From an uncultured Gammaproteobacteria bacterium (GTDB lineage: Bacteria; Pseudomonadota; Gammaproteobacteria; CAWCPV01): a stretch of 64,000 nt of DNA. The translations under genes and the position numbers were made by a program. Below the pieces are notes generated by a model that worked only from the letters and a program-made list of their open reading frames with translations, had not been told where the DNA came from and ran no database searches. This document shows, piece by piece, positions 1 through 64,000 of the stretch (within the stretch, counting starts at the first letter, position 1; every line of letters starts with the position of its first letter). Location: assembly GCA_963797555.1 (NCBI GenBank), contig CAWCPV010000014.1, forward strand, positions 352,001-416,000. The letters run 5' to 3'.

Positions 1-101
1 GACGTGGCGCTGGTCGATGAGGACTTCAACCTGGGGGGACCGCTCCCCCCCGCGTGAAAGCGTAACGGCACCGTTACGTTTTAGATTATTCGGAGAGCGT
101 C

Positions 102-836
102 ATGACGCCGACCAGCAAAGATATCCCATTGAATGAGCGGATCATCTTCGCTCTCGACGTGGGTACTCGCGAAGAGGCCGAGGTATGGGTCGAGCGCCTC
201 GGAAGCCACGTGCGCTTCTACAAGGTGGGCCTCCAACTGTTCCTGGGTGCCTGGTTTCCGGTCATCGACATGATCACGGATCATGGTCACAAGGTTATGG
301 TCGACCTCAAGTTCTTCGACGTGCCCGAGACGGTGAAACAGGCGGTCGAGCAGTTGAAGGACCGGGGTGTGACCTTCGCCACCGTGCACGGCAACGACCC
401 GATACTGCGCGCCGCGGTCGAGAACAGAGACGGCGTGAAGATTCTAGCCGTGACGGTGCTCACCAGCTTCGACGAGAGCGACATGCGGGAGATGGGATTC
501 ACGAGGACCGTCGAAGAGCTGGTATTGATCCGCGCCAGGAAGGCCCTACGCCTCGGCTGCGACGGCATCGTTTCTTCCGGTCTGGAAGCGCCCCGGCTGC
601 GGCGCGAGTTGGGGCACAACCTCCTCATCGTCACCCCGGGTATCCGCCCCGGCTCGAACATCGAGGAACCCCCGGACGACCAGAGACGCATCGTCACCGC
701 CCAACAAGCTATCCTCAACGGCGCGGACTACGTGGTCGTGGGCCGTCCCATCAAGAACGCGCCGGACCCCATCGCCGTGGTCGAATCCATGCAACGCGAG
801 ATCGAGCGCGGCCTCGCATCACCCCTCGCCACCTGA
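102..836 (+). CDS. pyrF: orotidine 5'-phosphate decarboxylase
   Basis: IIFALD, YKVG, DLKFFDVPETV, AVTVLTS, VTPGIRP and VVVGRPI motifs. Confidence 0.97.
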   Translation: MTPTSKDIPLNERIIFALDVGTREEAEVWVERLGSHVRFYKVGLQLFLGAWFPVIDMITDHGHKVMVDLKFFDVPETVKQAVEQLKDRGVTFATVHGNDPILRAAVENRDGVKILAVTVLTSFDESDMREMGFTRTVEELVLIRARKALRLGCDGIVSSGLEAPRLRRELGHNLLIVTPGIRPGSNIEEPPDDQRRIVTAQQAILNGADYVVVGRPIKNAPDPIAVVESMQREIERGLASPLAT

Positions 837-1190
837 TCTCACGCAACACTCTGGCCCCGTCCGCCCTCAGCCAGCCCAGGCTCCCAGCCCATCCGGTCGC
901 GACGCGCTCGCGCCGCGGATGAAGGCGCTGCTCAATGCACCGGCCTTCGACGGACAGGCCCCCAACGAGGGCAAAACGAAGGCGTTTACCGCGCACCCGG
1001 AACGTTTGATCGGAGCGCGCTCACGAACTGGCACACGCGTAATCGATCGAACCACAAGTGTTTGCACGCGCCGCTCTGACAGGGGTCGACGTTGGTGCTC
1101 GGAGCTTCGACATCGGAGATCGGAGTCCCGAAATCGGGAATCGGAGTTGTGACATCGTAGCTCCTGGCCTTGCGGCTCCTGCCCTCCTGC

Positions 1191-1216
1191 GCGCCCCCAG
1201 CCGGGGGCGCTTTTTT
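1191..1216 (+). terminator. intrinsic terminator-like hairpin
   Basis: GCGCCCCC-AGCC-GGGGGCGC followed by a T6 run. Confidence 0.6.
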
Positions 1217-1439
1217 GGGGCGGCCAGCCCCGCGGAGAAGGCCGGGTCTTGCCGGGACAGAAATGTTATCTGCTCGTGAAGGTGCCGTGAGATCGGGCGG
1301 CCACACTAATGACCATCCACGGGTAACGCCGGCTCGAAAGCCTCCAGTTTCCGTGGGTCGGTTCTCAGGGACGAGGCCGCGCGGAGCGCGGTGGGCGCGG
1401 AGTCCGAACCCCTTTCGAGCAAACTGCAGGAGAGAGTCG

Positions 1440-2087
1440 ATGAAAGACACCAACACGCTTCTGACTTCTGCGATGTCTGGCATGGTCGCTGTCGGCCTGA
1501 TGGGCGCCGGGCAGGCCGCCCACGCCAAACAGGTCACGCTGCCACCCGTGCCCCCCTTTAAGCTGGAGGTGCCGGCTGGGAACACCGCGTTCCTCGTAGG
1601 TCACGCCATCGGCACCCAGAACTACGTCTGCCTGCCCTCGGGCGCTGGCTTCGCTTACGTACTCTTCACGCCCGAGGCCACGCTGTTCGACGACCATGGT
1701 AAGCAAATCATCACCCACTACTTCAGTCCCAACCTCGCCCCGTTTGACCCGTCTGACCTTGACAAGATTCGCGCCACGTGGCAGGCCTCGGACACGAGCA
1801 TCGTCTGGGCCGCGGTGTTGAACCCAGCAGAAGACTCCGCCTCCCACGCCACCGACCCCGACTTCGTCGCGGAGGGTGCCGTAGCCTGGCTCAAGCTTAC
1901 GGCGGTTGGAACCCAAGACGGACCGAGGGGCGGCGACACGCTCTCGGACACCACCTTCGTCGAGCGGCTGAACACCTCTGGAGGGCTCGCACCGGCGGAC
2001 TGTACCTCGCTAGCAGACGTCGGCAAGGAGGCGTTCGTGCCTTACACGGCCGACTACTTCTTCTTCTCGGCCGACGACGGCAAGTAG
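1440..2087 (+). CDS. secreted DUF3455-family protein
   Basis: signal peptide; GTQNYVC, PEATLF, AWLKL, ERLNTSGGLAP and VPYTADYFF motifs; hairpin at 2110-2137 downstream. Confidence 0.8.
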   Translation: MKDTNTLLTSAMSGMVAVGLMGAGQAAHAKQVTLPPVPPFKLEVPAGNTAFLVGHAIGTQNYVCLPSGAGFAYVLFTPEATLFDDHGKQIITHYFSPNLAPFDPSDLDKIRATWQASDTSIVWAAVLNPAEDSASHATDPDFVAEGAVAWLKLTAVGTQDGPRGGDTLSDTTFVERLNTSGGLAPADCTSLADVGKEAFVPYTADYFFFSADDGK

Positions 2088-2157
2088 GACGTTTGCACAG
2101 GGCCGTGAGAGAACCGGACGGCACAACCGTCCGGTTCTCCTTATCAGCCGCTCGTCT

Positions 2158-2577
2158 TCAGTGCAGGGTGGGGCTGACGCAGAAGGGGGAACCGAGGCCG
2201 CGAGGCAGGCCATACGCCGGCCGAAACGACTCCGTCGCGCATGACCCGGGCCAGGGAGAATGGATCGTCATCTCGCCGCGCAGCGCGGGATCTCTCGTCT
2301 CGAACTCAACCACTTCGACAACCTGCTCGTTCGTCACGAGCTTCACGAAGCGGCCGCGGAACGTGTCGGTGTGCACGGTCGTCTTGCCGGTCCCGGTCGG
2401 CGCGTCGTAGGTAAGCGAAATGCGGAACGAGCCGCCTCCGCGGGCGTCGAAGGCATGCACGTGGCTGGCCATACCGGTTGGCACCATCCACGTCGCGACC
2501 GCACGCGCATCGAGAAGCGCGCGGTAGACGATCGTGCGGGGCGCGTTTACACGGCGACTGATGCGGGTCGATCTCAT
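2158..2577 (-). pseudogene. SRPBCC/AHSA1 domain protein, C-terminus disrupted
   Basis: APRTIVYRALLD..WMVP..FDARGGGSFRISL..GEMTI, then loss of the expected C-terminal sequence. Confidence 0.7.
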
Positions 2578-2747
2578 GGCCGAACCTTAGCACGTGCAGC
2601 GACACGAGCAACACACCGATCGGGCGGCCGAATCGTGCCCTGCAACATAAAGTTGACTGACGCTGGCGCGGACACAAAAACACGCAACGCGTGCACGAGG
2701 AGCTATGTGCGGCGCGTTCATGTTGAACAACGGCTTAGCGTGCATGC

Positions 2748-2909
2748 TCAATAAATAGGGGCTGCTCGCATTCGAGACCAGAAGACACGGTTTTCGAGTG
2801 CTGGCGCAAATCTACGGACAATTGCTTGTACTACATCGTGGTAGAAAGTTGGCGCGTACGGGTTCACATAAATCGCGTCGACCGTGGTTTCTGGTGTCTT
2901 GGCTCCGAA
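2748..2909 (-). pseudogene. 3' fragment of a lower-GC hypothetical gene, cut by IS200
   Basis: open frame ...VDAIYVNPYAPTFYHDVVQAIV...* that starts at the IS200 right end. Confidence 0.45.
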
Positions 2910-3338
2910 GTCAATGTCACCACCGGCTACAAGCCGGTGGCTTGAGTTGGGCACTGTAAGTGCCGGTTCCGGCTGAAGCCGGCTGCAAGCCACCCGCCCC
3001 AAGGCGGTTCATTGCGACTCCAAGTCGCCCCCCTCAACTACCTGAAACCGATCTTCGGTCTCGGTATGACCCTCGATGTAAGCCTGGATCATGTCGTCCG
3101 TCACGTTGCCCGTGCTACACGCAAAGTAGCCCCGCGCCCACATCCGCTGACCCCAGTATTGCTTGCGCAGCACCGCAAATTCCCGCTGCAGCGAGCTTGC
3201 TTACCGAGACCTGGGGCGGCACCGATACCAGCATGTGCACATGGTCCCGCGCCACCACCCCCGAGAGGATCTCCACCCCCATGCCCGAGCACATCTGCTT
3301 CACCAACTCGCGCAGCCTCTGCCCAACGTCGCCGCGCA
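2910..3338 (-). mobile_element. tnpA: IS200/IS605 tnpA remnant (3' part and right end)
   Basis: HUH motif DHVHML; shifted frame WARGYFACSTG..IQAYIE; subterminal hairpin CCACCGGCT-ACA-AGCCGGTGG at 2920-2940. Confidence 0.8.
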
Positions 3339-4161
3339 ACAGGTAACGCGAGTAGTAGTCGATGACGGTGACCGCGTACCACCACCCGTGTCCCGGGATG
3401 TGCAGATAAGTGACATCGGCCTGCCACAGCTCGTTCGGCTTGGAGGGCAGCAGCTCGAACAGACGCGCCGCCTGATACAGTGCCGCTTCGCGTACCCGGC
3501 GCTTTTGCAACAGCCCGGCGGCCTTGAACACCCGGTAGACCACCTTGTTGCTCACTGCCAAACCCTGGCGACGCGCGACTACTGCGATACGCTTGTATCC
3601 CCACCACGGGTAGCGTTCGGCCAGGGCTCTTCAGGCACTGGCTTCGGCTTGCGCCCAGGCTTTTTGGGCTCGGTGGCTCGCCCTGCATACCACACCGAGC
3701 GGGCAATGCCCAAGGCTCTCAGCACCCCAGAGAGCCGAGCCACAGGATTCGCCGCGCAGGCCTCCGTGACCATGGTGCGCACCGCCTCGGTCAGCTCGAG
3801 CCGCCCGAGAGTTGTTTTAAAATCCGGTTGGCGATGGTGAGCTCGCCGATGACCTGCTCGCGCTCAGCCAGTGCCGACTTCAACTGCCTCAACTCCTTGG
3901 CCTGCTCCCGGTCGGCACCCCGCCCGGCCAGCGCCTGCCTGCCGGCGCTGAGAAACTCATCACGCCTGCGGTACAGCGTCTGCTCCGAGACCCCGGCACG
4001 CCGTGCGATCTGCGCTGCCGGCTCTTCCTTGCTCAACAGCCGCATTACAAGCTGCGAACGCTCTCCAGCACTCAACGTGGACTTCTTGGCCATCTCCGCT
4101 CCCTCTGCACGACAGTTCAAGTATCACTTCTCTTCGTGTCCAGAGAAATCGGAGCTATACA
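3339..4161 (-). mobile_element. IS3-family remnant: IRL, orfA (3791-4120) and truncated orfB
   Basis: end reads TGTATAGCTCCGATTTCTCTGGACAC; HTH orfA; orfB PNELWQADVTY..VIDYYSRY, truncated and joined to IS200. Confidence 0.85.
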
Positions 4162-4350
4162 CCAGGCCCTGGAGCAGAGGAGTGCGACCCGATGAGCCTC
4201 AAGACCCGAGTGGCGCGCCTTGAGGCGGCAGCAGCCCAGAGCGTTGAGCAGTGGCTGCGTAACCGTTCAGACCCTCCCACCAGTTGATCGATGCGTTAAG
4301 AGCGCGTCCAGCGCAGCAGAGCCGCTCGGCTTGTCGTACACTCCCGGCTC

Positions 4351-5069
4351 ATGGATCAAGAGCCCTCTATTCCGCAGGCGATCACGGCGAGCGGCCGGAG
4401 CTTTACCGAAGAGGAGATCTCCGCCATCGTCCGAATGGTGTCGATGTGCGTGGGCCTGAGTCGTTTTGAGCTGGCGCAGACCATCTGTGAGCTGCTGGGG
4501 TGGAGACGGGACAACGGAGCCCTGAAGTCCCGCGAGTGTCGGGATCTACTGGAGCGGTTGGAAGCTCGGGGGGATCTGGGGCTTCCCGCCAAGCGCACGG
4601 GCAGGCCCAAGGGGCGGCGCACCTGCACTGCGCAGACCGATCGGGGCGAACGCCGCGGCGAGATTGCCGGTGCGCTGCAGGAGGTGGCCCCGGTGGAGCT
4701 TCAGTTAGTGCGCCAGGCCGAGGGACGGGCATTGTGGCGCGAGCTTCTCGCGCGCTATCACTACTTGGGCTATGCCACACCCTTTGGGGCCCAGTTGGTC
4801 TATCTCATCCGCTCCCAGCGCCGGGAGGGGGAGGTGTTGGGCGGGCTCACCTACACCAGCCCGGCCTGGCGCATGCAGGCCCGCGATGCGTGGATCGGCT
4901 GCGCTTTGCCGGGACCTGCTACCGGGCGGCCAACTGGTGCGAGGTGGGCGAGACCAGCGGACGCGGGCGCATGGACCGTGCGCACCAACGCCATGGCAGA
5001 GCGATAAAGCGGGTCTTCCTCTACGCTCTGCACCCGCAGGCCAGAGAGCGCCTGCGCGGTGAGCGCTGA
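4351..5069 (+). pseudogene. DUF4338 (DruA-like) protein with internal deletion and frameshift
   Basis: YHYLGY, GAQLVYLI, AWRMQARDAWIG, then shifted RFAGTCYRAANW..GRGRMDR; middle segment present in 39987-40859 is missing. Confidence 0.85.
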
Positions 5070-5071
5070 AC

Positions 5072-6640
5072 TCAAGCGGGCGCAGGAAGCGGCGGTGCCT
5101 CAAAGCCGCGGCGTCGGTGGGCGAGGACATCTCTGAGATAGCACAGCGGGGAGCTCAATCGCAGCCGAGAAGTCTCGATCACACTGGCGAGCAGCGCCAG
5201 CGCCCGGCTGCCTTGTTCGCTGCGGGTCCCCTGGCTGATGCGACGCAGAATCACCCAGTGACGCAGCGCCCGCTCCGCCACGTTGTTGGTCAGCGGCAGC
5301 TGAGGCTCATCCAACACCCGGAAGATCGCCCCCCAGTCGTTGAGCAGCTCCTTGCCCAGCGCCTGGGCCTTGTCATAAGGGCAGCAGCTCATGCGTTCAC
5401 ACAGGGCCGTGAGCTCGTTGAGCTCGCCCGGGTGGGCTTGCCGCAGGGAGCCGCCCGGTCCCTCGCGGGCGTGATAGACGGCCTGCATCAGCGCATCGAG
5501 CAGGTCATAGACCGCCTGGCCGTAGCCCTGGAGGGTGGGCGAGAGGCAATCCCTCAGGCCCCGGGCCTTGCGAATGAGATGCGCCCAGCAACGCAGGCGC
5601 TTGGCATAGTCCCGATAGACCTGGTACCCATCGCTCATCAGATAGCCGCAGAAGAGATCCTCGATGAGGTTCTGAAACATCTCTTTGGCGCGAGAGCCGA
5701 CCAAGAACAGCGCCGTCGAGGCCGAGATGAACACCCATAACCACAAGGGCTCTCCCCATTGCTTGTGCGGTGTCTCATCGGCATGCATGAGGGCCGCTTC
5801 CAGCAACTGGGTCACCAGCTCATCCTCGACCGGCTCGCAGGCACGGGCGGTCTCCATCACGCATTGGTGGAGGGTGCCGATGCCGAGCGCCAGCCCAAAC
5901 ACCTCGTGCAGGAACTCCCGGACCAGGCGGATGGACAGGCGCATCCGAAACCGCAGCCAGACGATGAAGGCGCACAATCCCGGCCCCACCAGGCGCCACT
6001 CGCCAAGCTCCACCCCTCGCCAGCATCCCAAGTGCTCGGGCGCGCGGTGCGGCGCCTGCCGGGTCTCATGACCACAGTCGCAACGGCTCTGGTAGTATAC
6101 CTGCCGCGTGCAGGTCAGGCGCAGCCCCGGCGCCTGCTCATCGCCAAAGACCAAGTCCAGCCTATCAAAGGCGGTGTAGGGCTTCGCCTGCTCAGGATTG
6201 AGCGCCCCACCACACAGCGCACAACTTCCCGGCCGATGATGGTCCCAATCGGTGACTGTCAGCTTCTGGGCGCGCCCGAATCCCTGGGAGCCAGGCTGCC
6301 GGCCCGCTCGGCGCTGCGTCCCTGAGGTCTTGCCACTCGTGTCCTTTGCGCCCTTCTGGCCGCCAGCCCCGGGGAGGCCATCCTCCTCAGAACGGCTCTT
6401 GGCCTCCTCGTCCTCAGGACCGGCGTCGGCCTCTTCGTCCTCCCGCGCACGCAGCCAGGGGTCTTGACTGCTCGGCGGACGAGAGCTATTGGAGGGACTC
6501 TGATTGAGCCGCTCCCACGCTTCCTTGAGATCCTGCAGCAGGCGGATGCTCAGCGCTGCCAGCGCATCGGGATCCTTCTGCCTCAGCTCCAGAATGCGCT
6601 CCTCGCTGAGCTGACGAAGGTCGTGCTCCTTGAGCACCAT
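5072..6640 (-). CDS. IS66 family transposase
   Basis: NSSRPPS, Cys zinc-finger, ADET, SDGY, RCWAHLIR and TNNVAERALR motifs. Confidence 0.93.
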   Translation of the reverse strand: MVLKEHDLRQLSEERILELRQKDPDALAALSIRLLQDLKEAWERLNQSPSNSSRPPSSQDPWLRAREDEEADAGPEDEEAKSRSEEDGLPGAGGQKGAKDTSGKTSGTQRRAGRQPGSQGFGRAQKLTVTDWDHHRPGSCALCGGALNPEQAKPYTAFDRLDLVFGDEQAPGLRLTCTRQVYYQSRCDCGHETRQAPHRAPEHLGCWRGVELGEWRLVGPGLCAFIVWLRFRMRLSIRLVREFLHEVFGLALGIGTLHQCVMETARACEPVEDELVTQLLEAALMHADETPHKQWGEPLWLWVFISASTALFLVGSRAKEMFQNLIEDLFCGYLMSDGYQVYRDYAKRLRCWAHLIRKARGLRDCLSPTLQGYGQAVYDLLDALMQAVYHAREGPGGSLRQAHPGELNELTALCERMSCCPYDKAQALGKELLNDWGAIFRVLDEPQLPLTNNVAERALRHWVILRRISQGTRSEQGSRALALLASVIETSRLRLSSPLCYLRDVLAHRRRGFEAPPLPAPA

Positions 6641-7031
6641 GATTGTGTGTGACAGTGAGGTCGAGGAACATCCTGCCAAGGGCACCCAACTGTCTCACGC
6701 TGGAACCGTTTTGTCCAGCCCTCCGGGTCAAAATATTCCAGGGGGGTGAACGGTTACGTGGCTGCGGTCACTTAGCGTGGAGGAGTTGGAGCGCCACGTC
6801 GCCGAACTCCACGCACAGATAAGCGATGAGGAATTCGCTGCGGGCATCGAAGAGCTGCGCAGAGGGACAGGGGCGTCCGGTACGCCGCTGAGCGAGGCGT
6901 CCATCGAGCTGCTGGTCCAGAACCGCGCGAAACGGCGTGGGCAGCGATGAGCGGGGATCGCACCCTCGACGGACGGTGCGGTGCCCGTGCTCCTAGGCCG
7001 TTGCGCGGCTGGACCGAAGCGTTATCCCTAG

Positions 7032-7343
7032 ATGAGTCATGCCGAGCGTCAGGCCCGCTAGCGCGCCAGCACTTCTCGCAAACGAGTGGAGCTATACCTG
7101 TCGCCCGAGGTCCTGGAATGGCTCGATGCCACGGCACGGCGGTGCAAGTGTGGGCGCGCCGAGGTGGTCGAGAGCATCCTCTATGGGAGACGGCTTTCGC
7201 CGCTACTGGTAGACATTCGCCGGCACCTATTGGATGCGTATCGAGTGTTGCTCCAGGGCGCCTCCCGCCAACCGTTGTGGCCTATAGCTGTGCACAGTAT
7301 TTTGGACAAGGCCATGCGGGAGCTTGAGAAGTGCGACACGTGA
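7032..7343 (+). pseudogene. ribbon-helix-helix-like DNA-binding protein with internal stop
   Basis: MSHAERQAR*RAST.RKRVELYLSPEVLEWLD..GRAEVVES; paralog at 48587. Confidence 0.5.
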
Positions 7344-7783
7344 CCGGTAGACGAGTGATTTATCCGCTTCTACTGGGCCGGGTCGCAGGGTGATCTGTGC
7401 GGCATGGATTGCGCTCTTGCTCGGTGTGGGTGTTGATCTCCCGCGAAACGCACTATGACAAAGATGGGGTTAAAGTCAAGGGTAGTGAGCACTGCAGACA
7501 CGGCCGTTCAGGATCGAGGGACCCCAATGCGGTGTCACCGCCCCGATGACTGGGACCAGCCTTGGTGCCGCTGAGCTGCTCCGGCGCCGCGGACATGGAC
7601 AACCCATCGCGCCAGCGCACAGCGTTCCCCCTCCAGCCGTCCACAAACGCCGTGGATAGCTGCGTGGACAGCCTTCGGATAGGCAAGCTAAGCATCTGCG
7701 CCCATGAGCATTTCCGAGCGTGGCGAGTCCGTGAGCAGCCGTTACACTGATCGGCACCACCTCATCCCTTCGGAGACACCTCA

Positions 7784-8072
7784 ATGCCTCACCCCGCCAA
7801 CCTCGACGACTTCATACGGTTCGATGCTCAGCTCGAAGCCGCCTTGGAGGATGCCACCAAGGAAGAAGTCGCGGAGTGCGCAAGACTGTTGGCCCTGAAC
7901 CTCGCCCACTACAAGGGCAAGCACGGGGAGATGCCGTTGGAGAGCACAAGCACATGATGGAGACCGAGACCATCGACGAGCCGATGGCCAAGCTCCTGGC
8001 CCACGGGACGCTGGAGATGCTGGTGGGGCTCGCGGAGGTGACGGGCAGGAAGGACGAGGGTCAGAAGTTAAC
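7784..8072 (+). pseudogene. frameshifted hypothetical protein ending at an IS200 insertion
   Basis: RBS GGAG and ATG; coding-like frames MPHPANLDDF... and ...METETIDEPMAKLL. Confidence 0.5.
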
Positions 8073-8505
8073 TCCCTGAGGTAAGCCCCGGCTTTGCCGG
8101 GGGACTCGCCGAGGTTTGACCTATACGACGGTCGTCGTGAATCTCCAATCTCCGCCAAGAGAAGGGGATTCACGATGAAAGAGCACCAGAGTCCGAGCCA
8201 CACGAAGTGCGACTGTAAGTATCATGTGGTATTCATCGCGAAGCGCAGGAAGAAGCAGATCTTCGGGGCGCTGCGCCGCCACCTGGACAGATCTTCCAGG
8301 AGTTGGCGGGCCACAAGGTGCCCACAGTCGGCTTAAGATGAGGCGATGGTGAGGGCCTACATCCGGAACCAAGACCAACAGGACGAGCGCTACGATCATC
8401 TGAGGCTGGGGACGTAGGTCCAGCCGCCTTGGGCGGCTCCCGGTGTTATGGCGCCTTTGAGGCGCTCGCCCAATAAGCCCCCGGCTTCGCCGGGGGTGAG
8501 TTAAC
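8073..8505 (+). mobile_element. internally deleted IS200 (copy 1)
   Basis: terminal hairpins CCCCGGC..GCCGGGG; tnpA start CKYHVVFI and end AYIRNQ; HUH region deleted; preceded by TAAC and ends in TAAC. Confidence 0.9.
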
Positions 8506-8530
8506 TGCCTGGTGACCGCCCGACAGTAAC

Positions 8531-8758
8531 AATCCCCCGGCAAAGCCGGGGGCTTTCCGGTTGCTGGCCCCTCAAGGGGGCCTGATCGCAGTCGAAAAAG
8601 CGTCGTGCTTTTCGTCCGGACTCGCTGCAACCCCCAGCTCGGTCCGAACTTAAAGTCAGAAGCGTACCTCACGAATATGTCGCAGCAACACACTCCCGGA
8701 ACTGTCAAACTCTGACAGTCTCCCCGGCAGAGCCGGGGGTTTTCTCTCGATAAATAAC
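8531..8758. mobile_element. non-coding IS200-type miniature element (PATE-like)
   Basis: hairpins CCCCCGGCAAAGCCGGGGG and CCCCGGCAGAGCCGGGGG at the two ends; TAAC at both borders; no transposase. Confidence 0.65.
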
Positions 8759-9015
8759 AGACCAGCGCGTCGATAGCGCAGGCAGCGCCGCCACCACGGA
8801 CCGCTTAGCCCCTGCTACCATCCTGGTCGGAGGCAACAATGAGGGAGGGCTACCACGTGCGTATTGGACTGCCGCAGAGAAGGTGAGGGGTGAGTATGGG
8901 CGGCAGTCTCGAAGGCGGCGGGTGAGGCCCAGTGAGTGAGACCCGGCGAGTAAGACCCGCCAGGGTGGCGGCTCGGCAAGTGAAATCTAATTTCACCAGC
9001 GAGGTGGTGTGCGCA

Positions 9016-9717
9016 TCAGGTGGGTGGGGCACCGACGATCTCGATCTCGGCGCGGCGGTTCGGCGCCAGGCACTTGATCAGCGCGGCGCGAGGACGAACG
9101 CCTTCGCAGCCCACCACTGGGTTCGCCTCGCCCATGCCGCGGGCGTCGATCTTGCCGGCGGAAATGCCATGGTCCAGGAGGTAGTTCATCACCGCGTAGG
9201 CGCGCCTATCGGACAGCCTCAAGTTGTAGGACTCGCTGCCGAGGCGATCGGTATAGGCGGTGACGTGGATGGCCGCCACGTGCTCGTACCGCCGCATCTT
9301 CTCCACGACCTCGTCCAGCTTCGCCCTGCCCGCGGGCTTGAGCGTGGCGCTGCCGAAGTCGAAGTAGGCGTCGGCTGCGAGCGTGATCTTTTTCAGCCGG
9401 CCCTGTGGGCGCTGGATGTAGGTGGTCGCCCGAGGAGACACGACGACGGTCGCCGGGGGAGCGTAGTAATAGGGATACCACGGGTACCAAAACGGATACC
9501 AGAACGGCCCGAAGCCGAGGTAGATGCTGCCCCCATAGCCCCCCCAGTATCCGCCGTGCCAACCTCCTCCTCCGCCGTGCCAACCTCCTCCGCCATGCCA
9601 ACCACCACCTCCTCCTCCGCCGTGCCAACCTCCTCCACCATGCTGATCAGCTTGCGCCGCAACGAGCGCGCCGACCAACAGGCCCACGGCCGCGATTACC
9701 AGAGTCCATCGTTTCAT
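9016..9717 (-). CDS. OmpA-family protein with Gly-rich GGGGWH repeats
   Basis: signal peptide; FDFGSATLKP, YTDRLGSESYNLRLSDRRA, GMGEANPV and NRRAEI motifs. Confidence 0.9.
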   Translation of the reverse strand: MKRWTLVIAAVGLLVGALVAAQADQHGGGGWHGGGGGGGWHGGGGWHGGGGGWHGGYWGGYGGSIYLGFGPFWYPFWYPWYPYYYAPPATVVVSPRATTYIQRPQGRLKKITLAADAYFDFGSATLKPAGRAKLDEVVEKMRRYEHVAAIHVTAYTDRLGSESYNLRLSDRRAYAVMNYLLDHGISAGKIDARGMGEANPVVGCEGVRPRAALIKCLAPNRRAEIEIVGAPPT

Positions 9718-9829
9718 CCCAGTGTCCTCCGGCCTTAGGATCTCCCAGGCCCCTGTCGCTACCTTCAAGAGGTTAGACCTTCCCCTTGTATGTTCATCTT
9801 GTATGTTTATGGATGGGTTGAGATTTAGA

Positions 9830-10934
<1,105 letters not shown>

Positions 10935-11418
10935 CAGCAAACACGGTTGCTCTCCCGATCTCTCACCCGCCGCCGCGTACAAGCCCCTAGGAGCCCTGAA
11001 CGCCCCCACGGCCTAGCCCCTTCTATTGCTCACCGTCTCAGATGGGCTTGTAGGCCGTCTCAGGCGTTGATCCCAGACATGATCTGAGGAGTACGCCTGG
11101 TGCGCGACGCGTAAATACGACCCCAAGAAACGAAAGCCTATGGGAATACGGGCTCTGCACAGAGGGTAATGGACGTGGCCCCACTCGCCGACCCATTTGT
11201 AAACCTGTGCACTCGACGATACTGCTTGCTCTCCACGGTGATACCCGCAGTGCCCGGCTGGCTCAACAAAGAGGCTTGGAGCGCCGTCATGTAGGTAGCG
11301 CGACCGCGCCGATCAACCGCGGGAATCGGTGCGCCTGGTACCTGGTATGATTGAACAGCGGGGATACAAGCACCCTGTCCCCGGCAACGGAAGATCCGGC
11401 AAGAGGCGGAGAGCCTTG

Positions 11419-11913
11419 ATGTCCTATCACCTTAGGAGTCCGTCTTCAAAAAGTGGCATGGCCGCCTTCGGGCATTGGCTGACGGTTGCCCTCGTGGTTT
11501 GGGCGGCATCGGCACTAGTACCGGCTAGCGACCAAAGCACGGATGCTCGCGCACGAGCCCTTGCAGGTGCTCTGAAGCTCGCGGCTCCGCGCACCGATAA
11601 GGCAGATCTTTACAGCGCCTGGAAGGTCAAGGCGGCGATTATCCCCGATTGGTCCCGGCGCTGCCTTGGCAAGGAGCTGACGCCACAGGAGTTCGCGGCG
11701 AACGCAACGGAGGCTCGTGCCGTCGTTGAGTGTGTCATGGCAAGGCAACTTGACAAGGAGCTACAGCACACCCGCGACGAGACCCTCGCGGTGAGGCGAT
11801 CCGCCGCGTGGTGGATGACCGGGGACCCCGACCAATATGACCAAGGGTCGACCGCCGAGCAAGGTCCTGTTCTACTATCGGGAACTGCTTCCGCAGTAAC
11901 AGCTCCGTGGTAG
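11419..11913 (+). pseudogene. hypothetical exported protein, probable 3' frameshift
   Basis: hydrophobic leader; AAWWMTGDPDQYD; partial near-identical copy at 34490-34655. Confidence 0.5.
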
Positions 11914-12117
11914 GCACAATCGGTGGGACTCCACTACCGGGAGCAAGCCGGGCGTCAGTGGACCGAACTGGCCAAAGAAGCCGGGGTGACGGAGAGGGAG
12001 CTGGATTATCCTGCTTGGCGGTCGAACGCAGAAGGGCTGAGGCAGTGCGCGCGACGGCGACTCTGTCCCAACAAGATGCCTAGGAATGGAGGCGGTACGC
12101 CAGCGCCGATGTAGTTC

Positions 12118-12410
12118 ATGACCATCCTCGTTGGCACCACCTCCTGGACCGACCCCACCCTGATCCAGTCCGGCAGGTTCTATCCGCCCGAGGTTCGCAC
12201 TGCAGAGGAGCGGCTGCGTTACTATGCGAGCCAGTTCCCCATCGTCGAGGTGGACAGCTCCTGCTACGCCCTTCACTCTGCCCAGAACTCCAAGCTCTGG
12301 GTTGAGCGCACACCCGATGGATTCGTGTTCCACGTGAAGGCGTTTCGGCTCCCCACCGGCCACCCGACCCTACCCGAGGCATTCCCCAAGGATCTCCGGG
12401 ACCTGCTGGG
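12118..12410 (+). pseudogene. DUF72 protein 5' fragment
   Basis: ILVGTTSW, FYP, LRYYASQFPIVEVDSS and TPDGFVFHVKA motifs; truncated. Confidence 0.85.
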
Positions 12411-12513
12411 TTCCTGTGGTCCTCCCCGAACCCTTGACCCCTCCAGGACACCTTTGCCATACTGCCTTCCAAGGGACATCATACCAGACGGAGACCATTA
12501 GCTTCAACATTAC

Positions 12514-13773
12514 CAGGCTATTGAAAAATTCCCCGATGCCTTCGGCTACGGATCTCTGATGGTGCCGAATTCAGCGTTGCAAACCCGTTGTGGGACCCGG
12601 GTATTTTCGTCCCCGTTCGGGGCTGTGGCCGCCTTTCGGCGACCAGCGGGCGGATCTCGCCCTATGCAGTGCTCAGTCGCCAGCCAAAGATCGTCGCCAT
12701 GCGCACCAAGTTGTAAGCGGCGAAGGTGAAGACGGTGTGGGCCGTCACCTTGGCGAGGCCCACCAACCGGGTCTTGCGCAAGCCCCCGACGGTCTTCGCC
12801 CAGCCGAAGATCTCCTCCACCCGCTTGCGCACCTTCAGGCTCACCGCATAGCCCGCATGGCGTGTGGTGCGCGTGTCGATGGCGCTGGCCAGCTTCTTCT
12901 GGGCCACGTGCGCAGTGACTCCCCGCTCACGCAGCGTCTGCACGAATTCGGCGGTGTCGTAGCCCTTGTCGGCCCCAAGGGTGGCGCCTGGCTTGACCGA
13001 GCGCTTCACCATCGCCTCGGCGGCCTCGCGCTCCGCGGTGCCGCTCGCTCGGGGGGTCTCCACATCCACCACCAAGCCGGTGCGGTTCTCCATCAGGGCG
13101 TGTCCCAGGTAGCCAAGACGCGCCTTCTCACCCTCGGCTTTCTTGTAGAGCCGTGCCTCCGGGTCGGTGGTCGAGGCGTGGGTATCATTGCTGCGCTTCT
13201 CGCCCTTGAAATCCACTGTGGGGTTGCGCCCGCCCTCCTCAGGGGGTTTGCCCGACCCGTTTTTGGCCACAAAGCTCTTCAAAGACGCCCAGGCCTCGAT
13301 GAGAGTGCCGTCCACCGTGAAGTGCTCCGAGGAGACCAAGCCTTGCCACTCCGCCAGATCCAGCACTTTGCCAAAGAACGAGCGAGCGACCGCTTCGTTC
13401 AGCAGCCGGTCCCGGTTCTGGGTAAAGCTGGAGTGGTCCCAGACCGCGTCGTCCATATCGAGGCCCACGAACCAGCGGTAGAGCAGGTTGTACTCGATGT
13501 GCTGCACCAGCTGGCGCTCGGAGCGGATGCTGTAGAGTGGCATACAGTGCTTCCAATTCGCCAAGCAGCGCACTCAAGAGGCCATCCACCACTACCCGAA
13601 GCTTGCGCAGCGGATGCCCCCGCGGTATCCGGGCCTCCAGTGTGCGGTAGCTGAACAGTGCTGCTTGCGTGATGTCGGCGCCTCGCATCGGCCCCCCCCT
13701 CGGCGGTGCTCGCGTCAAAGCGCGCATTATCCCATGGGCCTGCTACGGGTGCGTGGAGTTTTTCAACATCCTG
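12514..13773 (-). mobile_element. IS5-family element with disrupted transposase (12662-13688)
   Basis: TIRs CAGGCTATTGAAAAA / TTTTTCAACATCCTG; TSD TTAC; VDGT, ADKGYD and RKRVEEIFGWAK motifs; deletion and frameshift near 13540. Confidence 0.9.
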
Positions 13774-13806
13774 TTACGTGGAGCTAATAGACAAAGGAAA
13801 CATCGA

Positions 13807-14211
13807 ATGACAACAAGAGCGGGTTTGTGGATCGACCATAGGAAGGCTATTATCGTGGCTGTTACGGAAAAAGGGGAAGAGATAGGACTGATAATATCGA
13901 AAGTTGAAAAACAGCTCCGCCGTTCTGGTGATTCCGCTCTTAAGGGTCCGTACGAAGCGCACCAAGTACCGGCAGATGACAGCCGCCAGAGAACATTTGC
14001 GGGGCATCTTAACATTTACTACGATGCGGTAATTGCGTGTATCCGTGATGCAGAATCTATTCTGATATTTGGTCCGGGCGAGGCAAAGGGCGAACTCAAA
14101 GAACGTCTCGAAAGAAACAACCTCGGTGGACGCATCGTAGGTATTGAAACAGTTGACAAGATGACGGAGGGTCAGATTGCGGCGAAAGTTCGACGGCGCT
14201 TCCCAAAATAG
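13807..14211 (+). CDS. host-attachment / release-factor-like family protein
   Basis: GLWIDHRKAIIV, ILIFGPGEAKGEL and DKMTEGQIAAKVR motifs; lower GC. Confidence 0.7.
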   Translation: MTTRAGLWIDHRKAIIVAVTEKGEEIGLIISKVEKQLRRSGDSALKGPYEAHQVPADDSRQRTFAGHLNIYYDAVIACIRDAESILIFGPGEAKGELKERLERNNLGGRIVGIETVDKMTEGQIAAKVRRRFPK

Positions 14212-17068
14212 GTTCTTACCGGAATCGTGTGGGTAGATATGCTTACGCTGCGGCAGCCTCTGCCTGAGGTCTGACACAAGATCGTGTGTTGAACGGCGAG
14301 GCCGGCAAGTGGGCCAGGTTGCCCGCGATGAGGTAGGCGATGGTGATGAGCGAGCGCGTGGTGCGGTAGCCTCGGGCGCGGGCTTTGGCGGCCTGGATGA
14401 GGGAGTTGATGCCCTCGGCGCGGCCGTTGGTGAGGCCGGAGTCGAACGCGGCGAGCACACCGTCCCAGTGGTCTTTCAGAGTGGCAGCGAGGTGCTTCAT
14501 GGGTTGCAGGCGGCTACGCCGTGCCCAGCTATACCAGCGCGTGAGCGCGGTCTCGGCCTGCTCGAGGGTGCTGGCCGTGGCGTAGATATCGCGCAGCGCC
14601 TCCTTGAGGCGCCAGGCGCGGGCGGTCTTGAGGCGGGCGCGGGAGAGCCAGTGAAAGTCGGTGAGCTGCTCCCAGGTCCAGTCGTGGGCGTCTTTGAGCC
14701 AGGTCCAGCGGGTGCCCCTGAGGGCGGGCTCGGTCTTGACCTCCTCGCGGCGCACTGTATCGACGGCCTGGTTGGCGAGCTGGATGACATGGAAGGCATC
14801 GAAGCTCACCGTGGCTTTAACGTGAAAGAAGCCGGTTTTTGGGCGTGACGGAGCCTGGCCGATGAGGGCCATAGGAGGGAGGGGGTGAAGGGTTCAGGCG
14901 GCGGCTGGCAGGAAGCCGTAGCGGCTGAGGGCCTTGATCCAGCGTGGGGCGTTGCGTTTCACAAATAGGGCTTCATAGTCAGTGGCCGAATCCCGGTAGT
15001 GTTGGCCGCGCGAGAGCATGCAGAAGATGATACGCAACATCTTGTGGGCCAGAGCGATGATGGCTCGTTTGCGGCCGCGGCGCACCACCAGAGTCTGGAG
15101 CTTCGTCTGCAAGGCGCAGCGGGTACGGCTTGCGGCATGGGCGAACTCGCACAGCAGACGACGCACATAGGGGTTGCCCTTGCGGGTGCGCCCCGATTGG
15201 CGCTTGCCGGCCGACTCGTGGTTGCCGGGGCAGATACCCACCCAGGAAGCGAGCCGCTCGGCATGACCGAAGGCGCTCATGTCGCTACCGATTTCCACCA
15301 GCAGCATGGCGGCACCGATGACATTGACCCCTGGTAGGGTCTGCAACAACAGCAGGCTGTTGGCCTCCTCCTTCAGGCCTTCGAGCAAGCGAGCATCGAA
15401 GCGGGCGATGCGGGCTTCGAGCTCCTCGATGTGGCGCATCAATTCATCGAGGACGAAGCGATGAGACTCGGTCAGGTCCCCCTGCAGGGCATCGAGCAGC
15501 TCCTCGCGGCTCGCCTTCAGCCGGCGGCTGGCCAGGGGGAGGACCTCGTGGGCAGCAGCCCCCTGGATGAGGGCTTTCAGCATGGCACGGGCCGACTGGC
15601 CGTGGATATCGCTCACCACCACCCCCAGGCGGATGCCACCATCGGTGAGCACCTTGTGCAGCCGGTTCTTCTCCGAGGCAGCCAAGCCCACGAGCTTCTG
15701 TCGCTGCCGGGCGATCAGGCGCAGCTCGCGCAGTTTGGCCTTCGGCACGAAGGAGGCGCGCAACAGAGCGGCGCGAGCCAACATGGCCAGCCACTGGGCA
15801 TCGCCGATGTCGGTCTTGCGTCCCGGGACCTGCTTGACGTGGCGGGCGTTGACCACCTTGGCTTGGATGCCGTGCGCCTTCTAGGGCTGCGTAAGGACTT
15901 TTCCAGTAAATGCCGGTGCTCTCCATGACCACCTCCTCCGGGCGAAATCCCGCGCACCACTCCGCGAACGCCCGGCGGTCTTTCTTGAAGGCACCGAATT
16001 GGCGTTGCTCGATGTAGACTTGGCCGTCGGCCTCCTCAAGGATGGCACAGGCGGTCACTTGCCCCTGATGCACATCCAGACCGATGACACGCTTGAAGAT
16101 CGCTACCAGTTCCATGTCGTCTCCCGTCGCAATACACTCAAGAGATGGGAGACGGCGGGTGCCGGACCGAGTGAGCCTGAAGGCGGCAAGCCGCCGACGG
16201 CCTGTTTAACGTGCGCTCTGTAGGGAAGCAATCCGGGGTACGAGTCGGTCCGGCGGGTCACGTTAGGTTGCGGGGTCGAGCCGCCAAAAACTTGCGCGAC
16301 CTCTTCCCGCCGTCTCCCACCCCACAGCTTCTTTCATCCTCTGGGGTGGCGCCAGACGCAATGATCGTTAGGCAGATGCTTGGTCACCCCGGCGAGATAA
16401 GCGGCGGACAGGTCGATGCACACCTGCTCGATGGCCTGCGGGTCGCCCCCGTGCGCCTGGAGGTCGGCGGCAAAGGCCGCCACGGTACTCTGGTCGCGGC
16501 CCTCGCAGGCGAACAGCAGGCGTTTGCCCGTGAGGTCATGGAACAGGCTGATGTAGTGCTGCCCCCGCCGGGCGGCGGTCTCGTCCAGGCCCACGGCGCG
16601 CACCGGGGAGTGGTCCTCCTGGGCGCGGGCCGCCTCCACGTAGTGCTCGAGCACCCCCCACAGGCGCTCATCGCCCACGCCCAGGTGCCGGGCGACGGTC
16701 GCCACCGGCATCGCCTGGCACAGCGTCACCACCAGTGCCTCCATCAGCGCCGTGAAGCCACTCTGTGCGCGCGCCCACGGCGGCTCGACCTGAGTCGTCT
16801 TGCCGCAGCTCTCACAGCGCACTCGCGGCAGATGCGCGTGCAGGTATGCCCGCGACTTAAAGAAGCTCAGGTGCTGCCAGCTGCGCTTGCGGGTATCATG
16901 CACCGGCTGGCCTGGCACTCCGCACGTCGGGCAGGCGAAGCGGCTCCCCTTGGCAAAGGCCACCTCGAGGTCGATGCGCCCAGCCTCGGGGTCAAAGCGT
17001 ACGCCGGTGACTTCCCAAGGCGCCGTGAGGCCCAGACCACCACGATCCACACAATTACCGAAAGAGCC
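14211..17068 (-). mobile_element. ISL3-family element interrupted by IS110
   Basis: ends GGTTCTT / AAGAGCC; 8-bp TSD CCAAAATA; transposase halves with CPTCG, GLDET, IDLS..Y, FDAFHV and EGINS. Confidence 0.92.
14816..16369 (-). mobile_element. second IS110-family element; transposase 14894-16115 frameshifted; ~250-bp upstream non-coding region
   Basis: IGLDVH, MESTGIYW, GRKTDIGDA and ESAGK motifs; removing it restores ISL3 KHLP(N/K)ATVSFD. Confidence 0.88.
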
Positions 17069-17170
17069 CCAAAATAGCTTTGGGCAATAGGATCGAGATG
17101 AAAGCACCTGGCGTTAGGCGAGTATCAGGCTAGGGTGAAGTAGTACGAAATCAAAGGAGGTGACAAGATC

Positions 17171-17374
17171 ATGAACTCACAAATCGTCGGATTGCGAGTG
17201 GCAAGCATTCTGTTTGGGTTAATAGCCATAGCGCAATTAGCGCGGCTCATCATACGGCCTCAAGTGCTGGTAGCTGGCCACCTGCTGCCATTGTGGCCAA
17301 GTGCCGTGGCCTTCGTGATCTTGGGCGGTCTGAGTTTCTGGCTGTGGAGCCTCGCTCGCACGCAGCCCAAGTAG
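17171..17374 (+). CDS. small two-helix membrane protein
   Basis: RBS AGGAGG; two hydrophobic segments. Confidence 0.7.
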   Translation: MNSQIVGLRVASILFGLIAIAQLARLIIRPQVLVAGHLLPLWPSAVAFVILGGLSFWLWSLARTQPK

Positions 17375-17717
17375 GACAATAACCAGCCTGGGCTTACCCA
17401 ATCGGGCAAGGGGGTGTCTAGTCCGGCTCTTAAGCTTTCCCGCCGAGTTGAAGTCGCGGCGCCCGGTGTGACACCCCGTTTTCTATCCCCCGCTTCCTGA
17501 TGCAGAACGCGTCCCGGTGTTGTCAAGGGCGCACTTTCGGTGCACTGGCGCAGCGTCTTCGGCCTCGGAACTGCGAGCGTTACGGCCAATTCGCCCTTGC
17601 CCATCCGATCAGATCGGCATGTTGTCCCCACCCGCGAGGCGGTTGTCGGTGTCCCCGTTGAAGGACGTCCCACCCCCGACTACTCCGACCACGTAGACGT
17701 GTCCGTCGGTGAACCAA

Positions 17718-18764
17718 GAGCTATGCTCGAATCTGGTGTACGGGGCTTGAGTGAGGCGGCGTATCCGGCTGGAATGTGAAGGGACCAGAGACACAAGCCA
17801 GCCGTGGAGGATACGCCGATGGATAAATGATAAAGGAATTATGTAAGAGTGTGAGATGAAGATTTGATAATGAGATTCGAGAAAGTAGTGTGTAGCTGAT
17901 TGCGCAGGCGGTGGAAGCGGAGCTGACCGAATTCCTGGGGCAGTTCCAGGGCGTGAAGTCGTTGGATGGCCGGGCGGCTGTGGTGCGAAACGGCTACCTG
18001 CCAGAGCGTGAGATCCGGACGGGTGTGGGGCCGGTCGCGGTGAAGGTGCCCAGGGTGCGAGACCGCAGTGGGTCAGGCATTCGGTTCCACTCCCGGTGCG
18101 GCGCACCAGGAGCTTGGAGGAGTTGCTGCCTTGGCTGTATTTGAAGGGAGTCTCCACGGGCGATTTTCAGGAGGCGTTGGCTTCATTGCTAGGCGAGCAG
18201 GCCGAGGGGCTGTCGCCTTCGACCCTCAGCCGGCTGAAACGTCAATGGGAAGAGGAGCACCAGCGCTGGGCACGCCGGGACCCCTCAGGCAAGCGCTACG
18301 TGTATTGGTGGGCCGATGGGGTGTACTTCAATGTGCGTGGGGAACAGGCGCGCGAATGCCTGCTCGTCATCGTCGGAGTGACCGAACAGGGCACCAAGGA
18401 GTTCGTGGCCATCGAGGACGGCTTCCGGGAGTCGGAGCAGAGCTGGCTGGAGGTCCTGACGCGGCTCAAGCACCAGGGGCTGAAGGTCGGTCCCGAGCTC
18501 GCCATCGGCGATGGCGCTTTGGGCTTGTGGAAGGCGCTCACCAAAGTCTACGGCCAAACACGCCATCAGCGCTGTTGGGTGCACAAGAGGCTAACGTGCT
18601 GAACAAGCTCCCCAAGAGTCTCCAGCCGAAGGCCAAGAGCGCTCTTCACGAGATCTGGATGGCTGAAAGCCGCCACCAGGCGCAGAAGGCCTTTGAGGCG
18701 TTCCTCGACACCCACCGTGACAAGTATCCCAAGGCGGCACAGTGCCTGGAGAAGGACCGCGAGC
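17718..18764 (+). mobile_element. IS256-family remnant, frameshifted and truncated
   Basis: RNGYLPER, VPRVRDR, YLKGVSTGD, WADGVY, IGDGALG and QRCWVHK motifs. Confidence 0.88.
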
Positions 18765-18985
18765 AACAGCAGGCGTTTGCCCGTGAGGTCATGGAACGGC
18801 TCCGGCCAAGGCCACGAGCTGATCGCGTTGCGGGTTCGTTAGGAACTCTCCTCGTTTACATCGGCGGGCTTCGGAGCATGGCCCGAGGCCCGGTTCTCCT
18901 GCCAAGGCGGCTAGGAGGGACGGAGATGGCCGGGGTCGGTCGTGCAACGCTGTGAGCGAGGAGGCAACGTAGGAGGGAGCCATCG

Positions 18986-19214
18986 GTGAAACGGGCATCG
19001 TCTGTCATGATCATCTTGCTGCTTGTGGCGACGGCCGGATATGCACATGACGCCTCAGCAACAGCGTACCCTCAGCGGGGGCGCCATCGGCGCGGGGGCT
19101 GGAGCGGCGCTTGGCGCAGTGGTCGGCGGAAACCCAGCGGCAGGAGCCGCTATCGGGGGTGCGGTGGGCGCTGCCGCTGGGGCGCTGTGGAAAGACTTGC
19201 AGAGAGGGTTTTAG
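18986..19214 (+). pseudogene. glycine-zipper exported protein, frameshifted
   Basis: signal peptide then shifted GGAIGAGAGAALGAVVGG repeats. Confidence 0.7.
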
Positions 19215-19365
19215 GTAGCCCCGACCCGGGCCCCGACCCCGTTCGCGTGGCAGTTCGAATCAGGGCGGCGGAAGAGGTATCGGGTGCGCGCTGCACCTGT
19301 GCCGGAGCGGCCGGGTGGCTTCGACCTCGCACCGCAGGTAGGTCGCTTTTTCGATGGTCCCGCAC

Positions 19366-19832
19366 ATGCGCGCCATCATCCTGGTTCTTCTGCTAACCCT
19401 GCCGGTCCTCGCCGGAGCCACGGACTATGTCGGCAAGGTGATCTCCGTCCACGATGGCGACACCATCCGCGTCCTCTACCGCGATGGGGAGCTGAAGGCC
19501 GCCTGGAGTGCATCGACGTGCCGGAGCTGAAGCAGCCTTATGGGAATCGGTCCAAACAGGCCCTCGCAAACATGGTGTTCGGGCGCACCGCACGTGTGGA
19601 TGACCACGGACGGGACCGGTATGGCCGGCTGCTGGGTCGGGTGATCTACCGGGCGATCGATGTGAACGCTGAGATGGTCGGGAGGGCGCGGCGTGGGTAT
19701 TCACCCGATACTGCCATGACCCGGAGCTGTACCGCGCCGAGAGGGAGGCCAGGGACGCCCGACGCGGACTGTGGACGCTGCCGGCGGCTCAGAGAGCCGT
19801 GGGAGTGGAGGCATCGTGCGCGCTCACAGTGA
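19366..19832 (+). pseudogene. thermonuclease (SNase) family protein
   Basis: VHDGDTI, ID.PELKQPYG, DRYGRLLG, RRGLW and PWEWR spread across shifted frames. Confidence 0.85.
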
Positions 19833-20117
19833 AGGCTGGCCCGGTCCGGACCCCGATGCGGAGTACGGTGGGAACCGGCGGAGAGAAACCCGCGGCAGCC
19901 CGCTTGGCTCTCTCTTTTCGACTGGCCGCTTCCGGCCCAGCGCGTAACACCGGCCGGCGGCTGTAGTACCGTAGTACCCGATGGCTGTCGGAGCTAACGA
20001 GCGGGTACTGAGGGGTGGTCACTGTTGCTTGCCAGTCTCCCCTTCCACCGGTTCACTCGCCTGGAGCGGCTCATTGTCCCGCGACCCTCATACGACCCGA
20101 TACGATTCAGCTTGCCG

Positions 20118-21378
20118 CTACGGCGCGTGCACATTGAAGCCGAGCGAGCGCAGGCTTTTGAGGGTGCGGCCATTGCAAATCGGCACATCTTCGCTATTGA
20201 CCCATCCATAGGTCTCCTGGACGCACATCTCGCCGAAGTGCTGAAGCTGATACTTCGGATCGAAGATACAGTCGGCCATCCGCACCACGTGGTCTGAAGG
20301 CCCGCCGTGGAGCAAGTGGGTCAGTGTGGACTTGATCCTCGGGATGCCGTTGTCGTGGATGAACTGAAACCGCATAGTCGGGTAGCCACCGATAGAACCG
20401 AAAACGATCGTGGAACGCATGGACGCACAGCAATGCCTGGTAGATCTCGTCCTCCGTTGCGGCCTCAATTGCGGATGCGCTGCCTAGCGCAGACGTGATT
20501 CTGGGATAGGACTGCGGCACAATGGTGTCCGTCAGCCATTGCCAGCCATGGGCGATGAACTCCTCAATAAGATCGTGAATCCGTCCTTCTTGCTCCGCCC
20601 CCGTAGGGAGGGGCGCAGACTAGTAGCTGTCTCCCACAGCGTAGTTCTCCCGGATGAAACTGAACCATTGGTCGATCTCGATCCTCAATGGGAAGGTGGG
20701 GGCGGTGATGCGCTTGCCAACCGAAGTGTAGACTCGGTAGACGACGTCGTAGGCAGCTCGAAAGCTCTGGTACCGCCGCCTGTACGCGTCGAGAAACTCC
20801 TGCCGTCGCCCTGGCTTGGGGAGCCCACGCTCGATATTGGTAAAGGCGTGCCGCCCCAATGCATCTATTACGGCAAAGTCGATGCGGCTATCAGGCTGAG
20901 CAGCGTTGCGCCTAACAACCTGTGCAAAACGGGCGAGGACTTCGCCGGCCAACACCTTCGCCTCCTCCCAGTACGCCACGAAGAGCCGCACCAGCTCGTC
21001 AAAGCGAGGGTCATCAGGCCCAACTGCAACTAGGACCTCCGTGTTCGTTTTGATGCCGGAATCGGTCAGGTTCGCGGAGCCAACGAGGGCACACGCCGCG
21101 CCGAAGATATAAAGCTTGGGGTGAAAGCTCTGATCTGTGAAATAGCGGGCCTGCACACCATGCCTGCCGACGAGTTGCTTGAGGTGCTCGGCTGATGTCG
21201 CAGCTCCGAGGCGCACGACCAGTCGCACGCGGCAGCCCCGATCGAGGAGGTCGATGATTGTATCCGCGGCTGAGAAGAACGCTGAGGCGATCAGCACGTC
21301 GCAAGATCGGCCGTACCGGGCGAAGGCGTTATAGGCGAAATCCTTCTTCGCAGATCGGTTCGTGTACAGACCGTCCAT
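20118..21378 (-). pseudogene. PLD (HKD-like) nuclease-domain protein of restriction-endonuclease type
   Basis: SAFF and FHPKLYIF..VGSANLT motifs; internal stop at 20620 and frameshift near 20390. Confidence 0.8.
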
Positions 21379-22165
21379 CAGCCCAGTCTCAGATTATCCG
21401 ACCCCCCCAGCCTTCCCCGGATCTTAGGACCCCCCGCCTACCGCAACGCTGTTACCGTGTGGTTATGGACCCAGGTCGCCCGCACAAGGGCCTCATGCGA
21501 CATCTCCGGTGCTGATTCTAAGCCGAGACACATGCTGTTTGCGTCGTGGCGTCTACACTGCAATGCGTGGTTAGTCGGGGATATCGATGCCTGGCTCGCC
21601 GCGCGGCGCTCGCCCAAGTAACAGGGGTGATATATGCCGATCACCTCGACGCCCGGACGGCGGGACGGGCAAGCTACGACCGCCAAGAGAAGAGCACCTC
21701 TTCTCCGACCACACAGCAGGCGGGAATAGTTCCGCTCGCCGACGACCAGCAGGCGAGCCAGGCCGGCGCCCCAGCCGGGAGTGCAAAGGTCGACGCGGCC
21801 GTCGACTCGACTGACCCCGAAGTCATCGGCCGCTGGTGGATGATCCGGTCCGCACAGGCAAATGTGGCGATGCGCACCAGCGCCGAGTCGGACATCGTCA
21901 CCATCGACCCCGACCTCCACAAATCTGGCGCGCGCGAGGCCCTCTCCGGGCTGCGCTGGCAGCCAACCCGCACGCACCGGACAGCGGCTATCACTACCTG
22001 CATCGACACCCCCGCGGCCGGGGACTGCTGGAGCCTGAGCGCCCCAAACCCTCATCCCACGGCAACAGGGAGGACCGCATACCCAAGGGCAAGCGCAACG
22101 CAACGCTTGCCAGCATGGCAGGCAGCATGCGCAGACGCAGCATGTTGCCGACATGGTTCCTGCCA

Positions 22166-22482
22166 TGAGCCCTATCGGTCATATCCCAGGGTACGACCTG
22201 CACCGCTACGGCCGGCGCCGCATCGACCCGCGCGATCTGCCGCCCGCCGAGCAGTATTACCGCTCCCGTCTAGGGAAACTTGCGCGCGGCAACGGCGGTT
22301 GGTTCTACGCGTGTTGCCCATTCCACGAGGACGCCCACCCATCCCTCGCCGTCAACCTGGTTCACGGGGGGTTCGGGTGTCACGCATGTGGGGTCAAAGG
22401 GGGAAACATCGCCGCCTTCGAGGCCGCCCTGAGCGGGATCAGCTACGGGGAGGCGCTGCGGCGCCTGGTCCAGAGGGTATGA
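22166..22482 (+). CDS. CHC2 zinc-finger (primase-type) protein
   Basis: CPFHED.HPSL..GFGCHACG.KGG. Confidence 0.85.
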
Positions 22483-24903
22483 GCATGGATGAACTACGGG
22501 CCGAAAAAGAAGAACCGTTACAACTGTTACAACCGTTACAGGACATAAATTCTAATCCGTCTCAAGGACTTAGAGACGAAGGGTCTGTAACAGGGGGCCA
22601 AGAGCCGGCTGTTACAGATGTTACAGAGACCGCCGAGACATATGTTGCGCCTGTCCCGAGCGATGCACCTCCGCCGCCCAAGCGGCATCGCAAGCTGGGT
22701 GTGCCGTCGCGTACCTGGGCGTATCGGGTGCGGACGGGGAAGTGCTCTGCTACTTGGTCAGGTTCGACCTCCCCGATGGCCGGAAGGAGTTCCGGCCGCT
22801 GACGCTGCACCGAGCGCGTGGCCAACTGCGGTGGCAATGGCAAGCTCCACCGGAGCTCCGTCCGCTCTATGGGCTGGACCGGCTCGCGGGGCAGCCTTCA
22901 GCGACGGTGCTGGTCTGCGAAGGTGAAAAGGCGGCCGATGCGGCTGCAGCACTGCTGCCAGAAATCGCCGTCATCGCCTCCATGAATGGCGCGCGAAGCC
23001 CCGCCAAGAGCGACCGGACACCGCTTGCAGGTCGGGAGGTCCGCATCTGGCCGGATGCCGATGAGGCCGGGACCAAGTACGCGGAGGAGGTGGTCGACCT
23101 GGCAACTGCCGCCGATGCAACGAGTGTCGAGGTGCTGGATGTCGCCGCGCTATGGGGCGAGGTCCGCGATGACGGCTCGGACGCTGCCGACTGGCCCGAG
23201 GGCGCGCCGTTGCCCGACCCGCTGCCCACGGTTGTCACCCCTGCCCCTGCGGCTGATAAGTCAACCGCAAGCACCAGCACCGACATCCAGCCTTATTACT
23301 ACATGCTGCATCGCGACGGGCGAGTGACGGGAGGCAAGGGGCGCCACGAGGAGCGTCATGCCAGCCCTGAGGGCTCGGCGACGCGGATAGCGATGCCGCC
23401 GGGGCTATATCACGTTGACGTGCAGCGGCACCCTGAGCGTCCTCCTCTGTATCTCCCGCCGCTCTGGGTATCACAGGACTTCGAGCTGCTGGCGAGCGTC
23501 GACGACGGTGTGGGGCATGGGTATGGGCTCGCGATGCGGTTCGAGGCGCTGCACGGGCACTTACATACCTGGACACTGCCCCGCGCGCTGCTCGTTGTCG
23601 AAGGACGAGAGCATACCAAAAGCTCTACGACATGGGCTTCAAGATGTCGCTCAAGGCCGGGGTGGCGCACCTGCGCGAATACCTGAATCGCGCTGTCCCC
23701 GAGCGGCGGGCGTTGGGCGTTGCGAGTACCGGCTGGGCGGAGGACCGCTTTGTTCTGCCCGATCAGGTGTTCGGCCGCGATGCCGATCTCGTGTTCTACC
23801 GCACCGACGACCCCGCGCCGTCGCCGTACACGGTTGCGGGGACCCTGGAGGGCTGGCGTGACGAAGTAGCGAAGCCGCTGGAACCGTATGACGTGCCGGT
23901 ATTCGGCATTTCCTGCGGGTTCGCCGGGCCGCTCATGAGGCCGCTCGACATACCTTCGGGAGGCTTTCACCTTCAGGACCCGACCTCGACGGGCAAGACT
24001 TCGGCGTGCTTATGCGGGTTGTCCCCTTGGGGCGACCCCAAGGCCCTCGCCCACACGTGGTTGGGCACCCGCGTGGGGTTCGAGACCACGGCGGCGGCGC
24101 ACAGCGATGGGTTGCTGGTGCTGGACGAAATCGGCCAGGCCGACCCGCGCGAGGTTGGCGACATTATTTACCTCTTGTTCAACGATGCAGGGAAGATGCG
24201 CGGTAACGTTTGCCTGACCTATCGACGGAGCCTCCGCTGGAGGCTGCTGGTGCTCTCCTCCGGGGAAAAGTCGCTCGCCCAAATCATGGAGGCCGGGGGC
24301 CAGAAGCCGATGGCGGGGCAGGAGCTGCGCATCGCCCATGTGCGTGTCGACAGCGGCGACGGTTGCGGCATTTTCACCGGACTCGCCGATCCCAAGGCTC
24401 GGTTGGAGTTGTTGACCCGAGTAGATGCCGCCTCTCGGCAGCACCACGGCACTGCGATTCGCGAATACCTCGCGTGGTTGACGGACCCGGAGCGGCTGCT
24501 ACAGGTGCAGACGGCGCGGCATCATGTCGAGCGCCTGATGCAGGAATGGGTGGGGCAGGATACCGGGGAGGTTCAACGCGCCGCGCCGCGGTTCGCACTC
24601 GTCGGATACGCCGGCGAGCTGGCCACTGAAGCCGGGATCACGGGTTGGGCAGCGGGGAGAGCCCTCGCTGCGGCAGGGGCCGTTTACAAGCGTTGGCGTG
24701 CCGACTGGGGCGACGGGAAGCGTGACGAGACCAACTTCCTCGCGCATGCCGAGGAATGGTTGGCCGCCAACTCCATGGGCCACTTTGCCGAGGTGGACTC
24801 CAACACTCGCTTAATGACCGACGACTCAAGTGCTCGGCGCGCGCTCCTCAAACCGTTCTGCGGGTATACCACCATCGAGGGGGTCAGCGACTCTACTATT
24901 TGA
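22479..24903 (+). pseudogene. TOPRIM primase plus DUF927 helicase of a satellite/integrative element, frameshifted
   Basis: PLYG, CEGEKAADA, WPDAD; TGW, GTLEGW, STGKT, LDEIGQ and LSSGE motifs. Confidence 0.85.
22517..22625. repeat. GTTACA iteron cluster (putative origin)
   Basis: GTTACA at 22517, 22526, 22535, 22611 and 22620; inverted copy at 22586. Confidence 0.65.
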
Positions 24904-25465
24904 ACACTGCCGGCATGCGCCGGGAGAAGCTCATCCGGTACGGCTGGATCGCGGATAACACCCGCTGGATGCGCAAGCCGACGACGTGGGACGGACTAGA
25001 GGAGTTCTTCGAGCATTCGGCCCAGTTCTACCGTCAGGCTATGTGGTCGAAGGCGCCTGTGTACGTTGAATTATGGTGCGAGAAGGACGCCATCGCCGGT
25101 GTGCTGAGCCGGGAGACCTCACGTTATGACGTGCCGCTGATGGTGGCGCGCGGGTACTCGTCGGAGACGTTCGCCTATGAGGCTGCGGAGGACATCCGCG
25201 CGACTGGCAAGCCGGCGTACGTCTACTACGTGGGCGACTTCGACCCTTCGGGCTGGCAAGACCTGGAGAGACGGCTCGCAGGGTTCGGCGCCGAGTTCAC
25301 CCTTCGAGCGCCTGACGGTGACCCGCGCGCAAGTGACTGCGTGGGAAGTGACTGCGTGGGACCTGCCGACACGACCCACGAAAGAGACGGACACCCGCCA
25401 CAAGGCGTTCTATGCCGAGTTCGGCGAGGGTCAGGAGTCTGTCGAGGTGGATGCGGTGCCTGACG
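24890..25465 (+). pseudogene. Topo VI-A/DUF2399-like TOPRIM protein fragment
   Basis: VELWCEKDA, RGYSS and YYVGDFDPSG motifs. Confidence 0.65.
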
Positions 25466-25912
25466 GCTACCGGCCGCCGCTCGAGGCCATCCGGGCGCAT
25501 TGCCCGTGGTGCTGCCTCCAACAGCCGGGCGAAGTGCGGCTGTGTCCTGCAACACGTTGCGCAGCGCCCCCTACCGCCTGGGCAGCAATCCCGAGGTGAG
25601 CGAGGCGAAGAGGCTAGCCGGTGCCAAGAATATGGCCCGCCTGCGTCAAAAACAGGCCGAGGAGCGGGGATTTTCGGCGAAAACGGCGAGAGGTGGACCA
25701 CTTTTTCCAGAGGAGGGGTTGACTGGAGACCAAGCAGCTCCCCGTTGCCCCGGGTCGTCAGTTTTCGCCGCTTCACGACACCGTCGCTGGCCCATTCTGG
25801 AGAAGCCGCGGCATTTTTCCGAGCGGGACGAACTCATCTTCTGGCTTCAAAGAACGCTTGTCGCCCTATGGTATGATATATGCACATATAATAATATACT
25901 TACGCACGGAGC

Positions 25913-26374
25913 ATGAACATGCTTGATAACCTCACCATTAGCGGAATCATCATAGCCGTGCTGCTAAGCGCTACGGTGCTGCGGTTTATCTATAGCGACG
26001 GCAGAAGGGCTAAACGTACGCCCGACGGGGCGCACCCCGTGATAGAGGGAAACGCCATGAAGACAATGACTGGCAGTGACGAGCTCGACCTCGTTGACGG
26101 CGCCGCCGATGAGACAAAGCCGGTGGAGCCTTGGAATGGTCTCCACCTTGGCGTCGTTGCTGAGGTCTACCACCGCTTCCGTCCCGCACCGGGTGCGGTC
26201 GACAAGGATGAGCCCTGGAATAATCCGAAGCTTGGCTCAGTTGCGGAAGTTTACGGCTGGTGCGACCCTGACCCGTTTGCCAGCCACCGCAGGGCAATGC
26301 GCCGCGCCGGGCTTACCTTCGTCAGTTCGGCGCCTAACGCAAGGACAAAGCCCAAGCCTATTCAAGCACTATGA
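25913..26374 (+). CDS. membrane-anchored hypothetical protein with a duplicated EPWN..LG.VAEVY motif
   Basis: RBS, N-terminal hydrophobic helix, AT-rich upstream region. Confidence 0.6.
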   Translation: MNMLDNLTISGIIIAVLLSATVLRFIYSDGRRAKRTPDGAHPVIEGNAMKTMTGSDELDLVDGAADETKPVEPWNGLHLGVVAEVYHRFRPAPGAVDKDEPWNNPKLGSVAEVYGWCDPDPFASHRRAMRRAGLTFVSSAPNARTKPKPIQAL

Positions 26375-26546
26375 ACTGAAGGAGGGGACCAGGAGTGTCT
26401 GGGTAGCGAGGGCTGGAAGCCGATGACACTCATCTTACCGAGCAAGTCGCGGCTGCGGTGCGACGTGTCGCAGAGCGCGAGCGCTTCACGCTCGGCGAGG
26501 CCGTGGTGATGCTGGCCACACGCCAGAATGAATTACTACCCGTAAC

Positions 26547-26896
26547 TCCCCGAGGTAAGCCCCCGGCTTTGCCGGGGGACTCACCGAGGTTTGACCTATA
26601 CGACGGTCGTCGTGAATCTCCAATCTCCGCCAAGAGAAGGAGACGCACGATGAAAGAGTACCAGAGTCTGATCCACACGAAGTGGGACTGTAAGTACCAT
26701 GTGATATTCATCCCGAAAGCGCAGGAAGAAGCGGATCTTCGGGGCGCTGCGCCGCCACCTGGGACAGATCTTCCACGAGTTGGCGGGCCACAAGGACTCG
26801 AAGGTGGTTGAAGGCCACCTGATGTCCGATCACGTGCACATGTGCCTGAGCATACCGCCGAAGTATGCGGTGTCCAACGTCGTGGGGTATATCAAA
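26547..26896 (+). mobile_element. tnpA: IS200 copy 2, 5' part, interrupted by IS1380
   Basis: same left end as 8073; retains [16 protein letters not shown]. Confidence 0.9.
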
Positions 26897-26932
26897 CCTG
26901 ATTCCGTGACTTCGCGTCTTAGCGGGTGGCTG

Positions 26933-28948
26933 GCTGGGTGGCCGCGGGCAGTTGCCCGCCCGCGGCTCCCACAAATCCGGACGTGCCCAATTCGGGCATC
27001 CGGCTCCTCGGACTATGGAGTCGCTGCGCGCCGGTAAACACTGTGGACGACACGCGGTGGGGGGAGCGGGTAGCGCTCGGTCAGACGGACAAACCTCACC
27101 CACGTCATCCGGCCCCGCCACGAGCGGCGATGGAGCCACTTGCGCCAGAGGCGCCGGACTTCGTGGACAAAGCGGGCGAGCGCACGCGCATTGCCGGTGA
27201 TGCCGTAGTAGGCGTAGTGGCCCTGGAGCTTGCGACGCAACGCCGCTTGCTGGGCCGCCACCGGCCAGTGGCGGTGCGCTCGGCACCAGTGACCGACTTC
27301 CCGCAATGCACGGGTGAAACGGTCCTTGGCCGTCTTGCGTTGCACTACCCAGCGCCCCTTCCTGGAGCGCCCCCAGAGGTGGGTGAACCCCAGCAGCACA
27401 AAGCTGCGCTCGCGCTGCGGGCCGCCTGGCCCTGTCCTCGATGGACTGCGAAAGTCCACCAGTCGGGTCTTCTCGGGGTGCAGCCTGAGGCCGTATTTGC
27501 CGAATCGCTTTGGCAAGACCTCTAGTACCCGCCTCGCATCCTCTTCCCGCTCGAAGACCAGCGCCGCGTCATCGGCAAAGCGGACCTCAAAGGCCCGCCC
27601 CCGCAGCCGTGGCTTGACCTCGTGCTCAAACCACACATCGAGCACTTCATGCAGGTAGAGGTTACTGAGCAGGGGTGAAATCACCCCGCCCTGAGGCGTC
27701 CCCCGGTCCGGGTGAGTGAGCTGCCCGGATTCCATGACCCCAGCGTTCAACCACTTCCCAATCGCGCGTCGAATCACCCCATCGCGCACCCGTTGGTCCA
27801 GAAAGCCCCGAAGGTGTCCCCAATCAACGTCATCGAAGAAGCTCTGGATGTCGAGGTCGATTATCCATCCACCCCCCATCCCCACCAGCCCCTGCCACAA
27901 CGCTTCCAGCGCCTGGTGGGCACTGCGCCCCGGCCGAAACCCATACGAGCAGTCCAGAAAGTCCTGCTCGTACACCGGCTCCAGCACCATCAGCACCGCC
28001 CGCTGCAGCACCTTATCCTCCAGCGTGGGGATACCGATGGGGCGGGTCTTCTTCCCCGCGCCCGGCTTCGGGATGTGCATCCGGCGCACCGCCGGCGCTC
28101 GGTACCGACCCGACTTGAACCGTTCGAGCAGGCTCGCCAGGTTCGCCTCCAGGTCGGCTTCGTACTGCGCCGCCGTCACCCCGTCCACCCCCGCCGCGCC
28201 GTCCTTGCGCGTACGCCGATACGCTTCGCGCAACCACGCCTCGTCGATGTGGTGCGCCAACGTCGTCAGCTCCAGCTTCGGCTCTATCCGAGCCAGCTCC
28301 GCTAGCTTCTCTTGTCGTGTTGAGATGACCTCTCGGCCCGATGTCCCCGTCATCTGTCCCTCAAGAAGCCCCACAGCCCGGTCCACCGCCTCCCTCCGCC
28401 GGGTCCCCTGGGGCGGGTTCCCCGACTTCAACGGTACTATCAGTGGACTCCGACTCCTCGCCCTCCATCCCGCCGCGCTTCGTTGCCTTCGCTTGGCGGT
28501 ACCACCGCTGGGTCCCACTTCGCTCCCCCGGGCCGAGACCCACACCCGAGGACCTGGACTGCTTCTACCGCGGCGCCCGCACCGCCTGTTCTCGGTGGAG
28601 AAAACGAGGTCTCCCAGGTTCCTGGGCAACCCTTGCCTGCATGCCCCACTCTTCGACCCCGGCGGACCGCTTGCACCCGGCCACTTCGGTGCCGGCGATG
28701 CTGCCTTCCGCTAAGTTAACGACGTCGGCTCCGCATCAATATCACTGTCGAGGCTCTATCACGCGGCCTACAGGCTCCCTGTCTACGCTTCGCAGCCGGG
28801 GTCGCCCCCGGACCACGCAAGACTCGGTTCCGGCTGGTGGCCAGCCTTTGCCGGGTCGGGACTCTCACCCGCCGGGTCGCATAGAAGGTTTCCATCGTGT
28901 CTATCCCTCTACGTGACTTCCCCCTTCACCAGACTTTGCCTGGCGCAA
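26933..28948 (-). mobile_element. group II intron with RT/maturase ORF
   Basis: 5' TTGCG; domain V GAGCCGGATGCCCGAATTGGGCACGTCCGGATT; boundaries fixed by comparison with the intact IS1380. Confidence 0.92.
27013..28353 (-). CDS. ltrA: group II intron reverse transcriptase/maturase, no endonuclease domain
   Basis: [27 protein letters not shown] and RFADD motifs; start uncertain. Confidence 0.92.
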
Positions 28949-29436
28949 CAACCTGCTGATTTATCGTGGCAGTTCGGGTAAAATCGGCCCGCACGCCCAC
29001 TCACCCGGCAGGTGAACGATGAAGCGGTTCATCCTGGAGCAGTCCGACGAAGAGTTCTACACCTCCCAGCCGGCATCGAAGGCATGTTCGCCGCGGTAAC
29101 GCCCCAAGAGCGTGTGCTCATCCTATTCAACATGCTCGGGCGGCAGATTGAGGTGCACGTAGACAGGCACCTCATCGAGTCCTGCGTCTGAAGTGCCGGC
29201 GCACAAAGGCGCGCTCTGCTCAGACTGGGCAAGCAAGTTACCAGGCGCCGTGGCTCGCGTGGCCGGGCTCCGCCATTGTGCTTAGCTACAGTAGAATGTA
29301 GCCAGGGTTGGACCGGGAAGGCATTGCCGAGAACCTCCGCTCCGCGCCCGGCACACCGCGACCAAGTCGAGCGGGGGGAAGGCTTGACGTTCTTCCGAAC
29401 GAGCCCTTGACCTTTCGAGCAACCATCGGGGCATTG

Positions 29437-30258
29437 ATGTCAGCGCGTTTGCTGGGTGTCTTGATTCTCTTTCCGGCGCTCGCCGCCACGGCGGACGGCG
29501 GACCACTGCGCAGGCTGGACGCTCACCTGCTGCGGGATCTGGCAGCACGTTACGAGCACGCGGAGGGGGTGCCGCGCGACTATCAGCGGGCCTACCGTCT
29601 TTACTGTCTAGCCGCGACTCAAGGCGATGCCAAGGCGCAGTATAGCCTCGGCTGGATGTATATCAACGGTCGTGGCGTACCGCAGGACGACAGCCTCGCC
29701 GCCGGCTGGCTTCGTCTGGCCGCTCACCAAAGGGACGGGCTTTCGCACAACGTGCTCCGGCTATTGCAGTCGGTTGAGCCGCGCCCGGACCCGAATTGTC
29801 CGTTGTGGAGAGGCAGACGCGGCCCCGGCAGGCTGCGAGTGGAAGCCTGGGTGGCTGCGTTGGCACCGGAATTCGATCTAGACCCAGAGCTGGTTCTGGC
29901 CGTGATCGAGGCGGAATCCGCCTTCCAGCCGCACGCCCACTCCTCGAAAGACGCCCGCGGCCTGATGCAGTTGGTCCCCGAGACCGCCTCACGACTTGGC
30001 GTACAAGATGTTTGGGATGCCCTGGATAACCTGCGCGGTGGGATGCGCTACCTACGTCAACTCCTCGTCATGTTCGGCGGTGACCTACGGCTCACGCTGG
30101 CGGCATACAATGCAGGGGAAAAGGCGGTGGAGCGCTTCAATGGAGTCCCCCCCTATCAGGAGACGCAGAGCTATGTTCGCCGAATCACGGGCCGGTACGG
30201 CAAGGTTTGGCATCGCGTGCCGGGGTTCATCTTGTCATCCGTGTCCGCCGTGCAATGA
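29437..30258 (+). CDS. lytic transglycosylase with Sel1 repeats
   Basis: AQYSLGWMY; ESAF, GLMQL, AAYNAGE and PPYQETQSYV motifs. Confidence 0.9.
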   Translation: MSARLLGVLILFPALAATADGGPLRRLDAHLLRDLAARYEHAEGVPRDYQRAYRLYCLAATQGDAKAQYSLGWMYINGRGVPQDDSLAAGWLRLAAHQRDGLSHNVLRLLQSVEPRPDPNCPLWRGRRGPGRLRVEAWVAALAPEFDLDPELVLAVIEAESAFQPHAHSSKDARGLMQLVPETASRLGVQDVWDALDNLRGGMRYLRQLLVMFGGDLRLTLAAYNAGEKAVERFNGVPPYQETQSYVRRITGRYGKVWHRVPGFILSSVSAVQ

Positions 30259-30318
30259 AGTTCCGAAACGTAGCCCCACTAGCTCGCCACCTCGCGAAAG
30301 ATCGCAGAGCGGGCCTTA

Positions 30319-31638
30319 GGAATCTAGAAATAATAACTTGAACACTTCACGTTGCTTCACGTTGCCCACGAGGCTTGAATCGATAGTTCCACTCGCCATG
30401 AAACTCATCGCGTTCGATCGCGAGGTCCGCGAGCGCCTGGTCGGACACCTTGACGCCCGCCTGTAGGTATTCTGATCGACTTGCGCCTGGATATGCAGTC
30501 CCTTCTCGGTTGTGGTGCTACCGATCAGATTGACCACAACCTCCCGGCTGACCAAGGGGCGCTCCCGCCAGTTGTTGGTGATATGACAGAACATTCGATG
30601 CTCGATCTTGTTCCACTTGCTGGTGCCGGGCGGGAAGTGACAGACTTGGATGGCGATCTGAAGCTCATCGGCGAGCTTCTGCAATTCGAGACGCCACAGG
30701 CGCACACGATAGCCGTTGCTGCCTCCGCAGTCCGCCGTAATCAGCAAGCGGTGCGCCTCAGGGTAGCGTGGCTGACCCATCTCCCGCCACCAGCGTCGAA
30801 TGCTTTCCACCGCGAATTCGGCGGTATCGTGATCAATCCCGACACTCACCCAGCCTGGATTGGCGGCGACATCATAGACCCCATAGGGGGCCACCTTGCC
30901 CAGTTGTGGATCGATGAAGTCATGCACCCGAACCTGCTCGGGCTCCCCCTTGGGCTGCCATTCCCGTCCGCCATTCTTGAAGTCCCCGACCAACTCCTTC
31001 TTCTTGGTATCGACTGAGATCACCGGATCCCCGGTCCTCTGGTAATGGGCCGCCATGCGGGCAATGTGACTGAATTGGGCGTCCCGATCGGGGTGCTGCC
31101 TGCCCTCCCGTGTCTTGCGAGGCGACTGCAAGCTGTAATCGAGTTGTTTCAGCAGGTCGCAAACACTACGCTGACTCGCCGGGTGACCCAGCGCTGCCAA
31201 TTCCGCGGCCAGCCGGGGCGTGCTTTTGCATGTCCAGCGCAGCGGCGACTGCGGATCGCCACGTGCCGTTGGCTCGACCAGTGCATCGAGGTCCTGCAAG
31301 AGCGTGGTGTCCTTGGCTGTAAGCTTCTTGCGTCCACCGCCGGAGAGCCGCACGCGCCGCGTGCTGCTGCCCGCAGCCCTGGAGGGCGCAGGAGCGGCAG
31401 CGGCCAACTCCGCTATGCCCGCGTAGACGGTGGTGCGCGATATCCCGATGGCTTTCGCGACCGCGCTAACGCCACCGCGCCCCAGGGTGCGCGCTTCCAC
31501 CGCAGCCCAAAGACGCAATGTCGCCTCATCCAGACGACCCGCAAGCGCACGGTATTTGCCCTCAATCATCTCCACGACATCCATCCGCCGAGAGTATAAG
31601 GATCAACCTATATATTCAAGTTATTGTTGCTAAAATCC
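30319..31638 (-). mobile_element. ISAzo13-family element; transposase from 31584 with a 3' frameshift
   Basis: imperfect TIRs sharing AATAACTTGAA; TSD TTA; ISVDTKKKE, DCGGSN and SKWNKIEHR motifs. Confidence 0.92.
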
Positions 31639-31971
31639 TTAGAGCTTGCGAAGAAATCGTCGCGAGCGGCCCAAAAGCAAGCCTGTCCTGAGCCCTGCCG
31701 AAGGGGCGCTCGGAGTGGAGCGACGAGACAAGCCCTGCGATACGTCCCCTCCGCACGCCGGGCCACGATAAGGACGCGGCCGACGGCGCGATGCGTCGGC
31801 TGCTGTGCCCTCCGACGTGCGCCCACCGCGGGCTCCTCGGCTTGGCGCTTCGCACCTTCTCCGCCTCGTCGCGGGCGATCGATGGGACGTTGTCCCTGGT
31901 CTGATCCGGACATAACGATCTCAGGAAGGAGAAGACAATGACTCGACTCTGGTTGGCGGTGATGCCATGCC

Positions 31972-32685
31972 CTACGGCCGGTTCGCCTTCAGCACATACC
32001 CAAAGCCTCTGACGGTCCTGATCCGCTGCGGTCGGCTCGGAGACGTTTCAATCTTGCGCCGCAGCAAGTGTATGAACTGCTGCACGTCGCTGGCTGTCGC
32101 TTTGGAGTTGGTAGGCCAGATGCGCTGGAGGATTTCCCCCACGGAAAAGACACGGCCCGGCTCGGTGGCGAACAGGTGCAGAAGCTGGTACTGCCTGGGG
32201 CTGAGAGGGATGAGCGTGCCGTGGACGCGCACCTGCTTGAGGCGATCATCGATATGAAGTTCAGGGGTGCCGGGCGAACCCCCGACGGACGCCAAAGGAA
32301 GTCCCGGCCTGCGGCGCTGCACCCTGCGGCGCTCCAAGATCGGGGGTAAGGCGCTCGTCGGGGCCAAGCTGCGCCGGGCTAGCAGGAGATCTAAGCGGGT
32401 TTCCAGTTCAGCCAGTTGGAACGGTCTGAACACGAAGTCATCGATTCCAATGTGGGGCCCATTTAGTATCGCCTCACGGTCACCCAACGAAGCGACGCAA
32501 ATGGTTGGCGGGTTGCCTAGCGACCCTCTCAGCAGCGCGATCTCCTGTATACGCTTGGCGGGATAGGCGCCCAGGTCCGCGACTATGACAGTCGCCCCTT
32601 CTTGCGGCTCGTTTGGGTGCGTCTCCAGGGTCCTGAGGATACGATAACCCTTGGTGCCGAAAACGCGTTCCAGCAACGTGGCCAT
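31972..32685 (-). CDS. OmpR-type winged-helix regulator with degenerate receiver domain
   Basis: LSPRQYQLL, LRRKIE and IRTVRGFGY motifs. Confidence 0.82.
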   Translation of the reverse strand: MATLLERVFGTKGYRILRTLETHPNEPQEGATVIVADLGAYPAKRIQEIALLRGSLGNPPTICVASLGDREAILNGPHIGIDDFVFRPFQLAELETRLDLLLARRSLAPTSALPPILERRRVQRRRPGLPLASVGGSPGTPELHIDDRLKQVRVHGTLIPLSPRQYQLLHLFATEPGRVFSVGEILQRIWPTNSKATASDVQQFIHLLRRKIETSPSRPQRIRTVRGFGYVLKANRP

Positions 32686-33739
32686 AGAACTGGTCCGTCA
32701 TGAACAACCGTATAGACGGTCGGACCGGCTCACGCGAACCAACGCCGTGGGTCGGGGAAGGGATTTCGGGATGCGTGACCATTACCGCCAATCAGGATAA
32801 TCCGCGGCAACTCTCCCCACCGTCACCCGTCGGCAGTGAAGTACCATTGTGGGTCCCTCGGACTTCCCCTCTGTTCCCGGCCCGGTAGATGACCTCAACA
32901 TAAGAAACGGACATGCCACACGGCGGGAGTGGGCGGCCGGGCGGGAACCTAGCTACGGCGGCGTCCCGGTCCGCAACTAACGAATCTTGGCTCTGGCGTG
33001 CAAGCGAGACCAGGTGGGAGAACCGGCGGACTACGGGCAATACTGACCTACAGCGTCATGTCTCAGTCGGTGAAGCAGGTCCATGTCACGCGGTGGCGGA
33101 CAGAGGACGGGGGCTTGGGGTAGTGATGAGATCACTCTGCCGTCGGACCTGCCTCAGGCGCGGAGGTGACGGTACACTGAAGCAGGTCGACCCCGAGGTG
33201 CCGAATCTTGTCTAGAGCTTCGTCACGACTCGTTGCGAGCAGGGTATAGTCGAGAGCTACGGGGATAGCGGAGAACCCCGCATATCCGGTGCCGCGTATC
33301 CTGTACATATGGTTCGCTCCTTTTCAGCGGAAAAACGCCCTCGTGCGACAGCAGCCACCGCCTATCGGTCGCTGTGTCCTCGCCCTGTGAGGCAGGCACA
33401 GATGGGCTGACGGACACTAACGTTCCCGAAAGCACCCAAGCCTTCTGGCTCGGGGCAAACCGGGGCGCCAGCAGCCCGTCGTTAATCTCCCGACAGCAAA
33501 GCGGTTGAACTGGGTGGCCGACAGCAGGGAATTCGACCACATTAGCGGCCAACAGTACAAACCCACAAGCTTCAAAACTCGACCCAGAGCAGTCCTTCAT
33601 GGGTTGCCTCCAGCATGGTCAATCCCGATCCCTGCATGGGTTAGATACATCCGAGAAGATGAACGTTCGCTGCGCCCTCAACGTGAAACCCGAGGGCGAC
33701 CTGGATCGTTCGTCTTTCACAGACGACTGGTGAGAAACC

Positions 33740-33960
33740 CACGGCTGCTCAGTGGTGCCGTACGCTTGTTTTTTGGCTTACCCAAAACTTTGCGGGTGTG
33801 ACCCGGTTTTGAAGCTCCTTGGCGATCCGGGAGGTTCCCTTGCCTTCCGCCAGGGTCGTCAGGACTTCCAGTTCCCGTGCGGTGAGATCCACATGGGGTC
33901 GTCTCGTTGCAAGGCGTTGGCCGAATTCCAGACCGCTGCGCGCTCACATTTCGTCCAACT
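33740..33960 (-). pseudogene. LuxR-type HTH remnant
   Basis: LTARELEVLTTLAEGKGTSRIAKEL read manually on the minus strand. Confidence 0.5.
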
Positions 33961-34095
33961 CCGCGGGTTCGTCCTGCGGCTTAACTATAGGTTCAAACAA
34001 GGCCGTGCTGGACCTGCGAGCTCGGTCCACGTACGTATGGCTTGCTTTCCGATTGGGGGGAGTCCCGCCGGTTGTGCCCCCACGCAGCCGTTAAC

Positions 34096-34489
34096 TCCCT
34101 GAGGTAAGCCCCCGGCTTTGCCGGGGGACTCACCGAGGTTTGACCTATACGACGGTCGTCGTGAATCTCCAATCTCCGCCAAGAGAAGGGGATCCACGAT
34201 GAAAGAGTACCAGAGTCTGAGCCACACGAAGTGGGACTGTAAGTGCAGGAAAAAGCGGATCTTCGGGGCGCTGCGCCGCCACCTGGGACGGATCTTCCAC
34301 GAGTTGGCGGGCCATAAGGAATCGAAGGTAGTTGAAGGGCTTACATCCGGAACCAAGAGCAAGAGGAGGAGCGCTACGATCAACTGACGCTGCGGACACA
34401 GGTCCAGCCGCCTTGGGCGGCTCTCGGTATTATGGCGCCTTTGAGGCGCTCACCCAATAAGCCCCCGGCTTTGCCGGGGGTGAGTTAAC
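34096..34489 (+). mobile_element. internally deleted IS200 (copy 3, different deletions)
   Basis: both hairpin ends intact; two internal deletions relative to copies 1 and 2. Confidence 0.9.
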
Positions 34490-34655
34490 TGCGGAAGCAG
34501 TTCCCCGGCGGTCGACCCTTGGTCATATTGGTCGGGGTCCCCGGTCATCCACCACGCGGCGGATCGCCTCACCGCGAGGGTCTCGTCAGGGGTGTGCTGT
34601 AGCTCCTTGTCAAGTTGCCTTGCCATGACACACTCAACGACGGCACGAGCCTCCT
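34490..34655 (-). repeat. inverted partial duplicate of about 11709-11895
   Basis: encodes EARAVVECVMARQLDKELQHT.DETLAVRRSAAWWMTGDPDQYDQGSTA. Confidence 0.85.
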
Positions 34656-34735
34656 TTGCCCGCATGGCACAAGCTTGGGTGATGAGGCTATCGCAGGTAG
34701 CGCGCCCCGCCACGCATCCCTGGCTTTCCTTCAAG

Positions 34736-35201
34736 CTAAGGGCAGCGGGAGGAATCGCTCGGAACCTTGCCCACGATGCGCAGGAAGGCCCCGAAAAGCC
34801 CCATGTTGCCCATCGCCTCCATCTTTGGGCCTCCGAACTTCAAGCGGCCGAACATCATCGCCTTGAACGGCCCGTACTCTCCCGTCGGCACCGACATCCA
34901 AATTCTTGGTTTCGACCGCACCGCCATAACCGCACATGGCCTTGCTGTCCTTCTTGTTGAATCGAAGCTCCACGCGCGGGCTATCGGGGCAGTCGGTGCG
35001 GTACATTTCGATCACCTTGAAGCCGCGGCCCTTGTCGTTCTCTATCCACTTCTCCAGACCCTCGGTCAGCGTCGAATCCGCGTTCCATGCTTCACAGGCT
35101 TGCTTGGCCCATTCTGCCGACATCAGAACCGGTTCAGCAGCGACCGCGGTGCCGAGCACAAAGCAGGCGAAGCTCGCCAACGCTACGAGACGGTATTTCA
35201 T
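34736..35201 (-). pseudogene. SCP2 sterol-binding-domain-like exported protein with deletion/frameshift
   Basis: MSAEWAKQACEAWN; shifted GEYGPFKAMMFGRLKFGGPKMEAMGNM. Confidence 0.7.
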
Positions 35202-35643
35202 GGGGGCTCTCCTCGCTTTTTGATGTCATGACAACCGGTTACGGCTTCACTAGCTTGCCACAACTCAAGTGGCGGGGACCACTGGGGCAGCGCAACCCGT
35301 GCGGCTGCCGATGTCATGCCGGACGCGAATGGCCGTTGTGGGTCGGAAGCGGTCATCGAAAAAAGAGAGAGTCAGCGGGTTGCGAGGGGCTTCTCTCCGC
35401 TGGCTCCCACGTCGCCGCCCTGCATCCGGACCCGGCGGGGTTGAGCGGAAGCGGCTTTTCATTGCACCGAACGTGCATCATGATGCCTCCAGTCCCACGG
35501 CGCAGCGTCAACAACGGCAAGATCGCCATCGTCACCAGAGATAAGATCACGGGCTCGCCCTGCCGACCCGAGGTGCACGGAGCCGCGGGGCGGTTCAAGC
35601 CTCACCGACATTGGCCAACAATAGAGGTGAGTTGGAGGACAGC

Positions 35644-36093
35644 GTGCAGAAGACAGTGCGAAAGGCTCGGGCCTTCATCCGTCATCCGTCCGATATTCCG
35701 ATCGAGATCGGTACGGAAATGGCGCCACAAGCGGCACGCCACAGGCTGAACAACGTCAGCCTGGGGGGATTGTGTTGCGAGTGTGCGGCGCCTCTGACGC
35801 CCGGAGCGTTGGTCAAGATCCGTTTCCCGGTCGTACGGCCCGCCTTCGAAACCAAGGGCAACGTCGTCTGGTGTCACCGGCGTCAGGGCCACTTCGATCT
35901 GGGCGTCCAGTTCACGGAGCGAGAGGACGCCTTCAGGGCGCGCATGGTCGAGCAGATTTGCCACATCGAGCACTACCGCAACGAGATCCGAGACGCGGAG
36001 GGCCGCATCTTAGACGGAGAGGCGGCGGCACGTGAGTGGATCAGCAAATTCGCGGCCCAGTTCCCCGATGCGGGCCTGTCCGGCCGCCAGTAG
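35644..36093 (+). CDS. PilZ domain protein
   Basis: RAFIRHP, NVSLGGL, VVWC and GVQF motifs. Confidence 0.88.
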   Translation: MQKTVRKARAFIRHPSDIPIEIGTEMAPQAARHRLNNVSLGGLCCECAAPLTPGALVKIRFPVVRPAFETKGNVVWCHRRQGHFDLGVQFTEREDAFRARMVEQICHIEHYRNEIRDAEGRILDGEAAAREWISKFAAQFPDAGLSGRQ

Positions 36094-36452
36094 TGAGGGC
36101 CTGATGCCCGAGAAGGCACCATTCTGCCGTCTCTGAAAGGCTAAGGTTCAGTGCGGGGCTCCCCAGGCAGGCCCGCACAGTTCCCGGCGGAGCAGCGGAA
36201 CAGGCGGGCTCTCGCATCGATCGAAGGGCATGCCAAACGCTACCACCAAGGCCGCGTACCCGCGAGCAAGGGAGACGCGCTGTCCTGATTGCCCGCTAGA
36301 CGAAGAGGGCCTCACCGTCCATTGCGTGATTCATTCTCGGAGCGAGCGCGGAAGCCCGTTGCCGGATGTAGCAATCCGACTGCACGTGACCCCCTGGGTC
36401 AGTGTTGCTTCGTCCTCAGTCAGTTCTTTCCGACAATCTCGCCCGCAGGCTA

Positions 36453-37613
36453 GTGTAGTGCTTCATTCTGTTTAGAACTTAAACGTGCGTTGGCGCGGAT
36501 GACCTTCTGCAGGATGTCCTTAGCCTTGGCGGTCCAGATGAAGGGTTTGGGATTGGCGTTGTGGGCATCGACATAGCGGTTGATGGCATGGATCAACTCG
36601 GGGACGCTTCGAAACACGCCACGGCGCAACCGATCCACAGTCAGGTCGCGGAAGAATCGCTCGACCATGTTCAACCAGGATGCTGAGGTGGGCGTGAAAT
36701 GGATGTGGAAACGCGGGTGTTTTCCCAGCCATTTCTGAACGTTGGGATGTTTGTGGGTGGCGTAGTTGTCGCAGACCAAGTGCAGTTCCTTGTCCTTGGG
36801 CGTCTCGCGGTCGATTTGGCGCAGGAAGGTGAGCCACTCCGTGTGGCGATGGTGCGGCTCGCAGCGGGCAATCACGGAACCCTCCAAGGTGTTCAGGGCA
36901 GCAAACAGTGTCGTGGTGCCATGGCGCTTGTAGTCATGGGTCATGGTCGCAGCCCGCCCCTTCTTCAGCGGCAGGCCAGGTTGGGTACGATCCAGCGCCT
37001 GAACCTGACTCTTCTCGTCGCAGCACAACACCAAAGCATGCTCCGGGGGGGACAGATACAGCCCGACGATGTCCTCCAACTTCTCGGTGAATTTCGGGTC
37101 GCGCGATACCTTGAAGGATTCGACACGATGCGGCTTCAGCCCATGGGCATGCCACACGCGCAGCACCGTGGTGTCGCTCACTCCCATTTCCTTAGCCAGG
37201 GTCCGCGTACTCCACTGTGTCGCTGCTAAGGGCTGGGTCTGAGTCGTGCGTCGCACGATCTCGGCGGCATCCACCTTGGGCTGACGACCTCCGCGCGGCA
37301 GGTCACACTCGATGGCCGCCAGCCCGCCTTGCGCATAGCGCTCCCGCCAACGCCCAACCTGCACACGCCCAATCTTGAGTTCCGCCGCGATGGCCTTGTT
37401 CTCCATGCCCACCGCCGCCAACAGCACAATGCGCGCTCGGCGGGCCAGCCTCACACTCGTGGTGTTCGAACGCGACACACGCCTCAGGCTCCGCTGTTCT
37501 TCCGCGCTCAGTCGGACCATCGGGGCTACTCGCATCAGTGCTCTCCTGTCTTGGCTTCATAGCCCTGGACAGCGATAGATCATATATGTTCCGTTAATTA
37601 CCAAGCACTACAC
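36453..37613 (-). mobile_element. IS630-family element, copy 1 (transposase 36450-37535)
   Basis: TIRs GTGTAGTGCTT; TA duplication within CTAG; DEKSQ, DNYATH and WLNMVE motifs. Confidence 0.95.
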
Positions 37614-37685
37614 TAGCTCCAAGCTTTTCGCTGCGAACCGGTCGTCAGGGCGCTTCCCGAGGCGGCCAATTCTCCCATGCCTGTA

Positions 37686-37701
37686 TGGCATGCTGGTTGC
37701 T
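37686..37701 (+). promoter_or_regulatory. sigma-54-like promoter
   Basis: TGGCAT-N5-TTGCT. Confidence 0.5.
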
Positions 37702-37993
37702 TCTCAGGTGATGAGGCTGCCCAAAAACCGCGTCGGGCGTCCCCTTCGGGCTTGAGCAGTTGGAGATCGCCGTCATGCGTATGTACGCGTTAAAGTTCAA
37801 GAACGTGGACCCGTTGGCGCCTGACTGATGTTCCCCCTAGATCACCGCATTTAAGCTTCTGGATCAACGGTTTATCCAGATTCGTACTGGGTACATCCTA
37901 GCTTGTTGATTCGTTTGGTCAAATTTAGTGATGCCGCCCGGCTTTCGTCAAGCCTGATACATGGCTACGCCAACGCCCCCAGATATGGCGATA

Positions 37994-38427
37994 GTTAACT
38001 CACCCCCGGCGAAGCCGGGGGCTTATTGGGTGAGCGCCTCAAAGGCGCCATAACACCGGGAGCCGCCCAAGGCGGCTGGACCTACGTCCCCAGCCTCAGA
38101 TGATCGTAGCGCTCGTCCTGTTGGTCTTGGTTCCGGATGTAGGCCCTCACCATCGCCTCATCTTAAGCCGACTGCGGACACCTTGTGGCCCGCCAACTCC
38201 TGGAAGATCTGTCCAGGTGGCGGCGCAGCGCCCCGAAGATCTGCTTCTTCCTGCGCTTCGGGATGAATACCACATGATACTTACAGTCGCACTTCGTGTG
38301 GCTCGGACTCTGGTACTCTTTCATCGTGAATCCCCTTCTCTTGGCGGAGATTGGAGATTCACGACGACCGTCGTATAGGTCAAACCTCGGTGAGTCCCCC
38401 GGCAAAGCCGGGGGCTTACCTCAGGGA
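37994..38427 (-). mobile_element. internally deleted IS200 (copy 4, same deletion as copy 1)
   Basis: near-identical reverse complement of 8073-8505. Confidence 0.92.
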
Positions 38428-38655
38428 GTTATGTAAAAACACAAGGTTGCGGGTCAGAAAGCCGCGTTCGAGGGGGGAAGATCCGCCTGAGCGTCCGCTG
38501 GGAGGCGCGCCGCCCGCGCCTGCGGGCCGCAGCGTGGCGGCCGGCTCCAGGTCTCGAACGGTGACTGGGCCAGCCGCGGTCGCGACAACGGTACCCCAAA
38601 GTGAGTAGTTTGCGATCTAGAGGAGAAAGATCGGCGGGCAGCTTAGCCCATGTCG

Positions 38656-39990
38656 TTATACACATCTCGGGCTCTGTGAGGCCCGTTGTGCGTCCATGGC
38701 GAGCACGAAGTCGCGGGTTCGCTGCAGCCCGATCCACAGGCTTTGCGGACCCGGGAAGCCGTCGCCCTTGCGATTGAGGAAGCCGCCGAAGCTCGCCACC
38801 ATACGCACCATCGCATCGAGCGAGGGGGGTGTCTCAGGCGGGGGCTGGCGCTTGGTGACGATATACACCGCGCGCCATTCCTCCTCGGCGAACACCACGT
38901 TGCAGGGCATCTGCGGGCAGTCGCGCCCGAGCAGGGTGAGGTAGAGCACCCGCCAGGCGATGATGAGGTAGAAGGCGAGCGCGGGCTCCAGGCGTTCGAG
39001 GGTCTCGAGCTGCAGCTTCTCGATGCGGCAGCCGCTTTTGAGGATCTTGAAGAACACCTCGATTTGCCACCGGCAGAGGTACCATTGGAGCTTCTCCAGG
39101 GCCTGCTCGGCGGTCTCGACGGGGAGGCTGGTGAGGAGCAGCCACTCGATGGGCTCCTCGCCCTGGGGCGGGTCCACCTCGCGGGCCAGCACGGCGCTCA
39201 CCTCGATGTCCGCCAGGGTGCGGTCCGAGCGATGCGGGGCCTTGAAAGTGAGGCGTGCGACGCGCAGTTGCTGGTGGATGCGCCGCGCCGGACGCCTAGC
39301 GGTGGCGGGCAGGTCGAATTCGGCCTCGGCCAGCACCGGCGCGCTTGCGAGCCGGGCGCGCTCGGCGCGGATGAGCCACTCGGCGCAGGGCTGCGTGGCG
39401 GCGCGTTCCGCGAGCACCTCGTAGATGTCGGCCTCGCGGTCGGCGACATAGACCAACTGGGTCTCGGGCAGGGACTCGATGAGCTCCGAGACGCGTCGAT
39501 AACCCTCCAGCCAGCGCAGGCTCTCTTTTTCCTCGATGGGCCGGCGGCCCTGCTCCTTGCCCAGACTGCCCGCCTCGCGGGTCCAGCTCCATAGATCCAA
39601 TAGCCCCAAGGGCACCCGCTCGGGGGTCACGGCGAGGGTGGGGTGCAGGTACAATCCACGGCGGGTCTCGTAGTTGAGCGGGCCCAGCCCGACGATGTCG
39701 TTCTTGCCGCTATAGTCCCCTTCCGTGGTGTCTTGGATGCACAGCACCACCGAGTATTCGCGCATACGCTGCTCGGTGCAGGCGTAATGGGGCTCGAGCA
39801 CCGCCTGGGCGGTGACCTGGGGATGGTCGAACAGCCGATAAGCCGCCAAGGTCTCGGCCCAGCCGCCACAGGCGGTGGGAATGCTCTGCATGGGATGGGC
39901 TCCCAGCTTCTCCAGGGTGCGTCGCGCCCGGCGGTTGAGGCGCGCATCACCCAAGTCGATGGCGGCCAGCTCCTCGGCCAGGGCATTCAT
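38656..39990 (-). CDS. IS4 family transposase
   Basis: LGDARL, IQDTT, ADREADIYE, Y..RWQIEVFFKILKSG and LWIGL motifs. Confidence 0.93.
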   Translation of the reverse strand: MNALAEELAAIDLGDARLNRRARRTLEKLGAHPMQSIPTACGGWAETLAAYRLFDHPQVTAQAVLEPHYACTEQRMREYSVVLCIQDTTEGDYSGKNDIVGLGPLNYETRRGLYLHPTLAVTPERVPLGLLDLWSWTREAGSLGKEQGRRPIEEKESLRWLEGYRRVSELIESLPETQLVYVADREADIYEVLAERAATQPCAEWLIRAERARLASAPVLAEAEFDLPATARRPARRIHQQLRVARLTFKAPHRSDRTLADIEVSAVLAREVDPPQGEEPIEWLLLTSLPVETAEQALEKLQWYLCRWQIEVFFKILKSGCRIEKLQLETLERLEPALAFYLIIAWRVLYLTLLGRDCPQMPCNVVFAEEEWRAVYIVTKRQPPPETPPSLDAMVRMVASFGGFLNRKGDGFPGPQSLWIGLQRTRDFVLAMDAQRASQSPRCV

Positions 39991-40859
39991 GCGGCTCCCC
40001 CGAGCGCCCGGCGAAAGCGGCCATCGAGCGGATACACATAGACATCCTTGATGGGCAGCGCCTCACGGTCGAGCTTGCCCCGCCCGGTGGTCTGCCCCAG
40101 ATGATGCCAGTTGGCCGCCCGGTAGCAGGTGCCCGCGAACCGGCCGGCCTCGACAAAGGTCTCCAGCAGCACCGGGCGTACCCCGTAGCGCTCTTCGAAC
40201 TCGCCCGGCACCTGCCGCGCGGCCCGCCCGAGGACCTTGGAGGCCAGGTTCGCCACCCGCACCCACGGCAGAATGAGAAACCGCGCATGGTTCAGCACCT
40301 GCCCCAGGTGCTGCGCACGGCTTGGCGCATCCCAGCCAATCCAGCGGTTGCGCACGCCCACCTTCCAGGCCGCGGCCCCGAAGCCCATGGCCCCCACCAC
40401 ACCCCCGTCCCAGCGAATCAGATAGCGCAGCTGGGCACCGGGCAGCGGCCGGTAGCCCAAATAATGGTACCGGTCGATGAGCCCATTCCACAGCGCCGAG
40501 TCCGCCGGGTCAGCAACCGGCGCCAAGTGCAGACCCTGCAAATCCCGCACTGCGCCCACCACCGGTACCTCAGCGGGCCAATCTTGCGGCTCGCGCGACA
40601 GCCCCTTCCCATTGCCGTTACCGTTGCGCGGCGCCGGCAGCTCGATCCAGCCTGCCCGATGCAGCCGCAGCAGCCCGACTCGACAGCTCATCAGCTTGGG
40701 CCTACCGGCTGCATCGGTCCACCCCAGCACCCGACACACCCGCCGCGCCACCTCGGCTCGCACTCGGGGCTCCGCCAGCCAAGCCTCCCGCCGTATGCTC
40801 TCAAGCTCCCCCGCGCTCAGCACGCGCCCACCCAACCACCTCGGCAACCCCTTCTCCAT
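39987..40859 (-). CDS. DUF4338 (DruA-like) protein
   Basis: YHYLGY, GAQLRYLI, RFLILPWV..NLAS, LLETFV and GTCYRAANW motifs; stop overlaps the transposase ATG (ATGA). Confidence 0.9.
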   Translation of the reverse strand: MEKGLPRWLGGRVLSAGELESIRREAWLAEPRVRAEVARRVCRVLGWTDAAGRPKLMSCRVGLLRLHRAGWIELPAPRNGNGNGKGLSREPQDWPAEVPVVGAVRDLQGLHLAPVADPADSALWNGLIDRYHYLGYRPLPGAQLRYLIRWDGGVVGAMGFGAAAWKVGVRNRWIGWDAPSRAQHLGQVLNHARFLILPWVRVANLASKVLGRAARQVPGEFEERYGVRPVLLETFVEAGRFAGTCYRAANWHHLGQTTGRGKLDREALPIKDVYVYPLDGRFRRALGGAA

Positions 40860-40958
40860 CTGCTCCCCCTCGTCACCTGGTGAACGATGGGGGCATTGAA
40901 TCAGCTTCCGGGGGCTGTGTCCAGAGGGGCAGCAGCCCTAGCTACGGGGAGACGTGTA

Positions 40959-41755
40959 TCCGCCGTAGGGACGGCGGTCACCCGCCGCCCCCGGCACAGA
41001 CCCGGACGTGCAGTTTTTCCGCATCCGGTTCCTCGGTTGTACTCGCTTCCGCGCAGACGGCCACTCGCCGTCTGTTGGCTATTGCCCGCAGTGAGGTTCG
41101 CTTGCGTTCTCCGGCCCGACTCTGTCCGGCGCAAGTTTCCTATACGGGCTGCGTACTTCCGCCAGGTCCTTCCCCTTGTAACGGGCTTTCCCCGTCTCCG
41201 AGTACTATGCCTGGTAAGACTCCCCACCAGCATACGGCGGGCGTTCCCTTTGACAGTACTTCTCCGCCTGCCTGCTCCGAAGTTCCCTTCGTCCACTTAG
41301 GTTCCGGCTTAACCCTGTGTCCGGGTTTCCCCTTCCGTGCCTCAATAGCCGTATACCGTATGACCGAGCTTCCCTCCGGCCAGGAGCCGATGGGGCCTCC
41401 TGGGTTCTCCGACGCCTCTCTTCCTGCATGCCACGGCCTGAGGACTCCGGCGGACCTCCACGCCCTCGCCAAAACGGGCGCTTCGTGTAGCCTTCGGGCA
41501 CGTTAAAACCCTCGGCATCCGCAACAAGCTTATCTCGAAGCTGTACCAGCACTTCAGGGAGCGCGGCCTCCCCTACGGCCTACAGGATACTCTGCCTACG
41601 CTTAGCCCGTCTTGTTCGCAGCCTCTCGGCTACTCCGCCACGGACCCAAGGCTTCGATACGGGTGGGTGGCTAACCCTTATGAAGATGCCTTACGACCTC
41701 TTCTCCCGACAGGGACTCTCACCCTGCAAGAAGCGCCGAGCTTTGCCCAGCGCGA
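40959..41755 (-). ncRNA. ORF-less group II intron (797 nt)
   Basis: domain V GGAACCGGATGCGGAAAAACTGCACGTCCGGGTC and domain VI; 5' TCGCG; EBS1 TAACGT pairs with exon GCGTTA; 1-nt boundary ambiguity. Confidence 0.88.
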
Positions 41756-41866
41756 TAACGCCATGAGCTTAGCCGCTTCGTGTGAACGCCGTCTCTACTT
41801 CACTTCGCTGAACTGCCGATGGACACTCGCGGCTGCGCCTCGAAGCCGTGCGGCTCGGTACGTCGG

Positions 41867-42153
41867 TTATTTGATTCCGGCGATGAAGTCGTCGATCGGT
41901 ATCGCGGGGAGCGTCTCGATCTTCACACTCCCCCGAGAACCGATCTCCATGGAGACCCGGCTCACGGTCATGTTGTCCGGCGCGTCGATGATGGTCACAA
42001 AGTCATACGGCCCGAGCACTGCGTACTGCGCTACCACGCGGACTCCGAATGACTCCACCTCGCGGGCAACGGTCTTGATGCGCGCAGGATTCTCTTTCAC
42101 GGTTTCCGAGCCCTTATCCAGTCAGCCTACTGAGCATGATATATGTAGCCATA
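41867..42153 (-). pseudogene. GYD domain protein with 5' frameshift
   Basis: MATYIMLS.. then QYAVLGPYDFV and GSVKIETLPA. Confidence 0.8.
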
Positions 42154-42275
42154 CCTTGTCTCCTTCATGGCTCTCACCCTACCACTATCGCGGTTCCCCG
42201 GCAGCGGGCCTTGAAACACCGCGGGCCGCCCAGCGCGAACCAAGCGGCCCTCACGTGACGTTTCGGCGCAGTGTC

Positions 42276-42626
42276 TCAGGCCGCCTTCAGGACGACTTCG
42301 GCCTCCTGACTCAGTACGCGATAGATCTCGTTGAAGTCCGCTTTGGCGGTCTCGACGAACACGCCGATGTAGCCCAACACGCAGATGGAGTAGTCACCGG
42401 CCGACAATGCCCAGCCGTGGAAGGGTAGCCAGTCCATGCCCGTTATCCGGCTTAGACCAGCCACCTCGATAGCTCCGGTGAGAGCCTTACCCGCGCACAG
42501 CGTTGCAATGTAGCGAGCCGTCTCTCTCGGGAAGTCACCCTTGTACGAGACTAGCCCTCCGTCGGCAGAAAACTCGCCAGCGGCCACCGCGCCGCCCAAG
42601 GTCATCAGTCGGTTGAGGTTTGCCAT
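42276..42626 (-). CDS. DUF2173-like protein
   Basis: LMTLGGAVAAGEF, GMDWLPFHGW and GVFVETAKADFN motifs; RBS GAGGAG. Confidence 0.75.
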   Translation of the reverse strand: MANLNRLMTLGGAVAAGEFSADGGLVSYKGDFPRETARYIATLCAGKALTGAIEVAGLSRITGMDWLPFHGWALSAGDYSICVLGYIGVFVETAKADFNEIYRVLSQEAEVVLKAA

Positions 42627-43160
42627 GGTCTCCTCCTCGCTCTGCAGGTAAAGCGTCTGCGCAAACCGCGAACATCCCTTTCCCAAACCTTCACCATAAA
42701 GAGTAGCACGGCGCTCCGAGTCTCTGGGCTGAGGCTGCTGCAGCGTAAGCCTTGCAACCCACACGATTTCGGTAGGAGCCGCCAACCCGCTTACCGCTCT
42801 GTCTTTTCGATGGCCGCTTCCGACCCAAGGCAGTCGTTCGTGATGAGCCTCGGCGGCCCGCCTGGCCAACCGAAAAACGGGAAATTTTCCTATAGACAGC
42901 ACCACCGCTGTTTGCTAGACATAGTGTCAGCAGCCACCCTGCGCCAGAAAGTGACCGTAGGCGGAGGGAGGGTATAGGACTGGCGCATGAGCCTGTAGCA
43001 GCGAAGACGGCGGGGAAACGCCCGCTGACGGGATGCTTGACAGCCCGAGACATTCCGGTAGACATCCCCACACACTGCGCCGTTTTGCCTCGCGGCGTCT
43101 ACACTGTGTCTACACAGATGTTTCTGTCTTTGGTTCCCAGTAGCTAAGTCTTTGTTTTCT

Positions 43161-43206
43161 TGGTGCCGGCGAGTGGACTCGAACCACCGACTCACTGATC
43201 ACGAAT
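43161..43206 (-). other. tRNA-Thr 3'-half fragment (att-site remnant)
   Basis: ATTCGTGATCAGTGAGTCGGTGGTTCGAGTCCACTCGCCGGCACCA: anticodon loop to CCA, no D arm. Confidence 0.85.
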
Positions 43207-43652
43207 ATGCTAGCCGGCGCTACCGGGGTCCCCGGATGGGAGCACGCTCTCGCTGTCCCGATCTCGTCTCCTGGCTCGCGAGATGGCCCTTCTCGCCGTC
43301 ATCCTGGACCATCCAGCCCTGGGAGACCGAGCACAGCCAGGACGGACCACACATTATACGTTGAAGACCTCGCCTGCGGATCCGGCTGCTGGAAGCTGTG
43401 GCAGCATGATGATGTAGTTCCTCTCGCAGGACCCCGACCGACTTCCCGGCCACCATCCTGAAGACCCACGTACCCTGGAGGGCGCCATGGCGGACATCGA
43501 GTACGAGATGGACTGCGGAAGCTTGAGGCGGGAGACGGCGAGTCGCTGGGAGCCCAACCCCTACAAGGAGCGCCTGGCGGAACTGCAGGGGCGGCCCTCG
43601 AACGTGGTCGACCTCCTCGCCGCCTCGGTAGCCGTCCCACAGGAAGCGACCC

Positions 43653-46321
43653 ATGAGACCTCTCGCAGCCGTGCTCGCGCTGCTGACAGCCGGCCCCGTC
43701 CTAGTGTAGTGCTTCATTCTGTTTAGAACTTAAACGTGCGTTGGCGCGGATGACCTTCTGCAGGATGTCCTTAGCCTTGGCGGTCCAGATGAAGGGTTTG
43801 GGATTGGCGTTGTGGGCATCGACATAGCGGTTGATGGCATGGATCAACTCGGGGACGCTTCGAAACACGCCACGGCGCAACCGATCCACAGTCAGGTCGC
43901 GGAAGAATCGCTCGACCATGTTCAACCAGGATGCTGAGGTGGGCGTGAAATGGATGTGGAAACGCGGGTGTTTTCCCAGCCATTTCTGAACGTTGGGATG
44001 TTTGTGGGTGGCGTAGTTGTCGCAGACCAAGTGCAGTTCCTTGTCCTTGGGCGTCTCGCGGTCGATTTGGCGCAGGAAGGTGAGCCACTCCGTGTGGCGA
44101 TGGTGCGGCTCGCAGCGGGCAATCACGGAACCCTCCAAGGTGTTCAGGGCAGCAAACAGTGTCGTGGTGCCATGGCGCTTGTAGTCATGGGTCATGGTCG
44201 CAGCCCGCCCCTTCTTCAGCGGCAGGCCAGGTTGGGTACGATCCAGCGCCTGAACCTGACTCTTCTCGTCGCAGCACAACACCAAAGCATGCTCCGGGGG
44301 GGACAGATACAGCCCGACGATGTCCTCCAACTTCTCGGTGAATTTCGGGTCGCGCGATACCTTGAAGGATTCGACACGATGCGGCTTCAGCCCATGGGCA
44401 TGCCACACGCGCAGCACCGTGGTGTCGCTCACTCCCATTTCCTTAGCCAGGGTCCGCGTACTCCACTGTGTCGCTGCTAAGGGCTGGGTCTGAGTCGTGC
44501 GTCGCACGATCTCGGCGGCATCCACCTTGGGCTGACGACCTCCGCGCGGCAGGTCACACTCGATGGCCGCCAGCCCGCCTTGCGCATAGCGCTCCCGCCA
44601 ACGCCCAACCTGCACACGCCCAATCTTGAGTTCCGCCGCGATGGCCTTGTTCTCCATGCCCACCGCCGCCAACAGCACAATGCGCGCTCGGCGGGCCAGC
44701 CTCACACTCGTGGTGTTCGAACGCGACACACGCCTCAGGCTCCGCTGTTCTTCCGCGCTCAGTCGGACCATCGGGGCTACTCGCATCAGTGCTCTCCTGT
44801 CTTGGCTTCATAGCCCTGGACAGCGATAGATCATATATGTTCCGTTAATTACCAAGCACTACACTAGCGGGTATCCCCGCAACCCCGGTACTGACCCTCT
44901 ACAAGTTCAACGGCGACCTGGACATCCCCTACTACAGCGTCGCGGGCTTCGGGCGGTCCGGCCCGGGGCCGCGGGCCGGTACCCTCGCCCAGGGGACCTC
45001 CGTCATCCCCTGCCTGGTGATCCGTGACGGCGAGCCCCTGACCGACAGCAGCGGGACGCCCTACGTGGGCTTCGACATCGTGGTGGACACCCGCAAGGCG
45101 ACGCGGGCATCCACTGAGCAGTTCAGGAGCGCCGTCGCCCGCCGCCAGTCGACGACCGTGGCGAACCACCACTGCGGCAGCCGGGTGAAGTACGTCATCG
45201 ACGCGCGCAACCTGTATCCCCTCACCAAGGCCCCCTTCTTCGATCCCCCGCCCTCGGGCCGAAGGCGGGCGGCCGGCGGCAAGGGCGACTTGGACGAGAT
45301 CGTCCGCGCCTTTCACAACTCGGAGGCCTGCGAGCAGGCCAACCGCTCCCTCATCGGCAGGCGGGACGCCCTCGACCGGGCCTGGGAGCGCTTCGGCGCG
45401 GTAGGCCGCGGCGGCTGGCCGGCCTCGTCCCTCGCCCAGGCCCGTCACCTCGACTACGCCATGCGCACCGCGCTCTTCGAGGGCCATCTCGACCGCGGCT
45501 GCAACGCCTACGGTGCGTGCGAGCGGGACATAGTGGCGCTCTCCATCCGCAACCGTGGAAAGGAGCTTTGCCTCAGCGGTCAGGGCTGCAGCCGCCCGGG
45601 CGACTTCGAGGGAGTCGCCTCCAAGGTCTCCCAGTACAACATCTGGGACGAGTACCTCACTCAGGTCTCGGGCCTCACCTCCTGTTTCCTGCGCACCGAC
45701 CTGGACGGCACCTACTACGACAAGATCCGCGCGATGTACGAGCAGAGCGTGGGCGACGTGCAGCGCATCCTCTTCGGCGACGACACGGATCTCCGCGAGA
45801 TCTTCCCCGGCGAGTCCCTAAGCGACCTCAAGGCGCTGCGTCACTACTACCACGCCCCCGCGATGGGCAAGTGCTTTCCCAACGACCCGCGGGTCGAGTA
45901 CATCTCCGCCGCGGTGGCGCGCAAGGGCAGCGACTACGCCCTGCTCGTCAATACCCGCATCCGGGCAGACGCGCCCAAGGACGGCGGCTACCTTTTTCGC
46001 GACTTCAGCGTCAAGGAGGCGGACGACCGGGACGTGACCTCGGTCGTCGACCGGTATCCGGGCTTCGTTGTCGACGGCCGCAAGGTCGACCTCAAGGGGT
46101 CCTCCGGCTGTGCCCCGTACGGCATCCCCCCCGGCTGCCGCTTCAAAGACATCAGACGCTACCGCCGTACGCCCTCTTGGCTCTCCGGCGGCCGGCCGCT
46201 GGAGATCTCCTGCCGGGTCCGCGCCAGAAGCGCTGCCTGCCAGGGGCCGGAAACGCTGGAGACGGTACGGGTGGGCGAGACCTGCGATACCCAGATGCGG
46301 CCTGTCGCCGGGATTCGCTGA
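43653..46321 (+). pseudogene. Cys-rich secreted hypothetical protein interrupted by IS630
   Basis: MRPLAAVLALLTAGPVL|AGIPATPVLTLYKFNG.. runs in frame into the 45017-46321 ORF once the IS is removed. Confidence 0.85.
43704..44864 (-). mobile_element. IS630-family element, copy 2 (transposase 43701-44786)
   Basis: protein identical to copy 1; inserted in CTAG. Confidence 0.95.
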
Positions 46322-46349
46322 GCGTCTTGGGGGCACCGCGGCCGGACCT

Positions 46350-46700
46350 CGACCTGTCGCTGTTCGACGGACAGCCCCGCTCGGCCACGGCCAGGGCGGT
46401 GCTTGACTCGCGCATCATAGAGATTGGCGGCGAGCCGTTTATGACGGCCATCGCGAAGACGCCCAAAGTGGCGCTGAGAGTCCTCGCCGAAATCGCCTCC
46501 CGGATTCGACGCACGGACGAGACCGTCTGCGAGTTGGCAGACGAGGTGTACCGCGACGCATACTACGACGCGCTGACGGGCCTCGCCAACCGCGCACTGC
46601 TGCACGCTGCGCTGGAGCAGGCGAGCCGAGCGGCGAAGCGGTCCGGGAGGCAGGTGGCGTTGCTGTTCATGGACCTGGGCCGGTTCAAGATAGGTAATGA
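46350..46700 (+). pseudogene. cNMP-binding plus GGDEF fragment
   Basis: LSLFDGQPRSATARA; DALTGLANR..LLFMDLGRFK..ND. Confidence 0.75.
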
Positions 46701-46875
46701 CCATCCTCGTCGGCACCACGTCGCGGACCGACCCCACCCTGATCTATCCGCCCGAGGTTCGCACGGCCAAGGACCGGCTGCGCTACTGCGCGAGCCAGTT
46801 CCCCATTGTCGAGGTGGACAGCTCCTACTACGCCCTGCCCACGGCCCGGAACTCCCAGCTCTGGGTCGAGTGTAC
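46697..46875 (+). pseudogene. DUF72 5' fragment (second copy)
   Basis: MTILVGTTS..SQFPIVEVDSSYYALP; similar to 12118. Confidence 0.8.
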
Positions 46876-47227
46876 CCGCGGGTCCGGACCCGGACACCAC
46901 CGAGCGCCTCAACCCGCGCTCCCGAGCTGTCCCCCTCGCCCGAGCCTTGACGGTTCCGCGCCCCCAGGACTACGCTTCTCCCGCCACATACGGCTGAATT
47001 TCCAATCCGTTCCGCTGGGAGAGAGGCGATGAAGGCCGTCGTCACATCGTTTCTTCCAGCAGGCTGACGCGAGTTGGGCGTCCCCGACGTTGGCACAGGA
47101 GCAAGGCTTGTAGCTGCTCCTTCTCCTCGATGCCGGACACGGCACGCGCTGCGGCGGCGTTCCTAATAACCTCCAGACGCCCGCACCCGGTCCTCGATAG
47201 GGACTAATCCACAAGGAGACAAGCACG

Positions 47228-48064
47228 ATGCAACCAGTCAAGTGCGGTCACGCCTGTGCGATCTTGGCACTCAGTCTCTTGTCAACCAACGGCGTTGCTG
47301 GCGACGCCGCCCCATCGGCTGCTCATGCGGCGCCCACTGCTGGACCGGCCTGTGTCGGTTTCGGGCCTCAGGCGCCCCGCGACATCGACAGCGGCGGGGG
47401 AGAGAACAGAAGCGTGTTCTCCCTGGCGCCCGGTTACCAGAGAATGAATCTCTGCAACATCCATTTCCACAGCCCGGCGGAGCACAAGGCGAAGGACTTT
47501 TCTATCTTGGTCAGTGACGGCGATCACGGCCACGGCGGAGGGTTCCAGTGCGACATCAGCAAGAGCCTCTCCGAATCTGAATTGAAGGCGCCTGCCGAGA
47601 ATCACTGCAAGGACCTAAGGCCCGGTGACACCATCGAGGTGCACTGGGTGTACAGTTCCTGCGACGTGAAGCCTGGTAAGGGCCTCGGTTCCTGCCTGTC
47701 GCAGCAATGCTCCAATCCCAACCTGCGGGTCGAGGCCCAGGTATTCACCGTGGTCAACGATCCGAAGGCCCTGAACTTCATGGATTACGCGTACAGGGGC
47801 AACATCGTCAACGGCTACCCTCAAGCCAAGGCATTGCCGCAGGATACCGGAACTCCCGTCCAGTACCTGGGTTCTACCACTGGCCCCCAATACTCCGAAA
47901 GCACCTGCTCCCCGCTGCAGGTGACCTGGAGCGTGCGCCCCCAGTGCGCGAAGGTCGACATCAACAGCGTCAGCAAGTGGTGCAAGGATAACGTCTTTCG
48001 GGAAGACCATGCCCACGGAATCAGGAAGCTGGTAGTTAACCCGCAGCTATTGGCTCCCTTCTAA
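47228..48064 (+). CDS. delta-class carbonic anhydrase-like exported protein
   Basis: GPQAPRDI, LCNIHFH..AEHK, TIEVHWV, YLGSTTGP and HAHG motifs; signal peptide. Confidence 0.78.
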   Translation: MQPVKCGHACAILALSLLSTNGVAGDAAPSAAHAAPTAGPACVGFGPQAPRDIDSGGGENRSVFSLAPGYQRMNLCNIHFHSPAEHKAKDFSILVSDGDHGHGGGFQCDISKSLSESELKAPAENHCKDLRPGDTIEVHWVYSSCDVKPGKGLGSCLSQQCSNPNLRVEAQVFTVVNDPKALNFMDYAYRGNIVNGYPQAKALPQDTGTPVQYLGSTTGPQYSESTCSPLQVTWSVRPQCAKVDINSVSKWCKDNVFREDHAHGIRKLVVNPQLLAPF

Positions 48065-48586
48065 AGGTGGGAGACCGGCCAACTGCAATCGCTCGGTGAC
48101 AACGGCCCTGGCGATGGCATCAGTCCGTATACGCTCGGTGCCTCCGCCTTGCAGCTCCATCTCTTGATACGCAGAACCCGCGAGCTTTTCCAAGGACCTC
48201 GGCGGGCTCGACCGGCGCGAAGTTCTCCTTCAGGTGGCGATCGCATATCATCCCGGAACCGTCGTTTCCGGCATACAGCACCTCCCTCTCGCTCAGCGCG
48301 CAAGCCACGCCGGAGAGGTCTTCCGCGCGGCTCGCAGGGTCACCCAAGCCAAGGGCGTGGTGGCAAGACTGCCGAACGAGTTCGACGGGATGGTGCTCGC
48401 GGACAGGGACGGAATTCTGGCTCCGGTGCGAAAAGACCGATTCCGGTCACTGGAGCCGCTGACTGCAGTGAAGCGATCCTCGACGTGGGGGCTAGGCCCT
48501 GCGCGGCTAGAGGGTGGCGCCATGGCCGTGCAGACATCGCAGGCGCGCTAAGAGCCCCACATTCCGCGGCCTGATACAATGTGGTC

Positions 48587-49012
48587 CATGAGCAGCGCCG
48601 AGCGTCAGGCGCGCTGGCGCAGGAAGAATTCTCTGCGGCGGGTGGAGCTGTACCTACCAGCCGAGGTAGTCGAGAACGGCTCGATGAGCTGGTGCGGGAG
48701 CACGCCGCCTCCGGGCGCGCCGCGGTGGTCGAGTCCCTCATCGCCGGGACGCTCCCGCCGGTCGACGATAGCCGCCGCGACGCTCCCCACTTCCAACGCG
48801 GGCAAGATCCGTGCGCTCGGCAACCTGAGGCACTACCGCGATGCGCCCGACCCGCAGCGGGTGCCCGTCAAGTACATCGGCCAGAAGCCGGTCAAGAGCG
48901 GGACACCGTGTGCGGCACCGGCCTGCAGTGGACGCCAGGACAGGTGATCGGGGTCCCGAGAGAGATGGCCGAGCGTCTGCTCCGGCACCCCGATGTCTGG
49001 GTCGTTGGCTAA
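48587..49012 (+). pseudogene. RHH-like protein paralogous to 7032, frameshifted
   Basis: MSSAERQARWRR..RRVELYLPAEVVE / RLDEL..GRAAVVES. Confidence 0.5.
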
Positions 49013-49305
49013 GGTCGATCAACCGGGCGACTTTGCACCGGTTTGCACTCCCCGCGCGTCTCGCGTGCGCGTGACAAGGGACAACCGAGCGACAAGCTCG
49101 CTGGTATGCCAGTGAAAGACTTCGTTTGCCGGAATGTTGCTTCGGTCGTTACCGGTAGACGTGCGCCGCCAGTTGCTGGAGGCGCACCAATCGGTGTGGC
49201 AGGCCGGTACACGGCGCCCGCTGTGGGCGGGGCAGGTGCGCGCTATCCTGGGCTAAGCAGGGCTAAGGCCACGCAGCGGCTTCGGGAGGGCGGTACGGCT
49301 CGCTC

Positions 49306-49414
49306 GTAACACGTGTAACAGCACTGATACCCCCGGACCTGGCACCTGTCGTAACGGTGAATCCGTTACAGCACAAGGCTTTCGAGGAGCTGTAACGAAT
49401 GTAACGGCCGTAAC
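49306..49414. repeat. GTAAC iteron cluster
   Basis: GTAAC at 49306, 49315, 49351, 49392, 49401 and 49410; inverted copy at 49365. Confidence 0.6.
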
Positions 49415-49649
49415 ATCCAAAAAAGAGCCAACCGGACCCAAACCCGAACAACGCAGTGCTCAACAGACCCGCTGATCACAATTTCGCATGGGAGTTCCGT
49501 GACACTGTGGAGGTTGTCCTGTGGCCACAGTGCCCGGATCGGCACCTGAAGCATTCGGGTGACGGCGGCTACTGTCGGAAACGCTACCCATATCGCTACC
49601 CATCACACCGCTTCCCTCGACTGCTCTCGGTGACTCCTTGATTATATGA

Positions 49650-49722
49650 AGCTGGCGACAGGATTCGAACCTGCGACATGCTGATTACAAATCAGCTGCT
49701 CTACCGACTGAGCTACGCCAGC
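49650..49722 (-). tRNA. tRNA-Thr(TGT)
   Basis: complete cloverleaf, CTGAT-TTGTAA-TCAG anticodon arm, GGTTCGAATCC; followed by TCA, not CCA. Confidence 0.96.
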
Positions 49723-49795
49723 CTGGGAAGGGGCCTCAAGAGGCGATTGTAAGAACTCCCCGGCTCCGGAACAACACCCCCGACGTGGGCGTCGA

Positions 49796-50545
49796 CTAGC
49801 GCCCGGCGGCGATCGCCGCCAGACCCTGCAGCACCAAGTGGGGCTCGTGCTGGAAGTCACGCGATAGCAAAGGCAGGACTCTTGAGGCATCGCCGCCGCA
49901 GATGAGGCACTTGGGCGTAGCATCGAGTTCTGTGGTCAGGTCGGCTATTACCCGGTCGATGAGGGCGACGACAGCGTAGAGAGTTCCGCCTGCGACTCCT
50001 CCCGCCGTATCCCGGGCGAATAGTGCCACCCGGCTGTCGACTTTCAGCTCAAGGGCTGCGGAGATGCCCTGAACGTTCTCCACTAGCGCACGCCGCATGA
50101 CTTGAAGGCCGGGCACGATGAGCCCACCCAGGTGCTCGCCCTCCGATGACAGCACATCCATGGTCATGGCGGTCCCGCAGTCGACGATGCAAACCAAACT
50201 CCTGTGTCGCTCGCGGGCGGCCACCAACGCGGCCCAGCGGTCCGCCCCAAGCTGGCTAGGTTCGACGTAGGCGTTGACTACGCCGTAGCCCGACGCCTGG
50301 GGCACCACGACCTCCGGCCGAAGGCCCCAGCGCTCCGTGCTCCATTCTGCCAGAACGGCAGATAGGTTCCTCTGGGTGACACTCGCCACGACCCGTGTCG
50401 GTTGCGGCAGATCGGCCCACAGCGACTCAGCCAACGCAGGGAGCGGCAGATCCCGATGACCGCAGCTGCCCCCGAAGTGAAAGTCGCATCCGTCCAGCGA
50501 GGCCCATTTGATGCGCGAATGGCCGATGTCGATGAGGAGAATCAT
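49796..50545 (-). CDS. coaX: type III pantothenate kinase
   Basis: LIDIGHSRIKW, LGADRW, VDCGTA and GGLIVPG motifs; downstream of birA. Confidence 0.94.
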   Translation of the reverse strand: MILLIDIGHSRIKWASLDGCDFHFGGSCGHRDLPLPALAESLWADLPQPTRVVASVTQRNLSAVLAEWSTERWGLRPEVVVPQASGYGVVNAYVEPSQLGADRWAALVAARERHRSLVCIVDCGTAMTMDVLSSEGEHLGGLIVPGLQVMRRALVENVQGISAALELKVDSRVALFARDTAGGVAGGTLYAVVALIDRVIADLTTELDATPKCLICGGDASRVLPLLSRDFQHEPHLVLQGLAAIAAGR

Positions 50546-51510
50546 CCCAAGCGTAAGGTTACGTCGCCGGAAGAATAGTGGCGAATGCCCCCGTCGTGGT
50601 ATAGGGTCAGTTCACCTGCAGGCGTAACGCCGAGGGCCACGCCGGTGACTGCGCGGTCATTCCAGCGGAGGTTTACCGGCCTGCCGGCCGTGAGATCCAG
50701 ACGCACCCAGTCATCGAGGAAAGGCTGGAGCCCCAACCGCTCATACGTATGCAACGCCAAGAGCAGGTGATGCAGTAACCTGCCGGCGACACGATTGCGA
50801 GACGCGCGAGTTCCGAGGACTTCTTGGAGGTCGCAGCATGGCTGGTCGATGGCTCGAGCCGATGCGTCCGGCATGCGCACATTGAGGCCCACGCCGACCA
50901 CGCACCCGTGCGGCGCCGAAGGGCCGGATACGGCTTCCACGAGCACACCGCCCAGCTTCCGTCCCTTCCACAGAAGGTCGTTGGGCCATTTGAGTCCGAT
51001 GTCCCGCGCTCCTGCCTCCTCCACTGATCGGGCCACGGCCACGCCCATGGCCAGACTCAATCCGCCCGGGGACTCCGACCGCGCCCTCAAGTGCCAGAGC
51101 ACTGACAGGCAGATACTGGACGCCAATGGCGCCACCCAGGCACGGCCGCGCCGTCCATGTCCGGCAGACTGGTATTCCGCAAGACACGCCCACCCCTTAT
51201 AAAGATCTCCCGCCCGATCCAGCAGGTGACGGTTGGTGGAATCCAAGACATCACCGATGTCGATCCCGCTAAGGAGCGAACGGGATCCCTCGTCCAGCGC
51301 CGACAGCACCGCGCCGCGGCGCAGGAACTCCAGGGGCTCTGTCAGCCGGAAACTCCCACCCGGTGCTGGCTGCACTTGGACCCCCAAGCCCTCGAGTTCC
51401 CGAACACCGCACTGGAGGGCCGCGGGGTCTCCGAACTCCTCGCTCAACTCTACCCTGCTGCGGGATTCTCCATCCGCCAACAGACGCGCCAGCTTTAGAG
51501 CGACTTCCAT
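50542..51510 (-). CDS. birA: biotin-protein ligase/repressor
   Basis: DSTN, Q.AGHGRRGRAW and KWPNDL..GRKLGGVL motifs; start uncertain. Confidence 0.93.
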   Translation of the reverse strand: MEVALKLARLLADGESRSRVELSEEFGDPAALQCGVRELEGLGVQVQPAPGGSFRLTEPLEFLRRGAVLSALDEGSRSLLSGIDIGDVLDSTNRHLLDRAGDLYKGWACLAEYQSAGHGRRGRAWVAPLASSICLSVLWHLRARSESPGGLSLAMGVAVARSVEEAGARDIGLKWPNDLLWKGRKLGGVLVEAVSGPSAPHGCVVGVGLNVRMPDASARAIDQPCCDLQEVLGTRASRNRVAGRLLHHLLLALHTYERLGLQPFLDDWVRLDLTAGRPVNLRWNDRAVTGVALGVTPAGELTLYHDGGIRHYSSGDVTLRLG

Positions 51511-51681
51511 GGCAGCGGCTTCAACCATGACTGGTAATTTTCGGGGCTCGGATTCTAGCATGCGGCGGCAAGCGCACCGTACCGCCGTCGCGGTCACCTA
51601 TAGAAGAGTCTCCTGGAAAATCCGGGAGGTGTTTACCATACTTGACGGGCACCACTCGACTGGAGGATAGGAGCAGCAACC

Positions 51682-51981
51682 ATGAAGACCCTATTTATCG
51701 CGTTGTGGCTCGCGGGCAGCGTAACGGTCGCTGCGACGGCCTACGGTGATATCCCATGGGAATTCGGCACCGCGCGGGGGCACGCACAGCAACAGCAGGC
51801 GAATGCAGTCGCGGCGGCGATGAATCAGCGGTGGGCGCAGTATACGACGCCGCCTGTGTGGAGCAGTATCGGCCCGGTGCTCGTCCCCTGGAACGGCCGT
51901 CCTCAGATGCCACCTCCCGGTATCCGAGGCGGCGCTTGTTACGCCGGCTGGATGGGAGGACCGCCCTCCGGGCGCTGTTAG
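51682..51981 (+). CDS. small exported hypothetical protein
   Basis: RBS AGGAG; signal peptide. Confidence 0.55.
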   Translation: MKTLFIALWLAGSVTVAATAYGDIPWEFGTARGHAQQQQANAVAAAMNQRWAQYTTPPVWSSIGPVLVPWNGRPQMPPPGIRGGACYAGWMGGPPSGRC

Positions 51982-52153
51982 CCGCTCCGCCCGTAGGATG
52001 GGGTGGGGCATCCGACGGGTCTTCAGCCACTCACGAATCCGCGCGGCCGTCCGGGAACAACCCGTCGATTTGCCCCGCCCCTTCCTCGGGCTCAGTCCCC
52101 CGGGACTGAGCCCCCGTAAATAGACCTGCTGCGACCATTTCTTCACAAAGCTC

Positions 52154-53272
52154 TCAGCCTTGGCCCGCCTCCGACTCCACCGGGGCATCCGCCGAAGGTC
52201 TGTCGTCAGGGGTAACCTCAAGACCGTGGGTCGCTCGTGGCCAGGCGGTAATGACGGCCTGCACCAGGGTCGCTAGCGGGATCGCAAAGAAGATGCCCCA
52301 GAACCCCCACATATCCCCGAACACTAGGAGAGCGAGGATGATCGCCACGAAGTGTAAGTTCACCACCTCCGAGAAGATGAGCGGCACCAGCAGATTGCCA
52401 TCCACCACCTGGATGATCGTATAGGCCAGGACCGAATAGGCGAACCCGGCGCTCCACCCCCATTGGAAGTAAGCCACCATCGCCACGGGTATGGTCACGG
52501 AAATGGCTCCGATGTACGGAACGATGGTCGACAGACCCACCAGCGCCCCGAGTAAGACGGCGTAGTTCAACCCCATGAGGGCGAACACGACGTAGGAACC
52601 TAGGGCAACGATGAGGATCTCGAGAAACTTCCCGCGGACGTAGTTGCCGATCTGTTCGTTCATCTCCTTCCAGACCTGCGCCGCGAGGCGCCGTTCGTGC
52701 GGCAGAAACGTAGCGATCCATTCGAGGATCGTATCCTTGTCCTTGAGGAAGAAGAACACGAGCATCGGCACGAGGATCACGTATACCAGCAGCGTGATGA
52801 GGTCCGGGATGAACGCCAGCGAGTGAGACAGGACCTCCTGGCCCCAAGCCGCCACCTGATTGCGGATGGCGGTAATAATCTCGCGCACCAACGCCTCGGA
52901 CACCGTCTCCGGATACAGCTCGGGCAGTCTGAGAAGGAGCTGTTGTCCCTTCACGATCATGTTCGGAAGCTCCTGAAAGAACTGCGTGATCTGCCCGGAT
53001 AGCAGGGGCAGCAGCCCGAACAGCGAGTAAACCAAGCAGGCGAAAAACACCGAGAAGACGATAGTCACCGCCGGCAAGCGCGGGATGCGATAGCGCTCCA
53101 GGAATCCGATCACCCCCTCCAACAGATAGGCGATGACGATCCCAGCGATGACCGGCGCCAGGGTCCGCCCCAGCAGCATGATCGTGGCGAAACCGACCGC
53201 CAACAGCAGTCCCAGGATGACCACCTGAGGATCTGCGAGGTAGCGCTTGAACCAAGCGCTGATGACATTCAT
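52154..53272 (-). CDS. AI-2E family transporter (PerM-like)
   Basis: multi-pass membrane protein; YVRGK, VPYIGA, DGNLLVP and WGFWGIFFAIP motifs. Confidence 0.92.
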   Translation of the reverse strand: MNVISAWFKRYLADPQVVILGLLLAVGFATIMLLGRTLAPVIAGIVIAYLLEGVIGFLERYRIPRLPAVTIVFSVFFACLVYSLFGLLPLLSGQITQFFQELPNMIVKGQQLLLRLPELYPETVSEALVREIITAIRNQVAAWGQEVLSHSLAFIPDLITLLVYVILVPMLVFFFLKDKDTILEWIATFLPHERRLAAQVWKEMNEQIGNYVRGKFLEILIVALGSYVVFALMGLNYAVLLGALVGLSTIVPYIGAISVTIPVAMVAYFQWGWSAGFAYSVLAYTIIQVVDGNLLVPLIFSEVVNLHFVAIILALLVFGDMWGFWGIFFAIPLATLVQAVITAWPRATHGLEVTPDDRPSADAPVESEAGQG

Positions 53273-53739
53273 TTGGAGGCGTCGTCGGTCCCAGCCAGGT
53301 GCTCATAGTGCCGCCTGAACAGCACCTCCAGCTCGTCGATGACCTCGACCGCGTCCCGGCCGTGCATCACGTGCTGACTGACCAGAAGGGAGGTCTCGTT
53401 CAGCAGTACCGCCTTGTCCAGCATCGGGTAGGTAGCCGAGAGGCGCTTCAAAGCCCCAATGACCGACTCGCGCTCGGGACGCTGCACCGCTATCGGCGAA
53501 CCCACGGACTGAGGCGTTGCGGCAAGCCGACTTTCCAAGAACTCCGCGAAGGCGAGGACGGTCGCCCGCCCCTCCTCACCCAGGAGGCGAAATATCTTCA
53601 ACAGCCTACGCTCGTCCGAGGCCACTGCTACTCCCGTTGAGACCGAAGACCGAAGCCTTGTGGCGCTCGCTGTTTCAGGTCCGGCTCCTTGACCAGCGCC
53701 GCCATCACGGGATCCTCCGTCGGCTGCATACGGTCCCAC
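53269..53739 (-). CDS. hypothetical protein; true start probably near 53620
   Basis: coding-like ..AFAEFL..ESVIGALKRLSATYPML..; stop overlaps the next ATG. Confidence 0.7.
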   Translation of the reverse strand: MGPYAADGGSRDGGAGQGAGPETASATRLRSSVSTGVAVASDERRLLKIFRLLGEEGRATVLAFAEFLESRLAATPQSVGSPIAVQRPERESVIGALKRLSATYPMLDKAVLLNETSLLVSQHVMHGRDAVEVIDELEVLFRRHYEHLAGTDDASK

Positions 53740-54265
53740 GTCTGGCGCGTCCTCGTGAGAGGCTGCCCGATGTCGTCCGGCGGGTCCCGACCGACTCCAT
53801 CACTATGCCCTCTGACATGGCACCCTTCATCTCCGGCACAAACAGTGGGCCGTGAGTCTGGTGGTGGGGCCGGACGGCGAACCACTTGCCTGAGTGGTCC
53901 ATAACGATAGGGCGGAGCCCTTCGGGCAGCTCCGCGGAGCCGTTGTACGCGACCAACCCGCGCTCCGAGCACGGCTTGCACAAGGCTGTTCTTGGTGCCA
54001 ACCTCGGTGGCAAACGCCGTGGTCCAACAGGACGTTCGGGAAGACTCGAACCACGGCGGCCGCGCCCCGGCCCCTGCGGGCACCAGGCGGCGGCGAATGC
54101 CGATACCCACGACGGGCGCGTCCGTCTGTTGAAAAAAGCTGATGAGCGGCTTCTGGCCGACAAAGGGCCGAAATGGTTAAAACCGACGTTGCGCAACTCC
54201 AGTCGGCGCTCAATCCGGCCCACGCCCTCCCGATAGGAATGCTCCACGACGGCGTAAAGTCTCAT
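53705..54265 (-). CDS. hypothetical protein
   Basis: 186-aa ORF in operon position after LysR. Confidence 0.5.
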   Translation of the reverse strand: MRLYAVVEHSYREGVGRIERRLELRNVGFNHFGPLSARSRSSAFFNRRTRPSWVSAFAAAWCPQGPGRGRRGSSLPERPVGPRRLPPRLAPRTALCKPCSERGLVAYNGSAELPEGLRPIVMDHSGKWFAVRPHHQTHGPLFVPEMKGAMSEGIVMESVGTRRTTSGSLSRGRARRGTVCSRRRIP

Positions 54266-54278
54266 TCCACGCGCCGCC

Positions 54279-55196
54279 TTAGCGGCCCGCAGCAGCCGTC
54301 GCGTGCGCCTTGCAGTAAGTGCGGGCGAAACTCAGGATCTCATCCACGGCCCGCATGCGGAACTTCTGTTTCTGGTAGACGAAGGAAAACGGCCGTTCCA
54401 AGGGCGGATCGAGTTGTGCTGCGGCCAGTGATCCCAGCTGCAACTCCTTGACGATCGTCACCCGGGACAGCACAGAAATCCCCATCCCTGCCTCGACTGC
54501 GCCTTTGATGGCCTCTGGACTGCCGAGCTCCATGACGATGTTCAAATCTCCCGCGCCCAGCCCCGCGGCACTCAGATAATCGAAGATCACTTCGCGGGTG
54601 CCCGAGCCCTCCTCGCGGCAGATATAGGGGTAGCTGGCCAGCCGGTGCACCGCGACCGGCTCGGGGCCGGCCAAGGGATGATGGGCTGGCGTCACAACGA
54701 CCAACTGGTCCATGCGGCACACCTCTACGATCAGGTTCTTGTTATTCACCGGGCCCTCTACCACGCCTAGATCGATGGCGTTGCTCTCCACCATATTCAC
54801 CACGCCCTCGGTGTTCGAGACCTTCAAGCGGATGTTGATCTCCGGGTATTTTGACTTGAAATCCCCAAGCAGCGCCGGCAGCATGTACTCGGCGATGGTG
54901 GTGCTGGCGCCAATGATCAGCACGCCGCTGATGTCGCCGGTCAGTTCGCGCACCGCGTTGTCCATGGCGCGGTACTGCTCCAAGATACGGTCTGCATACT
55001 GGAACACCAGCTTGCCGGCGTCGGTCAGGGTGATGCGGTTATGCGTCCTGTCGAACAGGCGCGTGTTGAAATACTCTTCAAGCTGGCGCACCTGGAAGGT
55101 CACGGCCGGCTGGGTCATATGCAAGGTCTCGGCCGCCTTGGTGAAACTGAGCAGCCGGGCCACGGTATGAAAGACTTGCAGCCTCCTGTCCGCCAT
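54279..55196 (-). CDS. LysR family regulator (CysL/CbbR-like)
   Basis: SFTKAAETLHMTQPAV, GASTTI and REEGSGTR motifs. Confidence 0.95.
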   Translation of the reverse strand: MADRRLQVFHTVARLLSFTKAAETLHMTQPAVTFQVRQLEEYFNTRLFDRTHNRITLTDAGKLVFQYADRILEQYRAMDNAVRELTGDISGVLIIGASTTIAEYMLPALLGDFKSKYPEINIRLKVSNTEGVVNMVESNAIDLGVVEGPVNNKNLIVEVCRMDQLVVVTPAHHPLAGPEPVAVHRLASYPYICREEGSGTREVIFDYLSAAGLGAGDLNIVMELGSPEAIKGAVEAGMGISVLSRVTIVKELQLGSLAAAQLDPPLERPFSFVYQKQKFRMRAVDEILSFARTYCKAHATAAAGR

Positions 55197-55678
55197 CACA
55201 TCCTGACCCACGCCTCGGGCGTCATTGCAGAACCTTCCGAAAGACTTGACTATATTCTAACGCGCGAGACCGACACGGGTTCTGTGCGCGCATCCCCATG
55301 CTTAGCAACGGTCGTCCCATGAGATAACAGACGCGGGGTAAGAGTTCGACCTGCGGGGCGTGAGTCTGTAGGCGGTTAACTGCACCCGAGCCGCCCGCGC
55401 AAGCTGCGGCTGCGCGCGCACCCACTCCGGGGTGCGTTCTCGCTGGGCCTCCAGCGCTGCTATCTGCCCAGCGCCGCGCACGGACAACTTCCGTGGGCGT
55501 CAGGGTGACGAGTATTCGTTGAGCGGTTACCCCCAAGGTCAAGTCACATCCCAGAGACGGGTCCTTCCTGTCCTCTCGGGGCGGACGACCCTCGTCTCTC
55601 GCCAAGCAGCAGGCGCTGCTGCGCCGGCTCACACGGCGCGCGACGCCCCAACCGCCGCGCGGGTTCGCTGCCGCGCTG

Positions 55679-56071
55679 TCACAGCGCGTCCATAACCCGC
55701 ACCAGCCGCTGGCGCACCTCGGTGGCCAACTCCGTCACGGCAGGATTATCCACGAGTTGCAGGACGGCCTGGGGGTCCATGAACTCGATGTGTACCGTAC
55801 TGTCGTGGTCCTGCCTGACCACGACGTTGCACGGCAGCAGCAGACCGATGCTCGGCTCCGCCGCCAGTGCCCGGTGCGCCAGGGGCGGATTGCATGCCCC
55901 GAGGATACGATAAGGCGGAATCTCGCTGCCCAGTTTCTGCTTGAGCGTCGCGGCCACGTCGATCTCGGTGAGTACCCCGAACCCCTCTGTCTTGAGGGCG
56001 TCGGTGACCGACTGAAGCGCCCGTTCGAATTCCATGTGCACTTGTTTGCCGAAACCATAACTGACAGCCAT
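55679..56071 (-). CDS. DUF302 protein
   Basis: GFGVLTEID, ILGACNP and IGLLLPCNVVV motifs. Confidence 0.92.
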   Translation of the reverse strand: MAVSYGFGKQVHMEFERALQSVTDALKTEGFGVLTEIDVAATLKQKLGSEIPPYRILGACNPPLAHRALAAEPSIGLLLPCNVVVRQDHDSTVHIEFMDPQAVLQLVDNPAVTELATEVRQRLVRVMDAL

Positions 56072-56102
56072 GCGGGTTCACCTCTATAATTGTCGGGCGC
56101 GG

Positions 56103-56187
56103 CGGAGAGGGTGGGATTCGAACCCACGGGAGGTCACCCTCCAACGGTTTTCAAGACCGCCGCTTTCGACCGCTCAGCCACCTCTCC
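56103..56187 (-). tRNA. tRNA-Ser(TGA)
   Basis: GGAGAGG acceptor stem, GGTCTTGAAAACC anticodon arm, long variable arm. Confidence 0.96.
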
Positions 56188-56347
56188 GAACGCGTGACAG
56201 AATACCCGATGGCCCGGTCCGGATGCCACCTTGGCCCCGGACGCGGCATGCAGTAAGCTGGACGCCTCGGAATGAAACGCCCGGCCGCCTGTCCAACGGG
56301 TAGCCGGTATTGAGCCAAGCCACAAACCAAGAGGGAGACATCATCCG

Positions 56348-57013
56348 ATGCCTACGCCGCCGCAGATCCTGACGCGCCGCGTCGATACGACACTCGCCAC
56401 CAACAAAGTCCTGCGAAATACCTACGCCTTGCTGGCCATGACCTTGATGTTCAGTGCCGCAACGGCCGGCGTTTCCATGGCGCTGAATTTGCCCCACCCT
56501 GGGGTCCTGATCACCCTGGTGGGTTATTTCGGGTTGCTGTTTCTGACTACGAAGTTCCGTAACAGCGCCCTGGGACTGGTTTTCGTGTTCGCTCTGACGG
56601 GCTTCATGGGGTTAACCTTGGGACCGATCCTGCACGCCTATCTGAAGCTGTCCAACGGGACCCAGATAGTAACTCTCGCACTGGGCGGCACGGCTGCCGT
56701 CTTCGTCGGCCTGTCCGCCTATGCCGTGACGTCACGAAAAGACTTCAGTTTCCTGGGCGGGATGCTGACGGCCGGTATCCTGGTGGCGTTCCTGGCAGGG
56801 CTGGCCGCCTACTTCTTTGCTATGCCGACCCTCGCTCTCGCCGTATCCGCCATGTTCGCGCTTCTCATGTCGGGCCTGATCCTCTTCGAGACCAGCCAGA
56901 TCGTCCAGGGGGGTGAGACCAACTACATCATGGCAACCGTCACCCTCTACATCAGCATCTACAACCTCCTCCTCAGCTTACTCCAGCTCTTGGGCTTCGC
57001 GAGCGAGGAGTAG
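56348..57013 (+). CDS. yccA: Bax inhibitor-1/YccA membrane protein
   Basis: NKVLRNTY and GGETNYIMATV motifs; divergent from tRNA-Ser. Confidence 0.93.
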   Translation: MPTPPQILTRRVDTTLATNKVLRNTYALLAMTLMFSAATAGVSMALNLPHPGVLITLVGYFGLLFLTTKFRNSALGLVFVFALTGFMGLTLGPILHAYLKLSNGTQIVTLALGGTAAVFVGLSAYAVTSRKDFSFLGGMLTAGILVAFLAGLAAYFFAMPTLALAVSAMFALLMSGLILFETSQIVQGGETNYIMATVTLYISIYNLLLSLLQLLGFASEE

Positions 57014-57246
57014 TGGTTGATGACGGGCACACCGGCTTGTGGGGATCATTCTCGACGGTCGCGGCCCGGGAACCCCCACAGATCGGATTTGCGCGCACTC
57101 CGCTTCATACTGGCGGTCGCAAGCGTCTCCGATACTCGTAGTCGGCTCGCCCTCGGTTAGACGGGTGCAAGGCGCGCTGGCAAGGACGCTTCGAATTCTT
57201 CCGCGCGCCGCTCGAGAAATGGGACAATCACGGCAAGAGGCATGCT

Positions 57247-58905
57247 CCTGATTCCGTGACTTCGCGTCTCAGCGGATGGCCGCAACCTGCTGATTTATCA
57301 TTGCAGTTCAGCTAAAATCGGGCCGCACTCCAGCTCACCCGGCAGGTGAACGATGAAGCGGTTCATCTTGGAGCAGTCCGATGAGGAATTTTACACCTCC
57401 CATTCTGGTCTGGCCTTGGTCGGTCTTTGCGGCAACCGCTTTAGCGGGTTGGGCAAGGCGCTGAAGCAGGCGATCCCGCTACGCCACGGCATCTCCCATG
57501 AAGACGTAGCCAAGAGCTATCTGGGGTTGATGTGTTTGGGCAAGAGCGACTTCGAAGCGGTCTCCAACGTCCGAGAGGACGATTTCTTCCGCCAGGCGTT
57601 GGGGCTGGAGCGGGTACCCTCGCCAGAAACGCTGAGGCAGCGTCTCGACGAGCACGCAGCGGTCCTGCGGGAGGTCATTGACGAGGCCGATATCGAGTTC
57701 ATGGTCAACGCCAAGGCACCGGTCAGTGCGCTCAAGACCGGTCATGTGCCGGTGGACATCGATGTCTTTCCCATGGACAACTCCGGGACCAAGCAAGAAG
57801 GAGTCTCGCGCACCTACCACGGCTATGACGGTTATGCGCCGATCGCGACCTACGTGGGAACCGAAGGGTGGTGCGTCGGCTGTGAGCTGCGAGAAGGCAA
57901 GCAGCACAGTCAGAAGGAATTCGGCTAGGTCTGGGAGCGCATCCTGCCGCGGGCCAGGCGCCTGACCAAACTGCCGCTGCTGGTGCGCCAGGACAGCGCC
58001 CACGACGCCTTGGAGAACCGGCTGCGCTACCTCGAAGAGGAGGTGGACTTCATTATCCAGTGGAACCCTCGGGGCGAGGACCCTGCCCATTGGCTGGAGC
58101 GCGCCGAGCGCCAAGGGGCATGGGAGACACCCCGACCCGGCAAGCGCGTGGCGCTGTTCAGCGTCGTCGAGGAGCACCCCCATCGGGAGCACACCTACCA
58201 CGTTCGCCGGGTGATGCGGGTGACCGAGCGCACCATCGACAAGAAGGGCCAGGCGCTGTTGGTACCGGAGCTGGAGCTCGATGGCTGGTGGACCTCGCTC
58301 GCCTATCCGGACGCGGAGATCGTCGCCCTGTACCGGAGGACCTCCGAGCAGTTCCACAGCGAGTTCAAGACCGACCTCGATATCGAACGGCTGCCCTCCG
58401 GGAAATTCGACACCAATGACCTGGTGCTCGCCTTTGCCGTGTTCGCCTACAACATCCTGCGCTTCATCGGGCTCATCGGGCTGACCGGCGAGTCGGCTCC
58501 CCTGCGCCATCCGGCCAAGCGCCGGCGGATCAAGACCGTCCTCCAGGAACTGATGTACCTCGCCGCCCGGTTGGTCGCCACCGCCCGCAGACTGAAGCTG
58601 CGCTTCAGCCGGCTCTGTCCCGGCTTCCGCGCCTTCGAGCAGGTGTATTACCAACTCGCCTTCGGGTAGCTAGGACGACCTCCATAGAAACTCGACCCGG
58701 GCCTCACCAGACCCCGGTGTAAACCTACGCCCGAAATTCAGCGTCCAAGCCTCAAAGCCCCGCCGTCACTCCTGCGCCGACGAGGGTCTACGCCCGCTGT
58801 ACATAGCCGGCGTCACCGGTTGGCTAAAAACTAACCAACTCAACTGAGAATAGCTCCCATTCTCTCGCGCCCCGGGCGCTCGGAGATTCAAGTCACGGAT
58901 CCAGG
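57247..58905 (+). mobile_element. IS1380-family element; transposase 57353-58669 with an internal stop at 57926
   Basis: TIRs CCTGATTCCGTGACTT / AAGTCACGGATCCAGG; 5-bp TSD ATGCT; DID, GYAP and EQFHSEFK motifs. Confidence 0.93.
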
Positions 58906-59016
58906 ATGCTGCTAATTTGCCCGCGCGGGAAGTCGCAGTCGTCACGCAGCGCCCGCCGGCCTTGCGAAGCTTCGTTCGTTGTGGGCTTCAGCCTGAAGGG
59001 GCTGAAGGGCATCTCA

Positions 59017-59158
59017 GAACTGGTGAAGAAATCGTCGCGAGGTGCGCAAGAGGAAGGCGCACGGAGCACAACGCCGAGACAGATCGAGTAGGCAGGCTAG
59101 ACGCTAGCGCCTCGCGACGCCCCTGTCGGGGCACGCAGCAGATTTGTTTCACAAGCTA
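59017..59158. mobile_element. MITE-like element (142 bp)
   Basis: imperfect TIRs GAACTGGTGAAGAAATC / GATTTGTTTCACAAGCTA; TCA on both sides; related end at 31642. Confidence 0.55.
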
Positions 59159-59602
59159 TCAGGCCACGGACCGTTCCTCGGAGACAGTGCGCTTATCCAG
59201 ATTGGGTGCTGCACCAGTCCAATGTACGCTGTCGATGAGCTGCGTCAGGGTGATAGTCTCCAAAAAATCTCTCACTCGGCGGCTCAGGGCGTGCCAGAGC
59301 TTTTGCGATGGTGCAAGTGCCACGTGCGCCTCTCTTGCCACCAGAGGGCCATCCACCGTCGAGACGATGTCGGCGATGCTTATCTGACTGGGCGGCTTGC
59401 TCAGGCAGTAGCCACCACCTGGACCGCGTATGCCTTCGACCAGCCCCTGCCGGCGCAGGCGCGAGAATATCTGCTCCAGGTAGGACAGGGAAATGCCCTG
59501 GCGCTGCGAGATCTGGGCCAGGGTTACCGGGGCCTGCCCCGGTTGCAGCGCGAGATCCAGCATAGACGTGACTGCATAGCGAGCCTTTCTCGAAAGTCTC
59601 AT
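59159..59602 (-). CDS. Rrf2 family regulator (IscR-like)
   Basis: RYAV..MLDLA, ISLSYLEQIF and RGPGGGY motifs. Confidence 0.9.
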   Translation of the reverse strand: MRLSRKARYAVTSMLDLALQPGQAPVTLAQISQRQGISLSYLEQIFSRLRRQGLVEGIRGPGGGYCLSKPPSQISIADIVSTVDGPLVAREAHVALAPSQKLWHALSRRVRDFLETITLTQLIDSVHWTGAAPNLDKRTVSEERSVA

Positions 59603-59669
59603 CGTGGAGCTCCGTTTATCGGTTGACATGCCAGTAGCGCGAAAATTTGACTGACACGGCAAATTGTAC

Positions 59670-59694
59670 ACATACTTGATTAAAGCAGTCAACT
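59670..59694. promoter_or_regulatory. IscR type-1-like operator
   Basis: ATACTTGATTAAAGCAGTCAACTA upstream of the Rrf2 gene. Confidence 0.55.
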
Positions 59695-59829
59695 AATAGG
59701 GCACTCCCGGGCATGCCCGGTGTGACACCCCGCCTTACCCCCGTCGATGGTGGGGCGGGTTGATTTCAGACTGACTCCGCAGACGATCGGCCCGGCTGGG
59801 CCCAGGGGCAAGTGTAAGGACACAGATCC

Positions 59830-60534
59830 ATGCCTGAAAGGACCACTAACGGTATCCAAGGCATGCTGCGGCAGATCCCCTTGTTCAGCGCTCTCTGCGA
59901 GCAGGATCTGGACCCCATCGCCAGAGCGGCGCGCATCCTCAGCGTGAAGAGGGGAGCCGTGGTATGCCAAAAAGGCGACCGCCTGCCAGGTTGCTACTGC
60001 GTGTTGAGCGGTCAGGTCAAGCTGGCGCTCTTGTCCCCTTCGGGCTTCGAGAAAGTGGTCGATTTGATACATCCGGGCATGAGCTTCGGCGAAGCCCTGA
60101 TGTTCGTCCGGGAACCCTGCCCCGTCTATGCCCAGGCACTGATGGACAGCACCTTGGTGTTCGTCCCCGAGGACCCGATATTCGGAGCCCTGAGTCGCAG
60201 CCCAGATTTCAGCCGCAACATGCTCGCGGGAATCAGCAGGCGCCTGCACCAGATCATCCTCGACCTGGAAAGCCAGTGCCTACAGCCCGCGGCCCAACGC
60301 ATCATCGGCTACCTGTTGAGGGAAGTCGAAGCCCAGCGGGAGAATGGCACGGGCCGGTCCGCCCGCATACGCCTGCCGGTAAGCAAGGTGATCGTCGCCT
60401 CCCACCTCAACGTCACCCCCGAGACTCTTTCGCGCACCCTGAACTTCCTGTCCCAGCAGAACCTGATCAGCGTCAAGGGCCGTCTCATCCACATCCGGGA
60501 CCTGGAAGCCCTGCGCTCCTGCGGGCGAAGCTGA
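59830..60534 (+). CDS. Crp/Fnr family regulator (Dnr-like)
   Basis: SFGEALMF; HTH PETLSR; no N-terminal FNR Cys cluster. Confidence 0.88.
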   Translation: MPERTTNGIQGMLRQIPLFSALCEQDLDPIARAARILSVKRGAVVCQKGDRLPGCYCVLSGQVKLALLSPSGFEKVVDLIHPGMSFGEALMFVREPCPVYAQALMDSTLVFVPEDPIFGALSRSPDFSRNMLAGISRRLHQIILDLESQCLQPAAQRIIGYLLREVEAQRENGTGRSARIRLPVSKVIVASHLNVTPETLSRTLNFLSQQNLISVKGRLIHIRDLEALRSCGRS

Positions 60535-60546
60535 GCTCTCTCTAAC

Positions 60547-60560
60547 TTGATGCAGATCAA
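60547..60560. promoter_or_regulatory. FNR/Dnr box
   Basis: perfect TTGAT-GCAG-ATCAA upstream of napD. Confidence 0.85.
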
Positions 60561-60620
60561 GGCATACTCGTCGGACGCCTTGGTACAAAGACTTTCGATG
60601 TGCGATCGCTGGCCTCGCCC

Positions 60621-60935
60621 ATGAACCTGTCCGGAATCCTTGTCGTCGTCACGCCCGAACGGACTCCTGACGCCGCACAGCGCCTTGCCGCTCTGCCGGG
60701 CGTGGAGGTACACCACACCGAGGCAGCCAGCGGACGCATCGTCGTTACCCAGGAGGCCGGATCAGTGGCCGAAGAGGTGGACGGTCTCAAGCGCATCAAG
60801 TCCCTGCCGTGGGTCGTACTGGCAGAGATGGTGTACCACTACTTCGAGGAAGATTCGTCTTTCTCGGCGGGTCCGCCCCCGGGGCTCGACGCCATGACCG
60901 GTATCCAGGTTCCCGACCAACTCAAGACAACCTAG
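60621..60935 (+). CDS. napD: nitrate reductase chaperone NapD
   Basis: [15 protein letters not shown] and AEMVYH motifs; precedes napA. Confidence 0.9.
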
Positions 60936-60972
60936 GGCGCGTTCTGGCTATCCAGCTTGGAGGGATGCGGAA

Positions 60973-63720
60973 ATGGAGGTGAGCCGTCGCGACTTCATGA
61001 AGACCGGCATTGCCGCTGCCACCGCCATGACGGTCGGTTTGGACGTAACGCGGGAAGCCCGCGCCGCCGCCCAGCAAACGGAGGCTGGCTGGCGCTGGGA
61101 CAAGGCCGTCTGCCGGTTCTGCGGGGTGGGCTGCGGCATCATGGTGGCCACCAAGGGTGGAAAGATCGTGGCCACCAAGGGCGACCCAGACGCACCGGTC
61201 AACCGCGGTCTCAACTGCATCAAGGGCTACTTCAACGGCAAGATCCTCTACGGCAAGGACCGGCTGACCCAGCCCCTCATGCGCATGACGGATGGTAAGT
61301 TCGACAAGAAGGGCAAGTTCTTCCCGGTCAACTGGGAGCAGGCATTCGACGAGATGGAGCGGCAGCTCCGCAAGGCTTACCAGGAAAAGGGGCCTGCGGG
61401 AATAGCCATCATCGGCTCTGGACAGTACACGGTCCAGGAGGGCTACGTCGCAGCCAAGCTGATAAAGGCGGGCTTTCGCAGCAACAACATCGACCCCAAC
61501 GCGCGCAACTGCATGGCTTCGGCCGTAGCCGCCTTCATCCAGGCGTTCGGCATCGACGAGCCCGCTGGCAACTATGACGACATAGAGCACACCGATACCG
61601 TAGTGGCTTGGGGCGCCAACATGGCGGAGTGCCATCCCATCATGTGGTCGAGGGTGGCGGATCGGCGGCTCTACCACGACAAGGTGCGCGTGGTGAACAT
61701 CAGCACCTTCCCCAACCAGACCTCCGCCATCGCGGACACCGAGATCATCATCAAGCCCCAGACCGATCTCGCGCTGTGGAACTACATTGCCCGCGAGATC
61801 GTCAAGCGCGACGCGGTCAACTGGGACTTCGTCAACAAGCACTGTGTTTTCGCGACGGGCCCGTATGACATCGGGTTCGGGCTACGTGCCACGGACAAGT
61901 ATGCCTTCCCAGCGGAGCACGACACTCAGGCCAAGGAGCTGGAGGTGGTCCTGACGCGCGAAGAAGCCATCGCCCAGCGCAAGGACCCGGAAAAAGTCTG
62001 GCGGATCAAACAGGAGAACCGCGAGACGGCGGGCAAGCACTGGCTCATCAGTTTCGATGAGTTCAGGAAAGGCGTCGAGCCCTACACCCTGGATTTCGTG
62101 GCGGCACTCGCCAAGGGCAGCCCCGATGAGTCGTTGGAGGAGTTCAAGGGCAAGCTCCGGCATCTCGCGGACCTGTACATCGACCCCAAGCGCAAGGTGG
62201 TCAGCTTCTGGACCATGGGCTTCAACCAGCACAATCGCGGTACCTGGGTCAACGAGCAGGCGTACGCGGTCCACCTGCTGCTCGGCAAGATCGCGCGGCC
62301 GGGAAACAGCCCGTTCTCCAACACCGGCCAGCCTTCGGCCTGCGGCACCGCGCGCGAGGTGGGCACATTCTCGCACCGTCTGCCCGCCGACATGGTGGTG
62401 GACAACCCCAAGCACCGGGAGCGGGCGGAGCACCTCTGGAAGCTCCCGGCCAAGACCATCAATCCCAAGGTGGGCAGCCACATTACCAAGATCATGCGCG
62501 ACTTGGAGGATGGCAGCGTCAAGTGGGCCTGGGTGCAGGTCAACAACCCCTTCCAGCACTGCGCCAACGCCAACCATTGGACCAAGGCGGCCCGGGACAT
62601 GGACAACTTCATCGTGGTGTCCGATTGCTACCCGAGCATTTCCTGCAAGGTGGCCGACCTGATCCTGCCTTCCGCGATGATCTTCGAGAAATGGGGGGCC
62701 TACGGTAACGCCGAGCGGCGCACGCAGGTCTGGCGCCAGCAGGTGGCGGCGCCGGGACAGGCCCGCACCGACGTGTGGCAGGTCCTGGAGTTCTCCAAGC
62801 GATTCAAGCTCAAGGATGTTTGGAGCGAGCAGCCGCTGCCCGGTCTGAAGGAGGCCGGTTTCGAGGACGGAAAGCTTCCCAATGTGTTGGCCGAGGCCGA
62901 GAAGATGGGGTACACGCCGGAGATGACCCTGTACGAGGTCCTGTTCGCCACGCCGGACAACAAGAAGCACAGGTGGCCGGATCCAGTAGCCAAGGGACAC
63001 GACAACGACACGGTCACGGCGCTCGGCGAGGACTGGTTCGTGGAGAAGGCTGTATTCGAGGAGTATGCCCAGTTCGGCCGCGCACACATGCATGACCTGG
63101 CGCCGTTCGACACTTACTACCGAGACGACGTACGGGGGCTAAGGTGGCCGGTGGTGGGCGGCAAGGAGACACCGTGGCGTTTCAACGAGAAGCACGACCC
63201 CTACGTCACCAAGGGAGCCGGCATCGAGTTCTACGGGCCGGCCATGAAGGAGCTCCCGCAGGGCGACCTGGACAAGGTCACGAAGCCCGAGAAGGTGAGC
63301 CTCAGAGGCAAGGCGAAGATATTCTTTCGACCCTATGCGGCGCCGCCGGAGGTCCCGGACCGAAACTATGACCTGTGGCTCTGCACCGGCCGCGTGCTCG
63401 AGCAGTGGCACACCGGCACCATGACCCAGCGCGTGCCTGAGCTCCACCGGGCGGTCCCGACGGCGTTGCTTTACATGCACCCCGACGATGCCAAGGCGCG
63501 GGGGCTGGCCCGGAACCAGGTGGCGTGGATCGAGTCGCGCCGCGGCAAAGTCAAGGCCGTCGTGGAGACGCAGGGCCGCAATCGGCCGCCCAGAGGGTAT
63601 GTGTTCGTGCCCTTCTTCGACGAGGCCGTCTTCATCAACAAGGTCACACTGGACATGACCTGTCCCATCTCGAAGGAAGAGGACTACAAGAAGTGCGCGG
63701 CCAAAGTCTATAGGGCCTGA
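60973..63720 (+). CDS. napA: periplasmic nitrate reductase catalytic subunit
   Basis: Tat motif [35 protein letters not shown] and DYKKCA. Confidence 0.97.
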
Positions 63721-64000
63721 CCGCGTCACTGCTTCAGGGGGTGCGGGGGCGCTGGCCCGCCACCCGCACGACCAGGAGAGTTTGGACCTTGTCCCAGCAC
63801 TCGCGCCGTGAGTTCCTCCCGAGGGCGGCCTGCGTGTCCACCCTGGCCCCTGTCGGCGGCGGGCTTTGGTCCTCTCTCTTGGAGGAACAGGCCCGACCAG
63901 TCCGTTTGCCTTGCGCCCGCCAAGCTCTCTGGCAGAGGGCGGTTTCAGCGCCGTTTGCATCAAGTCATCGACATCGAGAACTGCCCCTCTTGGCGGTGCC

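Follow-up and report, generated by a model that had tools for sequence, protein, structure and literature searches.

Two insertion sequences and their DUF4338 genes

Two unrelated insertion sequences, each with a gene of the DUF4338 family, lie in the window, by which we mean the whole stretch of 64,000 nucleotides analysed. The first, IS-A, is an IS66-type insertion sequence at positions 4259..6757, present here in its short form of 2499 bp and delimited by direct reading and from the other genome copies. Inverted repeats of 11 bases form its two ends (GTAACCGTTCA and TGAACGGTTAC) and the 8-bp target-site duplication GTGGCTGC, also read directly, flanks them on both sides (4251-4258 on the left and 6758-6765 on the right), therefore the limits of the element were set at 4259-6757. 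Inside there are two convergent genes whose stop codons are 2 nt apart: a DUF4338 (Mom-like GNAT) pseudogene at 4351..5069 on the (+) strand and an intact IS66-family DDE transposase of 537 aa at 5072..6685 on the (-) strand (PF03050, E 7e-39; NF033517, E 1e-64). The terminal repeats and the 8-bp duplication around this pair of genes are as the first-pass annotation had described them.

The features of the IS66 family found in IS-A are the IS66 DDE transposase, the terminal inverted repeats and the 8-bp target duplication. The canonical three-gene group of this family has the accessory genes tnpA and tnpB. Between the ends of IS-A, the ORF list and the Pfam scan gave no ORF beyond the transposase and the DUF4338 gene, and neither tnpA nor tnpB, so this is an IS66 element of the single-transposase type, which we take to resemble the single-gene ISBst12-like group. 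IS-A has in common with that group the type of transposase, the GTAA at the start of the termini, the length of the duplication and the lack of tnpA and tnpB. What sets IS-A apart is the Mom-like gene, which lies downstream of its transposase and points towards it.

The second element, IS-B, is a Tn5/IS50-like insertion sequence on the (-) strand at 38649..41765, flanked by the 9-bp target-site duplication GGCTAAGCT (as read on the (-) strand; 38640-38648 on the downstream side and 41766-41774 on the upstream side). Its Tn5-like transposase of 444 aa (38656..39990, (-) strand) has the Tnp_DNA_bind, DDE_Tnp_1 and Dimer_Tnp_Tn5 domains and matches NF033590 with 406 bits. These DNA-binding, DDE and dimerisation domains and the 9-bp duplication place IS-B in the IS50/Tn5 group of the IS4 family, and TTATACACATCT, contained in the ends of the other copies (CATGKCGTTATACACATCTC), is presumably part of the Tn5 mosaic end. 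Upstream of the transposase lies an intact DUF4338 gene (39987..40859, (-) strand) encoding the 290-aa protein P0242, identified by PF14236 (E 2.6e-43, 148.7 bits), by its AlphaFold model and by Foldseek. Its stop codon overlaps the ATG of the transposase (ATGA), and this second, translationally coupled gene is what distinguishes IS-B from IS50/Tn5. Tn5 is regulated by an inhibitor protein and by host Dam methylation, neither of which is encoded in the way that the coupled gene of IS-B is.

IS-B is 3117 bp long here and 2320 bp long in its other copies, because an ORF-less group II intron of about 790 nt sits in its upstream terminal repeat, after CATGGCGTTAT (40965..41754, limits approximate, (-) strand). 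The intron was recognised by a match to Rfam RF02005 at 41435-41693 (E 7.7e-26) and by a domain V/VI match at 40965-41033, and three more copies of it are found elsewhere in the genome.

Regarding the DUF4338 gene of IS-A, its reading frame runs from 4351 to a junction at 4901|4902, after which RFAGTCYRAANW follows in another frame that ends with a stop codon at 5067-5069. Both frames match PF14236, the N-terminal one with E 2e-18 (66.9 bits, profile positions 34-117) and the C-terminal one with E 7e-5 (22.6 bits, below the 27-bit cut-off, profile positions 187-231). The alignment with the sole intact copy of the genome (protein P0241, 302 aa) showed that 190 nt are missing, which is the internal deletion that the first reading of the sequence had noticed.

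The genome holds 15 copies of IS-A, with identical ends in all of them and with flanking direct repeats in 11 (8-bp in eight, 9-bp in three). Copies of the element devoid of the gene had been named as evidence that would speak against its place in IS-A, and in fact the gene or its remnant is present in all 15. One copy is intact, six have a common +T frameshift at the WIG motif and eight have the common 190-nt deletion. The intact, +T and deleted forms each recur in independently assembled public contigs. We rejected an assembly error as the source of the +T, since this form and the form lacking the T are both found in separately assembled public contigs, and therefore we treat the frameshift as real. 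Three SNPs (alignment columns 286, 328 and 560) are common to the long and the short forms, which suggests from the alignment that gene conversion has occurred among the copies of IS-A; if so, the lesions may have spread after insertion.

Thus, it is a new finding that 14 of the 15 genomic copies carry one of two inactivating lesions. The gene is therefore not maintained in cis, and this speaks against its being indispensable for transposition in cis. The intact copy, or the IS-B protein with its 41% identity, could provide the function in trans. The IS-B-type gene is intact in all of the eight copies found in the genome.

Family and fold of the protein

The first-pass annotation had claimed that both proteins belong to DUF4338, that they are homologous to each other and that the second one lies in an IS4 element at 38649-41765, and all of this stands. 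P0242, in its element with the 9-bp duplication, and P0241 have 41% identity over 287 columns (E 5e-68), and both contain YHYLGY, GAQL.YLI, WIGWD and RFAGTCYRAANW. The gathering score of the Pfam family PF14236 (DruA / DUF4338) is 27 bits, and P0242 is above it; NCBIfam has no model for either protein. The family itself comprises 7693 cluster representatives (50% identity) at E<=0.001, and this DUF4338 group is a very large branch of its own.

DUF4338 is termed a GNAT domain in a paper from the Aravind laboratory (PMC10853773). The AlphaFold2 model of P0242 (pLDDT 93.5, pTM 0.86) consists of an N-terminal three-helix domain followed by a GNAT domain. Foldseek gave 145 matches to this model in the PDB at E<=1e-3, and the top one is phage Mu Mom (8bv8_B, E 7.8e-6, 194 columns, TM 0.60 on the target), in agreement with the GNAT/Mom-like fold that had been proposed from the sequence. 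In sequence searches of the PDB, neither the protein nor the family profile gave a meaningful match (best E 0.2 and 1.9). Modelled by itself (pLDDT 78.3), the N-terminal domain had no structural match in the PDB at E<=0.001, so we dropped the label of winged helix that it had been given, and residues 1-98 matched only unnamed fragment clusters in the ESM Atlas; that this domain binds DNA is an assumption on our part.

Mom moves glycine from Gly-tRNA(Gly) onto the N6 of adenine in double-stranded DNA. The likeness to it extends to the sequence at the level of the family. The Pfam Mom model PF25680 is matched, weakly, at E<=10 by 29 of 64 DUF4338 family members (best 1.7e-6), and no other family apart from DruA is matched by more than two of the 64. 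P0242 itself has a match to DruA only and falls short of the PF25680 gathering score of 27.1 bits; Mu Mom scores 253 bits against this model. Furthermore, hhalign aligned the DUF4338 family with Mu Mom at E 0.025, pairing H48/Y49, S114, D139 and Y149 of Mom (231-aa numbering) with H132/Y133, S207, E237 and Y246. Among the 64 DUF4338 sequences H132 is invariant and S207 and Y246 are conserved in at least 90%. These positions of Mom are functionally important according to two reports (PMC13219725; 10.1101/861617), and the first of them also describes an essential helix-turn-helix-like insertion near the C-terminus.

The GNAT domain is distantly related to Mom of phage Mu (PDB 8bv8; PF25680), with the same fold, cross-matches between the family HMMs and an aligned, conserved set of His-Tyr, Ser, acidic and Tyr residues. 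Phage Mu is, moreover, a transposing element too. Nevertheless, there are differences. The DUF4338 protein has the additional N-terminal domain, the essential R101 of Mom falls into a gap of the hhalign alignment with the family, and R141 of Mom lies beside, not on, a conserved Arg. The model of P0242 shows no helix-turn-helix-like insertion; by secondary structure, Y246 is followed there only by strands and one short helix. Finally, the DUF4338 gene has no phage context in the 50,697 phage records searched and is paired with or fused to DDE transposases.

The other listed Foldseek matches are nearly all GNAT acyltransferases, ordinary N-acetyltransferases of proteins or small molecules such as RimI, Naa50 and SpeG, and the margin of Mom over them is narrow, so that the substrate may also be a protein or a small molecule. 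For instance, the GNAT domain might acetylate the transposase or a host DNA-architecture protein and in this way tune the assembly of the transpososome. Fusion to a transposase would bring such an enzyme and its substrate together. However, the sequence cross-matches reach the Mom family and no other acetyltransferase family, and the conserved residues are those that are important in Mom, therefore we regard this explanation as rather improbable.

Another possibility is a toxin that makes the element addictive, comparable to the GNAT toxins acetylating charged tRNA, so that its loss or silencing would harm the cell. The use of charged tRNA by Mom is related to GNAT toxins in PMC13219725, and Mom is described as toxic when expressed in 10.1101/861617. 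Toxicity could also account for the predominance of null alleles in IS-A. Nevertheless, the ORF listing has no antitoxin-sized ORF within the terminal repeats of either element, eight intact copies of IS-B are tolerated and a toxin fused to a transposase would be hard to regulate, which makes this a very unlikely explanation.

Transposase partners in other genomes

We examined the best 80 of at least 585 genome loci matching DUF4338. In 74 of these 80 a DDE transposase gene adjoins the DUF4338 gene, always on the same strand, and the partners are 56 IS66-type, 11 Tn5-type, 4 other DDE_Tnp_1/IS4 and 3 ISKra4 transposases. In a metagenome set of 80 relatives of the IS-A protein, in which only some of the partners were typed, we found the ISKra4 type 19 times (12 typed directly and 7 by way of the typed representative of their cluster), the Tn5 type 12 times, the IS66 type 10 times, IS630 three times, IS4 twice and ISAs1 once. 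Thus, at least six transposase families pair with the DUF4338 gene. The capture by two DDE families, as it had first been put, is correct for the two unrelated elements of the window and understates the range of partners. According to record titles and tree labels, the pairing spans at least 14 phyla.

Fusions are also common: 1488 longer proteins match DUF4338 at E<=0.001. Of the 120 listed ones, 89 have the domain at the N-terminus and 31 at the C-terminus, and all 120 retain YxAxNW. One fusion, with an ISAs1 transposase, is on a Thiodictyon plasmid. A predicted complex of the Tn5-like transposase with the DUF4338 protein scored 0.00, a value obtained without controls and uninformative either way.

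The comparison of the DUF4338 tree with the partners, which had been proposed together with the census, showed that partner families are clustered on it. The partner label changes 7 times, against a mean of 18.2 in shuffled labels, and none of 200 shuffles was as low; therefore the gene co-evolves with its partner and yet has switched partners several times. Its branching does not follow taxonomy: proteins that are nearly identical occur in different phyla and in an archaeon, which means that the elements move between hosts.

Regarding IS-A itself, its convergent gene order was found in none of the 74 genome loci and in none of the 34 metagenome loci with a recorded partner strand (transposase panel). 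DUF4338 is absent from the 1.5-kb flanks of the closest transposase relatives retrieved from its phylum (44-47% identity over nearly the full length), and the count with these flanks is 0 of 16 loci checked in 10 genomes. A DNA search with IS-A in 30 genomes of the same class gave only short, weak matches.

As the Pfam family bears the name of DruA, we considered whether the gene could be a remnant or satellite of Druantia type I, picked up by transposons by chance and with no role for the element. DruA of this system belongs to the same family, PF14236. However, the PADLOC DruA models PDLC00001/00002 match only weakly (E 3e-4 to 2e-5) and over about 50 residues. Within the terminal repeats the ORF lists show both genes alone with a transposase, with no DruB-DruE operon adjoining them, as the first-pass annotation had also observed; in this, and in their position between terminal repeats and target duplications, they differ from DruA. 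The MZB/DUF1998 domain (PF09369), which we take to be that of DruE, the large helicase, was matched in the genome search only at C20:71548 and C4:602064, neither of them next to a DUF4338 copy. Since, in addition, a transposase adjoins the gene in 74 of the 80 best loci elsewhere, a Druantia remnant is scarcely credible. No description of the function of DruA was found in the literature searched, and a preprint on YprA names Druantia with no discussion of DruA.

A rival of more weight is that of an anti-restriction or anti-defence cargo, a gene whose product would modify DNA so that the element or its carrier replicon evades host nucleases. Such a gene would serve horizontal spread and, of no further use in a settled element, decay. 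Restriction evasion is the role given to Mom, the best structural match, in PMC13219725. The loss of the gene in 14 of the 15 resident IS-A copies is compatible with a function required only at entry, and the elements do move between hosts. Nevertheless, several observations point the other way. The gene had a match in none of 50,697 phage records and in only 2 of 72,556 plasmid records, both collections being biased. To shield an entire replicon on its arrival, the enzyme of a short insertion sequence would have to act across the genome. Furthermore, the frequent fusion to transposases and the ATGA coupling point to an action where the transposase acts, and the eight IS-B-type genes found remain open in the same genome. 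We therefore consider this cargo an unlikely, if serious, alternative.

A proposed role in transposition

The reading that we prefer, tentatively and with a probability of around 45%, is that the DUF4338 gene belongs to insertion sequences as an integral accessory gene, and is not a fragment of a defence island, and that it encodes a putative nucleic-acid modifier modulating transposition. According to this proposal the gene, which is fused to DDE transposases from several unrelated families or would be expressed together with them, has as its product an active acyl- or aminoacyl-transferase that marks nucleic acid. The likeliest target would be adenines in or near the DNA of the element itself, or in the target DNA. 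The mark would modulate transposition and would take no part in cutting and joining.

The version of this proposal that we favour is a portable governor, in which loss of the enzyme would release the element. IS10 and IS50 are controlled by host Dam methylation, and by analogy many insertion sequences would carry a Mom-like enzyme whose N6-adenine acyl or aminoacyl mark on the ends or on the promoter blocks the transposase until replication leaves the DNA half-marked. In this specific form the idea is speculative and, with a case that comes from one genome, rather improbable. If it were true, an element would have a Dam-style, replication-coupled control in any host. Elements losing the enzyme, which has happened twice to IS-A here, would be freed from that control and rise in copy number. 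From the same chemistry one could then also propose an activity for DruA in Druantia type I.

An insertion sequence is usually described as a transposase plus its ends. The present case adds a conserved enzyme from a DNA-modifying lineage, which accompanies at least six transposase families, in at least 14 phyla and thousands of 50%-identity clusters. In the literature searched we found no paper that links DUF4338 or Mom-like enzymes to transposons, and none of the papers found to mention 'DUF4338' concerns transposons; a mention in Iyer et al. 2009 or in its 2013 sequel is possible. If the enzyme does mark DNA, this would be a base modification encoded by transposons and a new layer of transposition control, and it would offer a concrete chemistry for DruA. 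The genome itself provides a natural experiment: in IS-A the gene has no coupling to the transposase and 14 of its 15 copies are broken, and in IS-B it is coupled and kept.

Two insertion sequences with DUF4338 genes

The first element, IS-A, is a complete IS66-type insertion sequence at 4259-6757. It begins and ends with 11-base inverted repeats (GTAACCGTTCA...TGAACGGTTAC) and is flanked by an 8-bp direct repeat (GTGGCTGC, 4251-4258 and 6758-6765). It carries an intact IS66-family transposase gene (5072-6685, minus strand, 537 aa; PF03050 E 7e-39, NF033517 E 1e-64); tnpA and tnpB are absent. Convergent to the transposase, with the stops 2 nt apart, lies a broken DUF4338 gene (4351-5069, plus strand), two frames of which match PF14236 (DruA/DUF4338) with E 2e-18 (profile 34-117) and E 7e-5 (187-231).

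The second element, IS-B, is Tn5-like. It contains an intact DUF4338-family gene (39987-40859, minus strand, 290 aa; PF14236 E 2.6e-43), whose stop overlaps the start of the transposase gene as ATGA. The 444-aa Tn5-like transposase (38656-39990, minus strand) has Tnp_DNA_bind, DDE_Tnp_1 and Tn5 dimerisation domains. The other copies in the genome give a length of 2320 bp with ends CATGKCGTTATACACATCTC, and three of those have in-register 9-bp duplications. The limits 38649-41765, which had been proposed for the window copy from the sequence, are correct; a 9-bp duplication (GGCTAAGCT) flanks them. An ORF-less group II intron (40965-41754, minus strand; Rfam RF02005 E 7.7e-26 and a domain V/VI match) lies inside the upstream terminal repeat of this copy, in sense with the genes of the element, and accounts for its excess length of about 800 bp. 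Seven extra bases (GGCGGAT) follow the intron, and therefore the repeat is not interrupted cleanly. Near-identical 800-bp copies of the intron occur on other contigs of the assembly (C3:686125, C4:743173), and another has 93.5% identity (C7:294057).

The homology that the first-pass annotation had suggested for the two DUF4338 proteins is borne out by 41% identity over 287 columns (E 5e-68), and the four motifs it had named are all common to both. Regarding Druantia, whose DruA shares the Pfam entry with DUF4338, the PADLOC DruA models match around 50 residues only (E 3e-4 to 2e-5). The MZB/DUF1998 domain, a part of DruE, has two matches in the whole genome (on C20 and at C4:602064), neither adjoining a DUF4338 copy, and both DUF4338 genes are enclosed by transposon ends. 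A place in a Druantia system, or a remnant of one, is therefore hardly credible as an explanation. The MZB/DUF1998 match at C4:602064-602303 belongs to a 1971-aa open frame, 39 kb from the nearest IS-A copy, that may encode a YprA-type defence helicase.

The protein family and its relation to Mom

The family is very large. Among scored candidates of similar length 7977 of 8000 match it; of clusters at 50% identity, 7693 have a representative that matches at E<=0.001. Most matches are on contigs of 1-3 kb, which is typical of repeats. The AlphaFold2 model from 64 diverse members (pLDDT 93.5, pTM 0.86) has three helices at residues 16-68, then a linker and then an alpha/beta domain at about 100-280. 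Foldseek against the PDB gave 145 matches at E<=0.001; the top one was Mom, the DNA-modifying protein of phage Mu (8bv8_B, E 7.8e-6, 194 columns), and nearly all the other matches listed were GNAT acyltransferases. Furthermore, 29 of the 64 members match the Pfam Mom family at E<=10 (best 1.7e-6), although the intact IS-B protein itself falls below a match and these matches come from its relatives. Beyond DruA and Mom, no Pfam family is matched by more than two of the 64. The N-terminal domain, modelled alone, gave no significant structural relative.

When the family profile is aligned with Mu Mom (E 0.025), H48/Y49, S114, D139 and Y149 of Mom correspond to H132/Y133, S207, E237 and Y246; H132 is invariant among the 64 members, and S207 and Y246 are conserved in at least 90%. 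The aligned Mom residues are described as needed for the activity of Mom, which uses Gly-tRNA(Gly) as donor to attach glycine to N6 of adenine in double-stranded DNA (PMC13219725; 10.1101/861617). DUF4338 has been named a GNAT domain in passing in a 2024 paper (PMC10853773). Mom R101 has no aligned counterpart, and the essential HTH-like insertion of Mom is not seen in the model. What the DUF4338 gene encodes is a conserved Mom-related GNAT enzyme, which is probably active. That it is a protein acetyltransferase we consider quite improbable.

Transposase partners in genomes and metagenomes

A pattern derived from the DUF4338 family alignment was run over a single genome of each species and gave at least 585 loci with a relative. 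The 80 kept were the best matches to the IS-B protein and are biased to its branch. By accession prefix they represent 73 assemblies, and the record titles and tree labels give at least 14 phyla; one of the organisms is an archaeon. Neighbours were typed by tblastn against a transposase panel, by clustering with BLAST, and by scanning representatives with Pfam and NCBIfam. In 74 of these best 80 loci the immediate neighbour is a DDE transposase gene, which always lies on the DUF4338 strand and mostly no more than 130 bp away. Relative to DUF4338, the partner is IS66-type in 56 loci (46 upstream, 9 downstream, 1 on both sides), Tn5-type in 11 (7 upstream, 4 downstream), another DDE_Tnp_1/IS4 type in 4 (2 upstream, 2 on both sides) and ISKra4 in 3 (downstream); in the remaining 6, one of them an 898-bp contig, no partner was found.

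Fused forms are common. At E<=0.001 there are matches in 1488 longer proteins, and the 120 among the matches listed mostly join PF14236 to Tn5 domains or to PF03050. The DUF4338 domain stands at the N-terminus of 89 and at the C-terminus of 31, and all 120 keep YxAxNW. A Thiodictyon plasmid has DUF4338 fused to an ISAs1 transposase, together with an unfused DUF4338 gene and IS4 transposase, now split from each other by an IS91-type insertion and flanked by two fragments annotated DUF2235.

The partners of 80 metagenome relatives of the IS-A protein were typed with the tblastn transposase panel and by scanning cluster representatives against NCBIfam. They were ISKra4-type in 19 loci (12 by the panel, 7 via a cluster with a typed representative), Tn5-type in 12, IS66-type in 10, IS630 in 3, IS4 in 2 and ISAs1 in 1. 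In two loci (L174:2886-5009 and L167:1099-3099) a large serine recombinase of roughly 700 aa follows the DUF4338 gene in place of a DDE transposase, and the other 31 were untyped, beside ordinary genes or on short contigs. There is a genetic tie, and in many cases a physical one, between the DUF4338 gene and transposases of many families. When 78 DUF4338 proteins are placed on a maximum-likelihood tree (quick method, SH-aLRT support only), the partner family clusters, with 7 changes versus 18.2 in shuffles (0/200 as low), and the tree does not track taxonomy. Judging from this tree, the partner family has switched several times.

IS-A is an odd member. The closest relatives of its transposase, in 300 genomes of the same phylum, have 44-47% identity over near-full length, and at 16 loci from 10 genomes, fragments included, no DUF4338 gene was found in the 1.5-kb flanks of such relatives. 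Its DUF4338 protein nests (99% SH-aLRT) among partners of other IS66-type and ISKra4 transposases, and the convergent arrangement occurs in 0/74 genome loci and 0/34 metagenome loci with partner strand recorded by the panel. Therefore, IS-A looks like a single-gene IS66 element that separately and recently captured the DUF4338 module.

Genomic copies and a proposed role

The assembly has 5.35 Mb in 20 contigs, the window being part of C14, and contains 15 IS-A copies with both ends. Eight are short (2499-2509 bp, one down to 1713 bp by a transposase deletion) and have the 190-nt deletion of the window copy; six are long (2690-2691 bp) and frameshifted by an extra T in the conserved WIG-motif codons; one, at C3:703775-706461 (2687 bp), has the gene intact (302 aa). 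The deletion joins GGATCGGCTG to CGCTTTGCC and its carriers lack the extra T, and therefore this form arose from the intact one, independently of the frameshift. The first-pass annotation regarded the gene as part of the element, and actually none of the 15 copies is without it, though it is dead in 14. Public contigs that other groups assembled from four runs of a single study also show all three forms (deletion junction in three runs, +T form in two, T-less form at low depth in one); these runs may stem from the sample that gave this genome.

Own flanking repeats were found in 11 of the 15 copies (8-bp in 8, 9-bp in 3), namely in 7 of the 8 short, 3 of the 6 frameshifted and the intact one. 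Two copies in opposite orientation, C7:181758-184258 (short) and C7:198825-201514 (long), have swapped flanking 8-mers (gtacgcta/ctcatcga), which indicates that recombination has inverted the roughly 17 kb in between. Three SNPs are common to the long and short classes, and therefore the copies exchanged sequence; a lesion may have spread to some sites by conversion and not by transposition of an already broken element.

The DUF4338 gene is not maintained in cis in IS-A. In contrast, the IS-B-type gene is open in all 8 copies (full-length matches at 99-100%). The IS-A module lies downstream of the transposase, whose expression its loss looks to leave unaffected. In IS-B the gene lies upstream of the transposase gene and overlaps it, and a frameshift in it would presumably upset translation of the transposase; this coupling may be why the gene is kept.

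The partners include cut-and-paste transposases differing in reaction details, and therefore the enzyme is unlikely to act in strand cleavage or transfer. We tentatively prefer, at a probability of around 45%, a predicted service in which the enzyme would mark DNA, or some other nucleic acid, at the element or close to it; such a mark would tune the binding or the expression of the transposase, or protect the DNA. The enzyme might in particular act as a governor that restrains transposition. This role is preferred because two independent null alleles dominate the element with the uncoupled gene, because fusion or coupling elsewhere ensures that there is no transposase without enzyme, and because N6 of adenine is the atom through which host Dam methylation restrains IS10 and IS50. 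Anti-restriction cargo, also suggested by the first-pass annotation, would accord with the relation to Mom and is unlikely; a toxin is very improbable.

Our literature search, supplements aside, brought up no paper in which DUF4338 or Mom-like enzymes are connected with insertion sequences, although an older work may touch on the subject. Databases already show fused architectures, and one source names a 'DUF4338/transposase Tn5 family protein'. To this we add the contrast, within one genome, between a family of copies whose gene is uncoupled and decayed and another whose gene is coupled and intact, the convergent layout of IS-A, the evidence that its transposase clade is normally without a DUF4338 gene, and the negative result for the N-terminal domain.

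Some minor observations concern the copies and the window. In a 20-nt stretch of the IS-A transposase gene (GAGCTCGTTGAGCTC, within 5405-5425 and the equivalent site), 6 of the 15 copies have private changes, 5 frameshifting indels and 1 substitution, all different. Another GAGCTC of IS-A is invariant among copies, and the public contigs are without indels in that stretch. This variation is either a mutational hot spot or a systematic long-read error, the latter perhaps at a modified motif. In one public contig of depth 6.7 (L132:2318, run X1) the long +T form is also missing a base 181 nt later, which would restore the reading frame after about 60 out-of-frame codons. The window has many further transposase genes or fragments, such as HTH_Tnp_1, rve and Y1_Tnp at 3115-4120, and a 361-aa ORF at 36450-37535. 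Finally, a repeat of roughly 430 bp (38000-38431 and 8094-8336), with more than 20 copies in the genome, contains an 80-aa ORF that by eye resembles the beginning of a Y1 transposase of the IS200/IS605 type.
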